In this document: piece after piece, positions 1-64,000 of the stretch
Layout of the letters: the number at the start of each line of letters is the position of its first letter
How positions within the stretch are numbered: position 1 is the stretch's first letter
From: Opitutales bacterium
GTDB lineage: Bacteria > Verrucomicrobiota > Verrucomicrobiia > Opitutales > UBA953
Assembly: GCA_044232865.1 (NCBI GenBank)
Contig: JBIILC010000001.1
Coordinates: forward strand, 11,652 to 75,651
Direction of reading: 5' to 3'
DNA length: 64,000 bases
Notes under the pieces: generated by a model
Told to the model about the DNA's origin: nothing
The model's input: only the letters and a program-made list of their open reading frames with translations
The model's database searches: none
Program-made: the position numbers and the translations under genes

Positions 1-119
1 GGGAGCGCGCCGCCCTCGGACGGGACGTAAGGAGCAGGTGGTTCCTTATCGGCCGGGGCTTTTTTAGGCGCAGCGACCAGGGAGGCGGCGGCGAAAAGGA
101 GGAAGACGGAGCGGGGCAT
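1..119 (-). CDS. hypothetical secreted protein, N-terminal fragment (gene runs off the left edge)
   Basis: ATG at 119 on the minus strand. Translation MPRSVFLLFAAASLVAAPKKAPADKEPPAPYVPSEGGAL looks like a Sec signal peptide. Absent from the ORF track because the window edge truncates it. No domain recognisable. Confidence 0.3.
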   Translation of the reverse strand, partial: MPRSVFLLFAAASLVAAPKKAPADKEPPAPYVPSEGGAL

Positions 120-196
120 AACGGGGAGACTGTTTCTACATCCCGAAAGACCGCAAGTTCCAGCCTATCTTTTGAGAGTCCCCCCGCCCTGTCGCT

Positions 197-1099
197 TCAA
201 GCCCACCACTCCTTAAGCGTAGCGAAGTCCTTGCGGGTGGCATCCATGGCGGCCTTCAGCCCCCCCAGGTCGGTGACCTTGCCCTTCAGGTATTCGACAT
301 GGAGGCAGACCGGGCCCGTATAGCCCAATTTGCGCAGCTGCACCACGGAGTCCTTGCTGACCCTGCCTTCGGCGAGCGGGCAACCTTCGGCCAGCCTCCC
401 CTGCCAATTGAAATTCTTGAAATAGACCATCGAGATGTGGTCACGAGCTAAGGCCAGTTCGTTCGGCCAAGACAGGCCACCTTCGACCGTCGCATGGAAG
501 AAGTCGAAGTTCCAGGACAGTTCATCGGCCCGGTAGTCCTTCATCAGCATCGCCATATCCCAGATGCCAGCGCCGACATACTTCGGTCCCGAGTGGTTCT
601 GATAGCCTGGCAAGACGCGAACCTCACGACTGAAGGCGACCAGGTCGCGCAGCTGCGGCTTGATAGCGCCGAGCTGATCCCAGTGCGATTTACCAGCCAC
701 ATAGCCATACCACTTCATGCGATAGCTCGGGATGCCGAGCGCGCCCGCGGTGCGCAGAACTTTCTCCGTCCGGTCGTCCGCATTGACCGCGTTGATGTCG
801 GTCGTCATCAGCGTGATCTTCACGCCGCACTTCTGGAACGCTTCGACGAGTTTAGGCAGATCTTCCTCGACGCGCGCCGGCTCGACATGCCCACCTTTAC
901 GCACTGGCGCCTCGACGCCTTTGAAGCCGAGCGCAGCGACGGTCTCGGCGAGCTGGTCGTAAGGAAGGCCGACGAGGTGCTTCGTGAAGAGGCTGAATTC
1001 AGGGGCTTTGGACGAGGGTGCAGCGGCGAGCACCGGTCGGAGCATTGTTCCCGCCATCAACGAACCGGAGAGACCCAGCATCGCGCGGCGGGAGAGCAT
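197..1099 (-). CDS. sugar phosphate isomerase/epimerase (xylose-isomerase-like TIM barrel), Tat signal
   Basis: ORF 197..1150. Twin-arginine motif SRRAMLGLSG is followed by TIM-barrel-type sequence. Start trimmed to ATG 1099, which lies 4 nt after the TAA stop (1104-1106) of the upstream gene. Confidence 0.7.
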   Translation of the reverse strand: MLSRRAMLGLSGSLMAGTMLRPVLAAAPSSKAPEFSLFTKHLVGLPYDQLAETVAALGFKGVEAPVRKGGHVEPARVEEDLPKLVEAFQKCGVKITLMTTDINAVNADDRTEKVLRTAGALGIPSYRMKWYGYVAGKSHWDQLGAIKPQLRDLVAFSREVRVLPGYQNHSGPKYVGAGIWDMAMLMKDYRADELSWNFDFFHATVEGGLSWPNELALARDHISMVYFKNFNWQGRLAEGCPLAEGRVSKDSVVQLRKLGYTGPVCLHVEYLKGKVTDLGGLKAAMDATRKDFATLKEWWA

Positions 1100-1103
1100 C
1101 GGC

Positions 1104-2441
1104 TTACTTCTTGACGATACGTTTGACCTGACCGGCAAGCGAAGCGACAAGGACGTCGCCGTTGCTCGGATCGTGGCCGAAGCCGGAGACAGCCGAGTCG
1201 CGGGCTACTTCGCTAGACTCCCACTTGCCGCCGCGGTCATGCAGGGAGAAGATGCGGCCTGAGGCGAAGTCAGCGAAGACATAAGCGCCGGCGATGGCGG
1301 GGACGCGCTCGCCACGGCAGACGACGCCGCCAGTCACGGACCCTCCGAGCTGGCGGCCGTATTCGTGAATCGGGCGCTGGTATCCGGAAGCGTTGGCCTT
1401 ACCGGGCATGCCCTTTTTACCAAGGGGATCCTTCTGGTTGAAGTCGTGGAAACCCTCGGCGTCGTGCCAGCCGTAGTCGCCACCGGAGACCAGGATGTCG
1501 ATCTCCTCATAGAGGTTCTGACCGACGTCCCCGGCGAAGCAGGCCCCCGTCTTGGGGTCGAAGGAGAAGCGCCAAGCGTTACGGAGACCAGTGGCCCAGG
1601 TTTCCGTCCGGACGGAGCGGGGGTCGAGGGAGCGCCCGCGGTGGGAGGTAGCCTTAAGGAAGGGGTTGTCGGCCGGGATGGAGTAGAAGGCTACCCCCTT
1701 GGAGTCGGTAATGACCGAGGGATGGGGGTTGGGGGCGGGGTTGCCTGCCTTCTTGTCCACATCGATCCGGAAGACCGCGGCGTGGAAGTCCTTGTTGATA
1801 AAGCCTCCGGTGTCGAAAGGGTCGCCACCACCGCCACCGTCGCCGCAGCTAATGTAGAGGTAACCATCAGGTCCGAAGTGGAGGTCGCCGCCGTTGTGAT
1901 TGCCCGCCGGGTCGAGCTGAGAAATGAGAGCCTGTTCGGATTGGGGGTCGACCGTGAAGGGTTGCACGCTCGAAAGCAGGAACCGGGAGATACGCTGGTG
2001 AAGCTTGCCATCAATCCTAAGACTGTAATAGACAAAGACTTGCTTGTTTTCGGCATACTTCGGGTGAACGGCAAAACCAAGGAAGCCGCTCTCCCCTTGG
2101 GCATCAAACTTTCCGTCCTTAGGGCTCAACTGGAAGACCTCGCGCTTGACGGGATTGGAGGTGGAGAGCCCGCTGATCATCTGAACCTTCCCGCCGAGAA
2201 AATCGCCACCCTTCTTCTTCTTATCGGTGGACTTGGTGTCGGCGGCGGAAGGAGCAGGGTCGCCTTTCTCGATGATGAAGACCACATCCTTACTGCTGGG
2301 CAGAGGGGAGATCGCGACCGGGAGGCTGAACTTCATCCCTGGGAAGGCAGGCTCCAGGGCGACGATGGCGTCATCGGCGAAGGCTGAGGCTATGCCGAGA
2401 AAGGCGGTCAGGGCGAGGGCGGCGGACGGACGGAGTCTCAT
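1104..2441 (-). CDS. PQQ-dependent sugar dehydrogenase (soluble glucose/sorbosone dehydrogenase family)
   Basis: Motifs NHNGGDLHFGPDGYLYISCGDGG and GGDYGWHDAEG are typical of the SGDH beta-propeller family. Signal peptide MRLRPSAALALTAFLGIASAFA begins at ATG 2441; the track ORF starts at 2489. Confidence 0.7.
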   Translation of the reverse strand: MRLRPSAALALTAFLGIASAFADDAIVALEPAFPGMKFSLPVAISPLPSSKDVVFIIEKGDPAPSAADTKSTDKKKKGGDFLGGKVQMISGLSTSNPVKREVFQLSPKDGKFDAQGESGFLGFAVHPKYAENKQVFVYYSLRIDGKLHQRISRFLLSSVQPFTVDPQSEQALISQLDPAGNHNGGDLHFGPDGYLYISCGDGGGGGDPFDTGGFINKDFHAAVFRIDVDKKAGNPAPNPHPSVITDSKGVAFYSIPADNPFLKATSHRGRSLDPRSVRTETWATGLRNAWRFSFDPKTGACFAGDVGQNLYEEIDILVSGGDYGWHDAEGFHDFNQKDPLGKKGMPGKANASGYQRPIHEYGRQLGGSVTGGVVCRGERVPAIAGAYVFADFASGRIFSLHDRGGKWESSEVARDSAVSGFGHDPSNGDVLVASLAGQVKRIVKK

Positions 2442-2614
2442 GGTGTGGGGGAGTTCAGGACACCTAAATTGAAAGGCGGACGCATGCAAAAGATTTTTTG
2501 CGGGAGACAGGGGTCTGAAGAAACCTGCACCCTGCCCTTATTTTTCGCTGGTTTTCAGCGTACGCTTCGATACTTAATACACCCGCATCACTGCACAACC
2601 AACCCATAACCAAC

Positions 2615-2902
2615 ATGTCCAAAGCCCTCACCAAGTCCCAAATCGCCAGCGCCATCGCCGAAAAAGCTGAAATCAGCAAGAAGCAGGCCGTCGCGATCCT
2701 CGAGATCATCGCTGGCCTCGCCTACAAGAACGCGAAGAACTCCTTCACGCTCCCGGGCCTCGGCAAGCTCGTCCTCGTGCACCGCAAGGCTCGCCTCGGT
2801 CGCAACCCTGCCACCGGCGAAACCATCCAGATCAAGGCTAAGAAGGTCGTGAAGTTCCGCGTGGCTAAGGCCGCCAAGGACGCGATCCTCGGCGCCAAGT
2901 AA
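2615..2902 (+). CDS. hup: HU family DNA-binding protein
   Basis: 95 aa. MSKALTKSQIASAIAEKAEISKKQA...GRNPATGETIQIKAKKVVKFRVAKAAKDA is a classic HU/IHF fold signature. Confidence 0.9.
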   Translation: MSKALTKSQIASAIAEKAEISKKQAVAILEIIAGLAYKNAKNSFTLPGLGKLVLVHRKARLGRNPATGETIQIKAKKVVKFRVAKAAKDAILGAK

Positions 2903-2922
2903 TCTCTCCCGAGATTCCCGCC

Positions 2923-2952
2923 AAAAGGCGCTCCGCAAGGAGCGCCTTTTTT
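2923..2952 (+). terminator. intrinsic terminator after the HU gene
   Basis: aaaaggcgctcc-gcaa-ggagcgcctttttt: 12-bp stem, GCAA loop, T-tract. Confidence 0.75.
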
Positions 2953-3047
2953 GTTGTCCGCGTTTTTGCATGATGCGCGGTACGCCGACAGGCACGGTTT
3001 TTCTTGCACGCGTCGACGCTCGCGGAATGAATGCATGTCCGCAATCC

Positions 3048-3131
3048 GCCCGGGTGGCGAAATGGCAGCCGCAGCGGACTCAAAATCCGCCGCCCTCTAA
3101 AGGCATGAAGGTTCGAGTCCTTTCCCGGGCA
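3048..3131 (+). tRNA. tRNA-Leu (anticodon CAA)
   Basis: Acceptor gcccggg/cccgggc, anticodon loop ct-CAA-aa, long variable arm, T-loop ggttcgagtcc. CCA is not encoded. Confidence 0.9.
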
Positions 3132-3180
3132 CTTGCGGCGACGATCGTCGGAGGCGCCAACGCTTCCGACGAAACCGCGT

Positions 3181-3444
3181 TCAGCGCACGCAGATGACAA
3201 CGCCCGCGAGCGCGGATGACAGCATCAGCGCGAAGAAGAGCACCGATGCGCAGCCGCGATTCGCCAGACGCTCCTTATACGAAAGCCCGCTGCCAGGAAT
3301 CCCAACCGTGCCATCAACGCGATCCTTGCGCACGTTGACCGTCGCGCCAGGGCGACCAGCCGATAACGAGGTGCCAGTCTTCGAGAGATTGATCCGGAAG
3401 AATTTCCCAAGCGGGATTGATTTACGGAAACGGAAGAAACCCAT
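3181..3444 (-). CDS. DUF4236-like small membrane-anchored protein
   Basis: From ATG 3444: MGFFRFRKSIPLGKFFRINLSKTGTSLSAG...GIPGSGLSYKE matches the DUF4236 pattern. C-terminal hydrophobic helix VLFFALMLSSALAGVVICV. Confidence 0.55.
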   Translation of the reverse strand: MGFFRFRKSIPLGKFFRINLSKTGTSLSAGRPGATVNVRKDRVDGTVGIPGSGLSYKERLANRGCASVLFFALMLSSALAGVVICVR

Positions 3445-3754
3445 CGACGAAACGTTAGGGGGGCACCCCGCCCGCCGCAAGCCCCGGCCGACCCGGACGG
3501 AACCGGGGGTTTCTTATGACACAATACCCGCCACCGTGGACTTGCAATTTCCAGGCCGGCCGGCCAGAGTGATGTCAGTTCATTATCAGACGCATTACGA
3601 GCAGGACGGGCGAAAGCCGAACCTGCACCAACCGAGCCCAACAGGGCCGCGGTGGTTATCGGAGCCGAAAGGCGCCGAGATGAGAGCCGAAAGGCTAAAA
3701 CTCCAATCCCTCGTGGATTGATCGTGATGCGCGCTTCTTTCACCGCCGCCCACC

Positions 3755-3988
3755 ATGATCAACACCAACGATACCACCGCCCGCCCGCCCGCCTCCAAGC
3801 TGTCCATCCGTGTTAGCGAGGATAACCGCCGCCACCACCTCTGGAACAACAACGGGACCTGGTGGCTACACTACACCGAGCACCTCGCGGACTTCACCAA
3901 GCGCCGCGTCCGCCGCTCGCTCCGCACGCACGACCTCGAGCTGGCCATCAGTCGCCGCGACGAATGGCTGCAGACGGCGGCAGCTTGA
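3755..3988 (+). CDS. 77-aa protein resembling the N-terminal arm-type DNA-binding module of tyrosine integrases
   Basis: NNGTWWLHYTEH...KRRVRRSLRTHDLELAISRRDEWL resembles the G-x-WW...KR-x-RRSLGT-x-D-x-x-A motif at integrase N-termini. No catalytic domain follows. Third-codon positions are GC-rich like neighbouring host genes. Lies 620 bp from tRNA-Leu. Confidence 0.35.
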   Translation: MINTNDTTARPPASKLSIRVSEDNRRHHLWNNNGTWWLHYTEHLADFTKRRVRRSLRTHDLELAISRRDEWLQTAAA

Positions 3989-4888
3989 TCAGAAGCGGGC
4001 GCCGACGCGCGCGGCCAGGCCCCACTGGGCGCCAGGCTGAAATGCTCCCTGCGTCTCGCCATCGTGCTTGAAGCTGTGCCGCGCGTAGGCGACCCATTCG
4101 GCGGAGCCGCGCACGAACCAAGTGCCGGACTTTTCCAGGAACTGCGTCACGCCAATGCGAATCGGGACTTCGCCGATGGCGACCGCCCGCGAACCGTAGC
4201 TACCATCGGTGAGCGCAAAGCTCAGCGTTTCGTAGGCGACCGTGAGGTCGACCGTAGTCGCGCGGTCTTCCGTCAGGAATCCCCGGACGATGATGCCATT
4301 CTGCAGGCCGGTGGCGCGTAGCTCGACCTCGGCGTACTTACACGGACGCCAAGTCGCCTTGATATAAGGGATGGGCAGGATGGAGGACTCGAAGCGATCC
4401 TCCAACAGCACGCCGAGCGCGATGTCGGTCTCGGCATCGGGACGCCAACGGGTGGCGACGCCCAGACCCCAGCGATGTGAACTACCCAAGCTCACGCCCT
4501 CTTCGGCCGCGAACTCCAGGGCATAGATTAGCTGGACGCCGTATTTCTGATTCCAATCCCACTGACGGAAACCTGTGACCATGACGTCAGTCGTATTACC
4601 ATAAGAACGATCGGACCCGGCAATCGCGCCGCTGAAACGGTGGGTGTACTGATACCACTCGAGATCGATTGCACGGTCGGGCGTCTGATAAATCAACTCG
4701 GCACCCGTTCGAGAACGACCGAACTCTCCGGTGACGCCACCGGAATGGCTCACGGCATCAGAACCTCGATATTGGTAATCCGCGGCGACCACCCAGCTCT
4801 TGGCCGGAGATGGTTCCGCTGCCGATAGTTGTGCGGAAAGTAATGCACAAAATAAGACACTATGCTCAACTTTAAGCAGGCATTTCAT
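3989..4888 (-). CDS. outer-membrane beta-barrel (porin-like) protein
   Basis: Signal peptide MKCLLKVEHSVLFCALLSAQLSAAEP. Alternating beta-strand pattern rich in Y/W/G. C-terminal ...ARVGARF ends in Phe, which is typical of OMPs. Confidence 0.55.
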   Translation of the reverse strand: MKCLLKVEHSVLFCALLSAQLSAAEPSPAKSWVVAADYQYRGSDAVSHSGGVTGEFGRSRTGAELIYQTPDRAIDLEWYQYTHRFSGAIAGSDRSYGNTTDVMVTGFRQWDWNQKYGVQLIYALEFAAEEGVSLGSSHRWGLGVATRWRPDAETDIALGVLLEDRFESSILPIPYIKATWRPCKYAEVELRATGLQNGIIVRGFLTEDRATTVDLTVAYETLSFALTDGSYGSRAVAIGEVPIRIGVTQFLEKSGTWFVRGSAEWVAYARHSFKHDGETQGAFQPGAQWGLAARVGARF

Positions 4889-4953
4889 GGTTAAAAATTA
4901 AATTACACCGAAATCCTCTGATGGCAAGCGAGTTGCCCGCCGTGATGATTATG

Positions 4954-4969
4954 TGGCACGCATTTTGCT
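4954..4969 (+). promoter_or_regulatory. sigma-54 (-24/-12) promoter match upstream of amt copy 1
   Basis: TGGCAC-gcatt-TTGCT fits the consensus TGGCAC-N5-TTGCW. The C of the -12 GC lies 16 nt before ATG 4984. Confidence 0.55.
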
Positions 4970-4983
4970 TATTAAAAAGCATT

Positions 4984-6264
4984 ATGCTTATTTCTGCCAC
5001 CCCTGTCCCTTCCACCGGTGACAATGTCTGGGTTCTCGTGAGCACGGCGCTCGTCCTCATGATGTGTATCCCAGGCCTCTTCCTCTTCTACGGAGGCTTG
5101 GTCCGCAGCAAGAACGTGCTCTCGATCGCCGCCCAATGTCTGGCCCTGACCGCGATGGGGGTCCTGATGTGGTGGGGCTTCGGCTACAGCCTCGTCTTCG
5201 GCAAGAGCTACGCGGGCAGCCTCGTCGGACACATCTTCGGAGGCGGCGAGCATTTCGGTTTCGCCGGCCTCGGTTTCACGCCTGACGCAGCCTACGCACC
5301 GGGCATCTCCTCCGCCACGTTCGCCCTCTTCCAAGCCATGTTCGCGGCCATCACACCGGCCCTCATCATCGGCGCCGTCGCCGAGCGCATGAAGTTCTCC
5401 GCGGTCATGCTCTTCTCCTTCCTTTGGACGATTCTCGTCTATTACCCCATCGCGCACGCCGTCTGGGGCGCCACCGGACACTTCTCGGGCATCGCCAACG
5501 CCGACGCCGCATTTAAGGCGGCGGACTTCGCCGGCGGCATCGTCGTCCATATGACTTCGGGTTGGTCCGCCCTACTCCTCTGCATCCTCGTCGGCCCGCG
5601 CACCGGTTTCGGTAAACGCCCGATGACCCCGCACAGCATGGTGCTTTGCGTCATTGGTACGGGCCTACTCTGGGCCGGCTGGTATGGCTTCAACGCGGGT
5701 TCGGCCCTAGCGGCTGACGGCATCGCCCTCCAAGCCTTCACGACGACGACGCTCGGCGCCGCTACCGCCACCCTCGCTTGGGCGGTTGTCGAAAAATTAC
5801 ATCGTGGTAAGATCTCCGTGCTTGGGCTCTGCTCCGGCGCCATCGCCGGCCTCGCCACCGTAACCAACGCGGCCGGCTTCGTCTCTGGCAGCTCCGCGGT
5901 GGTCATCGGCCTGCTCGCCGGAACAATTTCTTACTGGGCCTGCTCGGTGCTCAAGCCGAAGTTCGGCTACGATGATGCGCTGGATACCTTCGGTGTGCAC
6001 GGCGTTGGCGGCACCATCGGTGCGCTGGCGACCGCTCTCCTCATGAACGCGCAGATCAATCCGACTGGCGGCGCGCTAGTTTCGAAAGGTCTGCTCAAAG
6101 GACAGCTCACCGCCATGCTGCTTTGCATCGTGGTTTCGCTCGTCATGACCTGGATCATCGCAAAGATTGTCGCGGCGACCATTGGCCTGCGTGCGACGGA
6201 GGAAGGTGAGGCGCAGGGCCTCGATATCTCGGACCACGGCGAAGAAGGCTATAACCATAATTAA
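4984..6264 (+). CDS. amt: ammonium transporter (Amt family), copy 1
   Basis: GDNVWVLVSTALVLMMCIPGLFLFYGGLVRSKN, DFAGGIVVHMTSGWSAL and WYGFNAGSA are Amt hallmarks. Start moved from the track ATG 4921 to ATG 4984 because the sigma-54 match sits inside the longer ORF. Confidence 0.9.
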   Translation: MLISATPVPSTGDNVWVLVSTALVLMMCIPGLFLFYGGLVRSKNVLSIAAQCLALTAMGVLMWWGFGYSLVFGKSYAGSLVGHIFGGGEHFGFAGLGFTPDAAYAPGISSATFALFQAMFAAITPALIIGAVAERMKFSAVMLFSFLWTILVYYPIAHAVWGATGHFSGIANADAAFKAADFAGGIVVHMTSGWSALLLCILVGPRTGFGKRPMTPHSMVLCVIGTGLLWAGWYGFNAGSALAADGIALQAFTTTTLGAATATLAWAVVEKLHRGKISVLGLCSGAIAGLATVTNAAGFVSGSSAVVIGLLAGTISYWACSVLKPKFGYDDALDTFGVHGVGGTIGALATALLMNAQINPTGGALVSKGLLKGQLTAMLLCIVVSLVMTWIIAKIVAATIGLRATEEGEAQGLDISDHGEEGYNHN

Positions 6265-6374
6265 GCCCGTTTTCGAGGCCAGCGCCCGCTCGACTGCTTT
6301 TTTTCAAGCAGGACTGCGGGCGACTTAAGTTGTTTTTTAAACACATTCCAGTCATCGACTCGAATGGCGGCGAT

Positions 6375-6390
6375 TGGCACGGGGGTTGCG
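6375..6390 (+). promoter_or_regulatory. sigma-54 (-24/-12) promoter match upstream of amt copy 2
   Basis: TGGCAC-ggggg-TTGCG. The C of the -12 GC lies 16 nt before ATG 6405, the same spacing as for copy 1. Confidence 0.55.
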
Positions 6391-6404
6391 AAAGGGCATT
6401 CGCC

Positions 6405-7910
6405 ATGAACTCCCTGCTACGAACTCTCACCATCCTCGCTCTGGCGGCAGTGCCTTACCTGTCGTCCGCGCAGAACGCACCCGCCCCAGCGGCTGAACCC
6501 GCCAAAGCCGAAGCGGCGAAAGCGGCACCCGCTGCTCCCGCGCTTGACCAGCGCGTGGCCGACCTTGAAGCCTACGTCAATAACACCGGCCCCAAGGCTG
6601 GCGACGACAAGGTCGCGGCCGGTCCCATCGCCGCTTCCGCCGGCCCTGGTCACAACGCCTTCATCATGATCTGCGCCGCCCTGGTGCTCTTCATGACGTT
6701 GCCTGGCCTCTTCCTCTTCTACGGTGGCTTGGTCCGCTCGAAGAATATCCTCTCCGTCGCCGCCCAGTGCTTCGGCTTGGCGGGGATGGTCGCGATTCTC
6801 TGGTGGGCCGTGGGTTACTCCCTGGTCTTCGGTAAGAGCTTCGACGGCACCTTCCTCGGCAAGATTTTCGGTGGCAGTGAATTCTTCTTCCTGAACGGCG
6901 TCGGCGCCGCCCCGAACGGAGACTACGCCTACTGGATCTCGCAGAACGTCTTCTCGATGTTCCAGATGATGTTCGCGATCATCACCCCGGCCCTCATAGT
7001 CGGCGCCATCGCCGAACGCATGAAGTTCTCCGCGGTCCTGCTCTTCATGTTCGGCTGGATGTTCCTCGTCTACTTCCCGATGGCCCACCACATCTGGGGC
7101 ATCACCGGTGAAATGAACGGCGTCTGGAACGCCAAGGCTTCGATCAAGGCGATCGACTTCGCAGGCGGCACCGTAGTTCACATGACCTCTGGTTGGTCCG
7201 CGCTCCTGCTCTGCATCATCCTCGGACCCCGCATCGGTTTCGGCAAGAAGGCCATGACGCCCCATAGCATGGTGCTCTGTGCCGTCGGTACCGGTATGCT
7301 CTGGGTCGGCTGGTACGGTTTCAACGCTGGCTCGGCCCTCTCCGCGGACGGCGTCGGTGCCCAGGCCTTCATGACCACCACGCTCGCCGCCGGGGTTGCC
7401 GCCTTCACCTGGGGCGCCCTCGAATGGATCCTCCGCAAGCACGCCAGCATCCTCGGTCTCTGCTCGGGCGCCGTCGCTGGTCTCGTCGTGATCACCCCGG
7501 CTGCGGGCTTCGTCACCGCCAGCTCCGCGGTCCTGATCGGTGTCCTCGCCGGGGTGGTGCCCTTCGTGGCCGTGGTCTACATGAAGTCCAAGCTCGGCTA
7601 TGACGACGCCCTCGACACCTTCGGCGTCCACGCCGTCGGCGGTACCCTCGGCGCCATCCTGACCGGCATCTACGCCACGGCCGACGTCAACGGCAACTTG
7701 AACACCAACCTCAAGGACATCGTCGGCAAGACCCTCCTGACCGAACAGTTCAAGGCAATCGGCATCACCCTGGTCATCTCCCTGGTCGCCACTGCGATCC
7801 TCGCCTACCTAATCAAGGCAGTGATTGGCCTCCGCCCGACCGAAGAAGAAGAGGCCCGCGGCCTCGATATCTCGGACCACGGCGAAGAAGGTTACAGCCA
7901 CAACTCCTAA
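6405..7910 (+). CDS. amt: ammonium transporter (Amt family), copy 2, with signal peptide and Ala/Pro-rich N-terminal extension
   Basis: MNSLLRTLTILALAAVPYLSSAQ signal, about 60-aa Ala/Pro-rich linker, then an Amt core collinear with copy 1. Both copies end GLDISDHGEEGY-x-HN. Confidence 0.9.
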   Translation: MNSLLRTLTILALAAVPYLSSAQNAPAPAAEPAKAEAAKAAPAAPALDQRVADLEAYVNNTGPKAGDDKVAAGPIAASAGPGHNAFIMICAALVLFMTLPGLFLFYGGLVRSKNILSVAAQCFGLAGMVAILWWAVGYSLVFGKSFDGTFLGKIFGGSEFFFLNGVGAAPNGDYAYWISQNVFSMFQMMFAIITPALIVGAIAERMKFSAVLLFMFGWMFLVYFPMAHHIWGITGEMNGVWNAKASIKAIDFAGGTVVHMTSGWSALLLCIILGPRIGFGKKAMTPHSMVLCAVGTGMLWVGWYGFNAGSALSADGVGAQAFMTTTLAAGVAAFTWGALEWILRKHASILGLCSGAVAGLVVITPAAGFVTASSAVLIGVLAGVVPFVAVVYMKSKLGYDDALDTFGVHAVGGTLGAILTGIYATADVNGNLNTNLKDIVGKTLLTEQFKAIGITLVISLVATAILAYLIKAVIGLRPTEEEEARGLDISDHGEEGYSHNS

Positions 7911-7934
7911 GCCCCCTCAGAGGGAGCCGGCTCG

Positions 7935-7968
7935 CAGGCCGTCCGATATCGGACGGCCTGTTTCTTTT
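7935..7968 (+). terminator. intrinsic terminator after amt copy 2
   Basis: aggccgtccg-atat-cggacggcct followed by gtttcttttt. Confidence 0.75.
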
Positions 7969-8018
7969 TAGGGGTAATCTGACAGTCGCGTTTTCACTAT
8001 ATTATTGCCCTTTCCGAG

Positions 8019-8885
8019 ATGCTGACAGCAGAATGTCTCTATTCTAAGCCCATGCTAAAGATCTCCGCCCAACTGAACGACGAGGAATTCCTCGGTACCG
8101 CCGAGGACCTGGCCGCCTTTGTCTCAGATAAACTCGCCTCCCTGGGGTTCGGCGATCGCCACCGCTCGACGGAGCGACTGGTGCGCTTCTACGCCTATGA
8201 AGGTCTGCTCTCCAAGCCCGAGCGAGCCCCCGACGACCGCCGCAAGGCCAACTTCGGCCCCCTGCAGGTCCGGCAGCTCCTCCTAGCGCGCCTCTTAGCC
8301 GAACGTGGCTGGGATCTCGACCGTATCCGCACGCTACTCCACGAGAACCGTATCATCGCCCAGCTGAACAAGCTCATCGACGAATTAGCCACGCCCACCG
8401 AGGCGGAAAAGCTCTTCTTCCGGACGCGCGGCAGCGACGTCGACACGCTTTCTGAGCCCTCCGCTCCCCGCTCTTACCGGCCGGACCGCAGCCTCTCGCC
8501 CGTTCTCTTCTCGGCCCGCGACAGCGAAACGCCGGATTCGTCGTCACCTAAGTTCCGCCGTAAGACCAGCTACTCGACCGTCCAACAACTCAGACAGATC
8601 GCCGATAGCGAAGAAAGCCCCGCCGAAGCCCTCCGCCTGATGATAAAAAAAGAGATGGCGCGCGACGACCTCTCCCCGGCCGCCCGCAATCTCTTCGAAC
8701 AGCTCCTGGCCTTCAACCCGACCACCCGCGGGGATGAACCCAAGACGGAAAGGTGGACCAAACTTCGCTTGGCGCATTGGTGCGAGGCCCACTTCAATAT
8801 CGACAGTCGGATTACACCCACAAGGGAGGAACTGCAGGGAATCGTGGACAATTTTAGCAAAGCGTTAATGAACAAGTACTTATAA
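8019..8885 (+). CDS. MerR-like HTH protein with an uncharacterised C-terminal region
   Basis: STERLVRFYAYEGLLSKPER...FGPLQVRQLLLARLLAERGWDLDRIRTLL resembles the MerR wHTH plus dimerisation-helix pattern. The remaining ~170 aa is unrecognisable. An alternative start is ATG 8052. Confidence 0.45.
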   Translation: MLTAECLYSKPMLKISAQLNDEEFLGTAEDLAAFVSDKLASLGFGDRHRSTERLVRFYAYEGLLSKPERAPDDRRKANFGPLQVRQLLLARLLAERGWDLDRIRTLLHENRIIAQLNKLIDELATPTEAEKLFFRTRGSDVDTLSEPSAPRSYRPDRSLSPVLFSARDSETPDSSSPKFRRKTSYSTVQQLRQIADSEESPAEALRLMIKKEMARDDLSPAARNLFEQLLAFNPTTRGDEPKTERWTKLRLAHWCEAHFNIDSRITPTREELQGIVDNFSKALMNKYL

Positions 8886-8962
8886 TTATGACAGTAACTT
8901 TTATGTGCTAATGACACAAAAGTATCTCTGTCGGTGTTGACATTATAAGGGAGTGGTCCAGA

Positions 8963-10351
8963 GTGGAGGAGATGATTCCTCCCATGAACCCACCCAAGAT
9001 CGAAATCCTGCCCCTGAAGAAGGGCTTCCTCCGCGCCGCAGCTGATGCGACGCATGTCCTCGTCCGTATCGTCGCCCCGGCCAAACCTGCGGACATCGCT
9101 GACACCCCCCGCGCGCCCCTCGACCTCTCCCTGGTCATCGACCGCTCCGGCTCCATGAGCGGCGGCCCGCTCGAAGCGGCCCTCGAAAGCGCGGCGCGTA
9201 TCGTCCGCGGCCTGCGTCCCGATGACCGCGTCGCCGTCGTGGCCTTCGATTCCACCATCGAAGTCGTCCAGCCTCTGACCCATGTCACCGACCGCGAAGC
9301 CATCGTCAACCGCATCAAGTCCATCGACGAACGAGGTTCGACGGATCTCTTCGGCGGATGGGAGGAAGGCGTGAAGCAGCTTGCACCCTTCACCCGCAAG
9401 GATCGCATCGCTCGCGTCATCCTACTCAGCGATGGCCAAGCCAATCAGGGCCTCGTCAACGAACAGGAGATTTTCGCCCGAGTCACCAAGGCCGCCGGCG
9501 CCGGCATCACGACCTCCACCGTCGGCCTCGGTCATGGCTTCAACGAATCGCTCATGACCGGAATGGCCAACGCCGGCGAAGGCGTTGCCAACTTCGGCCA
9601 GACGGCCGATGACCTCGACGAAGCCTTCGAAGAGCAGTTCGCCATCATCTCCAACTCGTTCCTGCGCCAGGTGAAGGTCAGCGTGCAGGGCGGCAGCGAC
9701 GTCCAGGCCCGTCTGGTCGGCGAAATCCTCGAAGAAGGCATCGCCCGTAGCCGCAAGCTCGGCACCCTACCCTGGAACGCCTCTCTCGTCGCGGTCTTGG
9801 AACTGAAGATTGGCGCCGGCGCCAAGGCCGACGCGCTCGCGGCGATTCATTTCGAGGCTCTGACCAAAGAAGGCGAGACCGTCAACTTCGGCCCCGAGCT
9901 GATCGCCCTGCCGGAAACCGACCTCGCGGCATTCTCCGTCCTTCCCGTCGACTCTTCCGTGGCAGCGGCGGTAGGCGAGGCAATCGTCTCGGAAAAGATT
10001 GAGTTCATCGAAGCCCTCGCACGCCAAGGCAAACTCGTCGAAGCGAAGAAGGAATTCGAAGAGCTGCTCAAACGGAGCGATCTTTCGGACTGGGCCAAGC
10101 AGAAGGTCGAGTACCTGAAGCAGCTGCTCGACGAAGACGCCATCATGGCAATCAAGGAGATGCGCTACGGCCGCACCCGCATGCTCCGTCAGTCGAAAGC
10201 CGCGATGATGCGCGACTTCGACACGCAATTCTGCGCGGCATCGGAAGACATGAAGGAGATCTACCTCCAAAAGAAGGTCGCCTCGGGCGTGGCCCGTAAG
10301 CCCAAGCCCCCGCAGGGCGGCACGGCGGGCGGCCAGGCCCCGCAGGCCTAA
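8963..10351 (+). CDS. von Willebrand factor type A (vWA) domain protein
   Basis: MIDAS motif LVIDRSGSMSG, then RGSTDL and ILLSDGQANQG, then a beta-rich middle region and a helical C-terminus. No signal peptide or TM segment. Start is ambiguous (GTG 8963, ATG 8972 or ATG 8984). Confidence 0.8.
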   Translation: MEEMIPPMNPPKIEILPLKKGFLRAAADATHVLVRIVAPAKPADIADTPRAPLDLSLVIDRSGSMSGGPLEAALESAARIVRGLRPDDRVAVVAFDSTIEVVQPLTHVTDREAIVNRIKSIDERGSTDLFGGWEEGVKQLAPFTRKDRIARVILLSDGQANQGLVNEQEIFARVTKAAGAGITTSTVGLGHGFNESLMTGMANAGEGVANFGQTADDLDEAFEEQFAIISNSFLRQVKVSVQGGSDVQARLVGEILEEGIARSRKLGTLPWNASLVAVLELKIGAGAKADALAAIHFEALTKEGETVNFGPELIALPETDLAAFSVLPVDSSVAAAVGEAIVSEKIEFIEALARQGKLVEAKKEFEELLKRSDLSDWAKQKVEYLKQLLDEDAIMAIKEMRYGRTRMLRQSKAAMMRDFDTQFCAASEDMKEIYLQKKVASGVARKPKPPQGGTAGGQAPQA

Positions 10352-10372
10352 GCGCCCCAAACGCATGATTTC

Positions 10373-10403
10373 GCCCGGTGGAAGCAATTCCACCGGGCTT
10401 TTT
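10373..10403 (+). terminator. intrinsic terminator after the vWA gene
   Basis: gcccggtgg-aagcaatt-ccaccgggc followed by ttttt. Confidence 0.75.
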
Positions 10404-10446
10404 GTTGCCCGGTCAAAGCCACGAGCCAAGATGAGTGCCCGTCCCT

Positions 10447-13400
10447 ATGTCCCGCGTTCTCCGCTTTACCCTCTGGAGCGTCGGCATCCTTGCCGTCGTC
10501 CTCGGAGCCACCCTTTTCTGGGTCGAATCCCAACTCCGCCCCGAACCGCTGGGCGCTCGCGTCAAAGAGCTGCTTGCCGACGCCAAGATCATAGGCGGTA
10601 TCGCCCGCATCGAAGCCTCCCTCGATGGAAAATTCTCCGCCGAAGGTATCGACCTCACCCTGCCCGATGGCACAAAAATCTCCGCCGCGGCCATCAAAGG
10701 CGAAGCGCAGATCATCTCGATCATCAAGGGTACCTACGCCCTCAGCAGCCTCGAGATCAAGACCCTCGACGTCGACCTAAGCGAGCGCAAGCCGGAGGCG
10801 AAGACTCCGGGCACCGGTTCCGTCGCCGCGACAAAGACAACCTTGCCGCCCGTTGTGCTCGGACCCTACGCCGTCTCTGGACGCGTCAAACTCGCGGATG
10901 GCACATTGCTCCGCTTCAGCGTCCGCGGCGATGAGTTCGACACCCGCGGCAAGGCCGACTTCCGCGCCGGCATCGCCTGGCCGGGCTTCGCCGTCGGCAA
11001 GCAGATGACTGACCCTCGCGGCGAAGTCACCTTGAAGGCTAATTTCAAGCGACCACTCGGCGCTGACGGCATCGGCCTCGACGACCTGATCGCCGATATC
11101 GGCAGCCTACGACTCGAACTCGCGGCCAAAGATGCGAGCCCCATCGCCGCTGGCTCCGTCGGCTTCGTCCTGGATGTAGCCAGCACCGCCGGCAAGCCCG
11201 GCGTTGATTTCACCGGCACGCTCAGCGATTCCGCCAACCGTCCTGCGGTGAAGCTCTCCGGCAACAACCTCGCTGGACGTACGACCGTCAATGCGCAACT
11301 AGACGTCGACCCCACCCGCTTCGGCATACTGAGCCAGCAGCTACCCGAAGTCCGCCTCTCAGGCAACGCCAACGGAGAAATCGAAGGCTCTCGGTGGCAG
11401 GCCAGCGCCGACCTCAAGGCGCTCTGGGCGGACCTGAGTAAATTCTCGAAGTCACTCGCGAAGAACAGTCGTTCCGAATGGAAGCTCGCCGCGAATGCGC
11501 AAAGCACCGATAGCGGCTTCGCCGTCAACAGCCTCGCGATCACCGGCAACGGCGTGACGATTGCCATCCCGCAAACGCTGACGTGGAAAGGCGGCCTGCT
11601 CCCTGAAAACGCCAACGACGCGACGGTGACCATCGCCGCCAACGACGCCGACCTGAAGGCGCTTAACCCTTTCCTCGCCGCCGCGGACATCATCGCAACG
11701 GCCGGACTCTGGACCGGCGAAGCCTCAATCTCCTTCAAGGACGGTAAGCCAGCCGTCACGAGCATCCGCACGCACAGCCTGCGCGGCGCCACGCTCGAAC
11801 GCGGCGGCAAGCCACTGATGCATGAGATTGATGCGGAGCTGCCTATCAAATCTGAAGATGGCGCGATCTCCCTCGCGCCGTTCAGCGTCGGCTGCGCCGC
11901 CGGTAATATCGCCACTGGCTCGCTCACGCTTCGTCCGGGTGCCGATGGCGCTTGGTCCGCCGTCGCCAACGTCAACGTCGGCATCGTCGAGCTCGCCTCT
12001 CAGCCCAATTGGGAAGACCTGCCCGTCGATAAGCTCAAGGGTATCCGCGTGAGCGCCCAGACCACCGTGAATCGCGCCGTCGGCAATTCGCCCGTCGTTA
12101 GCGCTGCGGAGGCACGCATCTTCCGCCAAGGCCTGAACCTGCTTTCCCTCAAGCTTCGCCAACCGCTCGCGCTCGACGGCTCCAAGCCCACTGGCGTGCT
12201 CGTGGAGGCCGCGGCCCGCGACCTGCCTCTCGAATCCCTCTCCGCGGTCGTCCCCGGACTCAAACTGACCGGCGACCTCAAACGCGCCGACCTTGTCGCC
12301 GGCTTCAGCCGCGAAGGGCTCTTCGTGCGCACGGAAGGCGCGCCGCTCTCCTTCACCCGTACCAGCGTCACCTGGACCGGCAAACTATGGGTCAAGGATT
12401 GCGACCTGGCCGCGAGCCTCGACCTTCTGGTCGGCGAGAAATCCACCCTCATCGGCTTCAACCAAGCGGAGCTGAAGAATCGTAGCCGCACACTAGCTTC
12501 GGGTGACATCAAACTCGGGCTGGGCGACGCTGGCACCACGCTGAAGCTCGAAGGCGACCTCGGTGCGCTCGCCGAGCAGCCATTCGCGGGGCCGCTGAAT
12601 ATCGTCACCGGCGGACAGTATCGCGCGACGGCCGACCGTGCTCAAAGCGGCGAGATCAACGTCGCCCTCCAAGTGAGCGAAGTCGGCCTCAAGCAAAGCG
12701 AAGGACGCATTAAGACGGCGGCCCTGAGCGGCAAATATGTGCCGGCCGCCAACGGCCTCGGCGCCGAAGGATCGTTCAAGCTCCAGGCGACGAACCTTAG
12801 CTCCGGCAAGTTCACGCTCACGCAGAAAATCACTGGAGCGAAGACCGACTGGCAGGCCGTCGTGGCCATCGATAATGTCGATGTCGACGACTTCCTCTCG
12901 CTCCTGCCCAAGGTCGAAGAGGATATTTCCGCTAACGGCGCACGTCCCAGGCCTGACCGAGCTCCCTTCTGGGCCAACCATAGCGGCTCGATCCAATTGA
13001 CGATCGGCACGGCGAAAGCCTACGGCATCAGCGCCGAGAAAGTCGTCGTCCGGGCGGAAGCCGAGGAAAAGGCTATCCGCCTGACGCAACTCAACGGCAA
13101 ACTCGCCGACGGCGTCCTCAGCGGCCGCGGCCAGCTCGCCTTCCAGCCGACGATCAGCAACGGGCCCTATTCGCTCTCGGCCACAGTGTCGCTCAACCAG
13201 TTCGATTTCGGTAGCGTCGCCCAAGCCTTCCCCGCGGTGAAAGATTTCCTCCAGGGGCGCGCAGATGCGACCGCGGGGCTCACGAGCATCTGCGGCACGC
13301 CCGGCGAACTCGTCGACAAACTTCAGGTCGACACCCAACTCACCTCCAAAGGCGGCCGCATCCGCCCCTTCGGCGATAAGAACAGCGGCATGTCGCTCTC

Positions 13401-14025
13401 AGCGAATAAGGCTGGTGATATCGGAGAAACGCTGGGCGGCCTCGCGATGCTCGCCGGCGCCCTCACGAAGAACCAACAGCAAGGCGAGAAGGTGGCCAAA
13501 ATCGGCGCCGCCATGAGCGCCGCTGGCAAGCTGCAGAAAGCCGTCGCGGACTTCCAATACACTTCCGCGACCATCAAGGCGTCCCGCCTCGCTTCGGGCA
13601 CAATCAAGCTCGAGGCGGCCGACATCCGCAATGAAGTGCTACACCTCGCCGCCAAGGGCGGCATCAACGTCGACCCCAAGCTGGGCTTCGCCGACTGGCC
13701 GATGGCCTTCACCACGCAGATGCGCGGCACCGGAGAATACGCCCAATACTTCCAGGCGCTGGGCTTCGGCACGGGTCCGTCGCCGGTCGACGGCTTCACC
13801 GAAGGACCCGGCGTCAGCGTCGGCGGAACTCTTAATCAAGTGAAGACCGACCTCGCCGAGAAACTCCAACAGGCGATCGACAACGTCCGCGCAAGCCAGT
13901 CCACGGCGCCTTCCAATCCGGGCACCCAGGCCGCCCCGGGCACCCAGACTGCTCCCGCCCCGACGACACCAAGCCCGAAGAAGCGGAGTCCCTTCGGCGA
14001 CCTACTCCAGGAACTCGGTCGCTGA
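10447..14025 (+). CDS. AsmA-like / TamB-like large envelope protein
   Basis: Single N-terminal TM helix (FTLWSVGILAVVLGATLFWV). About 1100 aa of beta-rich repetitive body with AsmA-type N-terminal (IEASLDGKFSAEGIDLTLPDG...LEIKTLDVDL) and C-terminal (LNGKLADGVLSGRGQLAF...LQGRADATAGL) patterns. Pro/Thr-rich tail. Confidence 0.65.
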   Translation: MSRVLRFTLWSVGILAVVLGATLFWVESQLRPEPLGARVKELLADAKIIGGIARIEASLDGKFSAEGIDLTLPDGTKISAAAIKGEAQIISIIKGTYALSSLEIKTLDVDLSERKPEAKTPGTGSVAATKTTLPPVVLGPYAVSGRVKLADGTLLRFSVRGDEFDTRGKADFRAGIAWPGFAVGKQMTDPRGEVTLKANFKRPLGADGIGLDDLIADIGSLRLELAAKDASPIAAGSVGFVLDVASTAGKPGVDFTGTLSDSANRPAVKLSGNNLAGRTTVNAQLDVDPTRFGILSQQLPEVRLSGNANGEIEGSRWQASADLKALWADLSKFSKSLAKNSRSEWKLAANAQSTDSGFAVNSLAITGNGVTIAIPQTLTWKGGLLPENANDATVTIAANDADLKALNPFLAAADIIATAGLWTGEASISFKDGKPAVTSIRTHSLRGATLERGGKPLMHEIDAELPIKSEDGAISLAPFSVGCAAGNIATGSLTLRPGADGAWSAVANVNVGIVELASQPNWEDLPVDKLKGIRVSAQTTVNRAVGNSPVVSAAEARIFRQGLNLLSLKLRQPLALDGSKPTGVLVEAAARDLPLESLSAVVPGLKLTGDLKRADLVAGFSREGLFVRTEGAPLSFTRTSVTWTGKLWVKDCDLAASLDLLVGEKSTLIGFNQAELKNRSRTLASGDIKLGLGDAGTTLKLEGDLGALAEQPFAGPLNIVTGGQYRATADRAQSGEINVALQVSEVGLKQSEGRIKTAALSGKYVPAANGLGAEGSFKLQATNLSSGKFTLTQKITGAKTDWQAVVAIDNVDVDDFLSLLPKVEEDISANGARPRPDRAPFWANHSGSIQLTIGTAKAYGISAEKVVVRAEAEEKAIRLTQLNGKLADGVLSGRGQLAFQPTISNGPYSLSATVSLNQFDFGSVAQAFPAVKDFLQGRADATAGLTSICGTPGELVDKLQVDTQLTSKGGRIRPFGDKNSGMSLSANKAGDIGETLGGLAMLAGALTKNQQQGEKVAKIGAAMSAAGKLQKAVADFQYTSATIKASRLASGTIKLEAADIRNEVLHLAAKGGINVDPKLGFADWPMAFTTQMRGTGEYAQYFQALGFGTGPSPVDGFTEGPGVSVGGTLNQVKTDLAEKLQQAIDNVRASQSTAPSNPGTQAAPGTQTAPAPTTPSPKKRSPFGDLLQELGR

Positions 14026-14966
14026 TGACGGCAACGAAGGCATGGGTGGCGGGCTGCGTCCTGCTGGCAGGCCTCGTTGTCCTTGCCCTTTCCGTCGGCA
14101 CCCAAGGCTTCGGCTGGGGTGACGGTGGCTCCCTCCTTCTCCTCCGCTCGCCTCGCGTGCTCGCGGCTCTCGCGGCCGGACTCGCCCTCGGCATCGGCGG
14201 CGCCGCGCAACAAGGCGTCTTCCGTAATCCGCTGGCCGATCCGGGGCTGACCGGCGTTTTCGGTGGCGCACTCTTCGGCATCGCCGTCCTGCTCGGACTC
14301 TTTCCAGAAGCGGCGTGGCAGCGCGCTTGGTTTATCCCCGCCGCCGCGTTCGGGGGCGCACTCGGCACCTCCGCCTTGCTCACGCTGATCGGCAGCGGGG
14401 GCTCCTCCTCCCGCCTGCTACTCACCGGCCTCGGCCTGAACGCCTTCACCGCAGCTGGCACCCTCGTCATCGCCTCCCGCAGCGGGGAGTCACGTGAACT
14501 ACTGACCAACGGCGCTTACGGCGACTGGCTGGGGATGGCCACGCTCGAACTCACCTGGCTGCCCGTACTCCTCTGCCTCGCGGCGGCGCTACTGCTGCTC
14601 CCACTCGCGCGCTCGCTGGATCTTCTGTCCTTTGGGGAAGACGCGGCTCGCGGCTTTGGGTGCGAGGTCGGTAGCGCTCGGCGCAAGGCCGTCCTCCTGA
14701 CGGCCTTGGCCGCCGCGGCCGCTACCTGCCTTGTGGGCCAGGTAGCCTTCATTGGTCTTCTGGCGCCTCATTTGGCCCGCGCCTTAGTCGGCCCCCGCCA
14801 TGCGCACGTCCTGCCCTTGTCGGCCCTTCTCGGCGCCGGCCTGCTCTTAGGAGCTGATACCATCGGTCGTGGCCTTTGGCCGCAGGCTCCGCTGTCCGCT
14901 GCGGCGGTGACTGCAATTCTCGGTGCACCTCTCTTTATCTGGATAGCAAGGGGGCGCCATGAGTGA
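14025..14966 (+). CDS. FecCD/BtuC-family ABC transporter permease
   Basis: LRSPRVLAALAAGLALGIGGAAQQGVFRNPLADPGLTGV..., FIGLLAPHLAR and ILGAPLFIWIA are collinear with BtuC/FecCD. ATG overlaps the upstream TGA by 1 nt. Confidence 0.85.
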   Translation: MTATKAWVAGCVLLAGLVVLALSVGTQGFGWGDGGSLLLLRSPRVLAALAAGLALGIGGAAQQGVFRNPLADPGLTGVFGGALFGIAVLLGLFPEAAWQRAWFIPAAAFGGALGTSALLTLIGSGGSSSRLLLTGLGLNAFTAAGTLVIASRSGESRELLTNGAYGDWLGMATLELTWLPVLLCLAAALLLLPLARSLDLLSFGEDAARGFGCEVGSARRKAVLLTALAAAAATCLVGQVAFIGLLAPHLARALVGPRHAHVLPLSALLGAGLLLGADTIGRGLWPQAPLSAAAVTAILGAPLFIWIARGRHE

Positions 14967-15666
14967 CGCCTTGATCCACGCGCTTGGACTCGGCGTCGAG
15001 ATCGGCGGCCGCCGCCTCATCGACGGCGTGTCCCTGTCCGCGGCCCGCGGGCAGGCCGTAGCGATTGTCGGACCCAATGGCGCCGGCAAGACGACGCTAC
15101 TGCGTGCCCTCGCTGGGCTGCTCCCCTCCGAAGGAGAACTAGATGTCGGCGGATATGATCCGCGGATTATCGATGCGGCAACCTGCGCCCAAACCCGCGC
15201 GTACTGCGCGCAGAAACCCGTCAGCGCGTGGGATTATCGCGTCAGCGACCTCGGCGATATCATCGGCGACCCCGTCGGCTACGCGGAGTGGCTGGCGAAG
15301 TTGCAACTCGGCGAATTCTCTGACCGCCGTTTGTCCGAGCTGTCCGGCGGCGAACAGAAAGGCGCGCACCTCGCGATGGCGTTCGCCGCACTCGCCGAGC
15401 CTTTCGGCGGAGCGCTGTTGCTCGATGAGCCCGCGGCGGCCCTTGATCTCGGCCGACAGGAAGCCGTTGCCCAGGCTATCCTTGCGTTTGCTCAAGCCGG
15501 CGGTGCCTGCGTCGTCGCCACACATGATCTCTCCTTTGCGAAGCGCTGCGACGGGGTTGTGGTGCTCTCGGAAGGCCGCCTCATCGCCGCCGGTGAACCC
15601 GCGTCGACCTTGACCCCCGAAATTATTTCCGGGGTCTGGGGCGTGTCGGCTTCGTCGGCACACTGA
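14959..15666 (+). CDS. ABC transporter ATP-binding protein (BtuD/FecE-like)
   Basis: Walker A GPNGAGKTT, signature LSGGEQKG, Walker B LLLDEPAAALD, H-loop ATHD. Start overlaps the permease stop by 8 nt (ATGAGTGA). Confidence 0.85.
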   Translation: MSDALIHALGLGVEIGGRRLIDGVSLSAARGQAVAIVGPNGAGKTTLLRALAGLLPSEGELDVGGYDPRIIDAATCAQTRAYCAQKPVSAWDYRVSDLGDIIGDPVGYAEWLAKLQLGEFSDRRLSELSGGEQKGAHLAMAFAALAEPFGGALLLDEPAAALDLGRQEAVAQAILAFAQAGGACVVATHDLSFAKRCDGVVVLSEGRLIAAGEPASTLTPEIISGVWGVSASSAH

Positions 15667-16549
15667 CTTCGGCACGCGTCAGCCGACCGTTGCGGATAGC
15701 GGAGAAAAGATACTGCTGCGCCAAACCGGCGGCCTCGCCGAAGTGCGCTTTTCCAAACTGCTCTAGCTGGGCGGGCTTCCATCCGTGCAGGCCATAGGCA
15801 TCGGCGAGCGCTTGTACGACCCAGGTATCGACCGGGAAACTTTCCAAGCGGCCGAAGCCGAAGAGCGCGACACAGGCGGCCACTTTCGGGCCGACTCCTG
15901 GTAGCGACTGTAATTCGTCTAGCAAGTCGGCGGTCGTGAGGGCCGCGAATTCTTCGGCCCAGCGCGGGCGGGCGAGCAGCTTCTTGGCGGTACCGCGAAG
16001 ATAAGCTGCGCGGTAACCCAGTGAGCATGCGCGCAGCACGGCATCATCCGCGCTAGCGATTGCCTGCCACGAAGGCAGCGCGTGAAAACCGCCGCCCAAA
16101 GGTTCGCCCAGTTTCGCGGCCAAGGCGGCGACCATGACGCGGATCTGCAGGATGCGCTTGTTCGAACTACAAAGGAAACCGATCAGCGCCTCGTGCGGAT
16201 TCTGGCGCAGGATGCGCAGCCCGGGATAGGCCGCTCGCGCGGACCGAAGCACGGAATCGGAACGCCACGGCAGCGTCTCGGAGAGTCGCGCCTGCGCGCC
16301 CTCGGCATCAAGATAATGCCGTAAAGCGCCCTCGGCGTGAGCCGCGCCTTTCTGGCCGCGCCACTCCAAGCCCTGCGGACCTGAGCGCACGGCGGCGAGC
16401 GTGCGGCCAAAGACGCCGACCCAGCTGCCGTCGGCGGCAAGCGACCAGCGGAAAGCCTGCCCGCCGTCCATCTGCTCGGCGAGTGTCTCGGCGGAAACAT
16501 CCTCGGCGAGCCGCAATGGTCGCCAAGATGTCCACTCCGCCGAGGCCAT
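15623..16549 (-). CDS. ogg: 8-oxoguanine DNA glycosylase (OGG1-type, HhH-GPD superfamily)
   Basis: N-terminal OGG_N-like GGQAFRW, then HhH-GPD LPGVGPKVAACVALFGFGRLESFPVDTWV with the Lys and Asp positions of OGG1. Confidence 0.75.
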   Translation of the reverse strand: MASAEWTSWRPLRLAEDVSAETLAEQMDGGQAFRWSLAADGSWVGVFGRTLAAVRSGPQGLEWRGQKGAAHAEGALRHYLDAEGAQARLSETLPWRSDSVLRSARAAYPGLRILRQNPHEALIGFLCSSNKRILQIRVMVAALAAKLGEPLGGGFHALPSWQAIASADDAVLRACSLGYRAAYLRGTAKKLLARPRWAEEFAALTTADLLDELQSLPGVGPKVAACVALFGFGRLESFPVDTWVVQALADAYGLHGWKPAQLEQFGKAHFGEAAGLAQQYLFSAIRNGRLTRAEVSVPTKPTRPRPRK

Positions 16550-16554
16550 CGGAC

Positions 16555-17070
16555 TTAGCGGCGCGCGAGGTCCGAAGGCGTGCCCCAGAGGAAGCTATGC
16601 TTCGAGGCGAGGAACTTACCCTTGGAGTCGACCACGGATACGCGCCAAGCGATCGGGCGCCACCTAGCCTCGCCAGACTGCTTACCGGTGAGGCCGATCA
16701 CGTATTCGCCGAACGGGAAGCCCGGCTTCAGGTTGACCGCAAAATCATAACGCTCAGGCGGCGTGTTTTCCTTACGCACCACTTCAAGGACGAGGCGACC
16801 GTCGGCCGGCGGCACGACGTCGAGCTTCACGAAGAAATAGTAACCCGGACGGGCATCCTCTTCCGTGCGGAAGACCACGTCGTCCCCATGGTGCTCCTTG
16901 GCATAGAATGCTTCCGAGGCGCGGGCCACATCGGCTTCGCTCCGGCGACGTTCGTTGACATAGGCGATGCCGGGCACCTCATCCGAGGACGCCACGGGGG
17001 TGTCGCAACCCGTGAGGAGCAGCGCAGCGAGCGCGGCCCACGCAGAGGCCTGGCTCACCGCTCGCCTCAC
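16555..17070 (-). CDS. hypothetical lipoprotein
   Basis: Lipobox AALLLTGC after a GTG start. No recognisable domain. Confidence 0.5.
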   Translation of the reverse strand: MRRAVSQASAWAALAALLLTGCDTPVASSDEVPGIAYVNERRRSEADVARASEAFYAKEHHGDDVVFRTEEDARPGYYFFVKLDVVPPADGRLVLEVVRKENTPPERYDFAVNLKPGFPFGEYVIGLTGKQSGEARWRPIAWRVSVVDSKGKFLASKHSFLWGTPSDLARR

Positions 17071-17186
17071 TTCTTGGCCTTCTTCTTGCTCGCGGCGACG
17101 CGGGCAACCTTGACGCGAGCCTTCTTGCGTTCGAGGTAGGCGCGGCGACGGCGACGCTTGATGACTTTATTGCTCTGTTGGCCCAT
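17067..17186 (-). CDS. candidate 39-aa highly basic small protein (absent from the ORF track)
   Basis: MGQQSNKVIKRRRRRAYLERKKARVKVARVAASKKKAKK. GGGAGGA lies 10 nt upstream of the ATG. Its TGA overlaps the GTG start of the lipoprotein gene (GTGA). GC-rich third positions. Confidence 0.35.
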   Translation of the reverse strand: MGQQSNKVIKRRRRRAYLERKKARVKVARVAASKKKAKK

Positions 17187-17277
17187 AGTGAATGCATCCT
17201 CCCGCAACCTCTTGGATGGTCAAGGAGAAGGTTTACGGACCTTCCCCGGAGGGTCGGGGCGAGGAAAGAGTCCTTTC

Positions 17278-17352
<75 letters not shown>

Positions 17353-17555
17353 GTGCGAAAGGAGTCCAATCAAGGCAAGGTCGGGGCGTCTCTGTCAAAC
17401 AAATCCTCCGACCGACCGCGGAGGATTTTATCCCCGAAAAGACTCTGCAATCATCCGAAAAGCACGGATTGGCGGGGGTGCGCGACGACATTCGCCCCAC
17501 GGCCCCCTAATCTCTGGACACCCTTGTGCGGCCTGTCTTCCTTGTGCGTCTTCCT

Positions 17556-18527
17556 ATGCGCTGGACCCGACTTCCTGAAACTCCCAACGCCCCCGGCTTC
17601 GGTGGCGCCTTCGTGGGCACCTCTGGAGACCTGCTCCTTTGTGGTGGCGGCTCCAACTTCCCTGACAAGCCGGCCTGGGATGGCGGCGTTAAGGTCTGGC
17701 ATGACGAAGTCTTCTCCCTCGCCAGCACCCGCTCCAAGAAGTGGGCGAGCCTCGGTAAACTGCCCCGCCCTTGCGGCTACGGCGTCAGTGTCTCGATCCG
17801 CCAAGGGCTCCTGATGATCGGCGGCGCTGACTCGCATCGCCATTACGCCGATTGCTACACGCTGTCGGTCGAAGAAGGCGAACTCAAGGTCCGCCCCTTC
17901 CCGTTCCTCCCCCGCCCGCTCGCCTATGCGACCGGCGCGCTCGTCGGCAGCAAGGTCATCGTCGCCGGCGGCACCGAACGCCCGGACGCCACCGCAGCCT
18001 CCTCTAGCGCTTTCGCCATCGACCTCGCTAATCTCAACGCCGGCTGGAAAGAACTCCCTCTCTGCGCCGGATCCGGACGCATGCTCGCCCAGTCCGCCGG
18101 CACGAAGGACACGTTCTTCCTCTTCGGTGGCGTTGCGCTGAGCCCCGGAGCCAAAGGTGTCGAACGCGAATTCCTTTCCGACTGTCACGCCTTCACCCTC
18201 GGCAAGGAATGGCGCCTCCTCTCCGCAATGCCCCGCGCGATCGCCGGCGCGCCTTCACCCTGCCCGATCTTCGACAACGATATCCTCGTGCTCGGTGGCG
18301 ACGACGGTAAGTTGGCCGGCAAGGTCGAAGCCTCGAAGCATCCAGGCTACGCAAAATCGGTCCTCTCTTACGACAAGTCCACCGACACTTGGACCGAAGC
18401 CGAAGAAGGTTCGGCCAACGTACTCTCGACCGCTTGCACGAAGTGGTCCGGCGGCTATGCCCTGACCAACGGCGAGCTCCGTCCGTTCGTCCGCTCCGCC
18501 GAAGGCTGGCTACTCCGCCCCGAATAA
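17556..18527 (+). CDS. cyclically permuted mutarotase / NanM-like Kelch beta-propeller, no signal peptide
   Basis: GGGSNFPDKPAWDGGVKVWHDEVF plus repeated Kelch-like GG motifs. Paralog of the next gene. ATG 17556 preferred over the track GTG 17526. Confidence 0.65.
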   Translation: MRWTRLPETPNAPGFGGAFVGTSGDLLLCGGGSNFPDKPAWDGGVKVWHDEVFSLASTRSKKWASLGKLPRPCGYGVSVSIRQGLLMIGGADSHRHYADCYTLSVEEGELKVRPFPFLPRPLAYATGALVGSKVIVAGGTERPDATAASSSAFAIDLANLNAGWKELPLCAGSGRMLAQSAGTKDTFFLFGGVALSPGAKGVEREFLSDCHAFTLGKEWRLLSAMPRAIAGAPSPCPIFDNDILVLGGDDGKLAGKVEASKHPGYAKSVLSYDKSTDTWTEAEEGSANVLSTACTKWSGGYALTNGELRPFVRSAEGWLLRPE

Positions 18528-18583
18528 GCGTTGGGGCTGGCGAGACGCCGGAAAGGGACTACAAAAAGCCCCACCCCGGCGCC

Positions 18584-19633
18584 ATGCTCCGCCTTACCCC
18601 ATTACTCGGCCTCTTCGTGGCAGCGCTCGCTGGCGCGCAGGCTGAGCCGTTACCAGACCTGCCCGATCCGCTTGGCCGTGCCGGCATGATGGCGGCCGTC
18701 CTGCGTGAAGCCGACGGCAGCGAGGTCATCGTGGCCACGGGCGGCACGAATTTCCCGGACAAGATGCCCTGGCAAGGTGGCCAGCGGAAATATCACAAGG
18801 ACATCCTCAAGCTTTCGCGCAAGGACGGCGTCTGGAGTTGGCACAAGATTGGCGATTTGCCCGAAGGTCTAGTCGGCGCGGCGTTCTGTCCGACGCCTAA
18901 GCGCGACGGGCTGGTCATCGCCGGCGGAGCTTCGACCGAAGGACATCGTGCGGACGTCTGGCTCGTCGGCTTGAATGGCAAGGTCACTCGCTTCGCCGAA
19001 AGCATGACTCGCCCGCGTGCCTACGCTGGCTTCACCTCGGCCAACGGACACCTCATCGTCATCGGCGGCATCGCCCGGCCCGACGACATGACCACAATCC
19101 AGACCCTGACGTCGCTCGACCTCGACGACCCCGATAAACCTTGGCGCACCTCCGACGTCGACCCAAGTTTCGGGCGTATCATCCCGCTCGTGGGCGCGGG
19201 TCTAAGCAAACTCGTCTGGGGCGGTGGCTGCTCGCTCTCGGAAAAGGACGGTAAGCCTTTCCGCAGCTACCACGAGAATCTCGCCTACCAATCCACTAAC
19301 GGGGAAGGCAATCGCTTCCACGGCCTACCCAACAAGCTCGCCGGGGCCGCTGGCCCGGGCGTGCTCTCGCAGACGCATCTATTCTTTGTCGGCGGCGACG
19401 ACGGCACCCAATATGGCCAGCCTTACGAGACGCACACCGGCTTGGCACGGCGCATCCTCGTCATGGACCTCGAGACCTTCGAGGTGACTGACCTCGGCGA
19501 ATGGCCACACCCCGTCGCGGTCACGCCACTCCTGAGACTAGGTGATGACCTTGTCACCGTGAGCGGTGAAGTGCGACCCGGCGTCCGCACGGCCAAGCTC
19601 ACCCGATGGCCGATCCCCGCCAAATACCGATGA
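18584..19633 (+). CDS. cyclically permuted mutarotase / NanM-like Kelch beta-propeller, with signal peptide
   Basis: MLRLTPLLGLFVAALAGAQA signal, then GGTNFPDKMPWQGGQRKYHKDIL. The track ORF 18389 is trimmed to ATG 18584. Confidence 0.7.
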   Translation: MLRLTPLLGLFVAALAGAQAEPLPDLPDPLGRAGMMAAVLREADGSEVIVATGGTNFPDKMPWQGGQRKYHKDILKLSRKDGVWSWHKIGDLPEGLVGAAFCPTPKRDGLVIAGGASTEGHRADVWLVGLNGKVTRFAESMTRPRAYAGFTSANGHLIVIGGIARPDDMTTIQTLTSLDLDDPDKPWRTSDVDPSFGRIIPLVGAGLSKLVWGGGCSLSEKDGKPFRSYHENLAYQSTNGEGNRFHGLPNKLAGAAGPGVLSQTHLFFVGGDDGTQYGQPYETHTGLARRILVMDLETFEVTDLGEWPHPVAVTPLLRLGDDLVTVSGEVRPGVRTAKLTRWPIPAKYR

Positions 19634-20856
19634 ACGAAACTCCTTCCGCCTCTCGCACGGCATGGCTGGTCGTCATGCTACTCATTCCGGTCGCGTTGCT
19701 CAACTACCTCGACCGCCAGATGCTCGCGACGATGAAGTCGTCCATGCTCGGCGACCTGCCGGACATTCAGACCAAGGCGCAGTGGGGCCTGGTCCTTGGT
19801 TCATTCAAATGGGTCTACGCAATCTTCAGCCCTATCGGCGGCTACCTCGCCGACCGAGTCAGCCGACGCCACGTCATCTGCTTCAGCCTCTTCGCATGGT
19901 CCGCGGTCACCTGGGCCACCGGCCAGGTTAATAACTACGACCAACTGCTCTGGACGCGCGCCATCATGGGCGTCAGCGAAGCCTTCTACATTCCCGCCGC
20001 GCTCGCACTGATTGCCGACTACCACCTCGGGCCTACGCGTTCACGGGCGATTGGGCTCCACCAGATGGGCATTTACATCGGGGTCATCATCGGCGGCTTC
20101 GCCGGCTACGCCGCGGACGAGCCGACCATCGGCTGGCGCGGCGCCTTCGCATGGTGCGGCCTGCTCGGCATCGCCTACTCCATCCCGCTCTTTCTATTCC
20201 TGCGCAACCGACCAGCGACCGAGCAGGCAACAGTCAGCCCGACCGCAGGCTCGACCGTCCGCTCGCTGCTCGGCAATCCCAGCTTCCTGCTTCTTGTAGT
20301 TTACTTCACCTTACCCGCGATGGCGGCATGGGTCGTGCGCGACTGGATGCCTGATATCCTCCGCGAACGTTTCAACCTTGGCCAAGGCAAGGCGGGTGTC
20401 TCCGCGGTCATTTATTGGCAACTCGCCGCTATCGTTGGCGCGGTGCTCGGAGGCTGGCTCGCGGACCGCTGGATACGTACGAATATCCGCGGGCGTATCT
20501 TTGTCAGCGCGATCGGCACGTTCCTACTCCTGCCGGCCCTCTTCGGCGTGGGTAACGCGTCCACCCTCCTCGTGGCCGTGCTCTTCCTCATCGTCTTTGG
20601 GCTCGGGTGGGGCTTCTTTGACTGCAATAGCATGCCCATCCTCTGCCAGCTCGTCGGACCGGAACATCGCGCCACGGGCTATGGCCTGATGAACTTCGTG
20701 AGTATCAGTTGCGGAGGATTCGCTGACTGGATCTTCGGCGTCTTGCGAGACCGGCACATGCCGCTGAACCTCATCTTTGGCGTCTTCGCCGGCATCGCAT
20801 TGCTCTCCATTTTCGTCGCACTCTGCATCCGCCCGCGCGAAAGCACCACCTCCTGA
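19630..20856 (+). CDS. MFS transporter (candidate sialic acid/sugar-acid permease by context)
   Basis: 12-TM MFS pattern including LLNYLDRQ and GGYLADRVSRR. Its ATG overlaps the preceding stop (ATGA). Confidence 0.75.
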   Translation: MNETPSASRTAWLVVMLLIPVALLNYLDRQMLATMKSSMLGDLPDIQTKAQWGLVLGSFKWVYAIFSPIGGYLADRVSRRHVICFSLFAWSAVTWATGQVNNYDQLLWTRAIMGVSEAFYIPAALALIADYHLGPTRSRAIGLHQMGIYIGVIIGGFAGYAADEPTIGWRGAFAWCGLLGIAYSIPLFLFLRNRPATEQATVSPTAGSTVRSLLGNPSFLLLVVYFTLPAMAAWVVRDWMPDILRERFNLGQGKAGVSAVIYWQLAAIVGAVLGGWLADRWIRTNIRGRIFVSAIGTFLLLPALFGVGNASTLLVAVLFLIVFGLGWGFFDCNSMPILCQLVGPEHRATGYGLMNFVSISCGGFADWIFGVLRDRHMPLNLIFGVFAGIALLSIFVALCIRPRESTTS

Positions 20857-20858
20857 CC

Positions 20859-21776
20859 ATGTCCGCCTTCAAGTTCACCGGCCTCTGCACGGCCACCCAT
20901 ACACCTTTCCATGCCGACGGCTCGCTCAACCTCGCCGTCGTCGAAAAGCAGGCCGCCTTCCTCCGCGGCAAAGGCATCACGTCCGTATTCATCGGCGGCA
21001 CCACCGGCGAAAGCAGTTCGCTCACCGCCGCCGAACGTGCCGCGCTCAATGACCGCTGGGCCGTCGTCGGTCCGGCCTCCGGCATCGACGTTATCGTCCA
21101 CGTCGGCGCGAATTGCCTGACCGAAGCCGCCCAACTCGCCGCACACGCGGAGAAGAATCAGGCCAAGGCCGTGTCAATGATCGCGCCTTCCTACTTCAAG
21201 CCCCGTAAGATGGCTGACCTCGTGGCCAGCTGCGCAATGGTGGCCAAGGCCGCCCCGCGCACGCCGTTCTATTATTACGACATCCCCGGCATGACCGGCA
21301 TCAGCGGCTTCCCGGTGGACGAATTCCTCAAGGCCGCCTCGCCGGTCATCCCGAATCTTGCGGGCGTAAAGTACTCCAACCCTGACCTCGACGCGATGCG
21401 CCGGGCGCAGACGCTCGAGGGGGGCCGCTTCGACCTGCCCTTCGGCGTCGATGAACGCTTCCTGTTGGCGCTACGCGCCGGGGCGACAGCCGGAGTCGGC
21501 AGCACCTATAACTTCAACGCCGGCCCCCTGCTCCGCACGATCGCGGCGCATGCGAAAGGTGACGCCGCCTTGGCCGAAGCCGAACAGGCCAAGGTTCAGC
21601 CCGTCGTCGATATTCTCGCCAAGCGCGGCTACATGGGCGCCGCCAAGGCCTTGATGGGGCACCTCGGCGTGCCGCTCGGCCCCGCCCGCCTGCCTAATGG
21701 CAACCCCGACGCCAACGAGACGAAGAAGATGATCGGTGAACTCGAAGCCATCGGCTTCTTCAGCTGGAATTTCTAA
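20859..21776 (+). CDS. nanA: N-acetylneuraminate lyase (DapA/NanA family)
   Basis: GGTTGESSSLT and the Schiff-base lysine context NLAGVKYSNPD. Sits 2 nt after the MFS gene and 2 nt before the sialidase gene. Confidence 0.75.
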   Translation: MSAFKFTGLCTATHTPFHADGSLNLAVVEKQAAFLRGKGITSVFIGGTTGESSSLTAAERAALNDRWAVVGPASGIDVIVHVGANCLTEAAQLAAHAEKNQAKAVSMIAPSYFKPRKMADLVASCAMVAKAAPRTPFYYYDIPGMTGISGFPVDEFLKAASPVIPNLAGVKYSNPDLDAMRRAQTLEGGRFDLPFGVDERFLLALRAGATAGVGSTYNFNAGPLLRTIAAHAKGDAALAEAEQAKVQPVVDILAKRGYMGAAKALMGHLGVPLGPARLPNGNPDANETKKMIGELEAIGFFSWNF

Positions 21777-21778
21777 AC

Positions 21779-22867
21779 ATGCGTCTCGCCCTCCTCCTCA
21801 GCCTGCTCTCCGTTAGCGCACTCGCGGCAGACGGAAACGACGTCATCGTCTTCGAAGCCAAGCAGAACCTATCGCACCCCTCCGTCCGCATCCCTTCGCT
21901 GCTACGCACGCAGAAGGGCACGCTGCTCGCCGTCGCCGAAGGACGCGACAAGCCCACCGACCAAGCTGGAAACGACTTGGTAATCTCCTTCTCAAAGGAT
22001 GAAGGCGCCACCTGGTCTAAGCCCGTCGTCGCCTACGAACAGGGTGCGGACAGCTGCAATAACCCTTGCCTCGTCCAGGAAACCAAGTCCGGCCGTATCT
22101 TCCTCTTCTACCAGACCTTCCCGGCTGGCGGGCATGAGTTCGGTGCGCTGCCCGTCGGGCCCGCCGATCCGAAAGGCAATCGCTCTTGCTTCATCACCTC
22201 AGATGACGACGGCGTGACGTGGAGCAAGCCGACCGACGTCTCCGCGACCCTCAAACCCGACGAAGCTATCACCACCGCTTCTGGTCCCGGCATCGGCATC
22301 CAGCTCAAGTCGGGGCCCAAGGCCGGCCGTCTGGTCATTCCGTTCAACTCTCAGGACGCAAAGAAGAACTTCTACAACTGGGTCGCCTACAGCGACGACG
22401 CTGGCGCCACTTGGAAGCGTGGCGAGAAAGTGCCGCAGACCGAAACAATCCAGCTGAACGAAGTCCAGGTGGCCGAGTCCGTGGGTGGCGGCCTTTACCT
22501 GAATTCTCGCAGCTGGCGTCGTGGGTCCAGCCTGCGCAAGATTTCTTGGTCACAAGATGCCGGCGAGACCTGGACTCAGGCCGCCGAGGACGCCGTCCTG
22601 ACCGACCCCATCTGCCAAGGCAGCCTGCTTCGCCTGGATGATCGCACCATCGCCTTCCTTAATGCCGCTGGACCCAAGCGCGCCAACGGCACGCTACGCC
22701 TCACGAACGACGACGGCCGCACGTGGGCGAGTTCGCGCCTTACCTTTCCTGGACCCTTCGCTTACAGCAGTATGGCGCTCCTCAAGGACGGACGCATCGG
22801 TGTGCTCTATGAGCCGGCCAGTAACACCGTCGTAAAGTTCCGCGTCATCGATCCGTCTGGACGCTGA
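21779..22867 (+). CDS. exo-alpha-sialidase (GH33)
   Basis: Signal peptide, RIP motif (VRIPSLL) and five Asp-boxes: SKDEGATWS, SDDDGVTWS, SDDAGATWK, SQDAGETWT, NDDGRTWA. Confidence 0.9.
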   Translation: MRLALLLSLLSVSALAADGNDVIVFEAKQNLSHPSVRIPSLLRTQKGTLLAVAEGRDKPTDQAGNDLVISFSKDEGATWSKPVVAYEQGADSCNNPCLVQETKSGRIFLFYQTFPAGGHEFGALPVGPADPKGNRSCFITSDDDGVTWSKPTDVSATLKPDEAITTASGPGIGIQLKSGPKAGRLVIPFNSQDAKKNFYNWVAYSDDAGATWKRGEKVPQTETIQLNEVQVAESVGGGLYLNSRSWRRGSSLRKISWSQDAGETWTQAAEDAVLTDPICQGSLLRLDDRTIAFLNAAGPKRANGTLRLTNDDGRTWASSRLTFPGPFAYSSMALLKDGRIGVLYEPASNTVVKFRVIDPSGR

Positions 22868-22870
22868 GTC

Positions 22871-23542
22871 TCAGTCGTTGGGGATGAACGGAGTCGATAC
22901 GGCCGCAGCGACAGGCTCGCCGTAATAATGTCGGATGGCACCCGCAAGGAAGTCCTTCACGTCAGCCGGCAGGAACGCCCCGAAGTGCGTCTCTTTGCCG
23001 AGTGACGTAATGACAATCGATTCGACCGGCTTCTTGTTATCACTCGACCCACGGAAGGCCAACGTGACCGCGACCCCTTCGCCCACCGGAAGCCTCCACG
23101 TCCAGCCGAGATAAGGCAGGATACGCCAGCGGACGATAAAGGCTTCGTCACTCAGAGTCACACGATAGCGAGCAAGTGAGAACGCGAGCCCGATCAGGAG
23201 GAACGGCACGTAAATCAGGCCCATAAAAAGGAAGTCCCACCAGTGCGCCTGAGTGATGAGTGTGCCGTTCATCTTGACGGTGCCGCCAGCGAGCCCAGCG
23301 AACATAAACGCCCCATGGAGGCAGGTGAAGGCCAGCCAGATCCATCCAAACCAGGTACCGAGGCGCACGCCGTATTGGACACCTTGGAAATCGAGCGAAG
23401 AGGCAACCTTGGGATGACCTTTCACCAACTCCTCGTCCGTCAACACTTTCGCCGGGCGACCGGCCTGCAGCGCCGCCTGCCGCGCCTCTGCCTCTTCCTT
23501 CATGCGGACGAGCTTAGCGCCGAGGTCTTGGATGAGTCCCAT
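22871..23542 (-). CDS. hypothetical membrane protein (TM hairpin + PH-like beta domain), paralog B
   Basis: Cytoplasmic helix, hydrophobic helices, then YRVTLSDEAFIVRWRILPYLGWTWRLPVGEGVAVTLAF. Collinear with the upstream paralog. Confidence 0.5.
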   Translation of the reverse strand: MGLIQDLGAKLVRMKEEAEARQAALQAGRPAKVLTDEELVKGHPKVASSLDFQGVQYGVRLGTWFGWIWLAFTCLHGAFMFAGLAGGTVKMNGTLITQAHWWDFLFMGLIYVPFLLIGLAFSLARYRVTLSDEAFIVRWRILPYLGWTWRLPVGEGVAVTLAFRGSSDNKKPVESIVITSLGKETHFGAFLPADVKDFLAGAIRHYYGEPVAAAVSTPFIPND

Positions 23543-23568
23543 GACTGTTGATGGCCTGATGGGGCGGC

Positions 23569-24222
23569 TTACGCAACGCCGTTGAAATAATGGTCGATCA
23601 GGATGGCGAGTCGGGCCCGCTCATTGTGGTCCAGATGCGTCCCGAAGGCTACCTCCGCTGCGCCTGAGCCCACGACCACGGATAACTGCCCCCAAGTCCC
23701 GACCGATTGGGGACCCCGCGAAACCTGGACACCACGATAGGCAAGTCCGACGTGGACCTCTCCGTCCAACGGCAGGCGCCACTCTCCATCCAGGTAGCCG
23801 AAGGTGCGACGGCGGACGACCAAGACATCATCGCCGAAAACGACTTCGTGGCTCTGCAGGATCATCCGGAACGGTAAATAGATCATCAGCAGGCAGGCCG
23901 GAATGGTCAGCAACGTAGCGTAAAGGAAGGGGTGAGTAGTCTTCTGCACGTAAGGGAAGACCAAGACGCAAATCGCCCCCACGCCCGCGACCAAGCCTAA
24001 GGACAGTAGCAGCCAGCTACCGAAGCCGATGACGTCGGAGCGCAGCAACCAGCCGTTGGCGCGAGGCTCCTGCCCAGGGAAAGGCCTGGCCAGTTCGGCG
24101 TGATGTTCCGGCAAGATGCGCAAGCCCTTCGTGGCAACGGCGAGATACTCCTTCTCCGCCCGCTCGGCGCACCACTGCTCGCACTCGACGAGCTGCTCCG
24201 ACAAGGGCTTCGTTTCGGCCAT
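23569..24222 (-). CDS. hypothetical membrane protein (TM hairpin + PH-like beta domain), paralog A
   Basis: Same architecture as paralog B: HEVVFGDDVLVVRRRTFGYLDGEWRLPLDGEVHVGLAY...LAILIDHYFNG. Confidence 0.5.
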   Translation of the reverse strand: MAETKPLSEQLVECEQWCAERAEKEYLAVATKGLRILPEHHAELARPFPGQEPRANGWLLRSDVIGFGSWLLLSLGLVAGVGAICVLVFPYVQKTTHPFLYATLLTIPACLLMIYLPFRMILQSHEVVFGDDVLVVRRRTFGYLDGEWRLPLDGEVHVGLAYRGVQVSRGPQSVGTWGQLSVVVGSGAAEVAFGTHLDHNERARLAILIDHYFNGVA

Positions 24223-24308
24223 GACATGACCCTAAGCGGTACTTCCGCTCCCACAAGCCAACGCTGGCTTGAACCAAAGGGGTTTCTGACTGTCCATAAG
24301 ACAACCCC

Positions 24309-25601
24309 ATGCGCTACCTCGTCGCCCTGCTCCTCCTGCCCTTGGCCGCCCTCGCAGATGGTACTAAATACACCGTCAGCTATCCGGCTTCGGACAAGCC
24401 CGGCGAACTGATCTTCGCCTCGACCTATAATCTCTGGCTGCCCGAAGGCGTGAAGACCGTCCGCGGCATCATCGTACACCAGCACGGCTGCGGCACCGGC
24501 TCCAACAAAGGCGCCGCGACCGCCGCCGACGACCTCCACTGGCAGGCCCTCGCCCGTAAATGGGACTGCGCCCTCGTCGGCCCAGTGATCGGCGAACCCG
24601 ACAAGGCCAACTGCCGCATGTGGTGCGATCCTCGTAACGGCTCCGATAAGACCTACCTGCAGGCCCTCGCCGACCTTGCCAAGCAGTCCGGCCACCCCGA
24701 GATTGCGACCGCCCCTTGGTGCCTCTGGGGCCACAGCGGCGGCGGCTTCTGGTCGAGCATCATGCAGGCGAAATACCCCGAGCGTATCGTCGCCATCTGG
24801 TTCCGCTCCGGCACGGCCTACTCCTACTGGCAGAAGCCCGAGGACCCGACCAAGGAACGCGCCATCCCCGAAGTCGTCCTGCCGCCTGCCGCCTACGAGA
24901 TTCCGATGATGGCCAACCCGGGCGCGAAGGAGAACGGCGACAAGCGCTTCAACGGAGCTTGGACCGGCAACCTCGCAATGTTCAAGGCCTACCGCGCCAA
25001 GGGTGCGCCCATCGGCTTCGCCCCGGATCCGCTCACCTCGCACCAGACCGGCGATCAGCGCTACGCCTCCATCGCTTTCTTCGATGCGTGCCTCGAACTC
25101 CGCCTACCTGAATCCGGCAACCAGCTCCGCAAGATCGACCAGTCGAAAGGCTGGCTGTCTCCCCTGCTCGGCAGCGAAGCCAAGTCCGCCGGCGAATACG
25201 CGGGCGACAAGGCCGAGTCCAACTGGCTGCCCAACGCGGCCTTCGCCAAGGCCTGGACGGAATACGTGAAGACCGGCGCCACCAACGACACCACGCCGCC
25301 GCCCGCGCCCTTCAACGTCGCGACCAAGGCCACCGCCGAGGGCGTCGAGCTTACTTGGGATGCGCACGCCGACTTCGAGAGCGGGATCCGCCAGTTCCTC
25401 ATCAAGAAAGACGGCCAGGTCGTCGGTCGCGTGCCAGAGAAACTCGTCAACCCGTATGGTCGGCCGCTCTTTCAGGGTATGAGCTACGGCGACACCCCGA
25501 CGCAGCCGCTCGCGCAGATGCGCTTCGTCGACAAGGGCGCCCAGGCTGGCGCGAAATACCAAGTCGTCGCGGTGAACTCCGCCGGGCTGGAGTCAAAGTA
25601 A
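24309..25601 (+). CDS. secreted alpha/beta-hydrolase-type esterase with C-terminal Fn3-like domain
   Basis: Signal MRYLVALLLLPLAALADG. Nucleophile elbow LWGHSGGGFW. C-terminal TTPPPAPFNVATKATAEGVELTWDAH... resembles fibronectin type III. Confidence 0.5.
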   Translation: MRYLVALLLLPLAALADGTKYTVSYPASDKPGELIFASTYNLWLPEGVKTVRGIIVHQHGCGTGSNKGAATAADDLHWQALARKWDCALVGPVIGEPDKANCRMWCDPRNGSDKTYLQALADLAKQSGHPEIATAPWCLWGHSGGGFWSSIMQAKYPERIVAIWFRSGTAYSYWQKPEDPTKERAIPEVVLPPAAYEIPMMANPGAKENGDKRFNGAWTGNLAMFKAYRAKGAPIGFAPDPLTSHQTGDQRYASIAFFDACLELRLPESGNQLRKIDQSKGWLSPLLGSEAKSAGEYAGDKAESNWLPNAAFAKAWTEYVKTGATNDTTPPPAPFNVATKATAEGVELTWDAHADFESGIRQFLIKKDGQVVGRVPEKLVNPYGRPLFQGMSYGDTPTQPLAQMRFVDKGAQAGAKYQVVAVNSAGLESK

Positions 25602-25652
25602 GCGCCGGATAACCTGCTTTAGACCGTGCGAAGCGAGGGCTACACCGCGCGG

Positions 25653-26489
25653 TCATTTGCCCAAGGTCAGGCGATGCAGGTAGGCAGGCGCGAGGGCTGA
25701 AGAGTGTTGGCGGTCGTAGGCGAGTAAGGCCTGCATCGCCAGATCGAAGGAGCCGTAGACCATGTGGAGGATGGCCGCTAGGCGGAGGAGTTTTTCGGCA
25801 GGCAGGCGGTCGAGCGCCATGAAATCCTTCACGTAGACCGCATCGGCCCAGAGCATCTGGCTCAGGCACTGATTGACATCGTTATTCAAGATCAGCGGCT
25901 TGAAGGTGCGACCGGCGACCCCCGCAAACTTGTGGAAGACGAATCCGCTCCGCCGGAGCCGCTGGTCCACCTCGGCGAAGAGCGGCTGACCTTTATACAT
26001 CTCGACGAACTCGACTTCGGTGTGGACGACCAACGCCTCCGCCAAGACCCGATCACCGCCGTTCATGACATCCAATTCCGCCCCCTGCACGTCGAGCTTG
26101 AGGAAATCCACCCCAGTTATCTCGGCAATGTCATCCAGGCGCTTCGTCGCAAACGTATGCTTCTTCACCACTTGCGTCAGGTTCTCTAAGTTCTGAAATC
26201 TGTCTAGTAGCCCGGAATTAGGCTCCAGCAGCGAGGAAGTCATCGGGAAGTTGCACTCGTGAAAAGCGCGCACCGTGCCATCCCCGATCGCGTAGGGCAG
26301 ATAGGCGCGTGACTCACTGGCCATCGCGTTCAGCTTGTCGCACTCGGCTTGCACGCACTCGAAGCCGAGCACGCTGGCGATGCCTGCCTTGACGAGCGGA
26401 TCGTAGATCTCGCCGCCGAGGTCCATGGCGCCGACGTCGATGACCCGGACTTTTCCGAAAGGGGGGAGGATTTCGAGGATGTTGAGCAT
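25653..26489 (-). CDS. FkbM-family methyltransferase
   Basis: VIDVGAMDLGG (SAM-binding glycine motif) and VDFLKLDVQGAELDVMNGG are typical of FkbM. Confidence 0.7.
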   Translation of the reverse strand: MLNILEILPPFGKVRVIDVGAMDLGGEIYDPLVKAGIASVLGFECVQAECDKLNAMASESRAYLPYAIGDGTVRAFHECNFPMTSSLLEPNSGLLDRFQNLENLTQVVKKHTFATKRLDDIAEITGVDFLKLDVQGAELDVMNGGDRVLAEALVVHTEVEFVEMYKGQPLFAEVDQRLRRSGFVFHKFAGVAGRTFKPLILNNDVNQCLSQMLWADAVYVKDFMALDRLPAEKLLRLAAILHMVYGSFDLAMQALLAYDRQHSSALAPAYLHRLTLGK

Positions 26490-26655
26490 GCTTTGGGCGG
26501 GTAGATGATTAGAGGCCAGGAGCGGGCTTGCTCCGAAACGGCCCTTGGCTCGCGACGGAGCTCAGCGGAGGGATGGAATGGCTACCGCCTCCGGGGCGAC
26601 CTGGCAATCTATCGCTTGTCCCAGGCCGTAGGCGCCTCAGCTGAAACGGACCACG

Positions 26656-26684
26656 AAAAAGGGCCGCCCACTGGGCGGCCCTTT
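26656..26684 (-). terminator. intrinsic terminator after eno
   Basis: Minus strand reads aaagggccgccca-g-tgggcggccc followed by ttttt. Confidence 0.75.
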
Positions 26685-26704
26685 GCTTTGCCTATATCCA
26701 GGAC

Positions 26705-28060
<1,356 letters not shown>

Positions 28061-28178
28061 CTAGGGACAAGGGGGGTGGCTGAGCGAGAAAAAAGGTGTT
28101 ACGTTCAGCCGTCCGACCCTGCGGAAAACCCGCCAAACAAGAGCCCCGGACTGGGGTTTCCAGGCCGAGGCTTTGAAG

Positions 28179-28255
28179 TGGTGGGGTTAGATGGACTTGA
28201 ACCATCGACCTCCTGAATGTCAATCAGGCGCTCTAACCAACTGAGCTATAACCCC
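28179..28255 (-). tRNA. tRNA-Val (anticodon GAC)
   Basis: Reverse complement ggggtta-ta-gctcagttggttagagc-g-cctga-ttGACat-tcagg...ggttcaagtcc...taacccc-a-cca. Confidence 0.9.
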
Positions 28256-28304
28256 AATAAAGAGGAAAGTGAACAAAGGGAGACGAACGCCCTCTGGCAA
28301 GCCT

Positions 28305-28799
28305 TCAATGTACGTCCCCGAGATAGGTGGCCGAACCGTCTTTGAGGGCCTTGGCGATGACCTCACCCAAGCCCTTGGGCGAAAGGGGGTAATCCGCCAG
28401 ACGGGCTAACGGCAGCCATTCGAAACCGACCTGCCGACGATCGCGTTCCCGCCCCTCCCCAATCGGGGCAAGGTCCTCACAGAGGCAATGGAAGACGGCC
28501 TCGACTTGATGAAAGTGGCCATGGATTCGATGCATGGCGTGGTTCTTGCCGACGTATTCACGAAGGTACAGGAGACCCTGCGGTACGACCTTCAGGCCAA
28601 GTTCTTCCAGGACTTCGCGGCGCACAGTGTCGCGCAACGTCTCGCCGTGATTCTGTCCGCCACCAGGGAGAACAAGGAACTCCCCTTCTTCGGTACGAAT
28701 GCGGACCGTGAGGATGTCTTCGCCCCGCAGAATGACCGCTCGGGCGGCCGTCCTGACCCCAGAGGAACTGCTACCGGACTGGCGACGAGGAGCGGACAC
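28305..28799 (-). CDS. NUDIX hydrolase
   Basis: Nudix box GGGQNHGETLRDTVRREVLEELG. Confidence 0.8.
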   Translation of the reverse strand: MSAPRRQSGSSSSGVRTAARAVILRGEDILTVRIRTEEGEFLVLPGGGQNHGETLRDTVRREVLEELGLKVVPQGLLYLREYVGKNHAMHRIHGHFHQVEAVFHCLCEDLAPIGEGRERDRRQVGFEWLPLARLADYPLSPKGLGEVIAKALKDGSATYLGDVH

Positions 28800-28864
28800 G
28801 AGGCCACACTACCCAGACAAGCCGGACAGTGAAGCCGTAAAGCGTAGGCGGAAATCCGCCCGAC

Positions 28865-29605
28865 TCAGGACATCAGCTTTTCGTCGATCTCCTGATTGCC
28901 GTGGACCGCCTTCACGTCGTCCAAGGCCTCGAGGGCGTCGATGAGTTCCAGCACCTGCTTGGCCACCGCGGCGTCGCCGACCGGAACAGGGATACTGGAG
29001 ATATAGGCCAGCTCGGCTGACTCCGGCTTGATGGACTTCTCCTGCAAGGCCTTGGAGATAGCATCGAACGCTGAGATCGGGGAAAGTACCTCGAAGTGGT
29101 CGCCGTTGTTCACGACATCTTCGGCACCAACCTCGAGCACGAGCTCCATGAGGGCGTCTTCGCCGATCTGGGAGGCACCGATGAGGAACTGGCCCTTCTT
29201 CAGGAAGCTATGAGACACGGCGCCAGTCTGGGCCATGTTGCCGCCGTTATCGTTGAAGGCCTGCCTGACTTCAGCGGCGGCGCGGTTCTTGTTGTCGGTG
29301 GTGACTTCGACGATGAGCCCGACTCCGCCCGGGGCGTAGCCTTCGTAGACAATCTCTTCGTAAATCACGCCCGGAATCTCGCCGGTACCCTTCTGGACCG
29401 CGCGCTTGATGTTATCCGCCGGCATGTTGGCGGCGCGGGCCTTATCGATCAGCGCACGCAGACGCGTATTGGATTCGGGGCTACCTCCGCCGGCACGCGC
29501 CGCGAGGGTGATTTCCTTGGCGAGAACCGAGAAGATTTTGCCGCGCTTGGCGTCAATGACGGCCTTATGCCGCTTCGTCGTGTGCCATTTACTATGACCA
29601 GACAT
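28865..29605 (-). CDS. yebC: YebC/PmpR family DNA-binding transcriptional regulator
   Basis: MSGHSKWHTTKRHKAVIDAKRGKIFS... is the canonical YebC N-terminus. 246 aa. Confidence 0.92.
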   Translation of the reverse strand: MSGHSKWHTTKRHKAVIDAKRGKIFSVLAKEITLAARAGGGSPESNTRLRALIDKARAANMPADNIKRAVQKGTGEIPGVIYEEIVYEGYAPGGVGLIVEVTTDNKNRAAAEVRQAFNDNGGNMAQTGAVSHSFLKKGQFLIGASQIGEDALMELVLEVGAEDVVNNGDHFEVLSPISAFDAISKALQEKSIKPESAELAYISSIPVPVGDAAVAKQVLELIDALEALDDVKAVHGNQEIDEKLMS

Positions 29606-29626
29606 GGTGGGTGGGGTTAGGGAAAA

Positions 29627-31396
29627 TCAGCCTTTGACCTTCTTCGTCGCGGGCGGGATTACCACGACGTCAGGTTCGTCCTTAGTAAGCCAGGTCTGCA
29701 GAATGGTCAATAGGTTCTGAATCGTCATGTACAGCGTGAGCGCGGCCGGCATCGGGTAGCAGATGATCGGGAACAGCAGCGTCATCATCAGGAAGATCAT
29801 CTTCTGCGAGCCGTCGGCCGAAGGCATCGGCGTCATGCGCATCGATAGCCACATGGTGAGTCCCATGAGCACCGGCAGGATGTTGATGGGGAAGCCGCCA
29901 ATCTCGAAGATGGTGTCGGGTGCCGAGAGGTCATGGATCCAGAGGAACGACTGCAGGCGCAGCTCGACGGTCGTCTGGAAGGCGGTGTAGAGGCCAAAGA
30001 AGATTGGCATCTGGATGAGGATCGGGAGGCAGCCGGCGAACGGGTTGATCTTGTTCTCGGTGTAGAGCTTCATGAGCTCCTTCTGCATCTTCTCGGGATT
30101 ATCCTTAAGCTTCTCACGGATATCCTGCATCGGCTTGGCGAACTTCTGCATCTTCTTCGCGGCTTTCATCTGGATCGCCGTCAAAGGCCAGGTGATGACC
30201 TTAATGAGGCAGGTCAGCAGAACGATGGCCCAGCCCCACGACCAGGATCCGCTCCACTCGAGGAGCCAATGGACGCCGCCGAGGGTGGCGAGGAGCAGCT
30301 TGCAGATGGCACCGAAGGAAATGAAACCGAGCAGCTTCGAGAACTGAAGCACCGCGACCTGGCCATCCGGCAAGGCGGCGACGCGGGCGTATTCTTTAGG
30401 GCCGACGAAGAAGTCACCTTCGAGCGTGCGGGAGAGGTCGGCAGCAGGAACGGTCTCCCAAGAGGCGAAGGCGTGAAGGCTGCGCTTACCGGCTTCCAGG
30501 GGAACAGGAAGGACCATGACTTCGGTGCGTGTACCGCGGGCCTGGGCGTCGCGCGGGTGCACGATGGAGGCGAAGAACTGGTTGCCGGAGGCCACCCAGA
30601 GGAGCGGCTTGGCGACGGAGGCCACCGGGTGCTCGATCTGCGCCTTATGCGAGCCAAGGCCGAAGAAGCCGGAAGAGTCAGTAAACACATCGAGGCCGAC
30701 GCGCGTCAGCTCGTCGCCATCATAGGTGAGCACCGAAAGAAACTGGTTAGCGGAATCGGCTTCGGTCGGCTGCCAGCTCCCGGTCGAAACCCAGATTGAA
30801 GGGGCCGGCTTGCCGGCGACCGGAATCACCTTCGTGGCGAATCGCAGCAAGTGGGCTTCAATCGCCTCGCCGTCTTTAGGGGCGGCGAAAAAGAAGGTGC
30901 GCTCGACGCGGGCGCCATCAAGCGAACCGACGAGCGTGATGGAGTTGGCCGAAGCGCCAGGCTGGGCGACGAATTCGGAGAGGACGGCTTCCAGTTTGCC
31001 GGTCGTCGGATTCTTGACCGCGATTGCCAGAGCAGATTCGTCGTTTCCAGAGTTAAAGGTCACGACCTGGGTCTTGGTGACATCAGCGGATTCCTTCTTC
31101 AGCTCGACCTTCGAGATCGCGCCACCACGACTGCTGAGCGTCACTTTGATACGCTCGTTCTCGATGACGAAGCTCTTGGCGTCGGCACGGGCGACGGGCT
31201 TGGCGGCCTGCGCAGACGGAGCGAGCGAAGTATTGGCCACGGGGTTAAGCGCGGTCGGAGCGGCTGGCGCAGCCTGCACCTGGGCGGCCGGGGCCGGCGT
31301 GGCGCCCGGAGGCGGGGTGGCCGGCTTGGTGAGGAAGAAAAGGGCGAAGGCGCCGACGATGCAGGCCATACCCAGGAAGAAGTTCTTGCGATCCAT
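29627..31396 (-). CDS. yidC: membrane protein insertase YidC
   Basis: N-terminal TM, large periplasmic domain, and a C-terminal 60-kDa IMP core (KMQ...MQ.IREKLKDNPEKMQKELMKLY, NPFAGCLPILIQMPIFFGLY). Start trimmed to ATG 31396. Confidence 0.9.
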   Translation of the reverse strand: MDRKNFFLGMACIVGAFALFFLTKPATPPPGATPAPAAQVQAAPAAPTALNPVANTSLAPSAQAAKPVARADAKSFVIENERIKVTLSSRGGAISKVELKKESADVTKTQVVTFNSGNDESALAIAVKNPTTGKLEAVLSEFVAQPGASANSITLVGSLDGARVERTFFFAAPKDGEAIEAHLLRFATKVIPVAGKPAPSIWVSTGSWQPTEADSANQFLSVLTYDGDELTRVGLDVFTDSSGFFGLGSHKAQIEHPVASVAKPLLWVASGNQFFASIVHPRDAQARGTRTEVMVLPVPLEAGKRSLHAFASWETVPAADLSRTLEGDFFVGPKEYARVAALPDGQVAVLQFSKLLGFISFGAICKLLLATLGGVHWLLEWSGSWSWGWAIVLLTCLIKVITWPLTAIQMKAAKKMQKFAKPMQDIREKLKDNPEKMQKELMKLYTENKINPFAGCLPILIQMPIFFGLYTAFQTTVELRLQSFLWIHDLSAPDTIFEIGGFPINILPVLMGLTMWLSMRMTPMPSADGSQKMIFLMMTLLFPIICYPMPAALTLYMTIQNLLTILQTWLTKDEPDVVVIPPATKKVKG

Positions 31397-31483
31397 GGAA
31401 AGTGAGTGGTTTGGCGTAGGGAAGCCCCCGCCAAGGTGCAAGGCACAAGGCGCAGGTTACCCCTAAACCCTTGTTTTTAGGCC

Positions 31484-31507
31484 GAAAACCGCCGAGCAGT
31501 CCGGCGG
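31484..31507 (-). terminator. intrinsic terminator after pyrE
   Basis: Minus strand reads ccgccg-gactgct-cggcgg followed by tttt, beginning 1 nt after the pyrE stop. Confidence 0.55.
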
Positions 31508-31508
31508 C

Positions 31509-32078
31509 TCAGGAACCCGGCTTGGTCGCCGGAAGCTTCGCCAATTCGACTGGCACGGCATCCGCCGCATACGTCGGGAAGTTTAATTCCAGCAACGACA
31601 CGAAAGGCACGCTAAATTTGGTCTGTCCGGCCGAGCGATCGACGAGCGAGACGACGGCGACAGCGTTGGCGCCGTTCGCCTGAAGGATGTCGAGGCACTC
31701 CTGGGCGCGACCACCTCGGGTGACGACATCTTCGGCGATGATCACCCTCTCACCGGGACGGAAGGTGAAATTGCGGCGGAGCACGAGCTTATCGTTTTCT
31801 TTTTCGACGAAGACGAAACGTACACCGAGCTGGCGAGCGATTTCCTGGCCGACGACGAGTCCGCCCATCGCCGGAGCGAGGACGGTATCGCAAGGGTGCG
31901 CGGCGAGTTTCGGACGGAGCAGTTCGATGAGGCGCGTGACCTTATCCATGTGCTGGCAAACCTGGGCGCACTGGAAGAAGTGGCCGCTATGGAGACCAGA
32001 GCGCAGGACGAAGTGGCCGGTCAGGAGGGCCTTCGAATCACGGAAAATCTGGAGGACTTCTTCTTGGGACGAGCTCAT
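31509..32078 (-). CDS. pyrE: orotate phosphoribosyltransferase
   Basis: 189 aa from ATG 32078. PRPP-binding loop RVIIAEDVVTRGG and HFVLRSGLHS. The longer track ORF (to 32441) has no homology-like N-terminus. Confidence 0.88.
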   Translation of the reverse strand: MSSSQEEVLQIFRDSKALLTGHFVLRSGLHSGHFFQCAQVCQHMDKVTRLIELLRPKLAAHPCDTVLAPAMGGLVVGQEIARQLGVRFVFVEKENDKLVLRRNFTFRPGERVIIAEDVVTRGGRAQECLDILQANGANAVAVVSLVDRSAGQTKFSVPFVSLLELNFPTYAADAVPVELAKLPATKPGS

Positions 32079-32187
32079 ACGGCCTCTGGATAAGGCGAAA
32101 CGGGCCTCCTGGGCGAGGCGATATCCGCCCGGCCACCGCAAAAGGTTCGCCCTGCCCCGCCCACCCACCAACATAACAGACCTCCCC

Positions 32188-33234
32188 ATGGACTCCGCCG
32201 ATAGCCCGAAACCTGCCAGCAACGCCAAGGCCTGGATTATCATCATCGCTGTCGTCCTGATGGTGGTGCCATTCATCGTCCTAGCGCTCCGGAAGAACCC
32301 CGCCCCAGCGCCCATGGTCTGGATTCCCGGCGGCGAGTTCACGATGGGCAGCGACAAAGCCGACGAAAAACACACCGAAGAAGCGCCGGGGCACGCCGTC
32401 GTCGTCAAAGGATTCTGGATGGATGTCACGGAAGTCACCAACGCGCAGTTCCAAGCTTTCGTTGACGCGACTAAATATATTACCGACGCCGAGAAGGACC
32501 TCGACCCGCGTCAGTTCCCTGACGCGCCCCAGGAAATGCTCAAAGGCGGCTCGTTGCTTTTCAAGAAGGTCTCGGGCGTGAACCCGTTCCAGTGCGGCGG
32601 TGCCAATCTGCCTTGGTGGAACTTCACCGCCGGGGCCAACTGGCGTCAGCCCGAAGGCCCGAAATCGTCCATCAAGGAGCGCATGAACCACCCCGTGATC
32701 TGCCTGACCTACAAGGACGTCCAAGCCTACGCGAAGTGGGCCGGCAAACGCCTGCCGACCGAAGCCGAGTGGGAATTCGCGGCACGCGGCGGCCTCAAGG
32801 ATAAACCTTTTGTCTGGGGCGATGAAGAACGCCCGAACGGCAAGATCATGTGCAATCACTGGCAGGGTAAATTCCCCGAGCGTGACAACGGCGTCGACGG
32901 CTTCACGTATGTCGCTCCGGTGAAATCATTTCCGGCGAACGCCTATGGCCTCTACGATATGGCCGGAAACGTCTGGGAGATGTGCGAAGATTGGTATGGC
33001 CTCGAATACTACAAGGTCTCGCCGAAAGATGGCCCCATCGGACCAGCCATCGGCTATGACCCCGAGAAGACCGGCTACGGCCAGCACGTGATCCGTGGCG
33101 GCTCCTGGCTGTGCGACGAAGGCTATTGCTTCCGCTACCGGGCCACGTCGCGCCAAGGCCTCGACACACTCACGTCGACCAACCACGTCGGCTTCCGTTG
33201 TGTCGCTGACCTGCCAGCGCCGTCGGCGAAGTAA
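32188..33234 (+). CDS. formylglycine-generating enzyme (FGE/SUMF1) family protein, membrane-anchored
   Basis: TM anchor AWIIIIAVVLMVVPFIVLAL, then MVWIPGGEFTMGSD, HPV.CLTY.DVQAYAKWAGKRLPTEAEWEFAARGG and RGGSWLC. The track ORF from 31687 is antisense to pyrE and is trimmed. Confidence 0.85.
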   Translation: MDSADSPKPASNAKAWIIIIAVVLMVVPFIVLALRKNPAPAPMVWIPGGEFTMGSDKADEKHTEEAPGHAVVVKGFWMDVTEVTNAQFQAFVDATKYITDAEKDLDPRQFPDAPQEMLKGGSLLFKKVSGVNPFQCGGANLPWWNFTAGANWRQPEGPKSSIKERMNHPVICLTYKDVQAYAKWAGKRLPTEAEWEFAARGGLKDKPFVWGDEERPNGKIMCNHWQGKFPERDNGVDGFTYVAPVKSFPANAYGLYDMAGNVWEMCEDWYGLEYYKVSPKDGPIGPAIGYDPEKTGYGQHVIRGGSWLCDEGYCFRYRATSRQGLDTLTSTNHVGFRCVADLPAPSAK

Positions 33235-33237
33235 GGC

Positions 33238-34524
33238 TTACTTCTTTTCCTGGTAGTCCAGGTCCTTGCCGTAAGTTTCTTCCATCTTCCACAAAGCGAG
33301 GAAGGCGGCACCGAAGCAGATGAGCGCCAGAACACCAGCGGCCTGCGGGGCGCTGAGCCAAGGCTGATCCTTGGTCCCCGTCAGCCACGTGAAGCCCAAG
33401 GTCAGCAAGACCAGGGAGCCGCGCGCGAAATTGGGTACGGTGGTCGCCACGGTGGCGCGGAGGTTCGTGCCAAACTGCTCGGCGGCAATCGTGACGAAGA
33501 TCGCCCAGTAACCCATACCGAGGCCAAGCAGGAAGATGAGCCCGTAGAAACTGGTCGCCGTCCAACCCTGGGTGCCCATCAGATAGACGCCCACGCAGAC
33601 GGCGCTGAAGACAAGGAAGGCAAAGACCGTCTTGCGGCGGGACTTAATTAGCTGGCTGCCGAAGCCGCTGCCGAAGTCGCCAAAGGTGAGGCCGAGATAA
33701 AAGAGCGCCACTGCACGGCTAGACAAGATCGCACCCTCAACGCCCATGGCGGGGGCGAAGTGTGAACCGGCGCGCTGGACGAGGATGCCAATCATGAACC
33801 ACGTAGGCAGACCGATAAGAATGCAACGGGCGTACCGGGCAAAACGGTCACGACTGGTGAACAGGGCGAAGAAATTGCCGCGGGAAATCGAGCCGGCCGA
33901 TTCCGAAGCCTTCGCTTGATGGAACATGCCGGACTCACGCACACCGACCCGCATGGCTAGCAAAGCTAAGCCCAGACCGCCACCGATGAAGAAGTTGGTC
34001 CGCCAGGTCACGACCTCGGCCATCAGGCCTGCCACGACGGCGCCGAAGACACCTACGGTGGCCACCAGCGCGGTACCGTAGCCGCGTCGTTCTTTGGAGA
34101 GGGATTCCGACACGAGCGCGATGCAGCCGCCGAGCTCGCCCGCGAGACCGATGCCGGCGATGAAGCGCCAGGTCGCATAGGCCTCGAAGCTGTTGACGAA
34201 ACCATTGGCGATGTTGGCCAGGGAATAGAGCAGGATGGAACCGAAGAGGGTCGTGAGACGGCCCATGCGGTCGCCGAGGATGCCGAAGAAGATACCACCG
34301 AGGAGCATGCCGGCCATCTGCCAGGACATCAGGTCGTGATACCACTGGCCGCCCGTGATGAGGTGTCCAAGCCCGAGATCCTTCAGGCTCTGCTCGCGCA
34401 CGGTCATGAACAGCGTGAGGTCGTAGATATCGACGAAGTAGCCGAGCGCCCCGACGATGACGGCGGGATGCAGGAGATCCTTCCAGAGGGGGCGTTGCTG
34501 GTCCGGAGAAATAGAGGTACTCAT
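33238..34524 (-). CDS. MFS transporter
   Basis: 12-TM profile and the GILGDRMGR loop motif. Confidence 0.8.
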   Translation of the reverse strand: MSTSISPDQQRPLWKDLLHPAVIVGALGYFVDIYDLTLFMTVREQSLKDLGLGHLITGGQWYHDLMSWQMAGMLLGGIFFGILGDRMGRLTTLFGSILLYSLANIANGFVNSFEAYATWRFIAGIGLAGELGGCIALVSESLSKERRGYGTALVATVGVFGAVVAGLMAEVVTWRTNFFIGGGLGLALLAMRVGVRESGMFHQAKASESAGSISRGNFFALFTSRDRFARYARCILIGLPTWFMIGILVQRAGSHFAPAMGVEGAILSSRAVALFYLGLTFGDFGSGFGSQLIKSRRKTVFAFLVFSAVCVGVYLMGTQGWTATSFYGLIFLLGLGMGYWAIFVTIAAEQFGTNLRATVATTVPNFARGSLVLLTLGFTWLTGTKDQPWLSAPQAAGVLALICFGAAFLALWKMEETYGKDLDYQEKK

Positions 34525-34534
34525 GAAGACGGGG

Positions 34535-35956
34535 TTACGCCTTCAGACCGTGCAGATTGGCCATGGAAATGCCAGACAACATTGCCCCGGTAACCCCCAG
34601 AAAACCTTGGTCCGTGCCGATTAGGAAGAGATTCTCAAGGTCGGTCCGGCCGTCGCGCCGCTTCACGGTCGAGCCGTAGATGGCGCCGTTGAGATGCCCC
34701 GTGAACTTACGGACGGTCCGCGGCGTGAAGACATCCGTCGAGGTCTGCGCGGCATCATGGGTCGCGTCGGCGACGGCCGGAAGATGGGCGCGGGCGACGC
34801 GATTAAGGCGGCCGCACCACTCCTGCTTGCGCGCCTGATACTCTTCCTCGGGTAGCGCGCACCAGGCGTCGTGGTTGGCCAACGAAGTCACCCTCAGCCA
34901 GCCTTCGTCCAACGCCCTGCCCTCGCCGTACTCATAGTTGTTCGGGATGCAGATCACGCCGGAACGCGGGTCCACTAATTCTTTGGGCGCGCGATAGCTG
35001 AAACGCTCAGCGTCACAGAAGAAGACGATGGTGTCTTTCCAGCCAAAGCCAGCGAAGGCCGCCGGGTCGTAGGTCGCAATAGTCTCGGCGTAACCGAGGC
35101 GGCCGACGGCTTCGGCGCCGGCGGTGGGCGCCGCATCGGAACGTAAACGCATGGTCTCGACCGCTCCGGCCGAAGAATAAACCGCGCCGGCGGTAACTTC
35201 GGTGCCGTCGTCCAGAATGAGCGCAGCGGCGCGACCGGCACGCACTTCAATTTTCATGACGCCGCACTTCATGCGCCGCTCCACGCCGTGCTCGCGGCAA
35301 CGGTCGGTAAGCAGACGGATGACCTGTCGTACGCCGATGAAAGGCCGCGCGAAGCCTTCGCGGAAAAGCGAGCGCCACATCACGGCGAACTGCGAGACCT
35401 CGATGTCATCCTCCAGCGCGCTGCCGTAGAAGCAGGTCGGCAAGAGCAACATATCGCGGAGTAATGGGTCGCCGAGACGTTCGTCGAGCAAGGCGCGAGC
35501 CGAGCCGCCGTGGGCCTCAAGCGCGGCTTCATCTAGCCCGGCAATCCAGGCGTCGAGCGCGCGGAAGCGGTCAACCGACTTTGGGAATTCGCGGGCGACG
35601 TCGGCCAGCAGGGATTCGTAGTCGTTATTGAGCCGCAGATTCTTCCCGGCCATCGTGACGCGGGAGCCCAGCTGCGGACATAGGTCGAGTTCCTCGCGAC
35701 GGATACGGAGCTGGCGCATCAACTTGACCAAGGGCGCACCCTTGGTGCCTTCAGGCACCCAATTCGTCAGGGCGTGCAGGCCGACATCATACTTCCGCTT
35801 GCCGCGGGCGTAGAAGGAATTGAGGCCGCCGGCGGCGTTGTGCCGCTCGAGTACCAGGACCTTGCGACCGAACATTCCCAGCCGGACCGCGGCAGCGAGG
35901 CCAGACATGCCGGCTCCGATGATGACGGCGTCGTAATGGGAGGGGGAGCTGGACAC
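34535..35956 (-). CDS. NAD(P)/FAD-dependent oxidoreductase (phytoene-desaturase/amine-oxidase-like)
   Basis: Dinucleotide fold YDAVIIGAGMSGLAAAVRLGMFGRKVLVLERHNAAGG. About 470 aa, typical of the CrtI/CrtD-like family. Confidence 0.7.
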   Translation of the reverse strand: MSSSPSHYDAVIIGAGMSGLAAAVRLGMFGRKVLVLERHNAAGGLNSFYARGKRKYDVGLHALTNWVPEGTKGAPLVKLMRQLRIRREELDLCPQLGSRVTMAGKNLRLNNDYESLLADVAREFPKSVDRFRALDAWIAGLDEAALEAHGGSARALLDERLGDPLLRDMLLLPTCFYGSALEDDIEVSQFAVMWRSLFREGFARPFIGVRQVIRLLTDRCREHGVERRMKCGVMKIEVRAGRAAALILDDGTEVTAGAVYSSAGAVETMRLRSDAAPTAGAEAVGRLGYAETIATYDPAAFAGFGWKDTIVFFCDAERFSYRAPKELVDPRSGVICIPNNYEYGEGRALDEGWLRVTSLANHDAWCALPEEEYQARKQEWCGRLNRVARAHLPAVADATHDAAQTSTDVFTPRTVRKFTGHLNGAIYGSTVKRRDGRTDLENLFLIGTDQGFLGVTGAMLSGISMANLHGLKA

Positions 35957-35999
35957 GGGGGTAAGGTCTCAGAAGTCGCCGACAGGTCAAGCGACGCCC

Positions 36000-36998
36000 T
36001 CAGGGCGTGGTGATGCGGATGACCTCCTCCGCCGCATGCGTGACCTGTTGGGCGGTGATGCGGGCGAGGGCGCGATCCATGCGCGCCAGATAGTCGGCGC
36101 GGAGTTCGCCTGCGAACATCGTGGTATCGACGCGGACCACTCGTTGGACCGTACCCCACGGACGGGCGCGGGCGTAATCGGAGGGCCCGAAGACGCCCAC
36201 CACTGGCGTGCCGACCGCCGCGGCGAGCTGTAAGACAGAGGAATCCGCGCCGAGGAAGAGGCGTGACTCCTTGATAAGCCGGGCGAGCTGCGAGAAGCGG
36301 AGCCGGCCGCCAGTCGACATCGCCACGGGCCCGATCAGGCCGCACAGGGCCTCGGCCATGATACGCTCCGCGCCACCGGGTCCGGCCGAGATGACGATAC
36401 GTTCGACCGCGCGGGAAGCGATGAGCTCGCGGGCGACCGCGGCCCACTTGTCGATCTCGAGGATGCGCTCAGGGCGCGTCGCGCCAGGGTGAATGACCGC
36501 GAAGCGTCCTTCCTCCAGCATCATGCCGTGCTCCTGCATGCGCGACGGGGCGAACCACATCGCCGGCGTCTCGGCATGGAAGCCTAGGACGCGCGACATC
36601 ACCTCATGATCACGGGCGGCCTCATGGGGGTCGACGACGGCCCCGAAGACCTGATGATGCATGAGCGGACGAAGGAAGAAGGGCGCATGCCCGCCGCAGG
36701 CCCGTACGCCTGCGCCGCTGAGCGCCACGAGGCGGTTGGCCAACCAATGGCCGCCCAGCGCGATGGCGATGTCGAAACGCTGCCGACGAAGCCGGGAGAT
36801 GAGGGCCAGATGAGAGCCTTCCGGACCAAAGCCGATGGTCTCGACGACGGCGGGACAGCCTTCGAGGGCCGGCTCGGAACCGGGAGAAGTGACGAAGGTG
36901 ATCTGAGCGCCGGGATGCCGCTCGCGGATCGTGCGCAGACCCGCCGTCGCGGCCAACGCGCCGCGCAGTCCGGTGAACTTGACGACCAGCAGGCGCAT
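36000..36998 (-). CDS. glycosyltransferase family 9 (heptosyltransferase-like)
   Basis: MRLLVVKFTGLRGALAATAGLRTIRERHPGAQITFVTS and GADSSVLQLAAAVGTPVVGVFGPS are GT9 patterns. ATG 36998 lies 1 nt after the upstream stop. Confidence 0.72.
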   Translation of the reverse strand: MRLLVVKFTGLRGALAATAGLRTIRERHPGAQITFVTSPGSEPALEGCPAVVETIGFGPEGSHLALISRLRRQRFDIAIALGGHWLANRLVALSGAGVRACGGHAPFFLRPLMHHQVFGAVVDPHEAARDHEVMSRVLGFHAETPAMWFAPSRMQEHGMMLEEGRFAVIHPGATRPERILEIDKWAAVARELIASRAVERIVISAGPGGAERIMAEALCGLIGPVAMSTGGRLRFSQLARLIKESRLFLGADSSVLQLAAAVGTPVVGVFGPSDYARARPWGTVQRVVRVDTTMFAGELRADYLARMDRALARITAQQVTHAAEEVIRITTP

Positions 36999-36999
36999 C

Positions 37000-38805
37000 T
37001 CAGACGAGATTCTTGGCCTGGTTATCCCACAGGCGACGGAACAGCTCCGAGGAGGCGTAGACCGCCTCGCGGGTGCCGTCGGCGACGATCCGTCCATCGT
37101 CGAAGACCAGCACGCGGTCCACGTCCCGGATCGTGCTGAAGCGATGCGCGACGATGAGCGTCGTCCGGCCCTTCATCAGGAGCGCCAGCGACTGCTGGAT
37201 GCTGCGCTCGGTATCGGTATCGAGAGCGGAAGTGGCTTCATCGAGAATAAGAATCGGCGCATCCTTGAGGAAGGCCCGGGCGATCGAGACACGCTGGCGC
37301 TGGCCACCGGAAAGACGTCCGCCGCGCTCGCCGACCTTGGTCAGGAAGCCTTCGGGCTGGGCCTCGATGAACTCGAACGCGCCGGCCAGACGGGCGGCCG
37401 CGTGGACTTCTGCATCGGTGGCGGCGGGGCGTCCGAGACGGATGTTCTCCAGGATCGACTCGTTGAAAAGGACGGGCTCCTGCGAGACCAGGGCGATGTT
37501 GGCACGCAGGTCGGCTTGGCGAACCGCGCGGAGATCATGGCCATCGATGCTAATCGCTCCTTGTTGCGGATCGAAAAAGCGCGGCACCATGTTGACGAAG
37601 GTACTCTTGCCGGCGCCGCTCGGGCCGACGAGGGCAACGGACTGTCCGGCGGGGATTTTCAGCGTGACGTCCACGAGCACCGGGTCGGCGCCGTAGCTGA
37701 AGGAGACGCCGCTCATCTCGAGCTCGCCACGGATACGTCCGAGGGGGCGAGCATCAGGTACGTCATCGACCTCGACCTTGGCGAGGATGACCTCCTCTAG
37801 GCGGACAAGGCCGGGGGCGGCCATACTCAGGCGACTGCTTACATTACCCAGCCGCTTGATCGGGCCGTATGCGAAATAGAAGGCGATAATGAGCGAAATC
37901 AGTTCGCTCATCGAGAAGCCGTTCATCGCGCCGACAGCGATGGCCGCAGAAATCCCCACGGCGGCGGTGATCTCGACTAAAGGCGAAAGGGCTTTCTCGT
38001 AGCGCACCAGCTTGCCCTGAATGCGCAGGCCTTCCTGGCTGGCCTGATTGAAGCGCTTGGCTTCGCGTTCCTGCAGACCGTAAGCGCGGACCTCGCGGGC
38101 TGACTGGAGGTTTTCGACCGCGATGCTATTCAGGTCGGAGGCGGACTCCATCCCCTGACGCATCCGGGTCTGGATACGGACTGCGACGCTACGCACGAGC
38201 AGGACCGCGGCGGGGACGACCAAGAGGCAAGCTAAGAACCAATAACCGCTGTCGTGCGAAAAACAGATGAACACCACATAGGCGAGGGCGAAGACCATCG
38301 ACAGAGGCTGGACGATGAGGTCATTCGACACGTCAACCAGCACCAGCCGAACCGAATTGGCGTCGGCAATCAGGCGTGAAAGCAAGTCACCAATCGAGAG
38401 CCGCCCGAAGAAGCCGAGATGAAGCTGCTGCAGTTTGGCGAACACATCGCGACGCACGGCCTCGATCACGCGCAGACCGGCGAGGTTGAGGAGGTAAGTC
38501 GAAAAGAATTCGCCGAGACCGCGGACCAGCATGACCGCGGGGAGGAAAGCGACGGCGAAGACCATCTCGTAGCCCTTCGGCAGAGTGAGCGCTGGCTGGC
38601 CACCCAGCCACTCCGGCCACGTCAGGAGAGGGGCGGCTCGCGTCGCAGCATCGCCGAAGACCGCCGGCAGGACCTTGCCCACGAGGAACGGCAGACCAAA
38701 GGCGTTGGCGGCGGCGAAGACGATGGCCGCGAGCAAGGACAGGAAGAGTAGCGTGCGGCTACCCTTCAGGTAAGGCAGGTAGAGCTTATAGCGGCCTCGG
38801 AACAC
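37000..38805 (-). CDS. ABC transporter permease/ATPase fusion (MsbA-like lipid exporter)
   Basis: Six-TM exporter domain plus an NBD with GPSGAGKST, LSGGQRQRVSIARA and ILILDEATSALD. Confidence 0.85.
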   Translation of the reverse strand: MFRGRYKLYLPYLKGSRTLLFLSLLAAIVFAAANAFGLPFLVGKVLPAVFGDAATRAAPLLTWPEWLGGQPALTLPKGYEMVFAVAFLPAVMLVRGLGEFFSTYLLNLAGLRVIEAVRRDVFAKLQQLHLGFFGRLSIGDLLSRLIADANSVRLVLVDVSNDLIVQPLSMVFALAYVVFICFSHDSGYWFLACLLVVPAAVLLVRSVAVRIQTRMRQGMESASDLNSIAVENLQSAREVRAYGLQEREAKRFNQASQEGLRIQGKLVRYEKALSPLVEITAAVGISAAIAVGAMNGFSMSELISLIIAFYFAYGPIKRLGNVSSRLSMAAPGLVRLEEVILAKVEVDDVPDARPLGRIRGELEMSGVSFSYGADPVLVDVTLKIPAGQSVALVGPSGAGKSTFVNMVPRFFDPQQGAISIDGHDLRAVRQADLRANIALVSQEPVLFNESILENIRLGRPAATDAEVHAAARLAGAFEFIEAQPEGFLTKVGERGGRLSGGQRQRVSIARAFLKDAPILILDEATSALDTDTERSIQQSLALLMKGRTTLIVAHRFSTIRDVDRVLVFDDGRIVADGTREAVYASSELFRRLWDNQAKNLV

Positions 38806-38853
38806 GCCACTAGCGTGGCTGCGAGCCCCGCCGGTGGAAACATCAAATCTATC

Positions 38854-39900
38854 CTATTTCTTCTTCGGAAACGCGACCGACAGGGCGATCGCGAGAGCCA
38901 GGACGAAGCCGATGATCGAGAGGGAGACCGAGGTAGGGATATGCACCCGGCCATCATGCACGAGAGCCTGGGCCCAGCCAGCGAACTGCCCTTCGGGCTC
39001 ACCCACGGTGGCCGCCCACGGCAGGATCATCTTAACTCCGATGAAGACCAGGATGAAGGACAGCGCAGGCTTAAGGAAGCGGAAGAGGTGCATGAAGCCC
39101 GAGATGGCGAAATACATCGAGCGAAGGCCCATGATCGCGAAGATATTCGAGGTGAAGGCGATAAAACGCTTATCTTCGATTGGCATCTGGACCGGCAGGA
39201 TGCCAAGTACGGCGGGGATCGAGTCGATTGCGAAGAGCAGGTCGGTGCTCTCGATGACGACTAACACCACGAAGAGCGGCGTGAAGACGCGACGGCCATC
39301 CTCACGGGCGATGAAAGCCTCGCCGTGCAGACGATTCGTGACCGGCAAGAATCGCCGGATCATCCGCACCACGAAGTTCTCATCGACGCCCTTCCCTTCG
39401 GTCTCGTCATGCGAAAAGGCCATCTTGAGGCCTGTGAAGAGCAAGAAGGCACCGAAGATCGGCAACAGGATGGTGAAGCGATCGACGGCGGCGATACCGG
39501 CGATGATGAAGATCGCCCGCATGGCCACGGCACCGAGGATACCCCAGAAGAGAACGCGATGCTGGAGGTGCGGAGGAATACTGAAGTGCGCGAAGACCAG
39601 GATGAAGATGAAGAGGTTGTCTACCGAGAGCGCCAACTCTAGGACATAACCGGCGGCGAAGAGCTCAGCGTCCTCCGGCCCGCGCCAGCCGGAGAGCAAG
39701 AAGGCGAATCCGACGGCCAACGAAACCCAGACCACGCACCAAGCGACGGCCTCCTTGAAGCTAGGCGCCTCGTTGGCCTTCTTCTTGAAGACGCCGAGGT
39801 CGAGTGCGAGCATGAACCCGACGAACCCCAGGAAGGCCGCCCAAGCCCAGTTGGGAATCATCAAGGGGGCCTCGGCAACGGCGGACAGGAAGGCGGACAT
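38854..39900 (-). CDS. TerC family integral membrane protein
   Basis: ELALSVDNLFIFILVF and a second LFAIDSIPAV repeat are typical of TerC/Alx. Confidence 0.85.
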   Translation of the reverse strand: MSAFLSAVAEAPLMIPNWAWAAFLGFVGFMLALDLGVFKKKANEAPSFKEAVAWCVVWVSLAVGFAFLLSGWRGPEDAELFAAGYVLELALSVDNLFIFILVFAHFSIPPHLQHRVLFWGILGAVAMRAIFIIAGIAAVDRFTILLPIFGAFLLFTGLKMAFSHDETEGKGVDENFVVRMIRRFLPVTNRLHGEAFIAREDGRRVFTPLFVVLVVIESTDLLFAIDSIPAVLGILPVQMPIEDKRFIAFTSNIFAIMGLRSMYFAISGFMHLFRFLKPALSFILVFIGVKMILPWAATVGEPEGQFAGWAQALVHDGRVHIPTSVSLSIIGFVLALAIALSVAFPKKK

Positions 39901-39993
39901 CCCCTTGAAGTTAGCCTAACCACAGGGGAGTCAAGCCCTCCCCGCTGATGCGGGCTTGCCCGCCCGACCCTCCCCCGACTTACTACCCTTCGC

Positions 39994-40065
39994 GTTCCCG
40001 TAGTTCAACGGATAGAACATTGGTTTCCTAAACCGAGGATGTGGGTTCGATTCCCGCCGGGGACA
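39994..40065 (+). tRNA. tRNA-Arg (anticodon CCT)
   Basis: gttcccg-ta-gttcaacggatagaac-a-ttggt-ttCCTaa-accga-ggat-gtgggttcgattcccgc-cggggac-a. The short variable region makes the exact fold slightly uncertain. Confidence 0.82.
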
Positions 40066-40083
40066 GCGACGCGAACCGGGGGA

Positions 40084-41265
40084 CTACTTCTTAAGCCGAT
40101 AGGCCTGAATGCGAGTGTCCGGAGTGCGACGATAGATTTCGTCGACATCTCGGAGCCTCATCAGGGTCCACGGCGCTAGGATGCTGTCTCCGTTCTTGGT
40201 CAGCACGATGTCATCCACGATATGGACGCAGGTGTGCAGTCCTTCGCCGTCATCCAGGAAGCAGAGCACGTCTCCATATCGGTAGGGCGCATCGACCGCC
40301 ACGTAGTCCTTCAGGAGATGCTCGGCGGCCTGGCGGGTATCGAGGTAGATATCCTTGGGCTCCTGATTGAAGAAATTAAGGGAGGTCCAATGGCAGTCCG
40401 GAAAACGTCCCTTGAGACCGAGATCAAGTTCCGGGAAACTGTAGACCCGGAGCCGAAACGCCGAAGGAAGGAAATGGGTGACGTCGATGAGCTGCTTGGC
40501 TCGACGCTGGGTCACCGCGCGGATGAACGCCAGACGCGGCGTCCCCACCTGATCGGCCGTCCAGTAATCGATGAAAGCCTGGCGGTCCACGGTCAGCGGC
40601 AGACGGAGGCTGATGACTAGGCTACGCACACGGGTGATACTCCGGAAGACGGCGCTCACCTCCTCAGGCCCCTTGGCCAAGGCGAGCAAGGCTTGCACAT
40701 CACTGAAGACAAGGGCGCTACCACGTCGCCAAAGCAGCTGCCGGAACAAGGCACGCTGCCCGGAAGTGAGCGAGACCTCTTCGAGCCAGTCGTCGACATC
40801 GCCACCCAGGATGAAGACCGGGTCGCGCTGGTATTCGTTAGCCGAAGACTTGGCGAGTTCTAGGTAAAGGGCGCTGCGCACCTCCATGCTGAGGGCGATA
40901 AGGTCTTCCCGTTCAGGCAGAAGGATAATGCTGTTGCCGCTCTCCACGAGTCGCACGGGGCTGATGAGCCTCGCAATCACCGCCTCGGGTACACCGGCCT
41001 TAACCAATATCGCCCGGACGCCGCCCTGCGTGTTCTGCTCGAAGGTCCAGCGGGTCACCGCAGACGGCTTAGCGATTACCGCCATCAAAGATTCCGGCGG
41101 CTCCAAATAGACGGAACGGACTTCCAGCTGCCCCCAAGGGCCGGACTTCGTCAGCCACATCGGCTCCACGATGGCACCGGGGATGGCCCTGGGGACGGCA
41201 CCAGCAACAACCCCCCAGCAGACGGCGGCCAGAAGGCCGAGAGAGCGAAGGAAGCTAAGATTCAC
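40084..41265 (-). CDS. hypothetical secreted protein with a C-terminal papain-like (NlpC/P60-type) Cys-His signature
   Basis: Signal MNLSFLRSLGLLAAVCWGVVAGA. C-terminal FPDCHWTSLNFF ... YGDVLCFLDDGEGLHTCVHIVDDIVLTKNG resembles the Cys...His...polar order of NlpC/P60-like hydrolases. Confidence 0.45.
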   Translation of the reverse strand: MNLSFLRSLGLLAAVCWGVVAGAVPRAIPGAIVEPMWLTKSGPWGQLEVRSVYLEPPESLMAVIAKPSAVTRWTFEQNTQGGVRAILVKAGVPEAVIARLISPVRLVESGNSIILLPEREDLIALSMEVRSALYLELAKSSANEYQRDPVFILGGDVDDWLEEVSLTSGQRALFRQLLWRRGSALVFSDVQALLALAKGPEEVSAVFRSITRVRSLVISLRLPLTVDRQAFIDYWTADQVGTPRLAFIRAVTQRRAKQLIDVTHFLPSAFRLRVYSFPELDLGLKGRFPDCHWTSLNFFNQEPKDIYLDTRQAAEHLLKDYVAVDAPYRYGDVLCFLDDGEGLHTCVHIVDDIVLTKNGDSILAPWTLMRLRDVDEIYRRTPDTRIQAYRLKK

Positions 41266-41307
41266 ATCTTTTTAACAACAGAGGGAATCGAAAGTTCCAA
41301 TTAAAAT

Positions 41308-42582
41308 ATGACGAACGAACGCTCAAAGGCCTCCGACGCTCTGGCGGTGGGCGGCGTTTCGCATTGTAGCGGCGAAGCTTTCGTCGCACGGATAGGGACC
41401 TTTTCCGCCGTGCCCAGACCTAAGCCCAAGAAAGCCGCCGCTCCCGCGCGCGGCCGCTCCGCCAAACCTTCCGCCCGCCGCGCCGCCAAGCCGGCCCGCC
41501 GTCAGGCCGACGCCGCCTCCACCTCCACGCCCGAAGCCGCCAAGGCTCAGCCCAACCAGCGTATCGGCGTACTGATCGACGCCGACAACGTCTCGCACCA
41601 GCACCTCCCCACCCTGCGGCGCTTTATCGGTGAGACGGAGATCTCCGCCGCCCGCGCCTATGGCGACTTCAACGGCCGCCTCAGCGGCTGGCGCGCCGCC
41701 GCCCAGGAATGGGTAGAACTGGATCTTGTCGACCAGCGCAGCTACACGCCGGGCAAGAACGCCGCCGATATGCGCCTGACCATTGACGCGGTGAAGCTGA
41801 TGGCCGGCCCCAATCCGCCCACGACCCTCATCTTCGTCACGAACGACAGCGACTTCACGCCGGTGGTCGAGGACGCCAAGCGTCTCGGCGTCCGTATCAT
41901 CGTGATGGGCGAACGCACGCACAAGGCCCTCCGCTCCACGGCCCATCATTACCTGAACCTTTCCGAACTGCGCACGCGTCTGGACGACGAACAGTCGGCG
42001 AAATCCGACCCGCGCAAGGCCCTCGGCCTGCTCGCTCAGGCCCTGCGCGCGCTAGCGCCGAAGACGAACAAGGAAGTCGGCGCTCTGCTCGACCAGTTCG
42101 AGAAGATGCTGCCTGAACTCCGCTTCGCCGACGCCCCGCGCCCGCAGCGCGAGCCTGGCCCCCGACGCGAAGCCCGGGAGCCCCGCCCAGAACGTGCCCA
42201 GCGCGAACCCCGCCCGGCCCGCGAACCACGCGCCCCGCGCGAAGCCCGCCCGGCGCCTGATAATTCCGGCCAAGATTACCGCGACCGCCCGAACCTCTCG
42301 TCCGCCCAGCAGGCCCAAGGCAAAGCCGAAGCCGATCAGCGACGCGCCCAGCTGCAACAGCGTCAAGATATCATCGAGGCCCTCGTCGACGTCGCCACGG
42401 GCCTAGCGCCCGAAGGCGAATGGCTGAAGGTCGAGGTCATCAAGAAGTTCCTGCTGCAGGAACATCCCGGCCTCGAAGCGAACGCTCCTCGCTATGCGAA
42501 GTTCTACCGCATGCTCGAGGACACCGGCCGCTTCGACGTCCAGCTCCAGGGCTCGACGGTGATGGCCCGCCTGAAAGAGTAA
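41308..42582 (+). CDS. NYN (LabA-like) domain protein with C-terminal OST-HTH/LOTUS-like module
   Basis: RIGVLIDADNVS...GKNAADMRLTIDAV...LIFVTNDSDFTPVVEDAKRLGVRIIVMG is a NYN nuclease-fold pattern. A REPRP-type low-complexity linker follows, then helical modules typical of OST-HTH. Confidence 0.7.
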   Translation: MTNERSKASDALAVGGVSHCSGEAFVARIGTFSAVPRPKPKKAAAPARGRSAKPSARRAAKPARRQADAASTSTPEAAKAQPNQRIGVLIDADNVSHQHLPTLRRFIGETEISAARAYGDFNGRLSGWRAAAQEWVELDLVDQRSYTPGKNAADMRLTIDAVKLMAGPNPPTTLIFVTNDSDFTPVVEDAKRLGVRIIVMGERTHKALRSTAHHYLNLSELRTRLDDEQSAKSDPRKALGLLAQALRALAPKTNKEVGALLDQFEKMLPELRFADAPRPQREPGPRREAREPRPERAQREPRPAREPRAPREARPAPDNSGQDYRDRPNLSSAQQAQGKAEADQRRAQLQQRQDIIEALVDVATGLAPEGEWLKVEVIKKFLLQEHPGLEANAPRYAKFYRMLEDTGRFDVQLQGSTVMARLKE

Positions 42583-42585
42583 GCC

Positions 42586-43584
42586 TTACTTCCCGATTGT
42601 CCGGGCGAGGAAATCCAAAGTCACCTCGGTCAAGTCGGGCTTGTCCGACACACTAATGACTTCGGCTCCGGCGAAGACGCCGCTCCGCTTCCAGCTCTTG
42701 CCCTTGGGATGCAGATCGAAGGTATGCGGCGCCCCTTCGACGACGATATACTCGTGGGAAACCTTCGCGAAGCGGAGCGCTTTCGCCATGTCATCCGACT
42801 GCGCGATATCGACCGTGCTGTCAGCCGTGCCGTGCAGGATAAGTACCGCCGGATCCTGCGCGTCGCACTGGGACTCAGGGAAGTAAGCGGCCTGCTCCGC
42901 CGGCGAAGTCCCTGGGACCTCCCCTTTACCGCGCTTAGCGAAGTTAACGACGCCATACATGTCGATGACGGCGGAGACCTTGGCGGAATGCGTCGCGGCG
43001 GGATCGCCGCCGGGTCCGGTCTTGTCGTCCGAAAGTCCGACCATCAGCGCGAGGTAGCCGCCGGCCGAACCGCCCGCGACGGCAATCTTGTCCGGGTTTA
43101 CGCCGAGTTCCTTCGCATGCGCACGCACCCAGCGGACGGCATTACGGCAGTCGGCGATATTCTGCGGCCAGACGCCAGCCTGGGTCATCGGGCCGAGCCT
43201 GTAATTGCAGCTCACGACGACGTAGCCGGCGCGACAGAGGTCGGCGCTCACGCTGGCGGAGCGATACTCCGCCTTGTCGCCGCCAGTGAAGCCGCCGCCA
43301 TGGATGAAGACTACCGCCGGGCGATTGGAGCGAAAATCGCCTGACGGAAAATAAAGATCGAGCTTCTCCTTACGATTGGCGCCGAGAAAAGGAATGTCGC
43401 TCAGACGATAAACTGGATTCGGCACCTCCATGGTATGCGGGCGGGCATAGGCTTCGGCCGCCAGAGCGGCGACCTTCGCGATCTCGACCGTCGCGCCAAA
43501 TTTGGCCAGCTCACCGATGCGCAACTTAGAAGTATCCGCGGCGAAGACGGAGCAGGCGGCGAGGAGCAGGAGGAGCGGACGCAT
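42586..43584 (-). CDS. alpha/beta hydrolase (HGGG-type carboxylesterase/lipase)
   Basis: Signal peptide, oxyanion VVFIHGGGFTGG, nucleophile elbow AGGSAGG, C-terminal HGTAD. Confidence 0.8.
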   Translation of the reverse strand: MRPLLLLLAACSVFAADTSKLRIGELAKFGATVEIAKVAALAAEAYARPHTMEVPNPVYRLSDIPFLGANRKEKLDLYFPSGDFRSNRPAVVFIHGGGFTGGDKAEYRSASVSADLCRAGYVVVSCNYRLGPMTQAGVWPQNIADCRNAVRWVRAHAKELGVNPDKIAVAGGSAGGYLALMVGLSDDKTGPGGDPAATHSAKVSAVIDMYGVVNFAKRGKGEVPGTSPAEQAAYFPESQCDAQDPAVLILHGTADSTVDIAQSDDMAKALRFAKVSHEYIVVEGAPHTFDLHPKGKSWKRSGVFAGAEVISVSDKPDLTEVTLDFLARTIGK

Positions 43585-43587
43585 AAA

Positions 43588-43616
43588 GGGCGGGGTAGAA
43601 AGTTTCTACCCCGCCC
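43588..43616 (-). terminator. strong hairpin downstream of cimA, ending 3 nt before the hydrolase ATG
   Basis: Minus strand reads gggcggggtagaaa-c-tttctaccccgccc, then ttt, then ATG 43584. Confidence 0.55.
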
Positions 43617-43645
43617 TCGAAGGCAGTCAACGCGTCAGACCGAAC

Positions 43646-45205
43646 TTAGGATAGCGCGTGGGCGTAACCGTCGACGATGGCCTGCAACGAGGCTTCGACG
43701 AGATTTTCGCTGACGCCGACCGTACCCCAGGAACCCTTGCCATCGGACGAGCGGATGACCACGCGGGTCTTGGCCGCGGTGCCGTCGGCACCACCAAGGA
43801 TGCGGACCTTGTAATCCACGAGGCTGACCTTCGCCAGTTTCGGGAAGGACTTCACGAGAGCGGAACGCAGGGCCTGATCGAGGGCGTGGACCGGTCCGTC
43901 GCCTTCGGCCACGGTGAGGGTCTCCTCACCGCCGATGCTGACGCGCACCACGGCTTCGCAATAGGCCGAGCCCTTGGCGCCGCGCGCGGTGACGTGATAG
44001 GAAGCGACCTCGAAAGGCGCGGCCTTGCTCTTGCCGATATGACGACGGAGCAGAAGAGCCAGCGACGCTTCGGCGTCCTCAAAGCTCCAGCCAACGTGCT
44101 CGAGCTTCTTCAGTTCGTCGAGCGCGGTAGCGGTGGCGGGAGAGTCGCGATCGAGGTCGATGCCGAGGGACTTCGCCTTGAGGACGATGTTGCTGCGGCC
44201 GGACTGGTCGCTGACGAGCACGCTGCGTTCATTGCCGACGACGGTCGGATCGATGTGCTCGTAGGCGGCGGAGAACTTACGGACGGCATCAACGTGCGTG
44301 CCACCCTTATGGGCGAAGGCGGCGGTGCCGACCCACGGACGGCGCGGATCGGGCGCGAGGTTGGCGACGCCGTCGACGAAGCGTGATAGACCAGCAAGGC
44401 CCTTGAGCGAGGTCGAGGAGACGCACTTCCAGCCGAACTTCAGCTGGGCGCACGGGATGACCGCGGTGAGGTCGCAATTACCGGTGCGTTCGCCGATGCC
44501 GTTGACGGTACCCTGGACATGCGAAGCGCCGGCTTCAAGCGAAGCGAGGGCGTTGGCGAGGCCGAGACCGGCGTCATCGTGCGTATGGATACCCACGGGC
44601 GTCTTCTTGAGGGCAGCGATCGCGGCGCGGGTGGCCGCGGCGACTTCGGCCGGCAGGGAGCCGCCGTTGGTGTCGCAAAGGACGATGCGGTCGGCACCGC
44701 CGGCGACGGCGGCGAGCATGGAGGCGATGGCGTAGGCCGGATCTTCCTTCCAGCCATCGATTGCGTGTTCGCAATCATAGACGACTTCGCGGCGATGGGA
44801 CTTCAAGAAAGCGATCGTGTCGCGGATCATCTCGAGATTCTCCTCGGGCGAGCAGCGGAGCACTTCGCGGACGTGGAGGGCGGAGGTCTTACCGTAGATC
44901 GTGACGACCGGGGTATCGACTTCGAGAAGACCGCGGACCTGGGCGTCTTCGGAGGCACGCACGCCCTTGCGGCGGGTCGACCCGAAGGCCGCCAGCTTGG
45001 CATGCTTGAACTTGATCTTCTTCGCGCGGGCGAAGAACTCGACGTCGCGGGGATTGGAGCCCGGCCAGCCGCCTTCGATGTAGGTCATGCCGAAGCGTTC
45101 GAGCTCAGCGGCGATGCGCAGCTTGTCATCAACGGAGAAATGAATGCCCTGCCCCTGCGAGCCGTCGCGGAGGGTGGTATCATAGATTTCGATGGAGCGT
45201 GCCAT
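43646..45205 (-). CDS. cimA: (R)-citramalate synthase (LeuA/CimA family)
   Basis: IEIYDTTLRDGSQGQGIHFSVDDKLRIAAELERFGMTYIEGGWPGSNPRDVEFF. 519 aa with a LeuA-type C-terminal regulatory domain. Pattern fits the citramalate-synthase clade. Confidence 0.8.
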   Translation of the reverse strand: MARSIEIYDTTLRDGSQGQGIHFSVDDKLRIAAELERFGMTYIEGGWPGSNPRDVEFFARAKKIKFKHAKLAAFGSTRRKGVRASEDAQVRGLLEVDTPVVTIYGKTSALHVREVLRCSPEENLEMIRDTIAFLKSHRREVVYDCEHAIDGWKEDPAYAIASMLAAVAGGADRIVLCDTNGGSLPAEVAAATRAAIAALKKTPVGIHTHDDAGLGLANALASLEAGASHVQGTVNGIGERTGNCDLTAVIPCAQLKFGWKCVSSTSLKGLAGLSRFVDGVANLAPDPRRPWVGTAAFAHKGGTHVDAVRKFSAAYEHIDPTVVGNERSVLVSDQSGRSNIVLKAKSLGIDLDRDSPATATALDELKKLEHVGWSFEDAEASLALLLRRHIGKSKAAPFEVASYHVTARGAKGSAYCEAVVRVSIGGEETLTVAEGDGPVHALDQALRSALVKSFPKLAKVSLVDYKVRILGGADGTAAKTRVVIRSSDGKGSWGTVGVSENLVEASLQAIVDGYAHALS

Positions 45206-45242
45206 GGTGGTGTGGGTGGGAAAGAGGTGTAAAGGGAGGGGG

Positions 45243-45288
45243 CCGTTCCGGGCGCCGCGGAACGGGGAGTCGCCCGTCGGGCGTTCCG
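45243..45288 (-). promoter_or_regulatory. mutually exclusive hairpins in the cimA leader (attenuator-like)
   Basis: Minus strand carries A cggaacg (45288-45282), B ccgttccg (45265-45258) and C cggaacgg (45250-45243). B can pair with A (7 bp) or with C (8 bp), but not both. Confidence 0.45.
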
Positions 45289-45298
45289 TTCAGCGGGC

Positions 45299-45388
45299 TT
45301 AGAGCCCGATGATGGTAATAATCGCCGGAATGATGGCACGACCGGCCGCGGAGCGGAGGGAGGTCGAAGACTGGGCCAGGGATTCCAT
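45299..45388 (-). CDS. candidate Ile-rich leader peptide of cimA (29 aa, absent from the ORF track)
   Basis: ATG 45388 to TAA 45299: MESLAQSSTSLRSAAGRAIIPAIITIIGL. Six Ile fall within the last 11 codons. Element A starts 11 nt after the stop. Confidence 0.45.
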   Translation of the reverse strand: MESLAQSSTSLRSAAGRAIIPAIITIIGL

Positions 45389-45477
45389 GACGAAGACCCC
45401 GACTTCAAGGGCGGAGGCATGGAGAGTCAAAGGCAAAGGAGCCTGAAGCGGGTCGATGCTCGCCAAAAGGCCAATAA

Positions 45478-46248
45478 ATGCCCATTAATCAGCCCATGCG
45501 CCGCCTCGTCGCCCTCCTCCTGCTCTTGGCGGGCGCCATCTCTTCGCCGGCCCAGTGGCAAATTTTCGCGGAGAAACTGCCCAAGCCCGGCACCTGGGCA
45601 CGCTACCAGTACGAGACGATCCGCGACGGCAAGGTCGTCTCGAAATCCGAACTGAGCCTCTCGATCCGCTCCGGCGTGGACGTCGGCGGCAAACCGCACG
45701 TCTGGTTCACCGTCGAGCCGGTCGGCTGGTTGGGCTCGCGCGAACAGGCGCCGCTGCGCCTCCTCTTGAGCGCCGACATGGATCGTGAGCGCGCCGGCCG
45801 GCTGATCGAGAACTCGCACGAGATCGTCTTCTCCAATCCCGTCAAAGGAGCTTACCACATGACCCGCGAAGACATCGCTTGGGTTTCGAAGTGGGCGAAT
45901 CTCACTTACGCCAGCGAGCTGAGCGCAGATACCCCTGCACAGGAATCGCTCTCAGCCGCTGGCAAGACTTTCGCCTGCGAGCGCATGAAGATGCTCGCGA
46001 GCACGGTGACTGATCCGCCCGTGGTCCCGAAGCAGACCATCGAGTTCAAAGGGACCGTCTGGCGTTCCGACGCGACCCCCTTCGGTGTCGTGCGTGCGGA
46101 GTGGCTCGAGAAGACCACGAAGAAAGAGCGTAACCGCGAGGAGACCCGCCGCCTGACCTTGCTGGCCAGCGGCTGGGAGACCCCTCCAGCCGAGCCGGTC
46201 GACCGCGGCAAGGATTTCTCGGTCTGGCGCCTGATCTTCGGTCGCTGA
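45478..46248 (+). CDS. hypothetical secreted protein
   Basis: Signal MRRLVALLLLLAGAISSPAQ (an alternative start is ATG 45496). No recognisable domain. Confidence 0.5.
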   Translation: MPINQPMRRLVALLLLLAGAISSPAQWQIFAEKLPKPGTWARYQYETIRDGKVVSKSELSLSIRSGVDVGGKPHVWFTVEPVGWLGSREQAPLRLLLSADMDRERAGRLIENSHEIVFSNPVKGAYHMTREDIAWVSKWANLTYASELSADTPAQESLSAAGKTFACERMKMLASTVTDPPVVPKQTIEFKGTVWRSDATPFGVVRAEWLEKTTKKERNREETRRLTLLASGWETPPAEPVDRGKDFSVWRLIFGR

Positions 46249-46300
46249 GGCCTCAAAAGGACCAGCCCACCCGGGTTGAATCGGATGGGCTGGCGTTAAA

Positions 46301-46376
46301 TGGTGGCCTGAGTCGGAATCGAACCAACGACACGACGCTCTTCAGGCGTCTGCTCTACCAACTGAGCTATCAGGCC
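46301..46376 (-). tRNA. tRNA-Phe (anticodon GAA)
   Basis: Reverse complement ggcctga-ta-gctcagttggtagagc-a-gacgc-ctGAAga-gcgtc...ggttcgattcc...tcaggcc-a-cca. Confidence 0.9.
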
Positions 46377-46452
46377 AATTAACTGGACGTTCAGAAGGAC
46401 AAAGCCCCCCTTCCCTGTCAATCCGACAAGAAAGGGAGGCTTAAAAAGGCCT

Positions 46453-47697
46453 TCAGAAGCTGAATTTCCAAGCCGAGAGGCGACGTTCGACCTCAGCGAT
46501 GACTTCGCCTTCGCCGGCCTCGCCCTTATCGGAAACGAAGGTCACGGAGAAGCGGACGAACGAACCGCAATCATCCCAAGGCACGGTGGAGATAAGGTGC
46601 TCGGTGATCATCCACTGCGAGAAGGCTTCTCCGGACTCGAAGCTCACCGTGCCAGAAGGACCGGTGGCGGACTTCGGAGCGGGCATGTAGAGGAAGAAGC
46701 CGGCGCCAGGCTTACGGACCTGGAAGCCGAGCTGGGCGAGCACGCCGACGAGCTTGTCCATGCGGCGGGAATACTTGGCGGCGATAGCCTTCGGGATGGA
46801 GACTTCGTCCAGACCGGCGGCGCCGGCCTTCTGGATACCGAGGAACTGTCCCGAGTCGGAATTGTCCTTCACGTCGCCATAGGCGCGGACGAGCAGTGCG
46901 TTACCGGCGACGAAGCCGATGCGCCAGCCAGTCATATTGTGGCTCTTGGAGAGCGAGTGCAGCTCGAGGGCCACGTCCTTCGCGCCCGGGACCTGCAGAA
47001 TCGAGACCTGCTCGGCGCCGAAGTGGAGCGAGCCGTAGGCGGCGTCCTGGATGACGACGAGGTTGTGCTGCTTGGCGAAGGCGACGACTTCCTCGTAGAA
47101 CTTACGCGTAGCGCAGGCGCCGGTCGGGTTGTTCGGGTAGTTGAGGACGAGCACCTTGGCCTTGGCCAGGATGTCGGCCGGGATCGACTTCAAGTCGGGC
47201 AGGAAGTTGTTCTCGGCGGTGAGCTTCAGGTTGTGGACGAGGCCACCGTAATACTTGGCGTGAGTGCCGAACACGGGGTAACCCGGAACCGTCATGAGCA
47301 CGTAGTCGCCGGGATTGATGAGGCATCCCGGGAGGATTGAGAGAGCGGCCTTGGAGCCGATCGAGTGGAGGACTTCGGTATCGGCGTCGACCGTCACGCC
47401 GAAGAGGTTCTGCAGGTAGCGGGCGGCGGCCTGCTTGAAGTCCGTGCCACCGTTGTCTGAGTAGCCACGGTTCTCGGGCTTAGCGGCTTCGGCCTGGAGC
47501 GCTTTCACCACCATCGGGAAAGCCATCTCGTCGGGCTCGCCGACGCCGAGGTCGATGAGGGCGACATCCGGCTTGGCCTTCTTGGCGGCGGCCTTGGCGC
47601 GCTTGATTTTTTCGAACTTATAGATGGCGGTCGACTTGCCGTAATTGACGCCGCCGATGCGTTCGGCGAAGAGCTGCTGGATGTAAGAGTCGGACAT
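46453..47697 (-). CDS. class I/II PLP aminotransferase, probably LL-diaminopimelate aminotransferase (DapL-type)
   Basis: FAERIGGVNYGKSTAIYKFEKIKRAK...LIDLGVGEPD and SLSKSHNMTGWRIG (PLP lysine). Assigned by pattern, and because DapL is the usual route in PVC bacteria. Confidence 0.65.
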   Translation of the reverse strand: MSDSYIQQLFAERIGGVNYGKSTAIYKFEKIKRAKAAAKKAKPDVALIDLGVGEPDEMAFPMVVKALQAEAAKPENRGYSDNGGTDFKQAAARYLQNLFGVTVDADTEVLHSIGSKAALSILPGCLINPGDYVLMTVPGYPVFGTHAKYYGGLVHNLKLTAENNFLPDLKSIPADILAKAKVLVLNYPNNPTGACATRKFYEEVVAFAKQHNLVVIQDAAYGSLHFGAEQVSILQVPGAKDVALELHSLSKSHNMTGWRIGFVAGNALLVRAYGDVKDNSDSGQFLGIQKAGAAGLDEVSIPKAIAAKYSRRMDKLVGVLAQLGFQVRKPGAGFFLYMPAPKSATGPSGTVSFESGEAFSQWMITEHLISTVPWDDCGSFVRFSVTFVSDKGEAGEGEVIAEVERRLSAWKFSF

Positions 47698-47793
47698 AGT
47701 GATAAGGCCCTAAAAAGAAGGGGAAGACGGCCAATGGCAAGCGGACTCCGTCCGAGGGCTTGCCACCCGTGAATCGACGATAAAAATGCCTCC

Positions 47794-48297
47794 ATGGAAC
47801 CCAGCCTTGAAGACCTGGCCCGCGAGCGGCGTGAAAGGTGTAACCCGGGATTCCCTTGGCGACTCATCGGCCTCATCGCCCTCTGCCTAGCCATCGGCGG
47901 GCTCGGCTCGGCTGCCACGATGCCCGAAATCAAGGGCTGGCATGCCGGCCTCATCAAGCCGCCCTTCAATCCGCCTAACTGGATCTTCGGCCCGGTCTGG
48001 TCGACACTCTACGTCCTTATGGCCTGTTCAGCTAACGCCGCGTGGACCGACCGCCTGGCCCGCCGGACGTTCTTCATCATCCTGCTCGTGAACTCGCTCT
48101 GGTCGCTGCTCTTCTTCGGGATGCATCACCCAGACCTCGCGCTGATTGATATCCTCGGCTACCTCATCCTACTCATCATCTGGATTCGCCAGCTCTGGCC
48201 GCAGCATCGCGTCGCCGCCCTACTCCAACTTCCGCACCTGCTCTGGGTCAGCTTCGCCACCGCGCTCAACGCGAGTATCTGGTGGCTCAATAAATAA
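47794..48297 (+). CDS. tspO: TspO/MBR family tryptophan-rich sensory protein
   Basis: WHAGLIKPPFNPPNWIFGPVWSTLYVLMA ... WSLLFFG ... LLWVSFATALN. Confidence 0.85.
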   Translation: MEPSLEDLARERRERCNPGFPWRLIGLIALCLAIGGLGSAATMPEIKGWHAGLIKPPFNPPNWIFGPVWSTLYVLMACSANAAWTDRLARRTFFIILLVNSLWSLLFFGMHHPDLALIDILGYLILLIIWIRQLWPQHRVAALLQLPHLLWVSFATALNASIWWLNK

Positions 48298-48320
48298 AAA
48301 GGCCCCGGAACCCGGGGCCT
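48296..48320. terminator. bidirectional terminator between tspO and the convergent sugar operon
   Basis: aaaaa-ggccccgg-aac-ccggggcc-ttcgtg. On the minus strand the hairpin is followed by tttttatttatt. Confidence 0.65.
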
Positions 48321-48342
48321 TCGTGACGGACTGACGCGAGAC

Positions 48343-49512
48343 TTAGTCGGCGAGCTTGGTCCAGCGGGCGTTGCCCTTGGAAGACTTCACTGCGGCCTCG
48401 ATGAAAGCCATGCCGGTGACGCCGTCGTCGATCGACGGGAAGTCGTAACCGCCCTTCGGAGCCTTGCGGCCTTCGAGACGGTCAGTGATGGCTTCCGCGG
48501 CGGCGCGATAGATGTTCGCGAAGGCTTCGATGAACGCTTCCGGATGGCCGAAAGGCGTACGGCTATACTTCTTGCAGGCGTCGCCGTTGTAAGAGTTGCC
48601 ACGACGGTGCGTCTGGCGGGGCTGGTCGAGGTACTTCACAATCAGCTCGTTCGGATGCTCTTGGTGCCACTCGAGAGAAGCCAAGGTGCCGTAGACGCGG
48701 ATGTTCAGGTTATTCTCGTCGCCAGTGGAGATCTGCGAGGCGTGCAGGACGCCCTTCGCGCCGCCCTTGTAGCGGACGAGCATATTGGCGTCATCATCAA
48801 GCAGACGGCCCGGGATATAGGTGCTGAGGTCGGCGGCGATCTCTGCGATTTCGAGACCGGTGACATACTGGACGAGGTTCTCGGCGTGAGTGCCGATGTC
48901 GCCGACGCAGTTCGAGACGCCGGAGCAGTTCGGATCCATGCGCCAGTTGGCAATCTTCTGGATCTTGCCGGACTGCAGGGCGCCCATGGCGTAACCCTGC
49001 GGGTATTCGACCAGGACCTTGTTGATTTTACCGAGTTTACCGGCGGCCACGAAGTCGCGGGCTTCCTTGACCATCGGGTAGCCGGTGTAGTTATGGAGCA
49101 GCGCGAAGACCAAGCCGCTCTTCTTGACGACGGCGCGGAGCTTCTTGCCCTCGGCGAGGGAGAACGCCAGGGGCTTCTCGCAGATCACGTGAATGCCGGC
49201 CTCAAGGAAGGCCTTGGCTACGGGATAGTGCAGGTCATTGCGGGCGACGATCGACACGAAGTCGATACGGTCGCCCAGCGGGCGCTTGGCCTCAGCCTTG
49301 GCCATCTCGGCGTACGAAGCGTACACGCGGGCGGGATCGAGGCAGAAGTCCTGGCCGGACAGGCGAGACTTCTCGGGATCCGAGGAGAACGCGCCAGCGA
49401 CGAGGTCAATCTTGCCGTCGAGGGCCGCGGCCATGCGATGCACGCCGCCGATGAAGGCGCCGCGACCGCCGCCGACCATGCCCATGCGGAGTTTGCGATT
49501 AAGGGATTCCAT
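48343..49512 (-). CDS. Gfo/Idh/MocA family oxidoreductase
   Basis: Rossmann N-terminus LRMGMVGGGRGAFIGGVH and the EKP motif (VICEKPLA). Confidence 0.85.
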   Translation of the reverse strand: MESLNRKLRMGMVGGGRGAFIGGVHRMAAALDGKIDLVAGAFSSDPEKSRLSGQDFCLDPARVYASYAEMAKAEAKRPLGDRIDFVSIVARNDLHYPVAKAFLEAGIHVICEKPLAFSLAEGKKLRAVVKKSGLVFALLHNYTGYPMVKEARDFVAAGKLGKINKVLVEYPQGYAMGALQSGKIQKIANWRMDPNCSGVSNCVGDIGTHAENLVQYVTGLEIAEIAADLSTYIPGRLLDDDANMLVRYKGGAKGVLHASQISTGDENNLNIRVYGTLASLEWHQEHPNELIVKYLDQPRQTHRRGNSYNGDACKKYSRTPFGHPEAFIEAFANIYRAAAEAITDRLEGRKAPKGGYDFPSIDDGVTGMAFIEAAVKSSKGNARWTKLAD

Positions 49513-49523
49513 AGGTGTGTTGA

Positions 49524-50606
49524 TCAGAGGGAGACGGGCTTGCCGGACTTCGCGGAAGCGTAGATGGCGTCGATGACCTGCATCAGGCGGTAGGCCTGCT
49601 CAGGCGTGTTCAGCGGCTTCGCGCGGCCTTCGATAGCCTCGATGAAGTTCGCGGCGGAAGCGATGCGGCCCATGTCTTCGCACGCCGGCGTGACGATAGA
49701 GCGGTTCACACTGTTGCCGTTTTCCTGGACGTAGAGCTCACAGGTATCGATCGCGGTGTTGTCGAGGCCGTCGATGCCGAAGAGGCGCTCGACCTTGCCG
49801 CCGGCCTTGGTGCCCTGGAAGACGACGGAGACTTCCTCGCGCTTGATCATCTCGGCCCAGGAGACCTGCAGGGTCAGCACCTGGCCGGTCTTGAAGGTCA
49901 CGAAGCCGTGCGCGGCGTTCTCGACGTCGGTGACGCCACCGACGCGGTCCGGGATGCCCCATGGGCCTTTGAAGGACTTATCTTCGATAAAGTCGTTGAA
50001 GGTCTGGCCGAGGACGTGCGCCGGCTCGGGGTAACCCATCAAATACATCGCGAGGTCGACCATGTGCAGGAGGTCGATGAGCGGACCGCCACCGGAGAGC
50101 TCTTTAGTGGTGAACCAACCGCCGAAGCCCGGGATGCCGGTGCGACGGATCCACTTCGCCTGCGCGGAGTTGATCTTACCGACCTGACCCTGCTCAACGT
50201 ACTTCATCATCGCCTGCGACTCAGGGCGGGCGCGGTTGTTGAAATTGAACATCACGTGCTTACCCGACTTCTTGGAAGCGGCGGTGATCTCGAGGACCTC
50301 GGGAGCGCTGAGCGCCGGCGGCTTTTCGCAGAACACGTGCTTACCCGCGTTGAGGCACTGGATGGCGAGCGCTGCGTGGTACTTGTTCGGGACGATAACG
50401 CTGACGGCGTCGAGGTCCTTATGGGCCGCGAGCATGGCGTCCACAGAATCGTAGGCATGCGGAATACCCCACTTCGTAGCGGCCTTCTGGGCAGCGCCCG
50501 GCGCGGGGTCCGCGACGGCGATGATTTCCGCGCCGGCCTGCTTGAAGCCGGCGGCGTGGTATTGGAGCATGCCACCCGCTCCGATGACGCCTACTTTGGT
50601 TGCCAT
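49524..50606 (-). CDS. Gfo/Idh/MocA family oxidoreductase
   Basis: From ATG 50606: MATKVGVIGAGGMLQYHAAGF and VFCEKPPA. The Arg-rich N-terminal extension of the track ORF is rejected. Confidence 0.85.
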   Translation of the reverse strand: MATKVGVIGAGGMLQYHAAGFKQAGAEIIAVADPAPGAAQKAATKWGIPHAYDSVDAMLAAHKDLDAVSVIVPNKYHAALAIQCLNAGKHVFCEKPPALSAPEVLEITAASKKSGKHVMFNFNNRARPESQAMMKYVEQGQVGKINSAQAKWIRRTGIPGFGGWFTTKELSGGGPLIDLLHMVDLAMYLMGYPEPAHVLGQTFNDFIEDKSFKGPWGIPDRVGGVTDVENAAHGFVTFKTGQVLTLQVSWAEMIKREEVSVVFQGTKAGGKVERLFGIDGLDNTAIDTCELYVQENGNSVNRSIVTPACEDMGRIASAANFIEAIEGRAKPLNTPEQAYRLMQVIDAIYASAKSGKPVSL

Positions 50607-50626
50607 GAGATTGTTCGGTGAGGGGG

Positions 50627-51688
50627 TTACTTGCCCTGGGCGGACTTGTCGAAGGCGGCGTCGAAGGCGACCTTGTTGCTCGGGAAGTCGAGCTTCTTGA
50701 CGTAGGCGGCCGATTCGGCGGCGCCGAAGAAGCGATCCATGCGGCCGTCTTCCCATTCGACGGAGAGCGGGCCAGCGTAGCCGACGTCATTGAGGGCGAC
50801 GATGACGTCCTCGAACTTGATATCGCCGCGGCCGACGGAGCGGAAATCCCAGGCGCGACGGGGGTCGCAGAAATCAGTGTGGCCACCGAACACGCCGACA
50901 GTGCCGTCGCCGTGACCCCACCAGACGTCCTTCATGTGGGCGTGGTGGATCTGCTTACCGAAGGTGCGGATGAATTTCACGTAGTCGACGCCCTGGTAGC
51001 CGAGGTGGCTCGGGTCGTAGTTGAAGCCGAATCGCTTGTGGTTGCCGACGGCGTCGAGCGCGCGCTGGGCGGAGGCGATGTCGAAGGCGATTTCGGTCGG
51101 GTGCACTTCGAGGCCGAAGTAGACGTCGTTCTTCTCGAAGACCTCGAGGATAGGCTTCCAGCGCTTGGCGAAGTCGTCGTAACCCTTCTGCAGATAGGCC
51201 TGGTTGGTGGGCGGGAAGGCGTAGATCGCGTGCCAGATGGAAGAACCCGTGAAACCGTTGACGACGGTCTTGCCGGAACCCTTCGACTTATTGGCCATAT
51301 ACGACTTGCCGGCGTCGAAGAATTTGCGAGCGGCCTGGGCGGTCAAGGCCATCTCGGCGCAAGCGCGCTGGCGGACGCCTTCCGGATTACCATCACCCCA
51401 AACGTGGGCGGGCAGGATGCACTGGTGGCGCTCGTCGATGTTATCGCAGGTAGCCTGGCCGACGAGGTGCGAGGAGATCGCCCAGCAACCGAGGTCATGC
51501 TTCTTCAGGAGTTCCCAGATGGATTCGACGTAGCCCTTCTCGTTGACGGCGCGGACGACATCGAAGTGGTCGCCCCAACAGGCGAGCTCGACGCCTTCGT
51601 AGCCCATGGCTTTTACCTTGGGGAGAAGCTCGGCGATTTTAAGGTCGGCCCACTGGCCGGTGAAGAGGGTAACAGGGCGCTGTGACAT
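50627..51688 (-). CDS. sugar phosphate isomerase/epimerase (xylose-isomerase-like TIM barrel)
   Basis: From ATG 51688: [46 protein letters not shown]-barrel family that is commonly paired with Gfo oxidoreductases. Confidence 0.78.
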
Positions 51689-51765
51689 GGTGAGTAGGGG
51701 TGAGTCCCCACTGTCAGCCAATCACCCCACTTTGTTCAAGTGGGCAATGCTCACAGACCCCCAAT

Positions 51766-53301
51766 TTATGCCTTACGCGACAGCGATTGGCCCAGTTCGG
51801 CCTCCAGCTTGTCGTAGGCCGCCCGGAGGGCCGGGTTCGGCTGGACGACACCTGGGGCGGGAGCACAGAAAACAGGCTCCAGATCGGCCATCTTGGCCCC
51901 GCAAGCCCCCTCGGCCGCACGGAGGGCAGCACCCAAGGCGGCGGAATCGGAGACGGCCAGACGGAGTACCGGGGCACCGAAGACGTCGGCGAAGATTTTG
52001 GCGACAGAGGGATTCTCGGAAGCGCCGCCGGTAAGGAGCAGCTGCGTGGTCGGGGTGCCGACCCAGCGGCTATGCAAACGGAGGCTGAGGGCCTGGCCTT
52101 CGACGGCGGCGCGAGGAAGCGAGGCCCGGGTGGTGGCGGCTCCGAGGGAGATGCGGCCAGCGGGACGGCGCGGGGTGATCTCGGGCTCTTCCATCGGAAG
52201 CACGGCGGAGACGGCGGCGGGAGAGGCGTCGACGGCAGCGGAGAAAGCAACCCAATCGGCGTGGCCGCATTCGCGACGAATCGCTTCACGGGCGAGCGAG
52301 CCGTTGCGGACGCAGACGAGGCTCATGCTACCGCCCATCGGATTACCGAAAGCGTGGCCGAGGCCGGCGGAGTCGGTGCGGATGCCTTCAATCGCGGCGA
52401 AGAGTGTATCGCTGGTGCCGAGGCTGATGACGACCTTGCCGGGCTTCGAAGCGCCCATGCCGACGAGGCTGGAAGGATTATCGCCCGTGCCGATGACGAC
52501 CTGGCACTTCGGCGAGAAGCCGTGACGAGCGACGAAGTAAGCGGAGATACCGCCGGCGACGGTCGAACCAGGGCGGACGGGCGGAAGCTTGGCGGCGAGA
52601 TCGGGAGCGGTCGCGGCCAGAGCGGCCGGAGCCCAATCGCCCTTGCGGATATCCATCAGGTTCATGCCCGCGCCGTCACCCGTGTCGATCGCGGCATCCT
52701 TGCCGGCGAGCACCGAGGCGAAGAAGGAAGAGACCAGGTGGACGCGCTTGGTCTTGGCCCAGGCGGCGGGTTCAAGCTTGGCGAAGCGGCGAATCTGCGG
52801 GCCGGTGAAGCGCTGCGTGGCCACGGAGCCGGTGAGATCGCAGACAGCCTGATCACCGCCAAGGGTAGCAGCAATTTCCGCGCATTCGGCGGCGGTGGAC
52901 GAGTCCATCCAGATCGGCGAGGAGCGACGAGAGAGGACTGGCGAAATCTTGGCGGACAGCGATGTGGCGCGATTTCCGTCGGCGAGCGCGGCTTCGTAGC
53001 CGGCGGCGAGGTACACGCTGCCGTGCTGCTGGCCGGAGACCGAGACCGCGTCGACCTGCGAGAGATCGGTCAGCTTAGCGAGGCGGTCGAGCGCGAGCTC
53101 AAGGCCATCCAGCCAGAGGAGCGGATCGGCGTGCACTTCGCCGCCCTGCCCTCCGCGGATAAATCCTTCCGGATGTCCGCGGTCAGGGAAGTCGGCGCCG
53201 AACGCCGCGCGGGCGCGGGCGACCGTCGTGCCTTTCGCCGTATCCAGCACGAGCGCCGTTGCGCTCTGCGTGGACAGGTCAAGACCCAGGACGATCGCCA
53301 T
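51766..53301 (-). CDS. xylB: xylulokinase (FGGY carbohydrate kinase)
   Basis: MAIVLGLDLSTQSATALVLD, C-terminal FGGY motif LLLTGGASENPSVAKIFADVFG, and position directly downstream of xylA. Confidence 0.82.
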   Translation of the reverse strand: MAIVLGLDLSTQSATALVLDTAKGTTVARARAAFGADFPDRGHPEGFIRGGQGGEVHADPLLWLDGLELALDRLAKLTDLSQVDAVSVSGQQHGSVYLAAGYEAALADGNRATSLSAKISPVLSRRSSPIWMDSSTAAECAEIAATLGGDQAVCDLTGSVATQRFTGPQIRRFAKLEPAAWAKTKRVHLVSSFFASVLAGKDAAIDTGDGAGMNLMDIRKGDWAPAALAATAPDLAAKLPPVRPGSTVAGGISAYFVARHGFSPKCQVVIGTGDNPSSLVGMGASKPGKVVISLGTSDTLFAAIEGIRTDSAGLGHAFGNPMGGSMSLVCVRNGSLAREAIRRECGHADWVAFSAAVDASPAAVSAVLPMEEPEITPRRPAGRISLGAATTRASLPRAAVEGQALSLRLHSRWVGTPTTQLLLTGGASENPSVAKIFADVFGAPVLRLAVSDSAALGAALRAAEGACGAKMADLEPVFCAPAPGVVQPNPALRAAYDKLEAELGQSLSRKA

Positions 53302-53305
53302 AGCC

Positions 53306-54616
53306 TCAGCGGATGTACTCGTTGATCAGGTTCTCGAGCATCTCCTGGCGGCCAGACGCAAGCGTCGGCGCCTTGATGCCCTGGGCGTAGGCGTCGAGCT
53401 GGGCGAGGGTGGCCTTGCCGGATTCGACCTTCTTGCCGATACCGCTGTCCCAGGAGGCGTAGCGATTGGAAACAAACTTATCCATCTTGCCGTCCTTGAT
53501 GATGGCGTGGGCGATCTTGAGGCCGCGGGCGAAGGCGTCCATGCCACCGATGTGGGCGTGGAAGAGGTCGACGGGCTCGTGCGATTCGCGACGACGCTTG
53601 GCATCAAAGTTAAGGCCGCCCTTGGTGAGGCCACCCATCTTGAGGATGCGCAGCATGATGTTCGTCGTGAGGTAGAGGTCGGTCGGGAACTGGTCGGTAT
53701 CCCAGCCCACAAGCGTATCACCGCGGTTGGCATCGACCGAGCCAAGGGCGTTCGCGCCGATCGAGACTTCCATCTCATGCTCCATCGTGTGACCAGCGAG
53801 CGTGGCGTGGTTGGTCTCGAGGTTCAGCTTGAAGTGCTTCAGGAGCCCGTATTCGCGGAGGAAGTTAAGGCAGGCGGCCGCATCGGAATCGTACTGGTGG
53901 GTCGAGGGTTCGCGCGGCTTGGGCTCGATCAGGAACTGGCCCTTGAAGCCGATTTTCTTCGCATGATCGACGGCGAGGTGCAGGAGCGCGGCAAGGTGGT
54001 CGAGCTCGCGCTTCATGTCGGTGTTGATCAGCGTGGCGTAGCCTTCGCGGCCGCCCCAGAAGACGTAACCTTCACCGCCGAGGGCCTTGGTGGCTTCAAG
54101 CGCGTGACGGACCTGGCTGGCGCCGTAGGCAAACACATCGGCATTGGGCGAGGTGCCCGCGCCCTGCGCGTAGCGAGGGTGGGAGAAGAGACAAGCGGTG
54201 CCCCAGAGGAGCTTCTTGCCGGTGCCCTTTTGAAAAGCCTTCAGTTCTTTGGTGATGCGGTCGAGGTTCGCATGCGTCTCAGTGAGGGTCTTGCCTTCAG
54301 GAGAGATGTCGCGGTCGTGGAAGCAGTAGAAGTCGATCTGGCACTTCTGGAGGAACTCAAAGAAGACCGGGATGCGGCGGAGAGCGTTGTCGAGGGAATC
54401 GGAGCCATCATCCCAAGGCATGAGGGCGGTGCCGGCGCCGAACGGGTCGGAGAGGCTGTTGCGCATCACGTGCCAGTAGGCCGCAGCGAAGCGCATGTGA
54501 TCCTTCATCTTCTTCCCGCCGATCTTCTCGTCCGGGTTGTAGTGCTTGAAGGCGAACGGGTTCTTGGACTTCGATCCTTCGAACTCGATGACTGGGACAT
54601 TAGGGAAGTGCGACAT
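53306..54616 (-). CDS. xylA: xylose isomerase
   Basis: [19 protein letters not shown]...[35 protein letters not shown]. Confidence 0.95.
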
Positions 54617-54763
54617 GACTTATAGGAGGGAGGCTTCTGACATTGGAGTCCGCCCCCTTGCTGCCAAGAAAGGAATGGGGTCGGTCTATGAACAAAACGA
54701 CAGGCAGGGAGTCCGCATACAACTGCGCCTTGCGCCTTTGCTAGACCTGCCTAGGGTGGCGGC

Positions 54764-55606
54764 ATGGAGGTCGTCCACACCATCCCCGAACTGCGTGCCG
54801 CAGTCGCCCGGGCCCGTCAGGCCGGCAAGGCCATCGGGTTCGTGCCGACAATGGGCTGCCTCCATGAAGGCCACCTTAGCCTGATTCGGCGGGCCAAGCA
54901 GGAGGCTGCCTTCGTCGTGGTGTCCATCTTCGTGAACCCGACTCAGTTTGGCCCCAACGAGGACTTTTCCAAATACCCGCGGACCTTCGCGGAAGATCGC
55001 GCCGGCTGCGAAGCCGCGGGCGCCAGCCTGATTTTCGCACCCGCCGCCGCAGACTTCTACCCGGCCGGCGCTTCAACCTGGGTGGACGTCGAAGGTATCT
55101 CCGCCAAGCTCTGCGGTGAATTCCGCCCGGGGCACTTCCGCGGCGTCGCTACCGTCGTCGCGATGCTCTTCAACGCCGCGCAGGCGGATGTCGCCGTCTT
55201 CGGACGCAAGGACCTCCAACAGCTCGCGGTGATCCGCCGCATGGTCCGTGACCTGCATATGCCAATCCGCATCCTCGCGCACGAGACCGTCCGTGAGCCT
55301 AACGGTGTGGCGATGAGCTCACGTAACCGTTATCTCTCCGCTGAACAGTTGACACAGGCGACCGCCATCCCTGCCGCGATGGCCGCAGCTAAGGCGCTCG
55401 CCCAAGCCGGCGTCAGCGATGCCGCTCGCCTGCGGGACGCCGCGCATGCCGTCCTGGCCACCCAGCCCGCGCTGAAGCTTCAGTACTGCGAGATTGTCGA
55501 TCTTGAGACGATGGCGCCCGTCGCCTCGACCACAGGATTTAAGTGCGCCATCGCGATCGCCTGCCATCTGGGCGCGACGCGCCTGATTGACAACGCCGAC
55601 CTTTAA
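54764..55606 (+). CDS. panC: pantoate--beta-alanine ligase
   Basis: GFVPTMGCLHEGHLSLIRRAK, SIFVNPTQFGPNEDF, FRPGHFRGVATVV. Confidence 0.93.
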   Translation: MEVVHTIPELRAAVARARQAGKAIGFVPTMGCLHEGHLSLIRRAKQEAAFVVVSIFVNPTQFGPNEDFSKYPRTFAEDRAGCEAAGASLIFAPAAADFYPAGASTWVDVEGISAKLCGEFRPGHFRGVATVVAMLFNAAQADVAVFGRKDLQQLAVIRRMVRDLHMPIRILAHETVREPNGVAMSSRNRYLSAEQLTQATAIPAAMAAAKALAQAGVSDAARLRDAAHAVLATQPALKLQYCEIVDLETMAPVASTTGFKCAIAIACHLGATRLIDNADL

Positions 55607-56485
55607 TCAGGCCAGACTGAGGTAGACTGCGGCCAGCAGAATCAAGGCCCCGATCAATCGGCGGGTCATGATGCTCCGGCCCACTTGTTTCTCTGAATTA
55701 GAGAACCAATGCCCGACGATCCACACCAACGCGACGCTCCAAAGGCCGCGGGTGTTGTAGAGAACGTTGGTGACCGTGACCTCTTGGTAGACCGCGATGC
55801 AGTAGGCGATACCCATGGCCTGAATGGTCAGCAGGAGCCCACCGCCGAAAGCCCAGATGACCATCGGGCGGGGCATCTGACTCAATGGTGCGGAGAAGAA
55901 CGGGATTAGCGCGAACGACAACGTTCCCACCGTCAGGAACATCACCGGGCCGAAATGGCCGAAACCGAAAGCCGGGACCCAAAGCTGCTGCATCACGTCC
56001 GTGGCGGCAAAGGCAATCGAGGCGAGAAAGGCAAAACCGACGCTGACGAGCAGTCGCTCACGGTTTGCACGCCACTCTCCGCCCAGCAAGGCTAAGGCCA
56101 GCGTCGTCAGGAAAGTGGCCACCCAGAGTTTCCATCCGAGTTGCTCACCGCCCGTCAGGAAGACTAGCAGTGCGACAAAGACGACCTTGGTGCCGAGCAC
56201 GGGGGTCGCGATGGAGATGTCCCCCCGGCTGATCGCGATAAAGGTGAAGACCTGACCGATGAAGAACGCGGTGCCCGCCAAGACTGCGTGGGTGATGTTA
56301 GTCGCCGTGAAGGGCTCGCCCCCATGAAGCAGCCAAGTCTGGAAAAGGACGGCCCCCATCAGGTTAACGATGAATAGGACCCGCCAAGGGTGGCCGCCAT
56401 CCATGGCCCGCTTGAGGGCCATCGCCGCGAGAGTGTAGCCCACAGCTGAGCAAAGAGGGATGATAATGGAGGCGGGAGAACGCAT
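55607..56485 (-). CDS. DMT/EamA family transporter
   Basis: 10-TM profile in two EamA-like halves. Start trimmed to ATG 56485. Confidence 0.7.
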   Translation of the reverse strand: MRSPASIIIPLCSAVGYTLAAMALKRAMDGGHPWRVLFIVNLMGAVLFQTWLLHGGEPFTATNITHAVLAGTAFFIGQVFTFIAISRGDISIATPVLGTKVVFVALLVFLTGGEQLGWKLWVATFLTTLALALLGGEWRANRERLLVSVGFAFLASIAFAATDVMQQLWVPAFGFGHFGPVMFLTVGTLSFALIPFFSAPLSQMPRPMVIWAFGGGLLLTIQAMGIAYCIAVYQEVTVTNVLYNTRGLWSVALVWIVGHWFSNSEKQVGRSIMTRRLIGALILLAAVYLSLA

Positions 56486-56573
56486 CAGGCAGGCCAGAAC
56501 GAACGCCCTTCCCTCCCCGCTGGCGAGACCGAAGCAAGAAAACCGCCCGACGGGCCAGCCATGACCTTGCCCC

Positions 56574-58427
56574 ATGCCCGCCTATGGGTACGCTGGAGCC
56601 ATGGGGCAATTTTCTTACAAAAACGAGGCTGTCGATCCGCACCGGAAGATTCTCTCCGAGCAGCTTGTCATGGACCTGGAGCATGTCGCTGAGACCCCCT
56701 TGCTCGCCCTCGCCAAGCAGATTCCCGGCGGCTACATCCACCGCAAACCCTTCCTGCGCGACGCCAAGTGGCTGTTCAAGAAACGCCTGGGCCACTTGGC
56801 CTTGGATGCGACTGCCATCGCCGAGCACCTTCCTTGGTACGCCGAGGCCCTGAAGTGCGAAAAGGCGAAGCTACTCGAGCACCTAGACGAACTCGCTAGC
56901 GCCATCGGCGGCCCACGCACCGCCCTGCTGTGCGTCCTCTGGAATAATAAGGCCGAACAGAAGGACGCCGCCCTGCCCGCGGACCTCCTCCCCCGCCTAC
57001 TAGCCAACGCCAAAGCGCAGGCCAACAAGCCTGAAACCAAAGCATGGAAGTCGGCCATGGCCAAGCTCGGTGGTGCGACGGAAAAGGAACCGCTCGACTC
57101 CGTCGATGCCCTTGACTCCGCCGGCAAGACCGTCCGTCGACTACTGCAGGAACTCTCCCAAGGCAAAGCCGCGCGCGAAAACGAAGGACGACAGATTCGC
57201 CGCCAGCATGCCAACGAACTCGAAGCAAAAGACGTTGAAATCCGCAAGGCCCGCGAGGATGCGGGACGTCAGGTCCAGGAAGCCGCCAAGCAGGCCGCCG
57301 CGCTCGAGGCGAACATCGTGGCCCTGAATGCCAAGCTGACGGCGGAAGAAACCGAAGTTGCCCGCCTGCGTGGCGAGCTGGATCGTGCCCGCGAACACGT
57401 GGCTAAGAGGGCCCGCGAAATCGCCGAAGAACTCCTCTCCGAGGAAATCCGTCCTTGGCTGGCCGACGCGCGTACCTTGAAGTCCGCTTCTGAAGAAGTG
57501 GCCAAGCTCCGCCAGCTCACCACGGAGACCGTCGAGAAGGTCCGCAAGGCCCAGCGCGACGCCGACCCCTTTCTCGCCAAGGAGCATGAACTCCGCCAGG
57601 CCATCCCGCAGATGGAGGAGATGCTCAAGCTGCTCCGCCGTTACCTACGCACCGCCGGGCAGGCCCTGCCGGAAGTCGTCGCCCTCGAGAAGCGCCTCAC
57701 GGAGCACATCGAGAAGGTCCGCTACGAACTCGAGAAGCGCGACCAGCCCTCCGATCCCTTCCTCGAGCGCATCTCGGCCAAGATCAACGGCGCCGATGCG
57801 CGTGAGTTGAAATCAATCGAAAGCGCCCTCCTCCTTGCCGAGGAGTCCGGCCTCGTCGACTCGCGCCACGCGGACCTTTATCGTCGCGACATCCATCGCC
57901 GCCGTTCCTACATGGCGGACCGCGCTTTCCACGAGCAGAAGCAGTCTGGGCCGCTCGCGTTACTTGAGCGGGCGGTGGCCACCGGCGAGAAGGCCCGCCT
58001 CGCTCTCGATGCCAACAACTTCGCCTGTCTTCGCCAAGATTACCTTGGCCTGCGCCTGACGGCGAAGAAGAACGCCCAAGGCGAAAGCCGCTTCATGCTC
58101 GACACCGCCGCCCGCCAGAAAGTCGTCCAACTCGCCGAGAAGCTGGCCGACGATGCGCCCGGCCTCCACGTATGGGTGAGTTTCGACGGCCAGCAGACGG
58201 CGCTCAAGACGACCAACTCGCGCGTGCGGGTTACCTTCAGCCGCGCCGGCGCCAAGGCCGATCATGACATCATGGACCTGGTCGCCAAGGACAAGACCGT
58301 GGAGGCGCCGTGGTTCGTCGTCAGCGACGACATCGAAGTACGTGACGCCACCGCCCGCGAAGGCGCCTACATCATCTACAACGACGCGCTGATCCAGCTC
58401 CTGGTCAACCGCGGCATCCGCGCGTAA
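56574..58427 (+). CDS. large coiled-coil protein with C-terminal YacP/Rae1-type NYN domain
   Basis: About 250 aa of heptad-rich E/K/R/A/L sequence. The C-terminal ~160 aa reads RLALDANNFACLRQ...LHVWVSFDGQ...VRVTFSRAGAKADHDIMDLV...WFVVSDDIEVRDATAREGAYIIYNDALIQLL, collinear with the YacP (NYN_YacP) pattern. Confidence 0.55.
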   Translation: MPAYGYAGAMGQFSYKNEAVDPHRKILSEQLVMDLEHVAETPLLALAKQIPGGYIHRKPFLRDAKWLFKKRLGHLALDATAIAEHLPWYAEALKCEKAKLLEHLDELASAIGGPRTALLCVLWNNKAEQKDAALPADLLPRLLANAKAQANKPETKAWKSAMAKLGGATEKEPLDSVDALDSAGKTVRRLLQELSQGKAARENEGRQIRRQHANELEAKDVEIRKAREDAGRQVQEAAKQAAALEANIVALNAKLTAEETEVARLRGELDRAREHVAKRAREIAEELLSEEIRPWLADARTLKSASEEVAKLRQLTTETVEKVRKAQRDADPFLAKEHELRQAIPQMEEMLKLLRRYLRTAGQALPEVVALEKRLTEHIEKVRYELEKRDQPSDPFLERISAKINGADARELKSIESALLLAEESGLVDSRHADLYRRDIHRRRSYMADRAFHEQKQSGPLALLERAVATGEKARLALDANNFACLRQDYLGLRLTAKKNAQGESRFMLDTAARQKVVQLAEKLADDAPGLHVWVSFDGQQTALKTTNSRVRVTFSRAGAKADHDIMDLVAKDKTVEAPWFVVSDDIEVRDATAREGAYIIYNDALIQLLVNRGIRA

Positions 58428-58431
58428 ACAA

Positions 58432-58457
58432 GACGGGCGCATCCTGCGATGCGCCCG
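58432..58457. terminator. hairpin between convergent genes
   Basis: acgggcgcatc-ctgc-gatgcgcccgt, an 11-bp stem. An A7 run follows on the plus strand; cttgttt follows on the minus strand. Confidence 0.5.
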
Positions 58458-58479
58458 TGAGGCAAAAAAAGGACCCGGC

Positions 58480-59580
58480 TTATTTCTTCTTCTTGGCCGG
58501 CGCAGCCGTCAGAGGCGGCGGGAGCACGCCGGCGAAATCCTCGGCCTTCAGGCCGGGGTGGAACATGTTGAAGGAATACTTGCTGGGCTTCCATTCCACA
58601 AGCGGAGTGACGTCAGCCTTGGCGGGCACTTCGAGGCCGAGGCCCCAGAAGACGCCGTTGACGAGGAGACGGCGGAGCGATTCGTCGGCGAGGTCGCTCG
58701 CCGAAGCCATCGTGGTGGTGAAGACGCGATTCTTGGTGTTACCGGCGTTAGGGACTTCGCGGGTCCAGGCGACGGCCATCGCGGGCGAATTGACGCCCTG
58801 CTCCTGCTTATCGGTCGCGCGCTTCTTCGCGCGCTCGCTCAGCGGGTCCTGCGGATTCATGCCCTTGAGCACCAATCCGCGAAGGAGGATCTGCGCATCG
58901 GCGGGCGGGTAAGCCTCGTAGACATCGGTGTCGCCGAAGATGACGCCGACGCCGTTGAGGATCGCGAGCTTCTCGGCACCGGCTTCGACGGCGGTGCGGG
59001 TCGCTTCGCCCTTGTGGTTACCCCAGTGGCTGACCCAGGTCTCGCCGAGCACGTTCTTACCAAAGCCTCCTTTGTTGTTCCAGTTATAGGCGACGAAGGC
59101 GCTGTCCTTCGGGATGCCGGAGAAAGCATGCGTGCTCGTGCGGGTGGCGACGATCGGCACGCCGCGCTTGATGGCGGCGTCGAACTTCGCGAGAGCACCG
59201 TCATTCCACTTACGGAAACGTAAACCGAGCACGAGGGCGTCGGCAGTGTCGAGGGCCTCGGGCTTGCCCAGGGAGGCACCGTTGTTCGGATTGATCACGC
59301 CGTCGTCATGGGAGAAGAGGACGGTACATTTGAAGCCATGGCGCTCGGAGAGAATGCGGGCGAGCATCGGCAAGGCTTCTTCGGAGCGATATTCTTCGTC
59401 GCCGACAAGGAGCACGACGTGTTTGCCAGCGCCCGGGCCTTTGCTCGCAGGGAACTCGAGCCAACCGGGGCCGGAAGTAAAGGCCTCCGCAGCGACGGCC
59501 GGGAGAGCAAGGACAAGGGCGGCCAAGGCGGCCCAGAGATGGAGATGACGCTTCATGGGGTAAGACACGGAAGACTGCAC
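58480..59580 (-). CDS. ThuA-like domain protein (class-I glutamine-amidotransferase-like fold), secreted
   Basis: Signal peptide, then HVVLLVGDEEYRSEEALPMLARILSERHGFKCTVLF...ADALVLGLRFRKW...GVPIVATRTSTHAF. This pattern is seen in PVC ThuA-domain proteins. Confidence 0.55.
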   Translation of the reverse strand: MQSSVSYPMKRHLHLWAALAALVLALPAVAAEAFTSGPGWLEFPASKGPGAGKHVVLLVGDEEYRSEEALPMLARILSERHGFKCTVLFSHDDGVINPNNGASLGKPEALDTADALVLGLRFRKWNDGALAKFDAAIKRGVPIVATRTSTHAFSGIPKDSAFVAYNWNNKGGFGKNVLGETWVSHWGNHKGEATRTAVEAGAEKLAILNGVGVIFGDTDVYEAYPPADAQILLRGLVLKGMNPQDPLSERAKKRATDKQEQGVNSPAMAVAWTREVPNAGNTKNRVFTTTMASASDLADESLRRLLVNGVFWGLGLEVPAKADVTPLVEWKPSKYSFNMFHPGLKAEDFAGVLPPPLTAAPAKKKK

Positions 59581-59623
59581 CGACGGTAGTGGGTTTCAAG
59601 CGCCCTGTTGGGCGGCACCCCTA

Positions 59624-60178
59624 TCATTTCCGCTCTTTCGACCCATCCTTCTTCGCCGGAGCCGAAGAAAATGGGTCGGGACGGATCGTCTCGCGACGGC
59701 CATCAGAATAAGTCGTCACCTGGTTGCCGAACGGATCGGTGCGCGTCGTGGCACGCGTTCCGTCGCTGTAACTCGTGGTCGATCCGCCGAACGGATCGGG
59801 CCGGGTGGTCGCCGTCACACCATTGCTGTAGCGGGTCGTCGAGCCACCGAAAGGATCCGTCCGGGTCGAACCGGTGACGCCGTTGCTGTAGCGCGTGGAA
59901 GAGCCGCCGAAGGGGTCGGGCGTCGTCACGGCGGTCACGCCGTTATCGTAACGGGTCTGGGTGCGACCGAACGCATCGGTGCCCTTGACGCCGGACTTTG
60001 GAGCTTCGCCCGTGCGGGGCGCGACCTTGACCTCCGCCGCTGGCTTAGCTTCCGGCTTCGCCGCCGGCTTGACCTCAGCTCGGGCCGAGTCCTTACGGGC
60101 GGCGTCCTTCTTCGGATCGACCGGTGCTGCGAAGAGCACCGCGGCGCCCAGGGTGCCAAGGAGGAGGAACGTCTTCAT
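59624..60178 (-). CDS. secreted repeat protein (five and a half 20-aa DPFGG-x3-Y-S-N/D-G repeats)
   Basis: From ATG 60178: signal MKTFLLLGTLGAAVLFAAP, a Lys/Ala/Pro-rich linker, then DAFGRTQTRYDNGVTAVTTP / DPFGGSSTRYSNGVTGSTRT / DPFGGSTTRYSNGVTATTRP / DPFGGSTTSYSDGTRATTRT / DPFGNQVTTYSDGRRETIRP / DPF. Confidence 0.6.
   Translation of the reverse strand: MKTFLLLGTLGAAVLFAAPVDPKKDAARKDSARAEVKPAAKPEAKPAAEVKVAPRTGEAPKSGVKGTDAFGRTQTRYDNGVTAVTTPDPFGGSSTRYSNGVTGSTRTDPFGGSTTRYSNGVTATTRPDPFGGSTTSYSDGTRATTRTDPFGNQVTTYSDGRRETIRPDPFSSAPAKKDGSKERK
59669..59977 (-). repeat. 60-bp tandem repeat (about 5.2 copies), in-frame coding
   Basis: Units on the plus strand begin ccgaa(c/a/g)gg(a/g)tc at 59727, 59787, 59847 and 59907, a period of exactly 60 bp. 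Copies have diverged at many positions. Confidence 0.8.
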
Positions 60179-60230
60179 GGGGATGATTCTATTAGAAACC
60201 AAAGAAGGGCGGACACAAGCCACGGTCTCG

Positions 60231-60272
60231 TGAAAACAAGAAGGGCGGGCACCTCTCGGTGCCCGCCCTTCT
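60231..60272 (-). terminator. intrinsic terminator after the DUF1501 gene
   Basis: Minus strand reads aagggcgggcacc-gaga-ggtgcccgccctt followed by cttgttttc. Confidence 0.7.
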
Positions 60273-60292
60273 GTTGGTACGACCGAAGTCGC

Positions 60293-61681
60293 TTAGGCGA
60301 TGACCTTATCGACGACCTTACCGAAGTTGTCGGTGAGGCGGAAGTCGCGGCCGTTGTAGCGGAACGTGAGCTTGGTGTGGTCGAAGCCGAGGAGGCGCAG
60401 GATCGTGGCGTGCAGGTCATGCACGTCGACGCCGTCAGCAGCGACCTGGGAGCCGATTTCGTCGGTCTCGCCGTAGTGCATGCCGCCCTTGACGCCGCCG
60501 CCAGCCATCCAGCAACAGAAAGCCTTGCCGTGGTGGTCGCGACCAGAAGCTGCGTTGACGCGGCCCGCGGTGGTCGGGGTGCGGCCGAATTCTCCGCCCC
60601 AGATGATGAGAGTCTCGTCGAGGAGACCGCGCTGCTTGAGGTCGGCGATGAGGGCGGCAGCCGGGCCGTCGATGGCTTCAGCCTTACCAGCGATCGCCGT
60701 GAAGAGATTCGTGTGGTGGTCCCAACCGCCGGCATCGACTTGGACGAAGCGGACGCCGCGTTCGACGAGGCGACGGGCACAGAGGAGCTTGGCGCCGAGG
60801 TCGGACTTACCGTACATCTCGCGGGTCTTTTCGGACTCCTTGGAGATGTCGAAAGCGTCGGTCGCGGCGGTCTGCATGCGGAACGCGAGTTCGAAGGACT
60901 CGATGCGGGCCTCAAGCTGCTCGTCCTTCTGGACGGTCTGCATGTGGCGCTCGTTCAGCTGGCGGACGAGGTCGAGCTGCTTGCGCTGCGCGTCCTGCGT
61001 GGTGAATTCGCTCTGGAGGTTGGCGATGATCTTATTCGCCGGGGCACCCGGACGGAACGAGGTGCTCGCACCCTGGAAGAGGGACGGAAGGAAGGCCGAA
61101 GCGCGGGCGTCGGAGCTGCCACCGAGGGAGACGAAGCCGGGGAGATCCTGACTTTCGGTACCGAGACCGTAGAGGACCCAGGCGCCGAGGGAAGGCTTGG
61201 AGAGAATCGCCGAGCCGGTGTGCATGAGCTTGGCGGCCGGACCGTGAGCCGGGAGATCCTGGTGGAGCGAGCGGATGACGCACATCTCGTCGGCCACGCC
61301 CTGGAGCTTCGGGAAGATTTCGCTGATCTCGAGGCCGGACTTGCCGGACTTCTTGAACTCGAAGGGAGTCGGGAAGAGGACGCCGTTCATGCCGGAAGCG
61401 GACATGTCAGCGAGTTCCTTCATCTTCGGCTTCGGATCGAAAGTGTCGAGGTGCGAGGGAGCGCCGCCTGCGAAGATGTGGATGACGTGCTTCGCCTTGG
61501 CGGCGAGGGGAGCCTTGCGCGGCTTGAGATTGGCCATGACCTCGGCGTGAGCGTCGCTGACCATGTACTCGGACACCATGGTGCCGAAGGCGAGGGTGCC
61601 CATGCCGAGACCGGTCTGGCGCAGGAAGTCTCGACGGGAGTTGGCGGTCGGCACGTAATTACCGCAGTTGGAGTCTTTCAT
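60293..61681 (-). CDS. DUF1501 domain protein (sulfatase-like fold, Tat signal)
   Basis: Tat motif SRRDFLRQTGLGMGTLAFG, then IFAGGAPSHLDTFDPKP and GGEFGRTP, which are typical of DUF1501. Confidence 0.88.
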   Translation of the reverse strand: MKDSNCGNYVPTANSRRDFLRQTGLGMGTLAFGTMVSEYMVSDAHAEVMANLKPRKAPLAAKAKHVIHIFAGGAPSHLDTFDPKPKMKELADMSASGMNGVLFPTPFEFKKSGKSGLEISEIFPKLQGVADEMCVIRSLHQDLPAHGPAAKLMHTGSAILSKPSLGAWVLYGLGTESQDLPGFVSLGGSSDARASAFLPSLFQGASTSFRPGAPANKIIANLQSEFTTQDAQRKQLDLVRQLNERHMQTVQKDEQLEARIESFELAFRMQTAATDAFDISKESEKTREMYGKSDLGAKLLCARRLVERGVRFVQVDAGGWDHHTNLFTAIAGKAEAIDGPAAALIADLKQRGLLDETLIIWGGEFGRTPTTAGRVNAASGRDHHGKAFCCWMAGGGVKGGMHYGETDEIGSQVAADGVDVHDLHATILRLLGFDHTKLTFRYNGRDFRLTDNFGKVVDKVIA

Positions 61682-61754
61682 TGGGGGTATTTGGTTAGGA
61701 TTAAATATGGGGGGGGATTTTGAATATTCAAACTAGATAACGAGTGTAAGGTGA

Positions 61755-64000
61755 TCAATTCAGGTACACGAATTCGTTCGAGCAGACCATTGACTGGGCC
61801 AGCATGACCCAGGGGTTGGAAGGCACCTTCCGGTCGACCTTTTCCGTGTTATTCACGATTTTTCCGCCTTGAACCGAGGTTTCGATCTTCACCTCGGGGG
61901 CGGACTTGGTGGCAACGGCCGCGGCGACCTTGGCCTTAGCCTTGGCCTTGGCGACCTTATCGGCCTTAGGCGAGACGGGCGGCTCGTCGATATAGCCGGC
62001 GATGCGGGCGACGAACTCGCGGGCGATCTGGCGCTCCTGCACGGTCGGCGAACGCTGGTACATGATGCGGTAGAGCTGAGTCACGCGCTCGTCGTCGGAA
62101 CTGGCCTTGGTCATCTCGGGGCGAGCGTTGACGTTACGGGCGACCTCAACGGCCAGCGGATTGTTCATGAAGAACAGGGCCTGCTGCGGGACGATGGTGG
62201 AGCCGCGGGTCGAGTTCGCCATGTTGGGATCGGCGAAGTCGAACTGGGATTGGAATTCGCTGAGCTTATCGCGATCGATGAAGCCGTAGATGGTGCGACG
62301 ATAGCTGTAGGGCTCGTCGCTGATATTGACCGCGCGGCCGCCGAGGGCGCGGTCGAGTTTACCGGAGAGAAGCAGCATCGAATCGCGGATGGACTCGAAG
62401 TCCAGGCGACGGAGGTTCGCATGCCAAAGCAGTTTATTGGCTGCGTCGATCTTCATGGGATCGACGGACGCCTTCTGCACGACGAGCGGGTTGGTGTTCG
62501 GATTAGCCGACTGACGGTAGGCCGCCGAGAGCAAGATCTTCTTGTGCATCTTCTTGATTGACCAGCCGCCTTCGACGAAGGTGGTGGCCATCCAGTCGAG
62601 GAGCTCGGGGTGGCTCGGGGCTTCGGACATGTTGCCGAAGTCGTCCGGCGAGGTCACGATGCCGACGCCGAAGTGGTGCATCCAGAGGCGATTCACCAGA
62701 ACGCGGGCCGTGAGCGGATTGGTACGGCTGGCAATGGCCAGGGCGAGTTCGCGACGGCCGCTACCTTCGTAGAAAGGCAGGCGGTCGGGGCCGGCGAGCA
62801 CTTCGAGGAATTGGCGAGGGACGACCGGTCCGCGCTTATTACGGTCGCCGCGGATGTACACGTAGCTGTCGCGCGGCTTCTCGACGTCGGTGACCACCAT
62901 CGCCGTGCCGGGGCCGCCGGGGTGCGTGATGTCGAGCGCGTTGATGTCGGAGAACTTGAAGTACTTCGCGGGCATGTTGTTATTGACGAAGGTTGCGGCT
63001 ATCGGCAACTGCCAGCTCTCGCAGAAGTCGCGACTCGTGGTCGCGCGCTCGAGGAGCGAGACGGTGGAGATGTCCTCGACGTTGGGCAGGGGCCAGGGGA
63101 AGGCGGCGAGCTGGGCGACGGACGGGTCGTCCTTGTCGCCCTTGCGACCCGGCTGACTGCGCAGCTGGATGTGCGCCACGATCTTATCGCGGTTCTTCTT
63201 GAACATCGCTTGGTAGGCGAAGGCGACTTCTTCGAGGGACTTAGGCTTGAGACCGCGGAGGCCGTCGGCGACGAGCGGGTTGACCGGGATCTTCTTATCA
63301 GCCAAGGCGGCTTCGATGATGGCAGGAGCCTGCTTCTCGAAATTGTCGGGGCTGAGCTTCTTGAGACGGACGAGCAGCCCGGTGATCGGGTGATCGGGGC
63401 GGTTCATCGAACCAGCGAAGGAGGTACCCAGTTCGCGGCTCTCACCCATGTCGAACTTCTTCAGGATATCGAAGCCCGCGGTGCTGCGGAACCCGCCGGA
63501 CAACGCGGAGAGAGCGCGCGGAGCGAACTCACGGTGGTAGGCCGCCTGCATGCCCGCGAGGTGCTTGTAGTAGCCGCCAGCGGTGGTGTTGATCAGCTCG
63601 GCGAGCTTTTTCTCGTAGTCGGCGCGATAGGCATTGGTCGGCGCGTTATTGCCGACGAGGAGGGGGTCACGGACGACCGGATTCTGCTGGGGCTCGATGA
63701 CGGAGGCGAAGATGCCGTGAAGGGAGTAGTAGTCAGCGGCCGGGATCGGGTCGAACTTGTGGTCGTGACAACGCGAGCAGGATACGGTCAGGCCGAGGAA
63801 GCCCTTGGTCGTCGCATCGATGCGCTCGTCGATGGTGTCGTCATTATTCTGGAAACGCTTCCCGACGGTGATGAAGCCGAGGGCGGCGAGGCGCGCGTCG
63901 TCCTTAGCCAGGTCCGGCAGACGGTCGGCGGCGAGCTGCTCGATGATGAACTGGTCGTAAGGCTTATCGGTATTGAACGCGTCGATGACGTAGTCGCGAT
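61755..64000 (-). CDS. DUF1549/DUF1553 domain protein (PSD1-like), 5' end beyond the window
   Basis: The reading frame stays open upstream of the track Met (63551) to the window edge. My translation of 63552-64000 includes CSRCHDHKFDPIPAADYYSLHGIF, the DUF1549 signature. The C-terminal part matches the DUF1553 pattern. Paired with DUF1501, as is usual. Confidence 0.85.
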   Translation of the reverse strand, partial: RDYVIDAFNTDKPYDQFIIEQLAADRLPDLAKDDARLAALGFITVGKRFQNNDDTIDERIDATTKGFLGLTVSCSRCHDHKFDPIPAADYYSLHGIFASVIEPQQNPVVRDPLLVGNNAPTNAYRADYEKKLAELINTTAGGYYKHLAGMQAAYHREFAPRALSALSGGFRSTAGFDILKKFDMGESRELGTSFAGSMNRPDHPITGLLVRLKKLSPDNFEKQAPAIIEAALADKKIPVNPLVADGLRGLKPKSLEEVAFAYQAMFKKNRDKIVAHIQLRSQPGRKGDKDDPSVAQLAAFPWPLPNVEDISTVSLLERATTSRDFCESWQLPIAATFVNNNMPAKYFKFSDINALDITHPGGPGTAMVVTDVEKPRDSYVYIRGDRNKRGPVVPRQFLEVLAGPDRLPFYEGSGRRELALAIASRTNPLTARVLVNRLWMHHFGVGIVTSPDDFGNMSEAPSHPELLDWMATTFVEGGWSIKKMHKKILLSAAYRQSANPNTNPLVVQKASVDPMKIDAANKLLWHANLRRLDFESIRDSMLLLSGKLDRALGGRAVNISDEPYSYRRTIYGFIDRDKLSEFQSQFDFADPNMANSTRGSTIVPQQALFFMNNPLAVEVARNVNARPEMTKASSDDERVTQLYRIMYQRSPTVQERQIAREFVARIAGYIDEPPVSPKADKVAKAKAKAKVAAAVATKSAPEVKIETSVQGGKIVNNTEKVDRKVPSNPWVMLAQSMVCSNEFVYLN

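Follow-up and report, generated by a model that had tools for sequence, protein, structure and literature searches.

A divergent AsmA-like gene packed against a type II ABC importer pair in one freshwater Opitutales lineage

The window – the whole 64 kb stretch of Opitutales DNA analysed here – carries three tightly packed genes, for a divergent AsmA-like envelope protein and for the permease and ATPase of a FecCD/BtuCD-class importer. A first-pass annotation had read this triplet as a possible energised AsmA-like conduit, with simple operon packing as the fallback. The observation is real, yet the comparative evidence speaks for gene packing in one lineage and not for a new ATP-powered lipid bridge. 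The reading that we favor (with a probability of about two in three) is that two functionally independent envelope modules share one compact transcript, the importer's binding protein being encoded elsewhere. The stop/start overlaps would then reflect the general compaction of a streamlined freshwater genome, entailing co-transcription and probably coupled translation, and no physical or mechanistic link.

Organization and boundaries of the unit

The AsmA-like gene occupies 10447-14025 on the plus strand (ATG at 10447, TGA at 14023-14025; 1192 aa), with a second possible in-frame start, GTG, at 10435. It is followed on the same strand by the permease gene (14025-14966; 313 aa) and the ATPase gene (14959-15666; 235 aa). 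Overlaps of 1 nt and 8 nt had been reported for the two junctions and the coordinates hold: the permease ATG at 14025 uses the A of the AsmA-like TGA, and the 3' end of the permease gene overlaps the ATPase start by 8 nt (ATGAGTGA). Together the three genes form a tight unit that is probably co-transcribed. Overlapping junctions of this kind are not unusual in this genome: coding sequence takes up ~91% of the window, and in 17 of 49 adjacent gene pairs the genes lie no more than 10 nt apart; these include unrelated genes and pairs on opposite strands.

Both proposed limits of the unit, a strong upstream terminator and a convergent downstream gene, were recovered. The 5' boundary is an intrinsic terminator at 10373-10408 (plus strand), comprising the hairpin GCCCGGTGGAAGCAATTCCACCGGGC and then TTTTTGTTGC. 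The terminator scan places the hairpin at 10373-10398 (11 bp, 8 of them G-C, followed by TTTTTGTT) and returns it as the sole strong terminator-like site between 8.8 and 17 kb. It stands between the AsmA-like gene and the gene for a VWA-domain protein of 462 aa (8963-10351, plus strand; Pfam VWA, 3.7e-17), in which no signal peptide is evident by eye. Further upstream, and likewise outside the transcription unit, lies a MerR-like gene of 288 aa (8019-8885, plus strand) with a weak match to a MerR-type HTH (Pfam MerR_1, 24.4 bits). The 3' boundary is a functionally unrelated 8-oxoguanine DNA glycosylase (OGG) gene (15623-16549, minus strand; Pfam OGG_N and HhH-GPD; TIGR00588), which is convergent with the unit and shares 44 nt with the 3' end of the ATPase gene.

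The AsmA-like protein

The first gene encodes a divergent AsmA-like protein of the repeating beta-groove type. As had been noted for a product of ~1190 aa, there is one transmembrane segment, which the hydropathy scan places at the N-terminus. Family profiles, which readily identify the products of the other two genes, fall short here: the sole Pfam match of the large protein is AsmA, at 23.2 bits (gathering score 29.8), and Pfam AsmA is matched by 14 of 43 representatives of its family. No match was obtained to AsmA_2 or – a difference from TamB – to the DUF490/TamB C-terminal domain. The suggestion of an AsmA/TamB-like, beta-rich body was nevertheless borne out by more sensitive comparison and by modelling. 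With hhalign the profile aligns with E. coli AsmA at a probability of 96.5% (E about 1e-9), the C-terminal third of the large protein being homologous to the C-terminal half of AsmA, and its first 140 residues can be aligned with the N-terminus of TamB (87.9%). The AlphaFold2 model (pLDDT 77.8) has a helix at residues 3-29 and then ~60 strands; from N- to C-terminus the protein comprises a transmembrane anchor, a long body made up of beta structure, a helical hairpin and a disordered tail rich in Pro, Ala and Thr. Sequence comparison with the PDB gave no match for this protein, and Foldseek similarity to LptD is weak (E of 4e-3 or worse).

The protein thus resembles E. coli AsmA, TamB, YhdP and YdbH in its single N-terminal inner-membrane anchor and in its body, which in the model is almost all beta, and it is comparable in length to TamB and YhdP (~1200 aa). 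It differs in being very divergent, as its sub-threshold AsmA score attests, and, in a further departure from TamB, no TamA-like partner gene (nor a YnbE-like one) is adjacent. By comparison with TamB, YhdP and YdbH, it is presumed to transfer phospholipid passively and in bulk between inner and outer membranes. As the first of the two modules, this fast-evolving, lineage-specific protein would be held in the inner membrane by its one-helix anchor and would extend a long beta-sheet groove across the periplasm.

The importer pair and its binding protein

Judged by sequence, the remaining two genes specify the membrane subunit and the ATPase of a type II (FecCD/BtuCD-class) importer. The permease has ~10 transmembrane segments and matches Pfam FecCD at 204 bits (3.5e-60), its best PDB sequence matches being FhuB (2.7e-46), HmuU (6e-36) and BtuC (about 1e-25). 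The ATPase matches Pfam ABC_tran at 75.6 bits (7.7e-21); its PDB matches include HmuV and BtuD, and its top NCBIfam hit is PRK13548, a heme ABC ATPase (1e-49, below cut-off). Walker A (GPNGAGKT), the signature (LSGGE), Walker B with the catalytic Glu (LLLDE) and the H-loop are all intact. The pair is like BtuCD-F, HmuUV-T and FhuCDB in permease family and topology, in possessing a small ATPase with all catalytic motifs, and in the overlap of the two genes, although both proteins are among the shorter of their kind. Type II importers handle an iron chelate, heme or a corrinoid, delivered by a periplasmic cluster-A binding protein. The best matches of the present pair are split among hydroxamate, heme and B12 systems, all below the NCBIfam equivalog cut-offs; the second module would be a canonical importer of the FecCD/BtuCD/HmuUV/FhuBC class, with a substrate presumably of this kind.

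The permease also keeps the Arg residues that dock a periplasmic binding protein – a further likeness to the characterized importers. Permease R41, R44 and R282 align with BtuC R56, R59 and R295, and we take R59 and R295 to be docking positions as well as R56. None of the three varies among the 26 lineage members sampled, and the same positions are kept in E. coli BtuC, FecD and FepD. In BtuC it is Arg56 that makes the salt bridges to BtuF, and docking of FecB, FhuD2 and FeuA cannot do without equivalent Glu-Arg pairs (PMC3741162).

What sets the pair apart from BtuCD-F, HmuUV-T and FhuCDB is that neither the operon nor the 64 kb around it was found to contain a gene for a binding protein or receptor. 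The unit had been described as having no binding protein, TonB-dependent receptor or cobalamin riboswitch, and the same proved true of the window: of the 36 window ORFs searched against Pfam, none matches Peripla_BP_2 or a TonB-dependent-receptor family, and no riboswitch was found across the 64 kb. The searches for a binding protein covered the 64 kb window plus the flanks of related loci; a rough profile made from the sequences of four E. coli binding proteins gave no match among the ORFs of either, and inspection of the related loci to ~10 kb from the triplet likewise turned up no binding-protein gene. As the mark of an unusual system, however, this absence is a weak argument, because the E. 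coli btuC-btuE-btuD operon encodes a type II importer and likewise lacks its binding-protein gene, btuF, and because the docking Arg are kept in all sampled members. The parallel extends to the junctions: the stop of btuE, an unrelated gene for a peroxidase, shares 1 nt with the btuD start, and btuF, 1.6 Mb from btuCED, shares 8 nt with mtn, also an unrelated gene. The passengers differ, being a small peroxidase in E. coli and here a 1192-aa envelope protein that stands first in the unit. Most likely the gene for the importer's binding protein lies at a distant site, like btuF in E. coli, and the same would hold for any outer-membrane receptor.

The lack of a nearby binding protein would also be expected of a remnant importer that has lost this component and survives inside the transcript of an essential envelope gene. 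Some features of the ATPase fit such decay: the protein is shortened to ~200 aa in the most divergent lineage, and it diverges quickly, identity falling to 39-47% at the far end of the lineage. We nonetheless give this explanation very little credence. Permease identity across the lineage is 53-100% and the docking Arg are invariant; among the sampled ATPases, Walker A is intact in 26/26, while a strict pattern found the signature in 22/26 and Walker B with the catalytic Glu in 25/26; and both ORFs are intact in ~50 species genomes. Such conservation is what purifying selection produces in a functioning transporter.

Distribution, synteny and conserved upstream sequence

Matches to the large protein fall into 197 clusters at 50% identity among 1.8 billion representatives, and an orthologue is present in 54 GTDB species genomes, all of them Opitutales/Opitutia MAGs. 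The triplet is confined to one freshwater Opitutales lineage: the recurrence that had been envisaged is seen within this lineage and not beyond it, since eight of eight AsmA-like relatives examined outside it have no adjacent FecCD or ABC importer. Inside the lineage the order Amt-Amt-MerR-like-VWA-AsmA-like-FecCD-ATPase-OGG stays collinear even where AsmA-like identity has dropped to 37%, the VWA gene being conserved throughout and the MerR-like gene collinear in all related loci with room. Because this whole block of unrelated genes is equally collinear, conservation of the triplet carries little information of its own. The AsmA-like protein itself diverges much faster than its neighbors (37% identity in locus L052, vs 65% for FecCD), and none of its features was seen to vary with whether the ABC pair is present.

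These results bear on the idea that the FecCD/ATPase complex docks at the membrane-anchored end of the AsmA-like groove. In one version this complex would use the groove to push or extract a hydrophobic cargo, in the manner of LptB2FG and the Lpt bridge; in another, it would be supplied with a nutrient of hydrophobic character (heme, lipophilic metallophore or corrinoid) sliding from the outer membrane down the groove, which would stand in for a soluble binding protein. Consistent with such coupling, the AsmA-like/permease junction is kept in every locus with room, from 36% to 96% AsmA-like identity; the genes overlap by 1 nt or 4 nt, or are 4 nt apart in the most divergent members; the one exception is L018, where the AsmA-like ORF is broken by an apparent frameshift. 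The most divergent loci (L056, L057 and L068) keep the triplet despite changed outer flanks – a weak signal that the genes travel together – and searches of the window and of every flank turned up no binding protein, TonB-dependent receptor or riboswitch. Moreover, no ATPase partner is known for AsmA-like proteins (PMC10345924, review).

Against this, the association is missing from all the out-of-lineage relatives examined, the unrelated VWA, MerR-like, OGG and Amt neighbors are just as conserved inside the lineage, and invariant docking Arg are not expected if no binding protein docks; btuCED, too, has no binding-protein gene and is overlapped in like fashion by an unrelated gene. We know of no type II importer fold that extracts lipids. 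Bulk phospholipid flow through AsmA-like proteins is, moreover, described as diffusive and ATP-independent (PMC10345924). The likeness to LptB2FGC-LptA-LptDE is one of logic only – an inner-membrane ABC complex beside a periplasm-spanning beta-sheet groove – for LptFG and FecCD belong to different ABC fold classes, the Lpt bridge is built of beta-jellyroll domains from LptF, LptG, LptC, LptA and LptD, and an AsmA-like/permease contact is here hypothetical. We regard coupling as improbable, and simple operon packing as better supported than an energised conduit.

A looser connection, by which mechanistically independent modules are co-expressed under selection for one physiological program (for example, envelope remodelling plus micronutrient uptake under a particular growth condition), is somewhat less improbable, though still unlikely. 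The terminator hairpin and T-run are conserved across loci with AsmA-like identity from 37% to 96%, and stem substitutions mostly still leave Watson-Crick or G-U pairs; upstream of the AsmA-like gene TTGTTGCC is invariant, and TTGTTGCCCG is present in all lineage loci except L052. Terminator and invariant motifs occur in every member having the VWA-AsmA-like intergenic region, which suggests a defined and maintained transcription start for the unit. Conservation of the junctions across the lineage points the same way, as does the persistence in L068 of a five-gene core: the triplet, the upstream VWA gene and, at the equivalent position upstream of the latter, a 278-aa gene of unknown family. 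By its position, the MerR-like gene of the window would belong to the same five-gene block, which is kept in the most divergent lineage members. However, in the leader of the unit no Fur box, riboswitch or other recognisable regulatory element was seen, the arrangement was not found in the relatives examined outside the lineage, and genome-wide compaction explains the tight junctions without selection for co-expression.

A low-confidence candidate promoter, TTGCCC and CAAGAT separated by a 16-nt spacer, lies at 10405-10432 (plus strand) and overlaps the terminator T-run. Only 6 of the 12 consensus positions agree, and the promoter scan made no call at this site; most lineage members retain CAAGATG. 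If real, it would give the unit a near-leaderless mRNA.

Layout of the unit in a compact genome

The reading we favor, at a probability of roughly two in three, is that the unit carries two independent modules on one compact transcript. The first would be an AsmA-like trans-periplasmic lipid-transfer protein, a function suggested by its family; the second would be the core of a canonical type II importer, its membrane and ATPase subunits, dependent on a binding protein that is predicted to be encoded elsewhere.

All three genes lie on the forward strand. The ORF list and the raw sequence place the AsmA-like gene between ATG 10447 and TGA 14023-14025 (1192 codons; an in-frame GTG is present upstream, at 10435), the permease gene at 14025-14966 (313 codons) and the ATPase gene at 14959-15666 (235 codons). 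The first base of the permease ATG is the last base of the AsmA-like stop codon (14025), and the 3' end of the permease gene overlaps the ATPase ATG by 8 nt (ATGAGTGA). Upstream, a G+C-rich hairpin of 11 bp (10373-10398, forward strand) precedes TTTTTGTT; the terminator scan returned no other convincing site of this kind within 8.8-17 kb. Downstream, the next gene is convergent: an 8-oxoguanine glycosylase (OGG) gene on the reverse strand (15623-16549) whose 3' end, going by the longest ORFs, overlaps that of the ATPase gene by 44 nt (15623-15666); the scan detected no terminator-like site between the two. The coordinates, the 1-nt and 8-nt overlaps, the upstream terminator and the convergent downstream gene of the first-pass annotation are all confirmed by these sources.

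The window is approximately 91% coding, and 17 of its 49 adjacent gene pairs are separated by 10 nt or less, including pairs of unrelated function and pairs on opposite strands. Examples of tight pairs are panC/EamA (0 nt), FGE-sulfatase/MFS (3 nt) and the overlapping ATPase/OGG genes. Close spacing of genes is the norm in this genome: judged from sequence, the overlaps within the triplet support co-transcription while saying little about function. That the genes are coupled through their regulation, and in no other way, we consider unlikely.

Identity of the three proteins

By sequence comparison, the ABC pair is unambiguously a FecCD-class type II importer permease plus its ATPase, and the original assignment of the pair to the FecCD/BtuC class is thereby borne out. 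Against Pfam FecCD the permease scores 204.1 bits, covering positions 5-310 of a 311-position profile, and it gives 9-10 peaks in a hydropathy scan; in the PDB it matches the sequences of FhuB (2.7e-46), HmuU (6e-36) and BtuC (~1e-25) best, with BhuU-like and HI1471 among the others. The ATPase scores 75.6 bits against Pfam ABC_tran, has PDB matches that include HmuV and BtuD, and retains an intact Walker A (GPNGAGKT), signature motif (LSGGE), Walker B with catalytic Glu (LLLDE) and H-loop (THD). Of the NCBIfam models, one for a heme ABC ATPase fits it best, at a score below the equivalog cut-off. Since all NCBIfam matches fall below their equivalog cut-offs, the substrate can be given as a class only: iron chelate, heme or corrinoid. 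If the pair were a decaying orphan importer, the motifs should not be intact, nor the ORFs conserved, in approximately 50 species genomes: decay is hardly credible.

Profile comparisons place the large protein among the AsmA-like proteins as a divergent member, though the copy in the window misses the Pfam threshold. Its only Pfam match is AsmA (PF05170; residues 836-973), at 23.2 bits against a gathering score of 29.8. Its close orthologs carry a precomputed PF05170 match, and among 43 family representatives 14 match Pfam AsmA at E<1e-3 (best E-value 1e-14). In hhalign comparisons the profile built from these 43 sequences aligns with E. coli AsmA (probability 96.5%, E ~1e-9; query 809-1122, AsmA 278-559) and with E. 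coli TamB (87.9%, E 3e-6; query 8-146, TamB 6-141). Hydrophobic 19-residue windows are confined to residues 1-30, which corresponds to one N-terminal transmembrane anchor, the remainder of the protein being placed in the periplasm. On these results taken together the AsmA-like call of the first-pass annotation stands, although the window's protein itself scores too low in Pfam; given the matches to AsmA and TamB, the possibility that the protein is not AsmA-like was rejected.

In an AlphaFold2 model built from a 25-sequence alignment (mean pLDDT 77.8, pTM 0.50), a helix at residues 3-29 leads into approximately 60 beta-strands, interspersed with short helices; a helical hairpin (981-1034) comes near the end of the strands, and the tail, rich in Pro/Ala/Thr, is predicted to be disordered. 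Foldseek matches of the model to the PDB are too weak to decide the fold: the beta-belt of ApoB100 (E 4.6e-5), LptD, and the TamB chain 9xdd_B (probability 0.77, E 0.017). A PDB sequence search with a profile of the close AsmA-like relatives gave chance-level matches only. Among 1.84 billion representative proteins, a profile search recovered 197 clusters at E<1e-3, five of which are full-length orthologs; scores then drop sharply to relatives of ~1100-1200 aa that are approximately 20% identical.

Across the related loci L004-L057 the AsmA-like protein diverges much faster than every neighbor. At L052, for instance, it is 37% identical to the window's protein, compared to 65% for FecCD, 63% for the VWA protein, 61% for OGG and 79% for Amt. 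The low-complexity tail (approximately residues 1150-1182) is variable, and the final ten or so residues are conserved (consensus NPLGDLLxELGR). The components are new divergent members of known families; if the two-module reading is right, the unit documents a divergent verrucomicrobial AsmA-like subfamily that current Pfam thresholds miss.

The predicted binding protein of the importer

The first-pass annotation noted that the unit has no binding protein, TonB-dependent receptor or cobalamin-riboswitch-like leader. Pfam and Rfam agree: none of 36 Pfam-scanned ORFs in the window belongs to the Peripla_BP_2 binding proteins or to the TonB-dependent receptors, and Rfam matches five tRNAs only, without a riboswitch for cobalamin or any other ligand. 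A leader RNA, cobalamin-responsive or otherwise, was accordingly rejected. A cluster-A binding protein was likewise not found in the 64 kb window or, across more than 50 related loci, in flanks of ~10 kb, where the negative result rests on precomputed Pfam annotation in four loci and on a crude E. coli-based profile in the remainder. The latter, a profile of four E. coli binding proteins applied together with phmmer to ORFs of at least 120 aa in the window and 66 loci, is of low sensitivity and gave no match.

The lack of a binding protein near the unit, in the window and in the ~10 kb flanks of the related loci, counts in favor of a physical coupling, whereby a FecCD-class ABC complex would have been recruited to the inner-membrane end of a putative AsmA-like groove. 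Such a complex could act in one of two ways: as an ATP-driven conduit for lipids or other hydrophobic cargo, or by having the groove hand a hydrophobic micronutrient straight to the importer, independently of a binding protein. We know of no AsmA-like protein with a known energy source; if true, the coupling would make this the first bridge of the AsmA type to have its own ATPase and would bear on the driving force of phospholipid transport to the outer membrane. Bulk phospholipid flow by AsmA-like proteins has been described as diffusive and ATP-independent (PMC10345924).

The E. coli vitamin B12 genes provide a precedent for separation of an importer from its binding protein. In E. coli K-12, the genes btuC, btuE and btuD form a cluster at 1.79 Mb that does not include btuF; btuE, a peroxidase gene of unrelated function, ends in a stop codon that shares 1 nt with the btuD start. 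The btuF gene is found 1.6 Mb away, at 0.178 Mb, where it overlaps the unrelated mtn by 8 nt. The arrangement found here is a lineage-specific gene order for which btuCED is the textbook precedent.

The permease also retains the residues at which a binding protein would dock. Alignment by HMMER (to BtuC, HmuU, FhuB and others) pairs R41-S-P-R44 with BtuC R56-L-P-R59, and R282 with BtuC R295. We take BtuC R59 and R295, like R56, to be docking residues for the binding protein. BtuC Arg56 makes salt bridges with glutamates of BtuF, and docking in FecB, FhuD2 and FeuA strictly requires the equivalent Glu-Arg pairs (PMC3741162). In a MAFFT alignment of 26 permeases from the lineage plus E. coli BtuC, FecD and FepD, R41, R44 and R282 are invariant (29/29). 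If no binding protein docks, there is no obvious reason for this invariance. Because of the btuCED precedent and the retained docking arginines, the missing binding-protein gene at the locus is probably not meaningful. If the two-module reading is correct then the unit, together with btuCED, illustrates that neither a stop/start overlap nor a missing binding-protein gene amounts to a functional link in compact genomes.

Conservation within and beyond the Opitutales lineage

An alignment of orthologs searched against 185,579 species-representative genomes found 54 loci with 36-96% AsmA-like identity. All belong to Opitutales/Opitutia, and most are from freshwater MAGs; the lineage is broad, probably at approximately the family level. 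GTDB representative records labeled 'uncultured Klebsiella sp.' or 'Polynucleobacter meluiroseus' (L019, L035, L053) are evidently MAGs with wrong taxon labels.

According to tblastn with the window's proteins, FecCD and ATPase genes come after the AsmA-like gene in every locus for which the contig is long enough. At the first junction the genes overlap by 1 or 4 nt across the lineage, or are 4 nt apart in its most divergent members, with L018 as the exception; at the second the overlap is 8 nt as a rule and 4 nt in one locus. A nearest-start rule sometimes placed the ATPase start a few bases beyond the permease stop; in most such loci the tblastn alignment begins 8 nt upstream of that stop. 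In L018 (long-read MAG CAXNMQ01) an apparent frameshift or interruption of the AsmA-like ORF is seen at ~13072-13580: the tblastn match ends at residue 1024 and there is an early stop codon, which probably reflects an assembly error rather than a pseudogene.

The preserved AsmA-like/permease junction, and the survival of the triplet in the most divergent members although their outer flanks have changed, are further points for the physical coupling of bridge and importer. However, unrelated genes in the same lineage are equally collinear: a pair of ammonium-transporter genes, the genes for the MerR-like and VWA proteins, and the convergent OGG gene keep their order down to 37% AsmA-like identity (L052). 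Outer flanks are altered, with the triplet retained, in three loci only (L056, L057 and L068), and in L068 the persistent block is not specifically the triplet, being five genes long (a 278-aa gene, VWA, AsmA-like, FecCD and ATPase). With the whole neighborhood collinear in one lineage, conservation of the triplet is by itself uninformative about coupling: the synteny signal is inseparable from general collinearity.

Beyond the lineage, genomic context was surveyed for eight AsmA-like relatives with approximately 17-24% identity, and none (0/8) has a FecCD/ABC importer neighbor. Three (P0275, P0143 and P0271) share a conserved, divergent DUF4337 neighbor without an ABC importer; P0279 is flanked by a TolC-like gene and a non-transporter AAA_21 ATPase; and no importer neighbors P0150, P0141 or the gammaproteobacterial P0278. 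The eighth, P0152, precedes an RND efflux pair. A scan of metagenomes with the alignment of the P0140 group gave 166 pattern matches, none of which was confirmed by tblastn, and a search for out-of-lineage FecCD relatives with the permease returned at least 120 matches, all those listed being lineage members with at least 77% identity. In the literature we found no description of AsmA associated with a FecCD or ABC transporter neighborhood.

The AsmA-like/FecCD/ATPase arrangement is thus lineage-specific: recurrence of the triplet, which the earlier proposal had required outside very close relatives, was not found beyond the Opitutales lineage (54/54 loci in one lineage; 0/8 outside). That proposal, an energized AsmA-like conduit, is not favored by the comparative evidence, which points otherwise: one lineage, collinear unrelated genes and no importer beside any of the eight outside relatives. 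In either of its forms, physical coupling is distinctly improbable, given that the ABC complex and the bridge protein were found together in one lineage and beside none of the eight relatives outside it.

Several further features of these neighborhoods were noted. In the P0140 group, the nearest out-of-lineage relatives (~22% identity), a divergently transcribed DUF4337 gene adjoins the AsmA-like gene in three separate contigs (L058 7125-7856; L063 5142-5849; L064 800-1519). Downstream of P0152 (a Puniceicoccales MAG, L075 6001-14278), genes for an RND efflux adaptor and an RND pump follow on the same strand after 165 nt. Within the window itself, 17526-22867 resembles a sialic-acid utilization cluster: synteny with the annotated loci L003 and L060 identifies Kelch/NanM-type mutarotase-like genes, an MFS transporter, a DHDPS/NanA-like lyase and a BNR sialidase.

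Directly 5' of the AsmA-like gene are genes for a MerR-like protein (288 aa, cytoplasmic-looking) and a VWA protein (462 aa), at 8019-10351 in the window, L068 4772-7033 and L060 1594-3852; in L068 the gene that precedes VWA is the 278-aa gene, of unknown family. The AT-rich spacer at 8886-8962 holds TTGACA beside TATAAG. The region between the VWA and AsmA-like genes (window 10352-10446; L001-L055) is better conserved than the AsmA-like protein itself. A terminator hairpin and the adjoining TTTTTGTTGCC are kept in all lineage members possessing the region, approximately 40 nt from the AsmA-like start codon. Within the region TTGTTGCC is invariant, and TTGTTGCCCG is present in all except L052. 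CAAGATG, which lies 16 nt 5' of the start codon in a different reading frame, is widely conserved and might serve a weak promoter as its -10 element. With low confidence, the candidate would read TTGCCC-N16-CAAGAT (10405-10432), overlap the T-run and give a near-leaderless mRNA if real; it fits the consensus at 6/12 positions only and was not called by a promoter scan. Substitutions in the hairpin stem mostly maintain Watson-Crick or G-U pairing across the lineage (for example, GGTGG/CCACC vs. GGCGG/CCGTC and GATGG/CCATC).

In the most divergent members of the lineage the ATPase is only 198-201 aa long (L056 4941-5540; L057 3101-3706; L068 11880-12476). These proteins lack the last ~35 residues of the window's 235-aa protein and retain Walker A, the signature motif and Walker B.

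Follow-up and report, generated by a model that had tools for sequence, protein, structure and literature searches.

A region on the minus strand upstream of the citramalate synthase gene cimA is consistent with a ribosome-mediated attenuator that senses isoleucine, a reading to which we assign a probability of about 0.75 on the basis of comparative sequence analysis. The proposal originates in a first-pass annotation of the window (the whole 64-kb stretch of DNA that was analyzed), and it is supported by comparative checks, wherein a short leader open reading frame (ORF), its run of isoleucine codons, and two alternative RNA complementarities all prove to be conserved among freshwater Opitutae (Verrucomicrobiota). 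From these features we infer where ribosomes would be positioned on the leader and how cimA would respond to isoleucine. The putatively regulated gene (45205 to 43646, minus strand), which had been annotated as citramalate synthase, indeed encodes a protein that matches the TIGR00977 citramalate synthase equivalog with 644 bits, relative to a cutoff of 450. Citramalate synthase catalyzes the first step in the pyruvate route to isoleucine. The cimA product also carries a C-terminal PF08502 (LeuA_dimer) domain, and a strong hairpin is located 3′ of the cimA stop codon. A Pfam scan of 30 ORFs in the 64-kb window revealed no further branched-chain amino acid genes that might define a regulon.

The leader ORF (45388 to 45299, minus strand) is co-oriented with cimA, ends 93 nt upstream of it, and comprises the 29 codons originally annotated, from the ATG at 45388 to 45386 to the TAA at 45301 to 45299. 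Its product, MESLAQSSTSLRSAAGRAIIPAIITIIGL, has the C-terminal end AIIPAIITIIGL, and the six isoleucine residues previously counted among the last 11 codons are all present. These are concentrated in a nine-codon cluster, ATC ATT CCG GCG ATT ATT ACC ATC ATC (45334 to 45308), that would constitute the regulatory element, with the final isoleucine codon 3 codons before the stop. A stretch of 11 codons carrying at least six for isoleucine is unique in the six frames of the 64 kb, where ∼0.009 such stretches would be expected by chance from base composition, and the run has P ∼2e-6 given that isoleucine makes up 4.1% of this genome's proteins. No other convincing leader ORF with an amino acid run was found in the window. 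The leader peptide has no run of leucine or valine, which fits a biosynthetic step committed to isoleucine alone.

To describe conservation, we used alignments of 24 leaders for pairing and reading frame, 43 sequences for the ORF and the promoter block, and 41 distinct leaders for the tail that follows the hairpins. The short ORF, whose retention among orthologs had been put forward as a check, occurs together with the isoleucine run and the hairpins at 44 of the 49 Opitutae cimA loci; the leader is entirely absent from the other five, all of which are Opitutales loci. The 44 loci with a leader encode CimA proteins that are 75 to 100% identical, and each ORF has 26 to 30 codons and terminates ∼90 nt before cimA with a peptide ending in IIPAIIIIG followed by L, R, or K. 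The leader ATG is invariant in the alignments of 24 and 43 sequences, all gaps within the ORF in both alignments are 3 nt, and the reading frame is preserved in 24 of 24 aligned leaders. In several genomes, an in-frame stop codon is present 3 to 6 codons 5′ of this ATG.

The isoleucine run, rather than the exact peptide, is what is maintained through evolution, as had been anticipated. Each of the 24 aligned leaders has 3 to 7 isoleucine residues, whose codons vary only synonymously (ATT 70, ATC 53, ATA 4), and the entropy in this region at codon positions 1, 2, and 3 is 0.53, 0.42, and 0.77, respectively. The N-terminal half of the ORF drifts in sequence, with an entropy of ∼1.0 and no 3-nt periodicity. 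Substitutions to leucine, valine, or methionine in the tail of the peptide are few, and thus it is isoleucine specifically that dominates, not hydrophobic residues generally.

Upstream of the ORF, the conserved block CCTTTGCCTTTGACTC (45439 to 45424, minus strand) is a putative promoter of the leader, as judged from its sequence. It contains a −35-like TTGACT (45430 to 45425), and a weak −10-like TGAAGT (45407 to 45402) follows 17 nt after this element and ends 13 nt 5′ of the leader ATG. The sequence TTGACTC exhibits no variation in the 43-sequence alignment; a strict sigma-70 scan did not flag the block. Transcription would probably begin a few nucleotides upstream of the leader ORF. No Shine–Dalgarno (SD) motif precedes either the leader ORF or the cimA start. 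Its absence from the leader is not an argument against translation, because SD-less starts are normal in this genome, in which an SD-like 4-mer precedes just 6 of 42 ORFs.

The RNA that follows the isoleucine codons can form two mutually exclusive helices. The first-pass annotation described three elements, namely cggaacg (A, 45288 to 45282, starting 11 nt after the stop codon), ccgttccg (B, 45265 to 45258), and cggaacgg (C, 45250 to 45243), wherein B could pair either with A (7 bp) or with C (8 bp). These positions and the exclusive complementarities are correct, but cggaacg is not the functional form of A that conservation favors: its register is confined to the clade of the window, and alignment columns 107 and 108 vary in other lineages. 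We therefore rejected cggaacg as the antiterminator arm and replaced it with CCGC-U-GAACGG (45296 to 45286, minus strand), the conserved partner of B. This segment A begins 3 nt past the leader stop codon and forms 10 bp with segment B, CCGUUC-C-GCGG (45265 to 45255), and 98% of alignment cells for the A:B helix are paired among the 24 leaders. The helix encloses an inner hairpin, CGCCC-GAC-GGGCG (45283 to 45271), that forms in either leader state. Alternatively, segment B pairs with segment C, CGGAACGG (45250 to 45243), to form an 8-bp hairpin with a 7-nt loop (−12.3 kcal/mol), for which 95% of alignment cells are paired. Nucleotides 45265 to 45258 are used by both helices, and thus A:B and B:C cannot coexist. 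In control alignments with slid partners, just 25 to 48% of cells are paired for these helices.

In a further hairpin, P1 (CGGGC-UCUAA-GCCCG, 45308 to 45294), the loop contains the stop codon and the 3′ arm shares nucleotides with the beginning of segment A, such that P1 may have a role like that of the 1:2 stem of classical attenuators. Of its alignment cells, 97% are paired; one compensatory change (CG to GC) and several G-U wobbles are seen. Folding of the leader RNA had been suggested, and the structure predicted by RNAalifold contains P1 and B:C as well as the inner hairpin. The A:B helix stacked on the inner hairpin has a predicted energy of −22.9 kcal/mol, and the two leader states are isoenergetic (−35.8 versus −36.0 kcal/mol). 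The minimum free energy of the whole leader is not unusual relative to shuffled sequences (z = −0.93), which is a point against an attenuator; thermodynamic stability alone is uninformative for this leader. No exact match to B exists elsewhere in the window, nor does a second copy of the element.

Segment B (CCGUUCCGCGG) is nearly invariant, with a mean column entropy of 0.045 compared to 1.16 for the flanking loop and 1.20 for the spacer, as expected for a segment that must serve two partners. The anticipated covariation among A, B, and C was borne out only in part. Complementarity is retained, but compensatory changes are confined to the inner hairpin (CG to UA at one pair in five sequences, plus one more pair that covaries) and to the stop-codon hairpin, with essentially none in A:B and B:C. 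With so little variation in A, B, and C, covariation lends the pairings only thin support, and it is conservation that argues for them instead.

Elements conserved as sequence, almost without covariation, might also be recognized by a protein. The inverted repeat CCGTTCCG-N7-CGGAACGG, together with the half-site GAACGG, could be bound by a regulatory protein, either in the DNA as an operator or in the RNA; the ORF would then be incidental or would encode a small hydrophobic protein with a function of its own. With arms of 8 bp, a 7-nt spacer, and a location between promoter and gene, the repeat is shaped like the binding site of a dimeric repressor, and as a terminator the hairpin is noncanonical. 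We nonetheless consider such a site very improbable. In eight sequences, segment C carries an A-to-G change that breaks the DNA symmetry while preserving pairing as U-G, which is possible only in RNA of the minus strand. In addition, the B:C loop ranges from 7 to at least 12 nt across leaders, and it is longer in L038 and L043, in which C lies farther 3′. These U-A to U-G changes and the indel-tolerant loop fit RNA pairing on the minus strand and not a DNA operator. The distance from the stop codon to A is fixed at 3 to 4 nt in Opitutae leaders, or the stop codon resides inside A in a second lineage (group 2, described below), where the A- and U-tracts of the same helix are those of a typical intrinsic terminator. 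The dominance of isoleucine in the peptide tail likewise speaks against an incidental ORF or a generically hydrophobic product.

Classical attenuators comprise four segments that form the stems 1:2, 2:3 (the antiterminator), and 3:4, with the stop codon positioned such that a terminating ribosome occludes segment 2. By the logic of the trp and his systems, segment 1 of an isoleucine-sensing cimA attenuator would be CGGGC, located in the Ile-Gly-Leu codons, and segment 2 would be GCCCGC-U-GAACGG, which includes A. Segments 3 and 4 would be B and C, respectively. A ribosome covers ∼12 to 13 nt 3′ of the first base of its A-site codon. When charged tRNA-Ile is plentiful, the ribosome would reach the UAA, where its footprint, extending ∼10 nt past the stop, would cover A and leave B to pair with C as the off state. 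Under a shortage of charged tRNA-Ile, the ribosome would instead stall at an isoleucine codon and melt 1:2, such that A, now wholly free, would capture B through 10 bp formed on the inner hairpin, leaving C single-stranded and permitting cimA expression. The stop codon is placed where such masking would need it, with A beginning immediately beyond the UAA in the window and with the UGA within A in group 2. The earlier statement that a ribosome at the stop codon would cover A should thus hold for CCGC-U-GAACGG, which lies 3 nt after the stop, but not for cggaacg at +11.

One feature of this arrangement counts against an attenuator. The 1:2 hairpin has just 5 bp and shares 3 nt with A, and in the absence of translation, A:B could form first and cause constitutive read-through. 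A CGACC:GGUCG hairpin in the middle of the ORF, which is a candidate pause hairpin, is paired in 78% of alignment cells and exhibits no covariation.

Leaders in a second verrucomicrobial lineage (group 2: L075, L077, L078, L081, L082, L086, L090, and L095) are, by their sequences, homologous to the Opitutae leaders, and their B:C helix is predicted to be a canonical intrinsic terminator. They keep the A:B register GC-UGA-ACG : CGUUC-C-GC, with the UGA stop codon embedded in A. Their B:C stem is lengthened to AAAACCCCGUUCCGC..GCGGAACGGGGUUUU, has a predicted energy of −25 to −38 kcal/mol, carries both an A-tract and a U-tract, and in eight of eight leaders is directly followed by the U-tract. 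A simple terminator scan of one group-2 locus left the terminator unflagged even though ViennaRNA folds display it clearly, presumably because the A-tract pairs with the U-tract. At least two consecutive isoleucine codons are present in five of the eight leaders, and two leaders have five isoleucines (FIIGKIII and RIIGENIII); one isoleucine codon only is found in three of the eight, which counts against an attenuator. Among the matches listed in a protein search for cimA relatives, all of which have at least 62% identity, the few that were named are Verrucomicrobiota, Opitutales, Verrucomicrobiales, or Limisphaerales.

In the Opitutae leaders, by comparison, the U-tract does not adjoin the stem. 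The sequence following C in the window, ccccctcccttt (45242 to 45231, minus strand), consists of the C-rich spacer CCCCCUCCC and then a conserved U-run, UUU (45233 to 45231), that begins ∼9 nt beyond the B:C hairpin. The first TTT is located 8 to 10 nt after C in 31 of 41 Opitutae leaders, and the first U-run is at least 8 nt past the stem in the window and in all 41 distinct leaders. The terminator scan did not flag the B:C site, and other genes of this genome end in canonical hairpins with an adjacent U-tract. Taken together, these observations make classical intrinsic termination at B:C unlikely or weak, and the initial caveat that no clean U-tract follows this hairpin is both real and important. 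An extended terminator stem or a second hairpin reaching the U-run was also considered. The candidates (GGUCGCC:GGCGACC in the L029 group, GGAUCGC:GCGGUCU in the L036 group, and GAGC:GCUC in L034 and L040) are present in single clades only, and because none is common this model was dropped.

What does follow the hairpin is a 39-nt, G-free, C-rich tract that extends to the cimA start codon (45242 to 45204, minus strand) and that may be a rut-like element and/or an unstructured region for an SD-less start. Only three G-free runs of at least 25 nt occur in the 64 kb, of which this tract ranks second in length, and the C/G ratio around it is as high as 4.75 per 78 nt. Its composition is conserved among the 41 leaders (mean 2.4% G and 54% C), and RNAalifold predicts no consensus structure within it. 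By this C-rich and G-poor composition, which is the rut-like feature of Rho-dependent attenuation, the tract is a candidate Rho site only; it seems equally exposed in both leader states. Our best guess is that, in Opitutae, the off state requires Rho and/or NusG acting at a weak terminator or at a pause stabilized by the hairpin.

We tentatively extend this view to a scenario that we regard as possible, although short of probable, in which the Opitutae rebuilt an ancestral isoleucine attenuator that relied on an intrinsic terminator. The hairpin would have been kept as a switch while the U-tract moved by ∼9 nt and a G-free, C-rich tract took its place, with the off state then achieved by a hairpin-stabilized pause and Rho/NusG-dependent termination, possibly supplemented by masking of the SD-less cimA start by a leader segment near the isoleucine codons. 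If true, a naturally occurring pair of sister lineages would couple one leader-peptide sensor to different mechanisms of termination.

The displaced U-tract, seen in 41 of 41 Opitutae leaders and adjacent to the stem in group 2, could instead mark a decaying relic, in which the ancestral terminator has lost its U-tract and the leader is translated and folded without regulating cimA, whose product would be controlled by allosteric feedback. The retention of the PF08502 regulatory domain in CimA and the five Opitutales loci that lack the leader are in keeping with such decay. We judge this to be quite unlikely, given that the invariant B segment, the isoleucine run, the reading frame, and the stop-to-A spacing are all kept even though CimA has diverged to 75% identity and neighboring spacers randomize. 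Moreover, the conserved spacing from the hairpin to the U-run and the conserved G-free composition suggest an output that has been changed rather than lost.

A cimA gene that has no SD sequence and no canonical terminator also invites a model of translational attenuation, acting instead of or besides transcriptional attenuation. The leader sequence CGUGCCAU (45340 to 45333), directly 5′ of the first isoleucine codons, is a perfect 8-bp Watson–Crick complement in the window of the cimA start AUGGCACG (45205 to 45198), and could mask its AUG. A ribosome stalled at the isoleucine codons would occupy this anti-start sequence and free the cimA AUG, whereas untranslated cimA mRNA would be open to Rho via the C-rich tract. 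Among the 24 leaders, 84% of cells pair and the CGUGCC:GGCACG core is mostly retained, and GGU CGU GCC is kept even at third codon positions within an otherwise variable part of the ORF. Nevertheless, there are no compensatory changes, and a GCA-to-GCU change in cimA codon 2 is unmatched in the leader. Relative to shuffled ORFs, most lineages have duplex energies with p > 0.1, several have their best duplex at another site, and a local alternative partner is available in CGACC:GGUCG. The two partners may be conserved independently, since cimA starts with Met-Ala-Arg, and the invariance of A, B, and C is left unexplained. For these reasons we view masking of the cimA start as an unlikely basis for regulation, if somewhat less so than an operator or a relic.

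As an isoleucine-sensing attenuator, the cimA leader can be compared to several known systems. Proteobacterial attenuators (trp, his, leu, thr, ilvGMEDA, and ilvBN) have a short upstream ORF with codons for the regulating amino acid clustered near its 3′ end. The cimA leader has in common with them the clustered codons, the four-segment helices, the placement of the stop codon, and the strongest conservation at the segment that can pair in two ways. It differs in that its target is a gene of the pyruvate/citramalate route rather than an ilv, leu, or thr operon, in that it uses isoleucine alone whereas ilvGMEDA mixes isoleucine, leucine, and valine and thr mixes threonine and isoleucine, and in its Verrucomicrobiota host and the 3:4 helix that, in the lineage of the window, has no adjacent U-tract. 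In tnaC and in mgtL/mgtA of Salmonella, the choice among alternative leader structures depends on translating a short ORF in which one amino acid is abundant, and transcription ends by Rho-dependent termination in a C-rich region, not at an intrinsic terminator. The cimA leader resembles these in layout, with Rho dependence being hypothetical for cimA. T-box riboswitches, which precede biosynthetic genes that include those for branched-chain amino acids, respond to whether a particular tRNA is charged by alternating between an antiterminator and a terminator helix. The cimA leader has neither a specifier loop nor a T-box sequence, and sensing would proceed via the translating ribosome. An Rfam cmscan of 44900 to 45800 at E ≤ 10 returned one chance-level match to CcsR1 outside the leader and no leader, riboswitch, or T-box family, and thus the Rfam scan that had been suggested assigns the region to no family.

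The ilvB-II (Corynebacterium), ilvB-OMG, and ilvB (Leptospira) motifs, some of which are from high-GC hosts, have been reinterpreted as attenuators, with an in-frame start and stop around a peptide rich in regulatory amino acids as their defining feature; ilvB-OMG and ilvB are supported by comparative data only (PMC10272879). The cimA leader is, like these, a conserved RNA that precedes a branched-chain amino acid gene and is known from comparative evidence. The ilvB-type motifs precede ilvB and encode peptides with mixed branched-chain amino acids and threonine, whereas the cimA leader precedes cimA and is isoleucine-specific, and cmscan gave no match at E ≤ 10 that would indicate sequence or structure similarity between them. 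Mycobacterial cys leaders have a run of regulatory codons near the stop, no canonical terminator, no conserved hairpin, and a pyrimidine-rich tract before the first gene that is a proposed Rho-binding site (PMC1262725). The cimA leader shares the codon run near the stop, the lack of a canonical terminator, and the pyrimidine-rich tract, and differs in having two conserved mutually exclusive helices and a sister lineage with a canonical-terminator version.

In the literature searched, we found no prior description of an attenuator, leader peptide, or T-box for cimA or citramalate synthase, and none of leader peptides in Verrucomicrobia or Planctomycetes. This agrees with the original remark that no example was known to have been described, to which the Rfam search likewise offered no exception. 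The proposed attenuator would add both a phylum, Verrucomicrobiota, and a pathway, the citramalate (pyruvate) route to isoleucine, to the range of leader-peptide attenuation. The Opitutae form, with a G-free tract and no adjacent U-tract, and the sister form, with its canonical terminator, would constitute a natural experiment on the exchange of attenuator output modules. The cimA leader also offers a defined site at which to study rules of termination and pausing by a little-studied transcription machinery, in a phylum where SD motifs seem rare. Finally, a leader with isoleucine as its only regulatory amino acid would be independent regulatory evidence that the TIGR00977-type enzymes of these abundant freshwater bacteria serve isoleucine synthesis. 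Many database copies of TIGR00977-type enzymes are still labeled 2-isopropylmalate synthase.

The citramalate synthase gene cimA (45205..43646, minus strand) is separated by 272 nt from a divergent gene starting at 45478, and its product, which carries a C-terminal LeuA_dimer domain, matches the TIGR00977 citramalate synthase equivalog at 644 bits (cutoff 450). Within this gap, as the first-pass annotation had reported, lies a minus-strand ORF from ATG 45388 to TAA 45299 that encodes MESLAQSSTSLRSAAGRAIIPAIITIIGL, wherein six of the last 11 codons specify Ile. This is the only 11-codon stretch with at least six Ile codons in the six frames of the whole window; ∼0.009 are expected from base composition, and P is ∼2e-6 given the 4.1% Ile content of this genome's proteins. 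Thus, the Ile-rich feature is not due to chance. ATT, which represents 15% of Ile codons genome-wide, makes up half of those in the leader. The missing SD motif at the leader ORF is no objection, since large ORFs in the window rarely have one: even by a permissive criterion, an SD-like 4-mer precedes just 6 of 42.

Many starts in the window are preceded by pyrimidine/A-rich sequence. Upstream of the leader ORF (45402..45439, minus strand), an invariant block, CCTTTGCCTTTGACTC, includes a −35-like TTGACT, and 17 nt on is a TGAAGT that ends just 13 nt before the leader ATG. From this putative promoter position, the leader ORF would have a 5′ UTR of ∼5 to 8 nt or be nearly leaderless. Directly 3′ of the cimA stop is a very strong hairpin (GGGCGGGGUAGAAA..UUUCUACCCCGCCC, 43586..43618, minus strand, −28.8 kcal/mol), and cimA therefore appears to be monocistronic. 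The short U-run of this hairpin leads without a gap into the start codon (ATG, 43584) of the following gene, which encodes an esterase/lipase-like protein with a signal peptide, such that the terminator and this start codon adjoin.

A scan of the CimA protein against species-representative genomes yielded 80 loci. Opitutae/Opitutales loci (L001–L051 and L058) encode CimA proteins that are 75 to 100% identical to the query (100% for L001), and the remainder (L052–L080) derive from other Verrucomicrobiota at ∼63% identity. Upstream sequence was usable for 49 Opitutae loci, and 44 of them have a 26- to 30-codon ORF ending in (A)IIPAIIIIG[L/R/K] and a stop codon ∼90 nt before cimA; the other five (L041, L044, L045, L050, L058) carry a short, unrelated upstream region instead. 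An alignment of 24 diverse Opitutae leaders shows no variation in the ATG and a reading frame that agrees across all columns, with all gaps within the ORF being 3 nt long. An in-frame stop located three to six codons upstream of the ATG in several genomes pins the start. Column entropies at codon positions 1/2/3 are 0.53/0.42/0.77 in the Ile region and 1.0/1.0/0.79 in the N-terminal half, where variability is similar at all three. Synonymous Ile codons replace one another (ATT 70, ATC 53, ATA 4), three to seven Ile are kept per aligned peptide, and none of these peptides has a Leu or Val run. Hence the codons are conserved rather than the peptide, as is characteristic of regulatory leader ORFs, and the short ORF and its Ile run are retained among orthologous leaders as the first-pass annotation had anticipated.

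The RNA elements that had been proposed 3′ of this ORF, namely A (cggaacg, 45288..45282), B (ccgttccg, 45265..45258), and C (cggaacgg, 45250..45243), are positioned as originally described, and C is followed by ccccctcccttt. RNAalifold predicts three hairpins 3′ of the Ile run in the 24-leader alignment: P1 (CGGGC-UCUAA-GCCCG), whose loop contains the stop codon, an inner hairpin (CGCCC-GAC-GGGCG), and B:C. The proposal that B switches between two partners is supported, but the A element required revision. The original A:B register was rejected as a conserved alternative to B:C because alignment columns 107 to 108 vary in other clades. The conserved A is CCGC-U-GAACGG (45296..45286, minus strand), which forms ten base pairs with the full pairing segment of B, CCGUUC-C-GCGG (45265..45255, minus strand), and thereby encloses the inner hairpin.

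Among the 24 leaders, standard pairs make up 98% of cells for A:B and 95% for B:C, compared with 25 to 48% when the partners are slid by one to three columns. The inner hairpin shows compensatory change at one pair, which goes from CG to UA in five sequences, and covariation at a second pair, and P1 shows a single compensatory change (CG to GC). The covariation sought for the A, B, and C pairings did not emerge, because these helices barely vary, and so their support comes from conservation. As a switch predicts, B, the sole segment with two partners, is near-invariant, with a mean column entropy of 0.045 versus 1.16 for the adjoining loop and 1.20 for the spacer 3′ of C. An A-to-G change in C retains a U-G pair in eight sequences, and C is located further downstream with a longer loop in L038 and L043, which favors RNA pairing on the minus strand over a DNA operator. 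The predicted energies are −22.9 kcal/mol for the A:B hairpin and −12.3 kcal/mol for B:C, and constraining the whole leader to one state or the other gives isoenergetic folds (−35.8 versus −36.0 kcal/mol). Two one-mismatch copies of B also occur nearby: CCGTTCAGCGG (45286..45296, plus strand) just corresponds to the complement of A, and CCGCTCCGCGG (45346..45356, minus strand), at codons 11 to 14 of the leader ORF, could form a small local hairpin (CCGC-UCC-GCGG).

Toeprint and footprint measurements indicate that a ribosome whose A site holds a stop codon shields ∼10 nt past that codon, and the conserved A begins 3 nt after the UAA. A ribosome at the leader stop would cover GCCCGCUGAA and block A, whereas the originally proposed A, at +11 to +17 after the stop, would lie outside this cover. 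Stalling at even the final Ile codon (45310..45308 in the A site) would bring the ribosome only to ∼45297, such that P1 would be melted and A would be wholly free. From known ribosome dimensions, we infer that the four segments would reproduce the 1:2, 2:3, and 3:4 logic of trp and his leaders. We judge, with a probability of about three in four, that the leader is a ribosome-mediated switch that senses tRNA-Ile charging, with A:B as the on state and B:C as the off state. With A corrected, every comparative test suggested by the first-pass annotation backs its attenuator interpretation.

A second verrucomicrobial lineage (group 2) is represented by L075, L077, and L078 from the ∼63%-identity genome loci and by five metagenome loci found with the L075 CimA (L081, L082, L086, L090, L095). 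All eight loci carry CCCCGUUCCGC..GCGGA(A/G/C/U)CGGGG between A- and U-tracts, with stem energies of −25 to −38 kcal/mol, which is a textbook intrinsic terminator. When cut before C, the group-2 RNA folds to GC-UGA-ACG..CGUUC-C-GC, which matches the A:B register of Opitutae and places the leader stop UGA within A. This shared register implies that the element predates Opitutae, and the 3:4 helix is a terminator in these relatives. Their leader peptides end in FIIGKIIICGPHRSC (L075) or RIIGENIIIGGASRPC (L081), have two adjacent Ile codons (L082, L086, L078), or have a single Ile codon only (L077, L090, L095).

The U-run directly follows the stem in all eight group-2 leaders, and in neither the window nor any of the 41 distinct Opitutae leaders is it adjacent to B:C, consistent with the earlier caveat that a clean U-tract is missing. 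The first TTT appears 8 to 10 nt after C in 31 of these 41 leaders and later or not at all in the remainder. Ordinary terminators with an adjacent U-tract are present 3′ of genes ending at 7910, 10351, 26704, 46452, and 48342, as well as at the convergent pair 58427/58479. Given the displaced U-run in a genome that otherwise uses such terminators, B:C alone is unlikely to be an efficient intrinsic terminator. It remains a candidate for a hairpin-stabilized pause or a weak, factor-assisted terminator, as hairpin-dependent pauses have a stem ∼10 to 12 nt behind a U-run. Termination by Rho on the C-rich tract that follows is a second candidate, and such termination has been proposed for terminator-less mycobacterial cys leaders (PMC1262725). 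Opitutae leaders have a median of 37 nt between C and the cimA ATG, and this interval is 2.4% G and 54% C, versus 25% G in group 2. In the window it lacks G over 39 nt; the 64 kb contain just one longer G-free run and no more than three of at least 25 nt. The C/G ratio here is up to 4.75 per 78 nt; however, this tract looks equally exposed in both leader states. A translational layer is the third remaining candidate: the eight nucleotides of CGUGCCAU (45340..45333, minus strand), which directly precede the first Ile codons, are perfectly complementary to the cimA start AUGGCACG (45205..45198). Although 84% of cells pair across the alignment and GGU CGU GCC is kept even at third codon positions, compensation is lacking where cimA changes, and the duplex is no better than shuffles in most lineages.

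The Infernal scan that had been suggested gave no Rfam match to the leader region at E ≤ 10, and full-text searches on cimA or citramalate synthase attenuation, leader peptides, and T-boxes, or on Verrucomicrobia and Planctomycetes leader peptides, found no description of this element. Three described systems come closest in kind: the classical proteobacterial leaders, the actinobacterial candidates of Seliverstov et al. (PMC1262725), and the uORF-type ilvB-II, ilvB-OMG, and ilvB motifs (PMC10272879). The cimA leader shares their logic but differs in the gene controlled, its strictly Ile-specific codons, and its phylum, and the Opitutae version also in its missing U-tract. The mechanism class is textbook; what is new is the target gene, the phylum, and a natural pair of canonical and noncanonical output modules, all of which are experimentally tractable.

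Several minor observations accompany these results. The five leaderless Opitutales loci have in common a hairpin, GCAAGCC(C)GCAUCCC(G)CUUGC, in their short intergenic region, which may be a different regulatory element. Limisphaerales-type cimA genes (L052–L074 and many of L083–L160) have no Ile-rich uORF upstream and carry a different conserved region ∼90 nt upstream, wherein a promoter-like TTTTGGGATTTGCCA..(C)GTAGAAA precedes a hairpin such as CUCCCGCC-ACGG-CGGGG just 5′ of the ATG. Elsewhere in the window, a hairpin at 58428..58478 between convergent genes (58427/58479) is flanked by an A-tract and, on the opposite side, a T-tract (GGGCGCAUCCUGCGAUGCGCCC), and thus resembles a bidirectional intrinsic terminator. 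The longest G-free run of the window (49 nt, AT- and C-rich, AATATTCAAAATCCCCCCCCATATTTAATCC.., 61680..61728, minus strand) is located at the junction of ORFs ending near 61723 (plus strand) and 61755 (minus strand). Finally, an extremely Lys- and Arg-rich 39-codon ORF, MGQQSNKVIKRRRRRAYLERKKARVKVARVAASKKKAKK (17067..17186, minus strand), adjoins a tRNA-Asn gene (17278..17352, minus strand) and may encode a real small basic protein.
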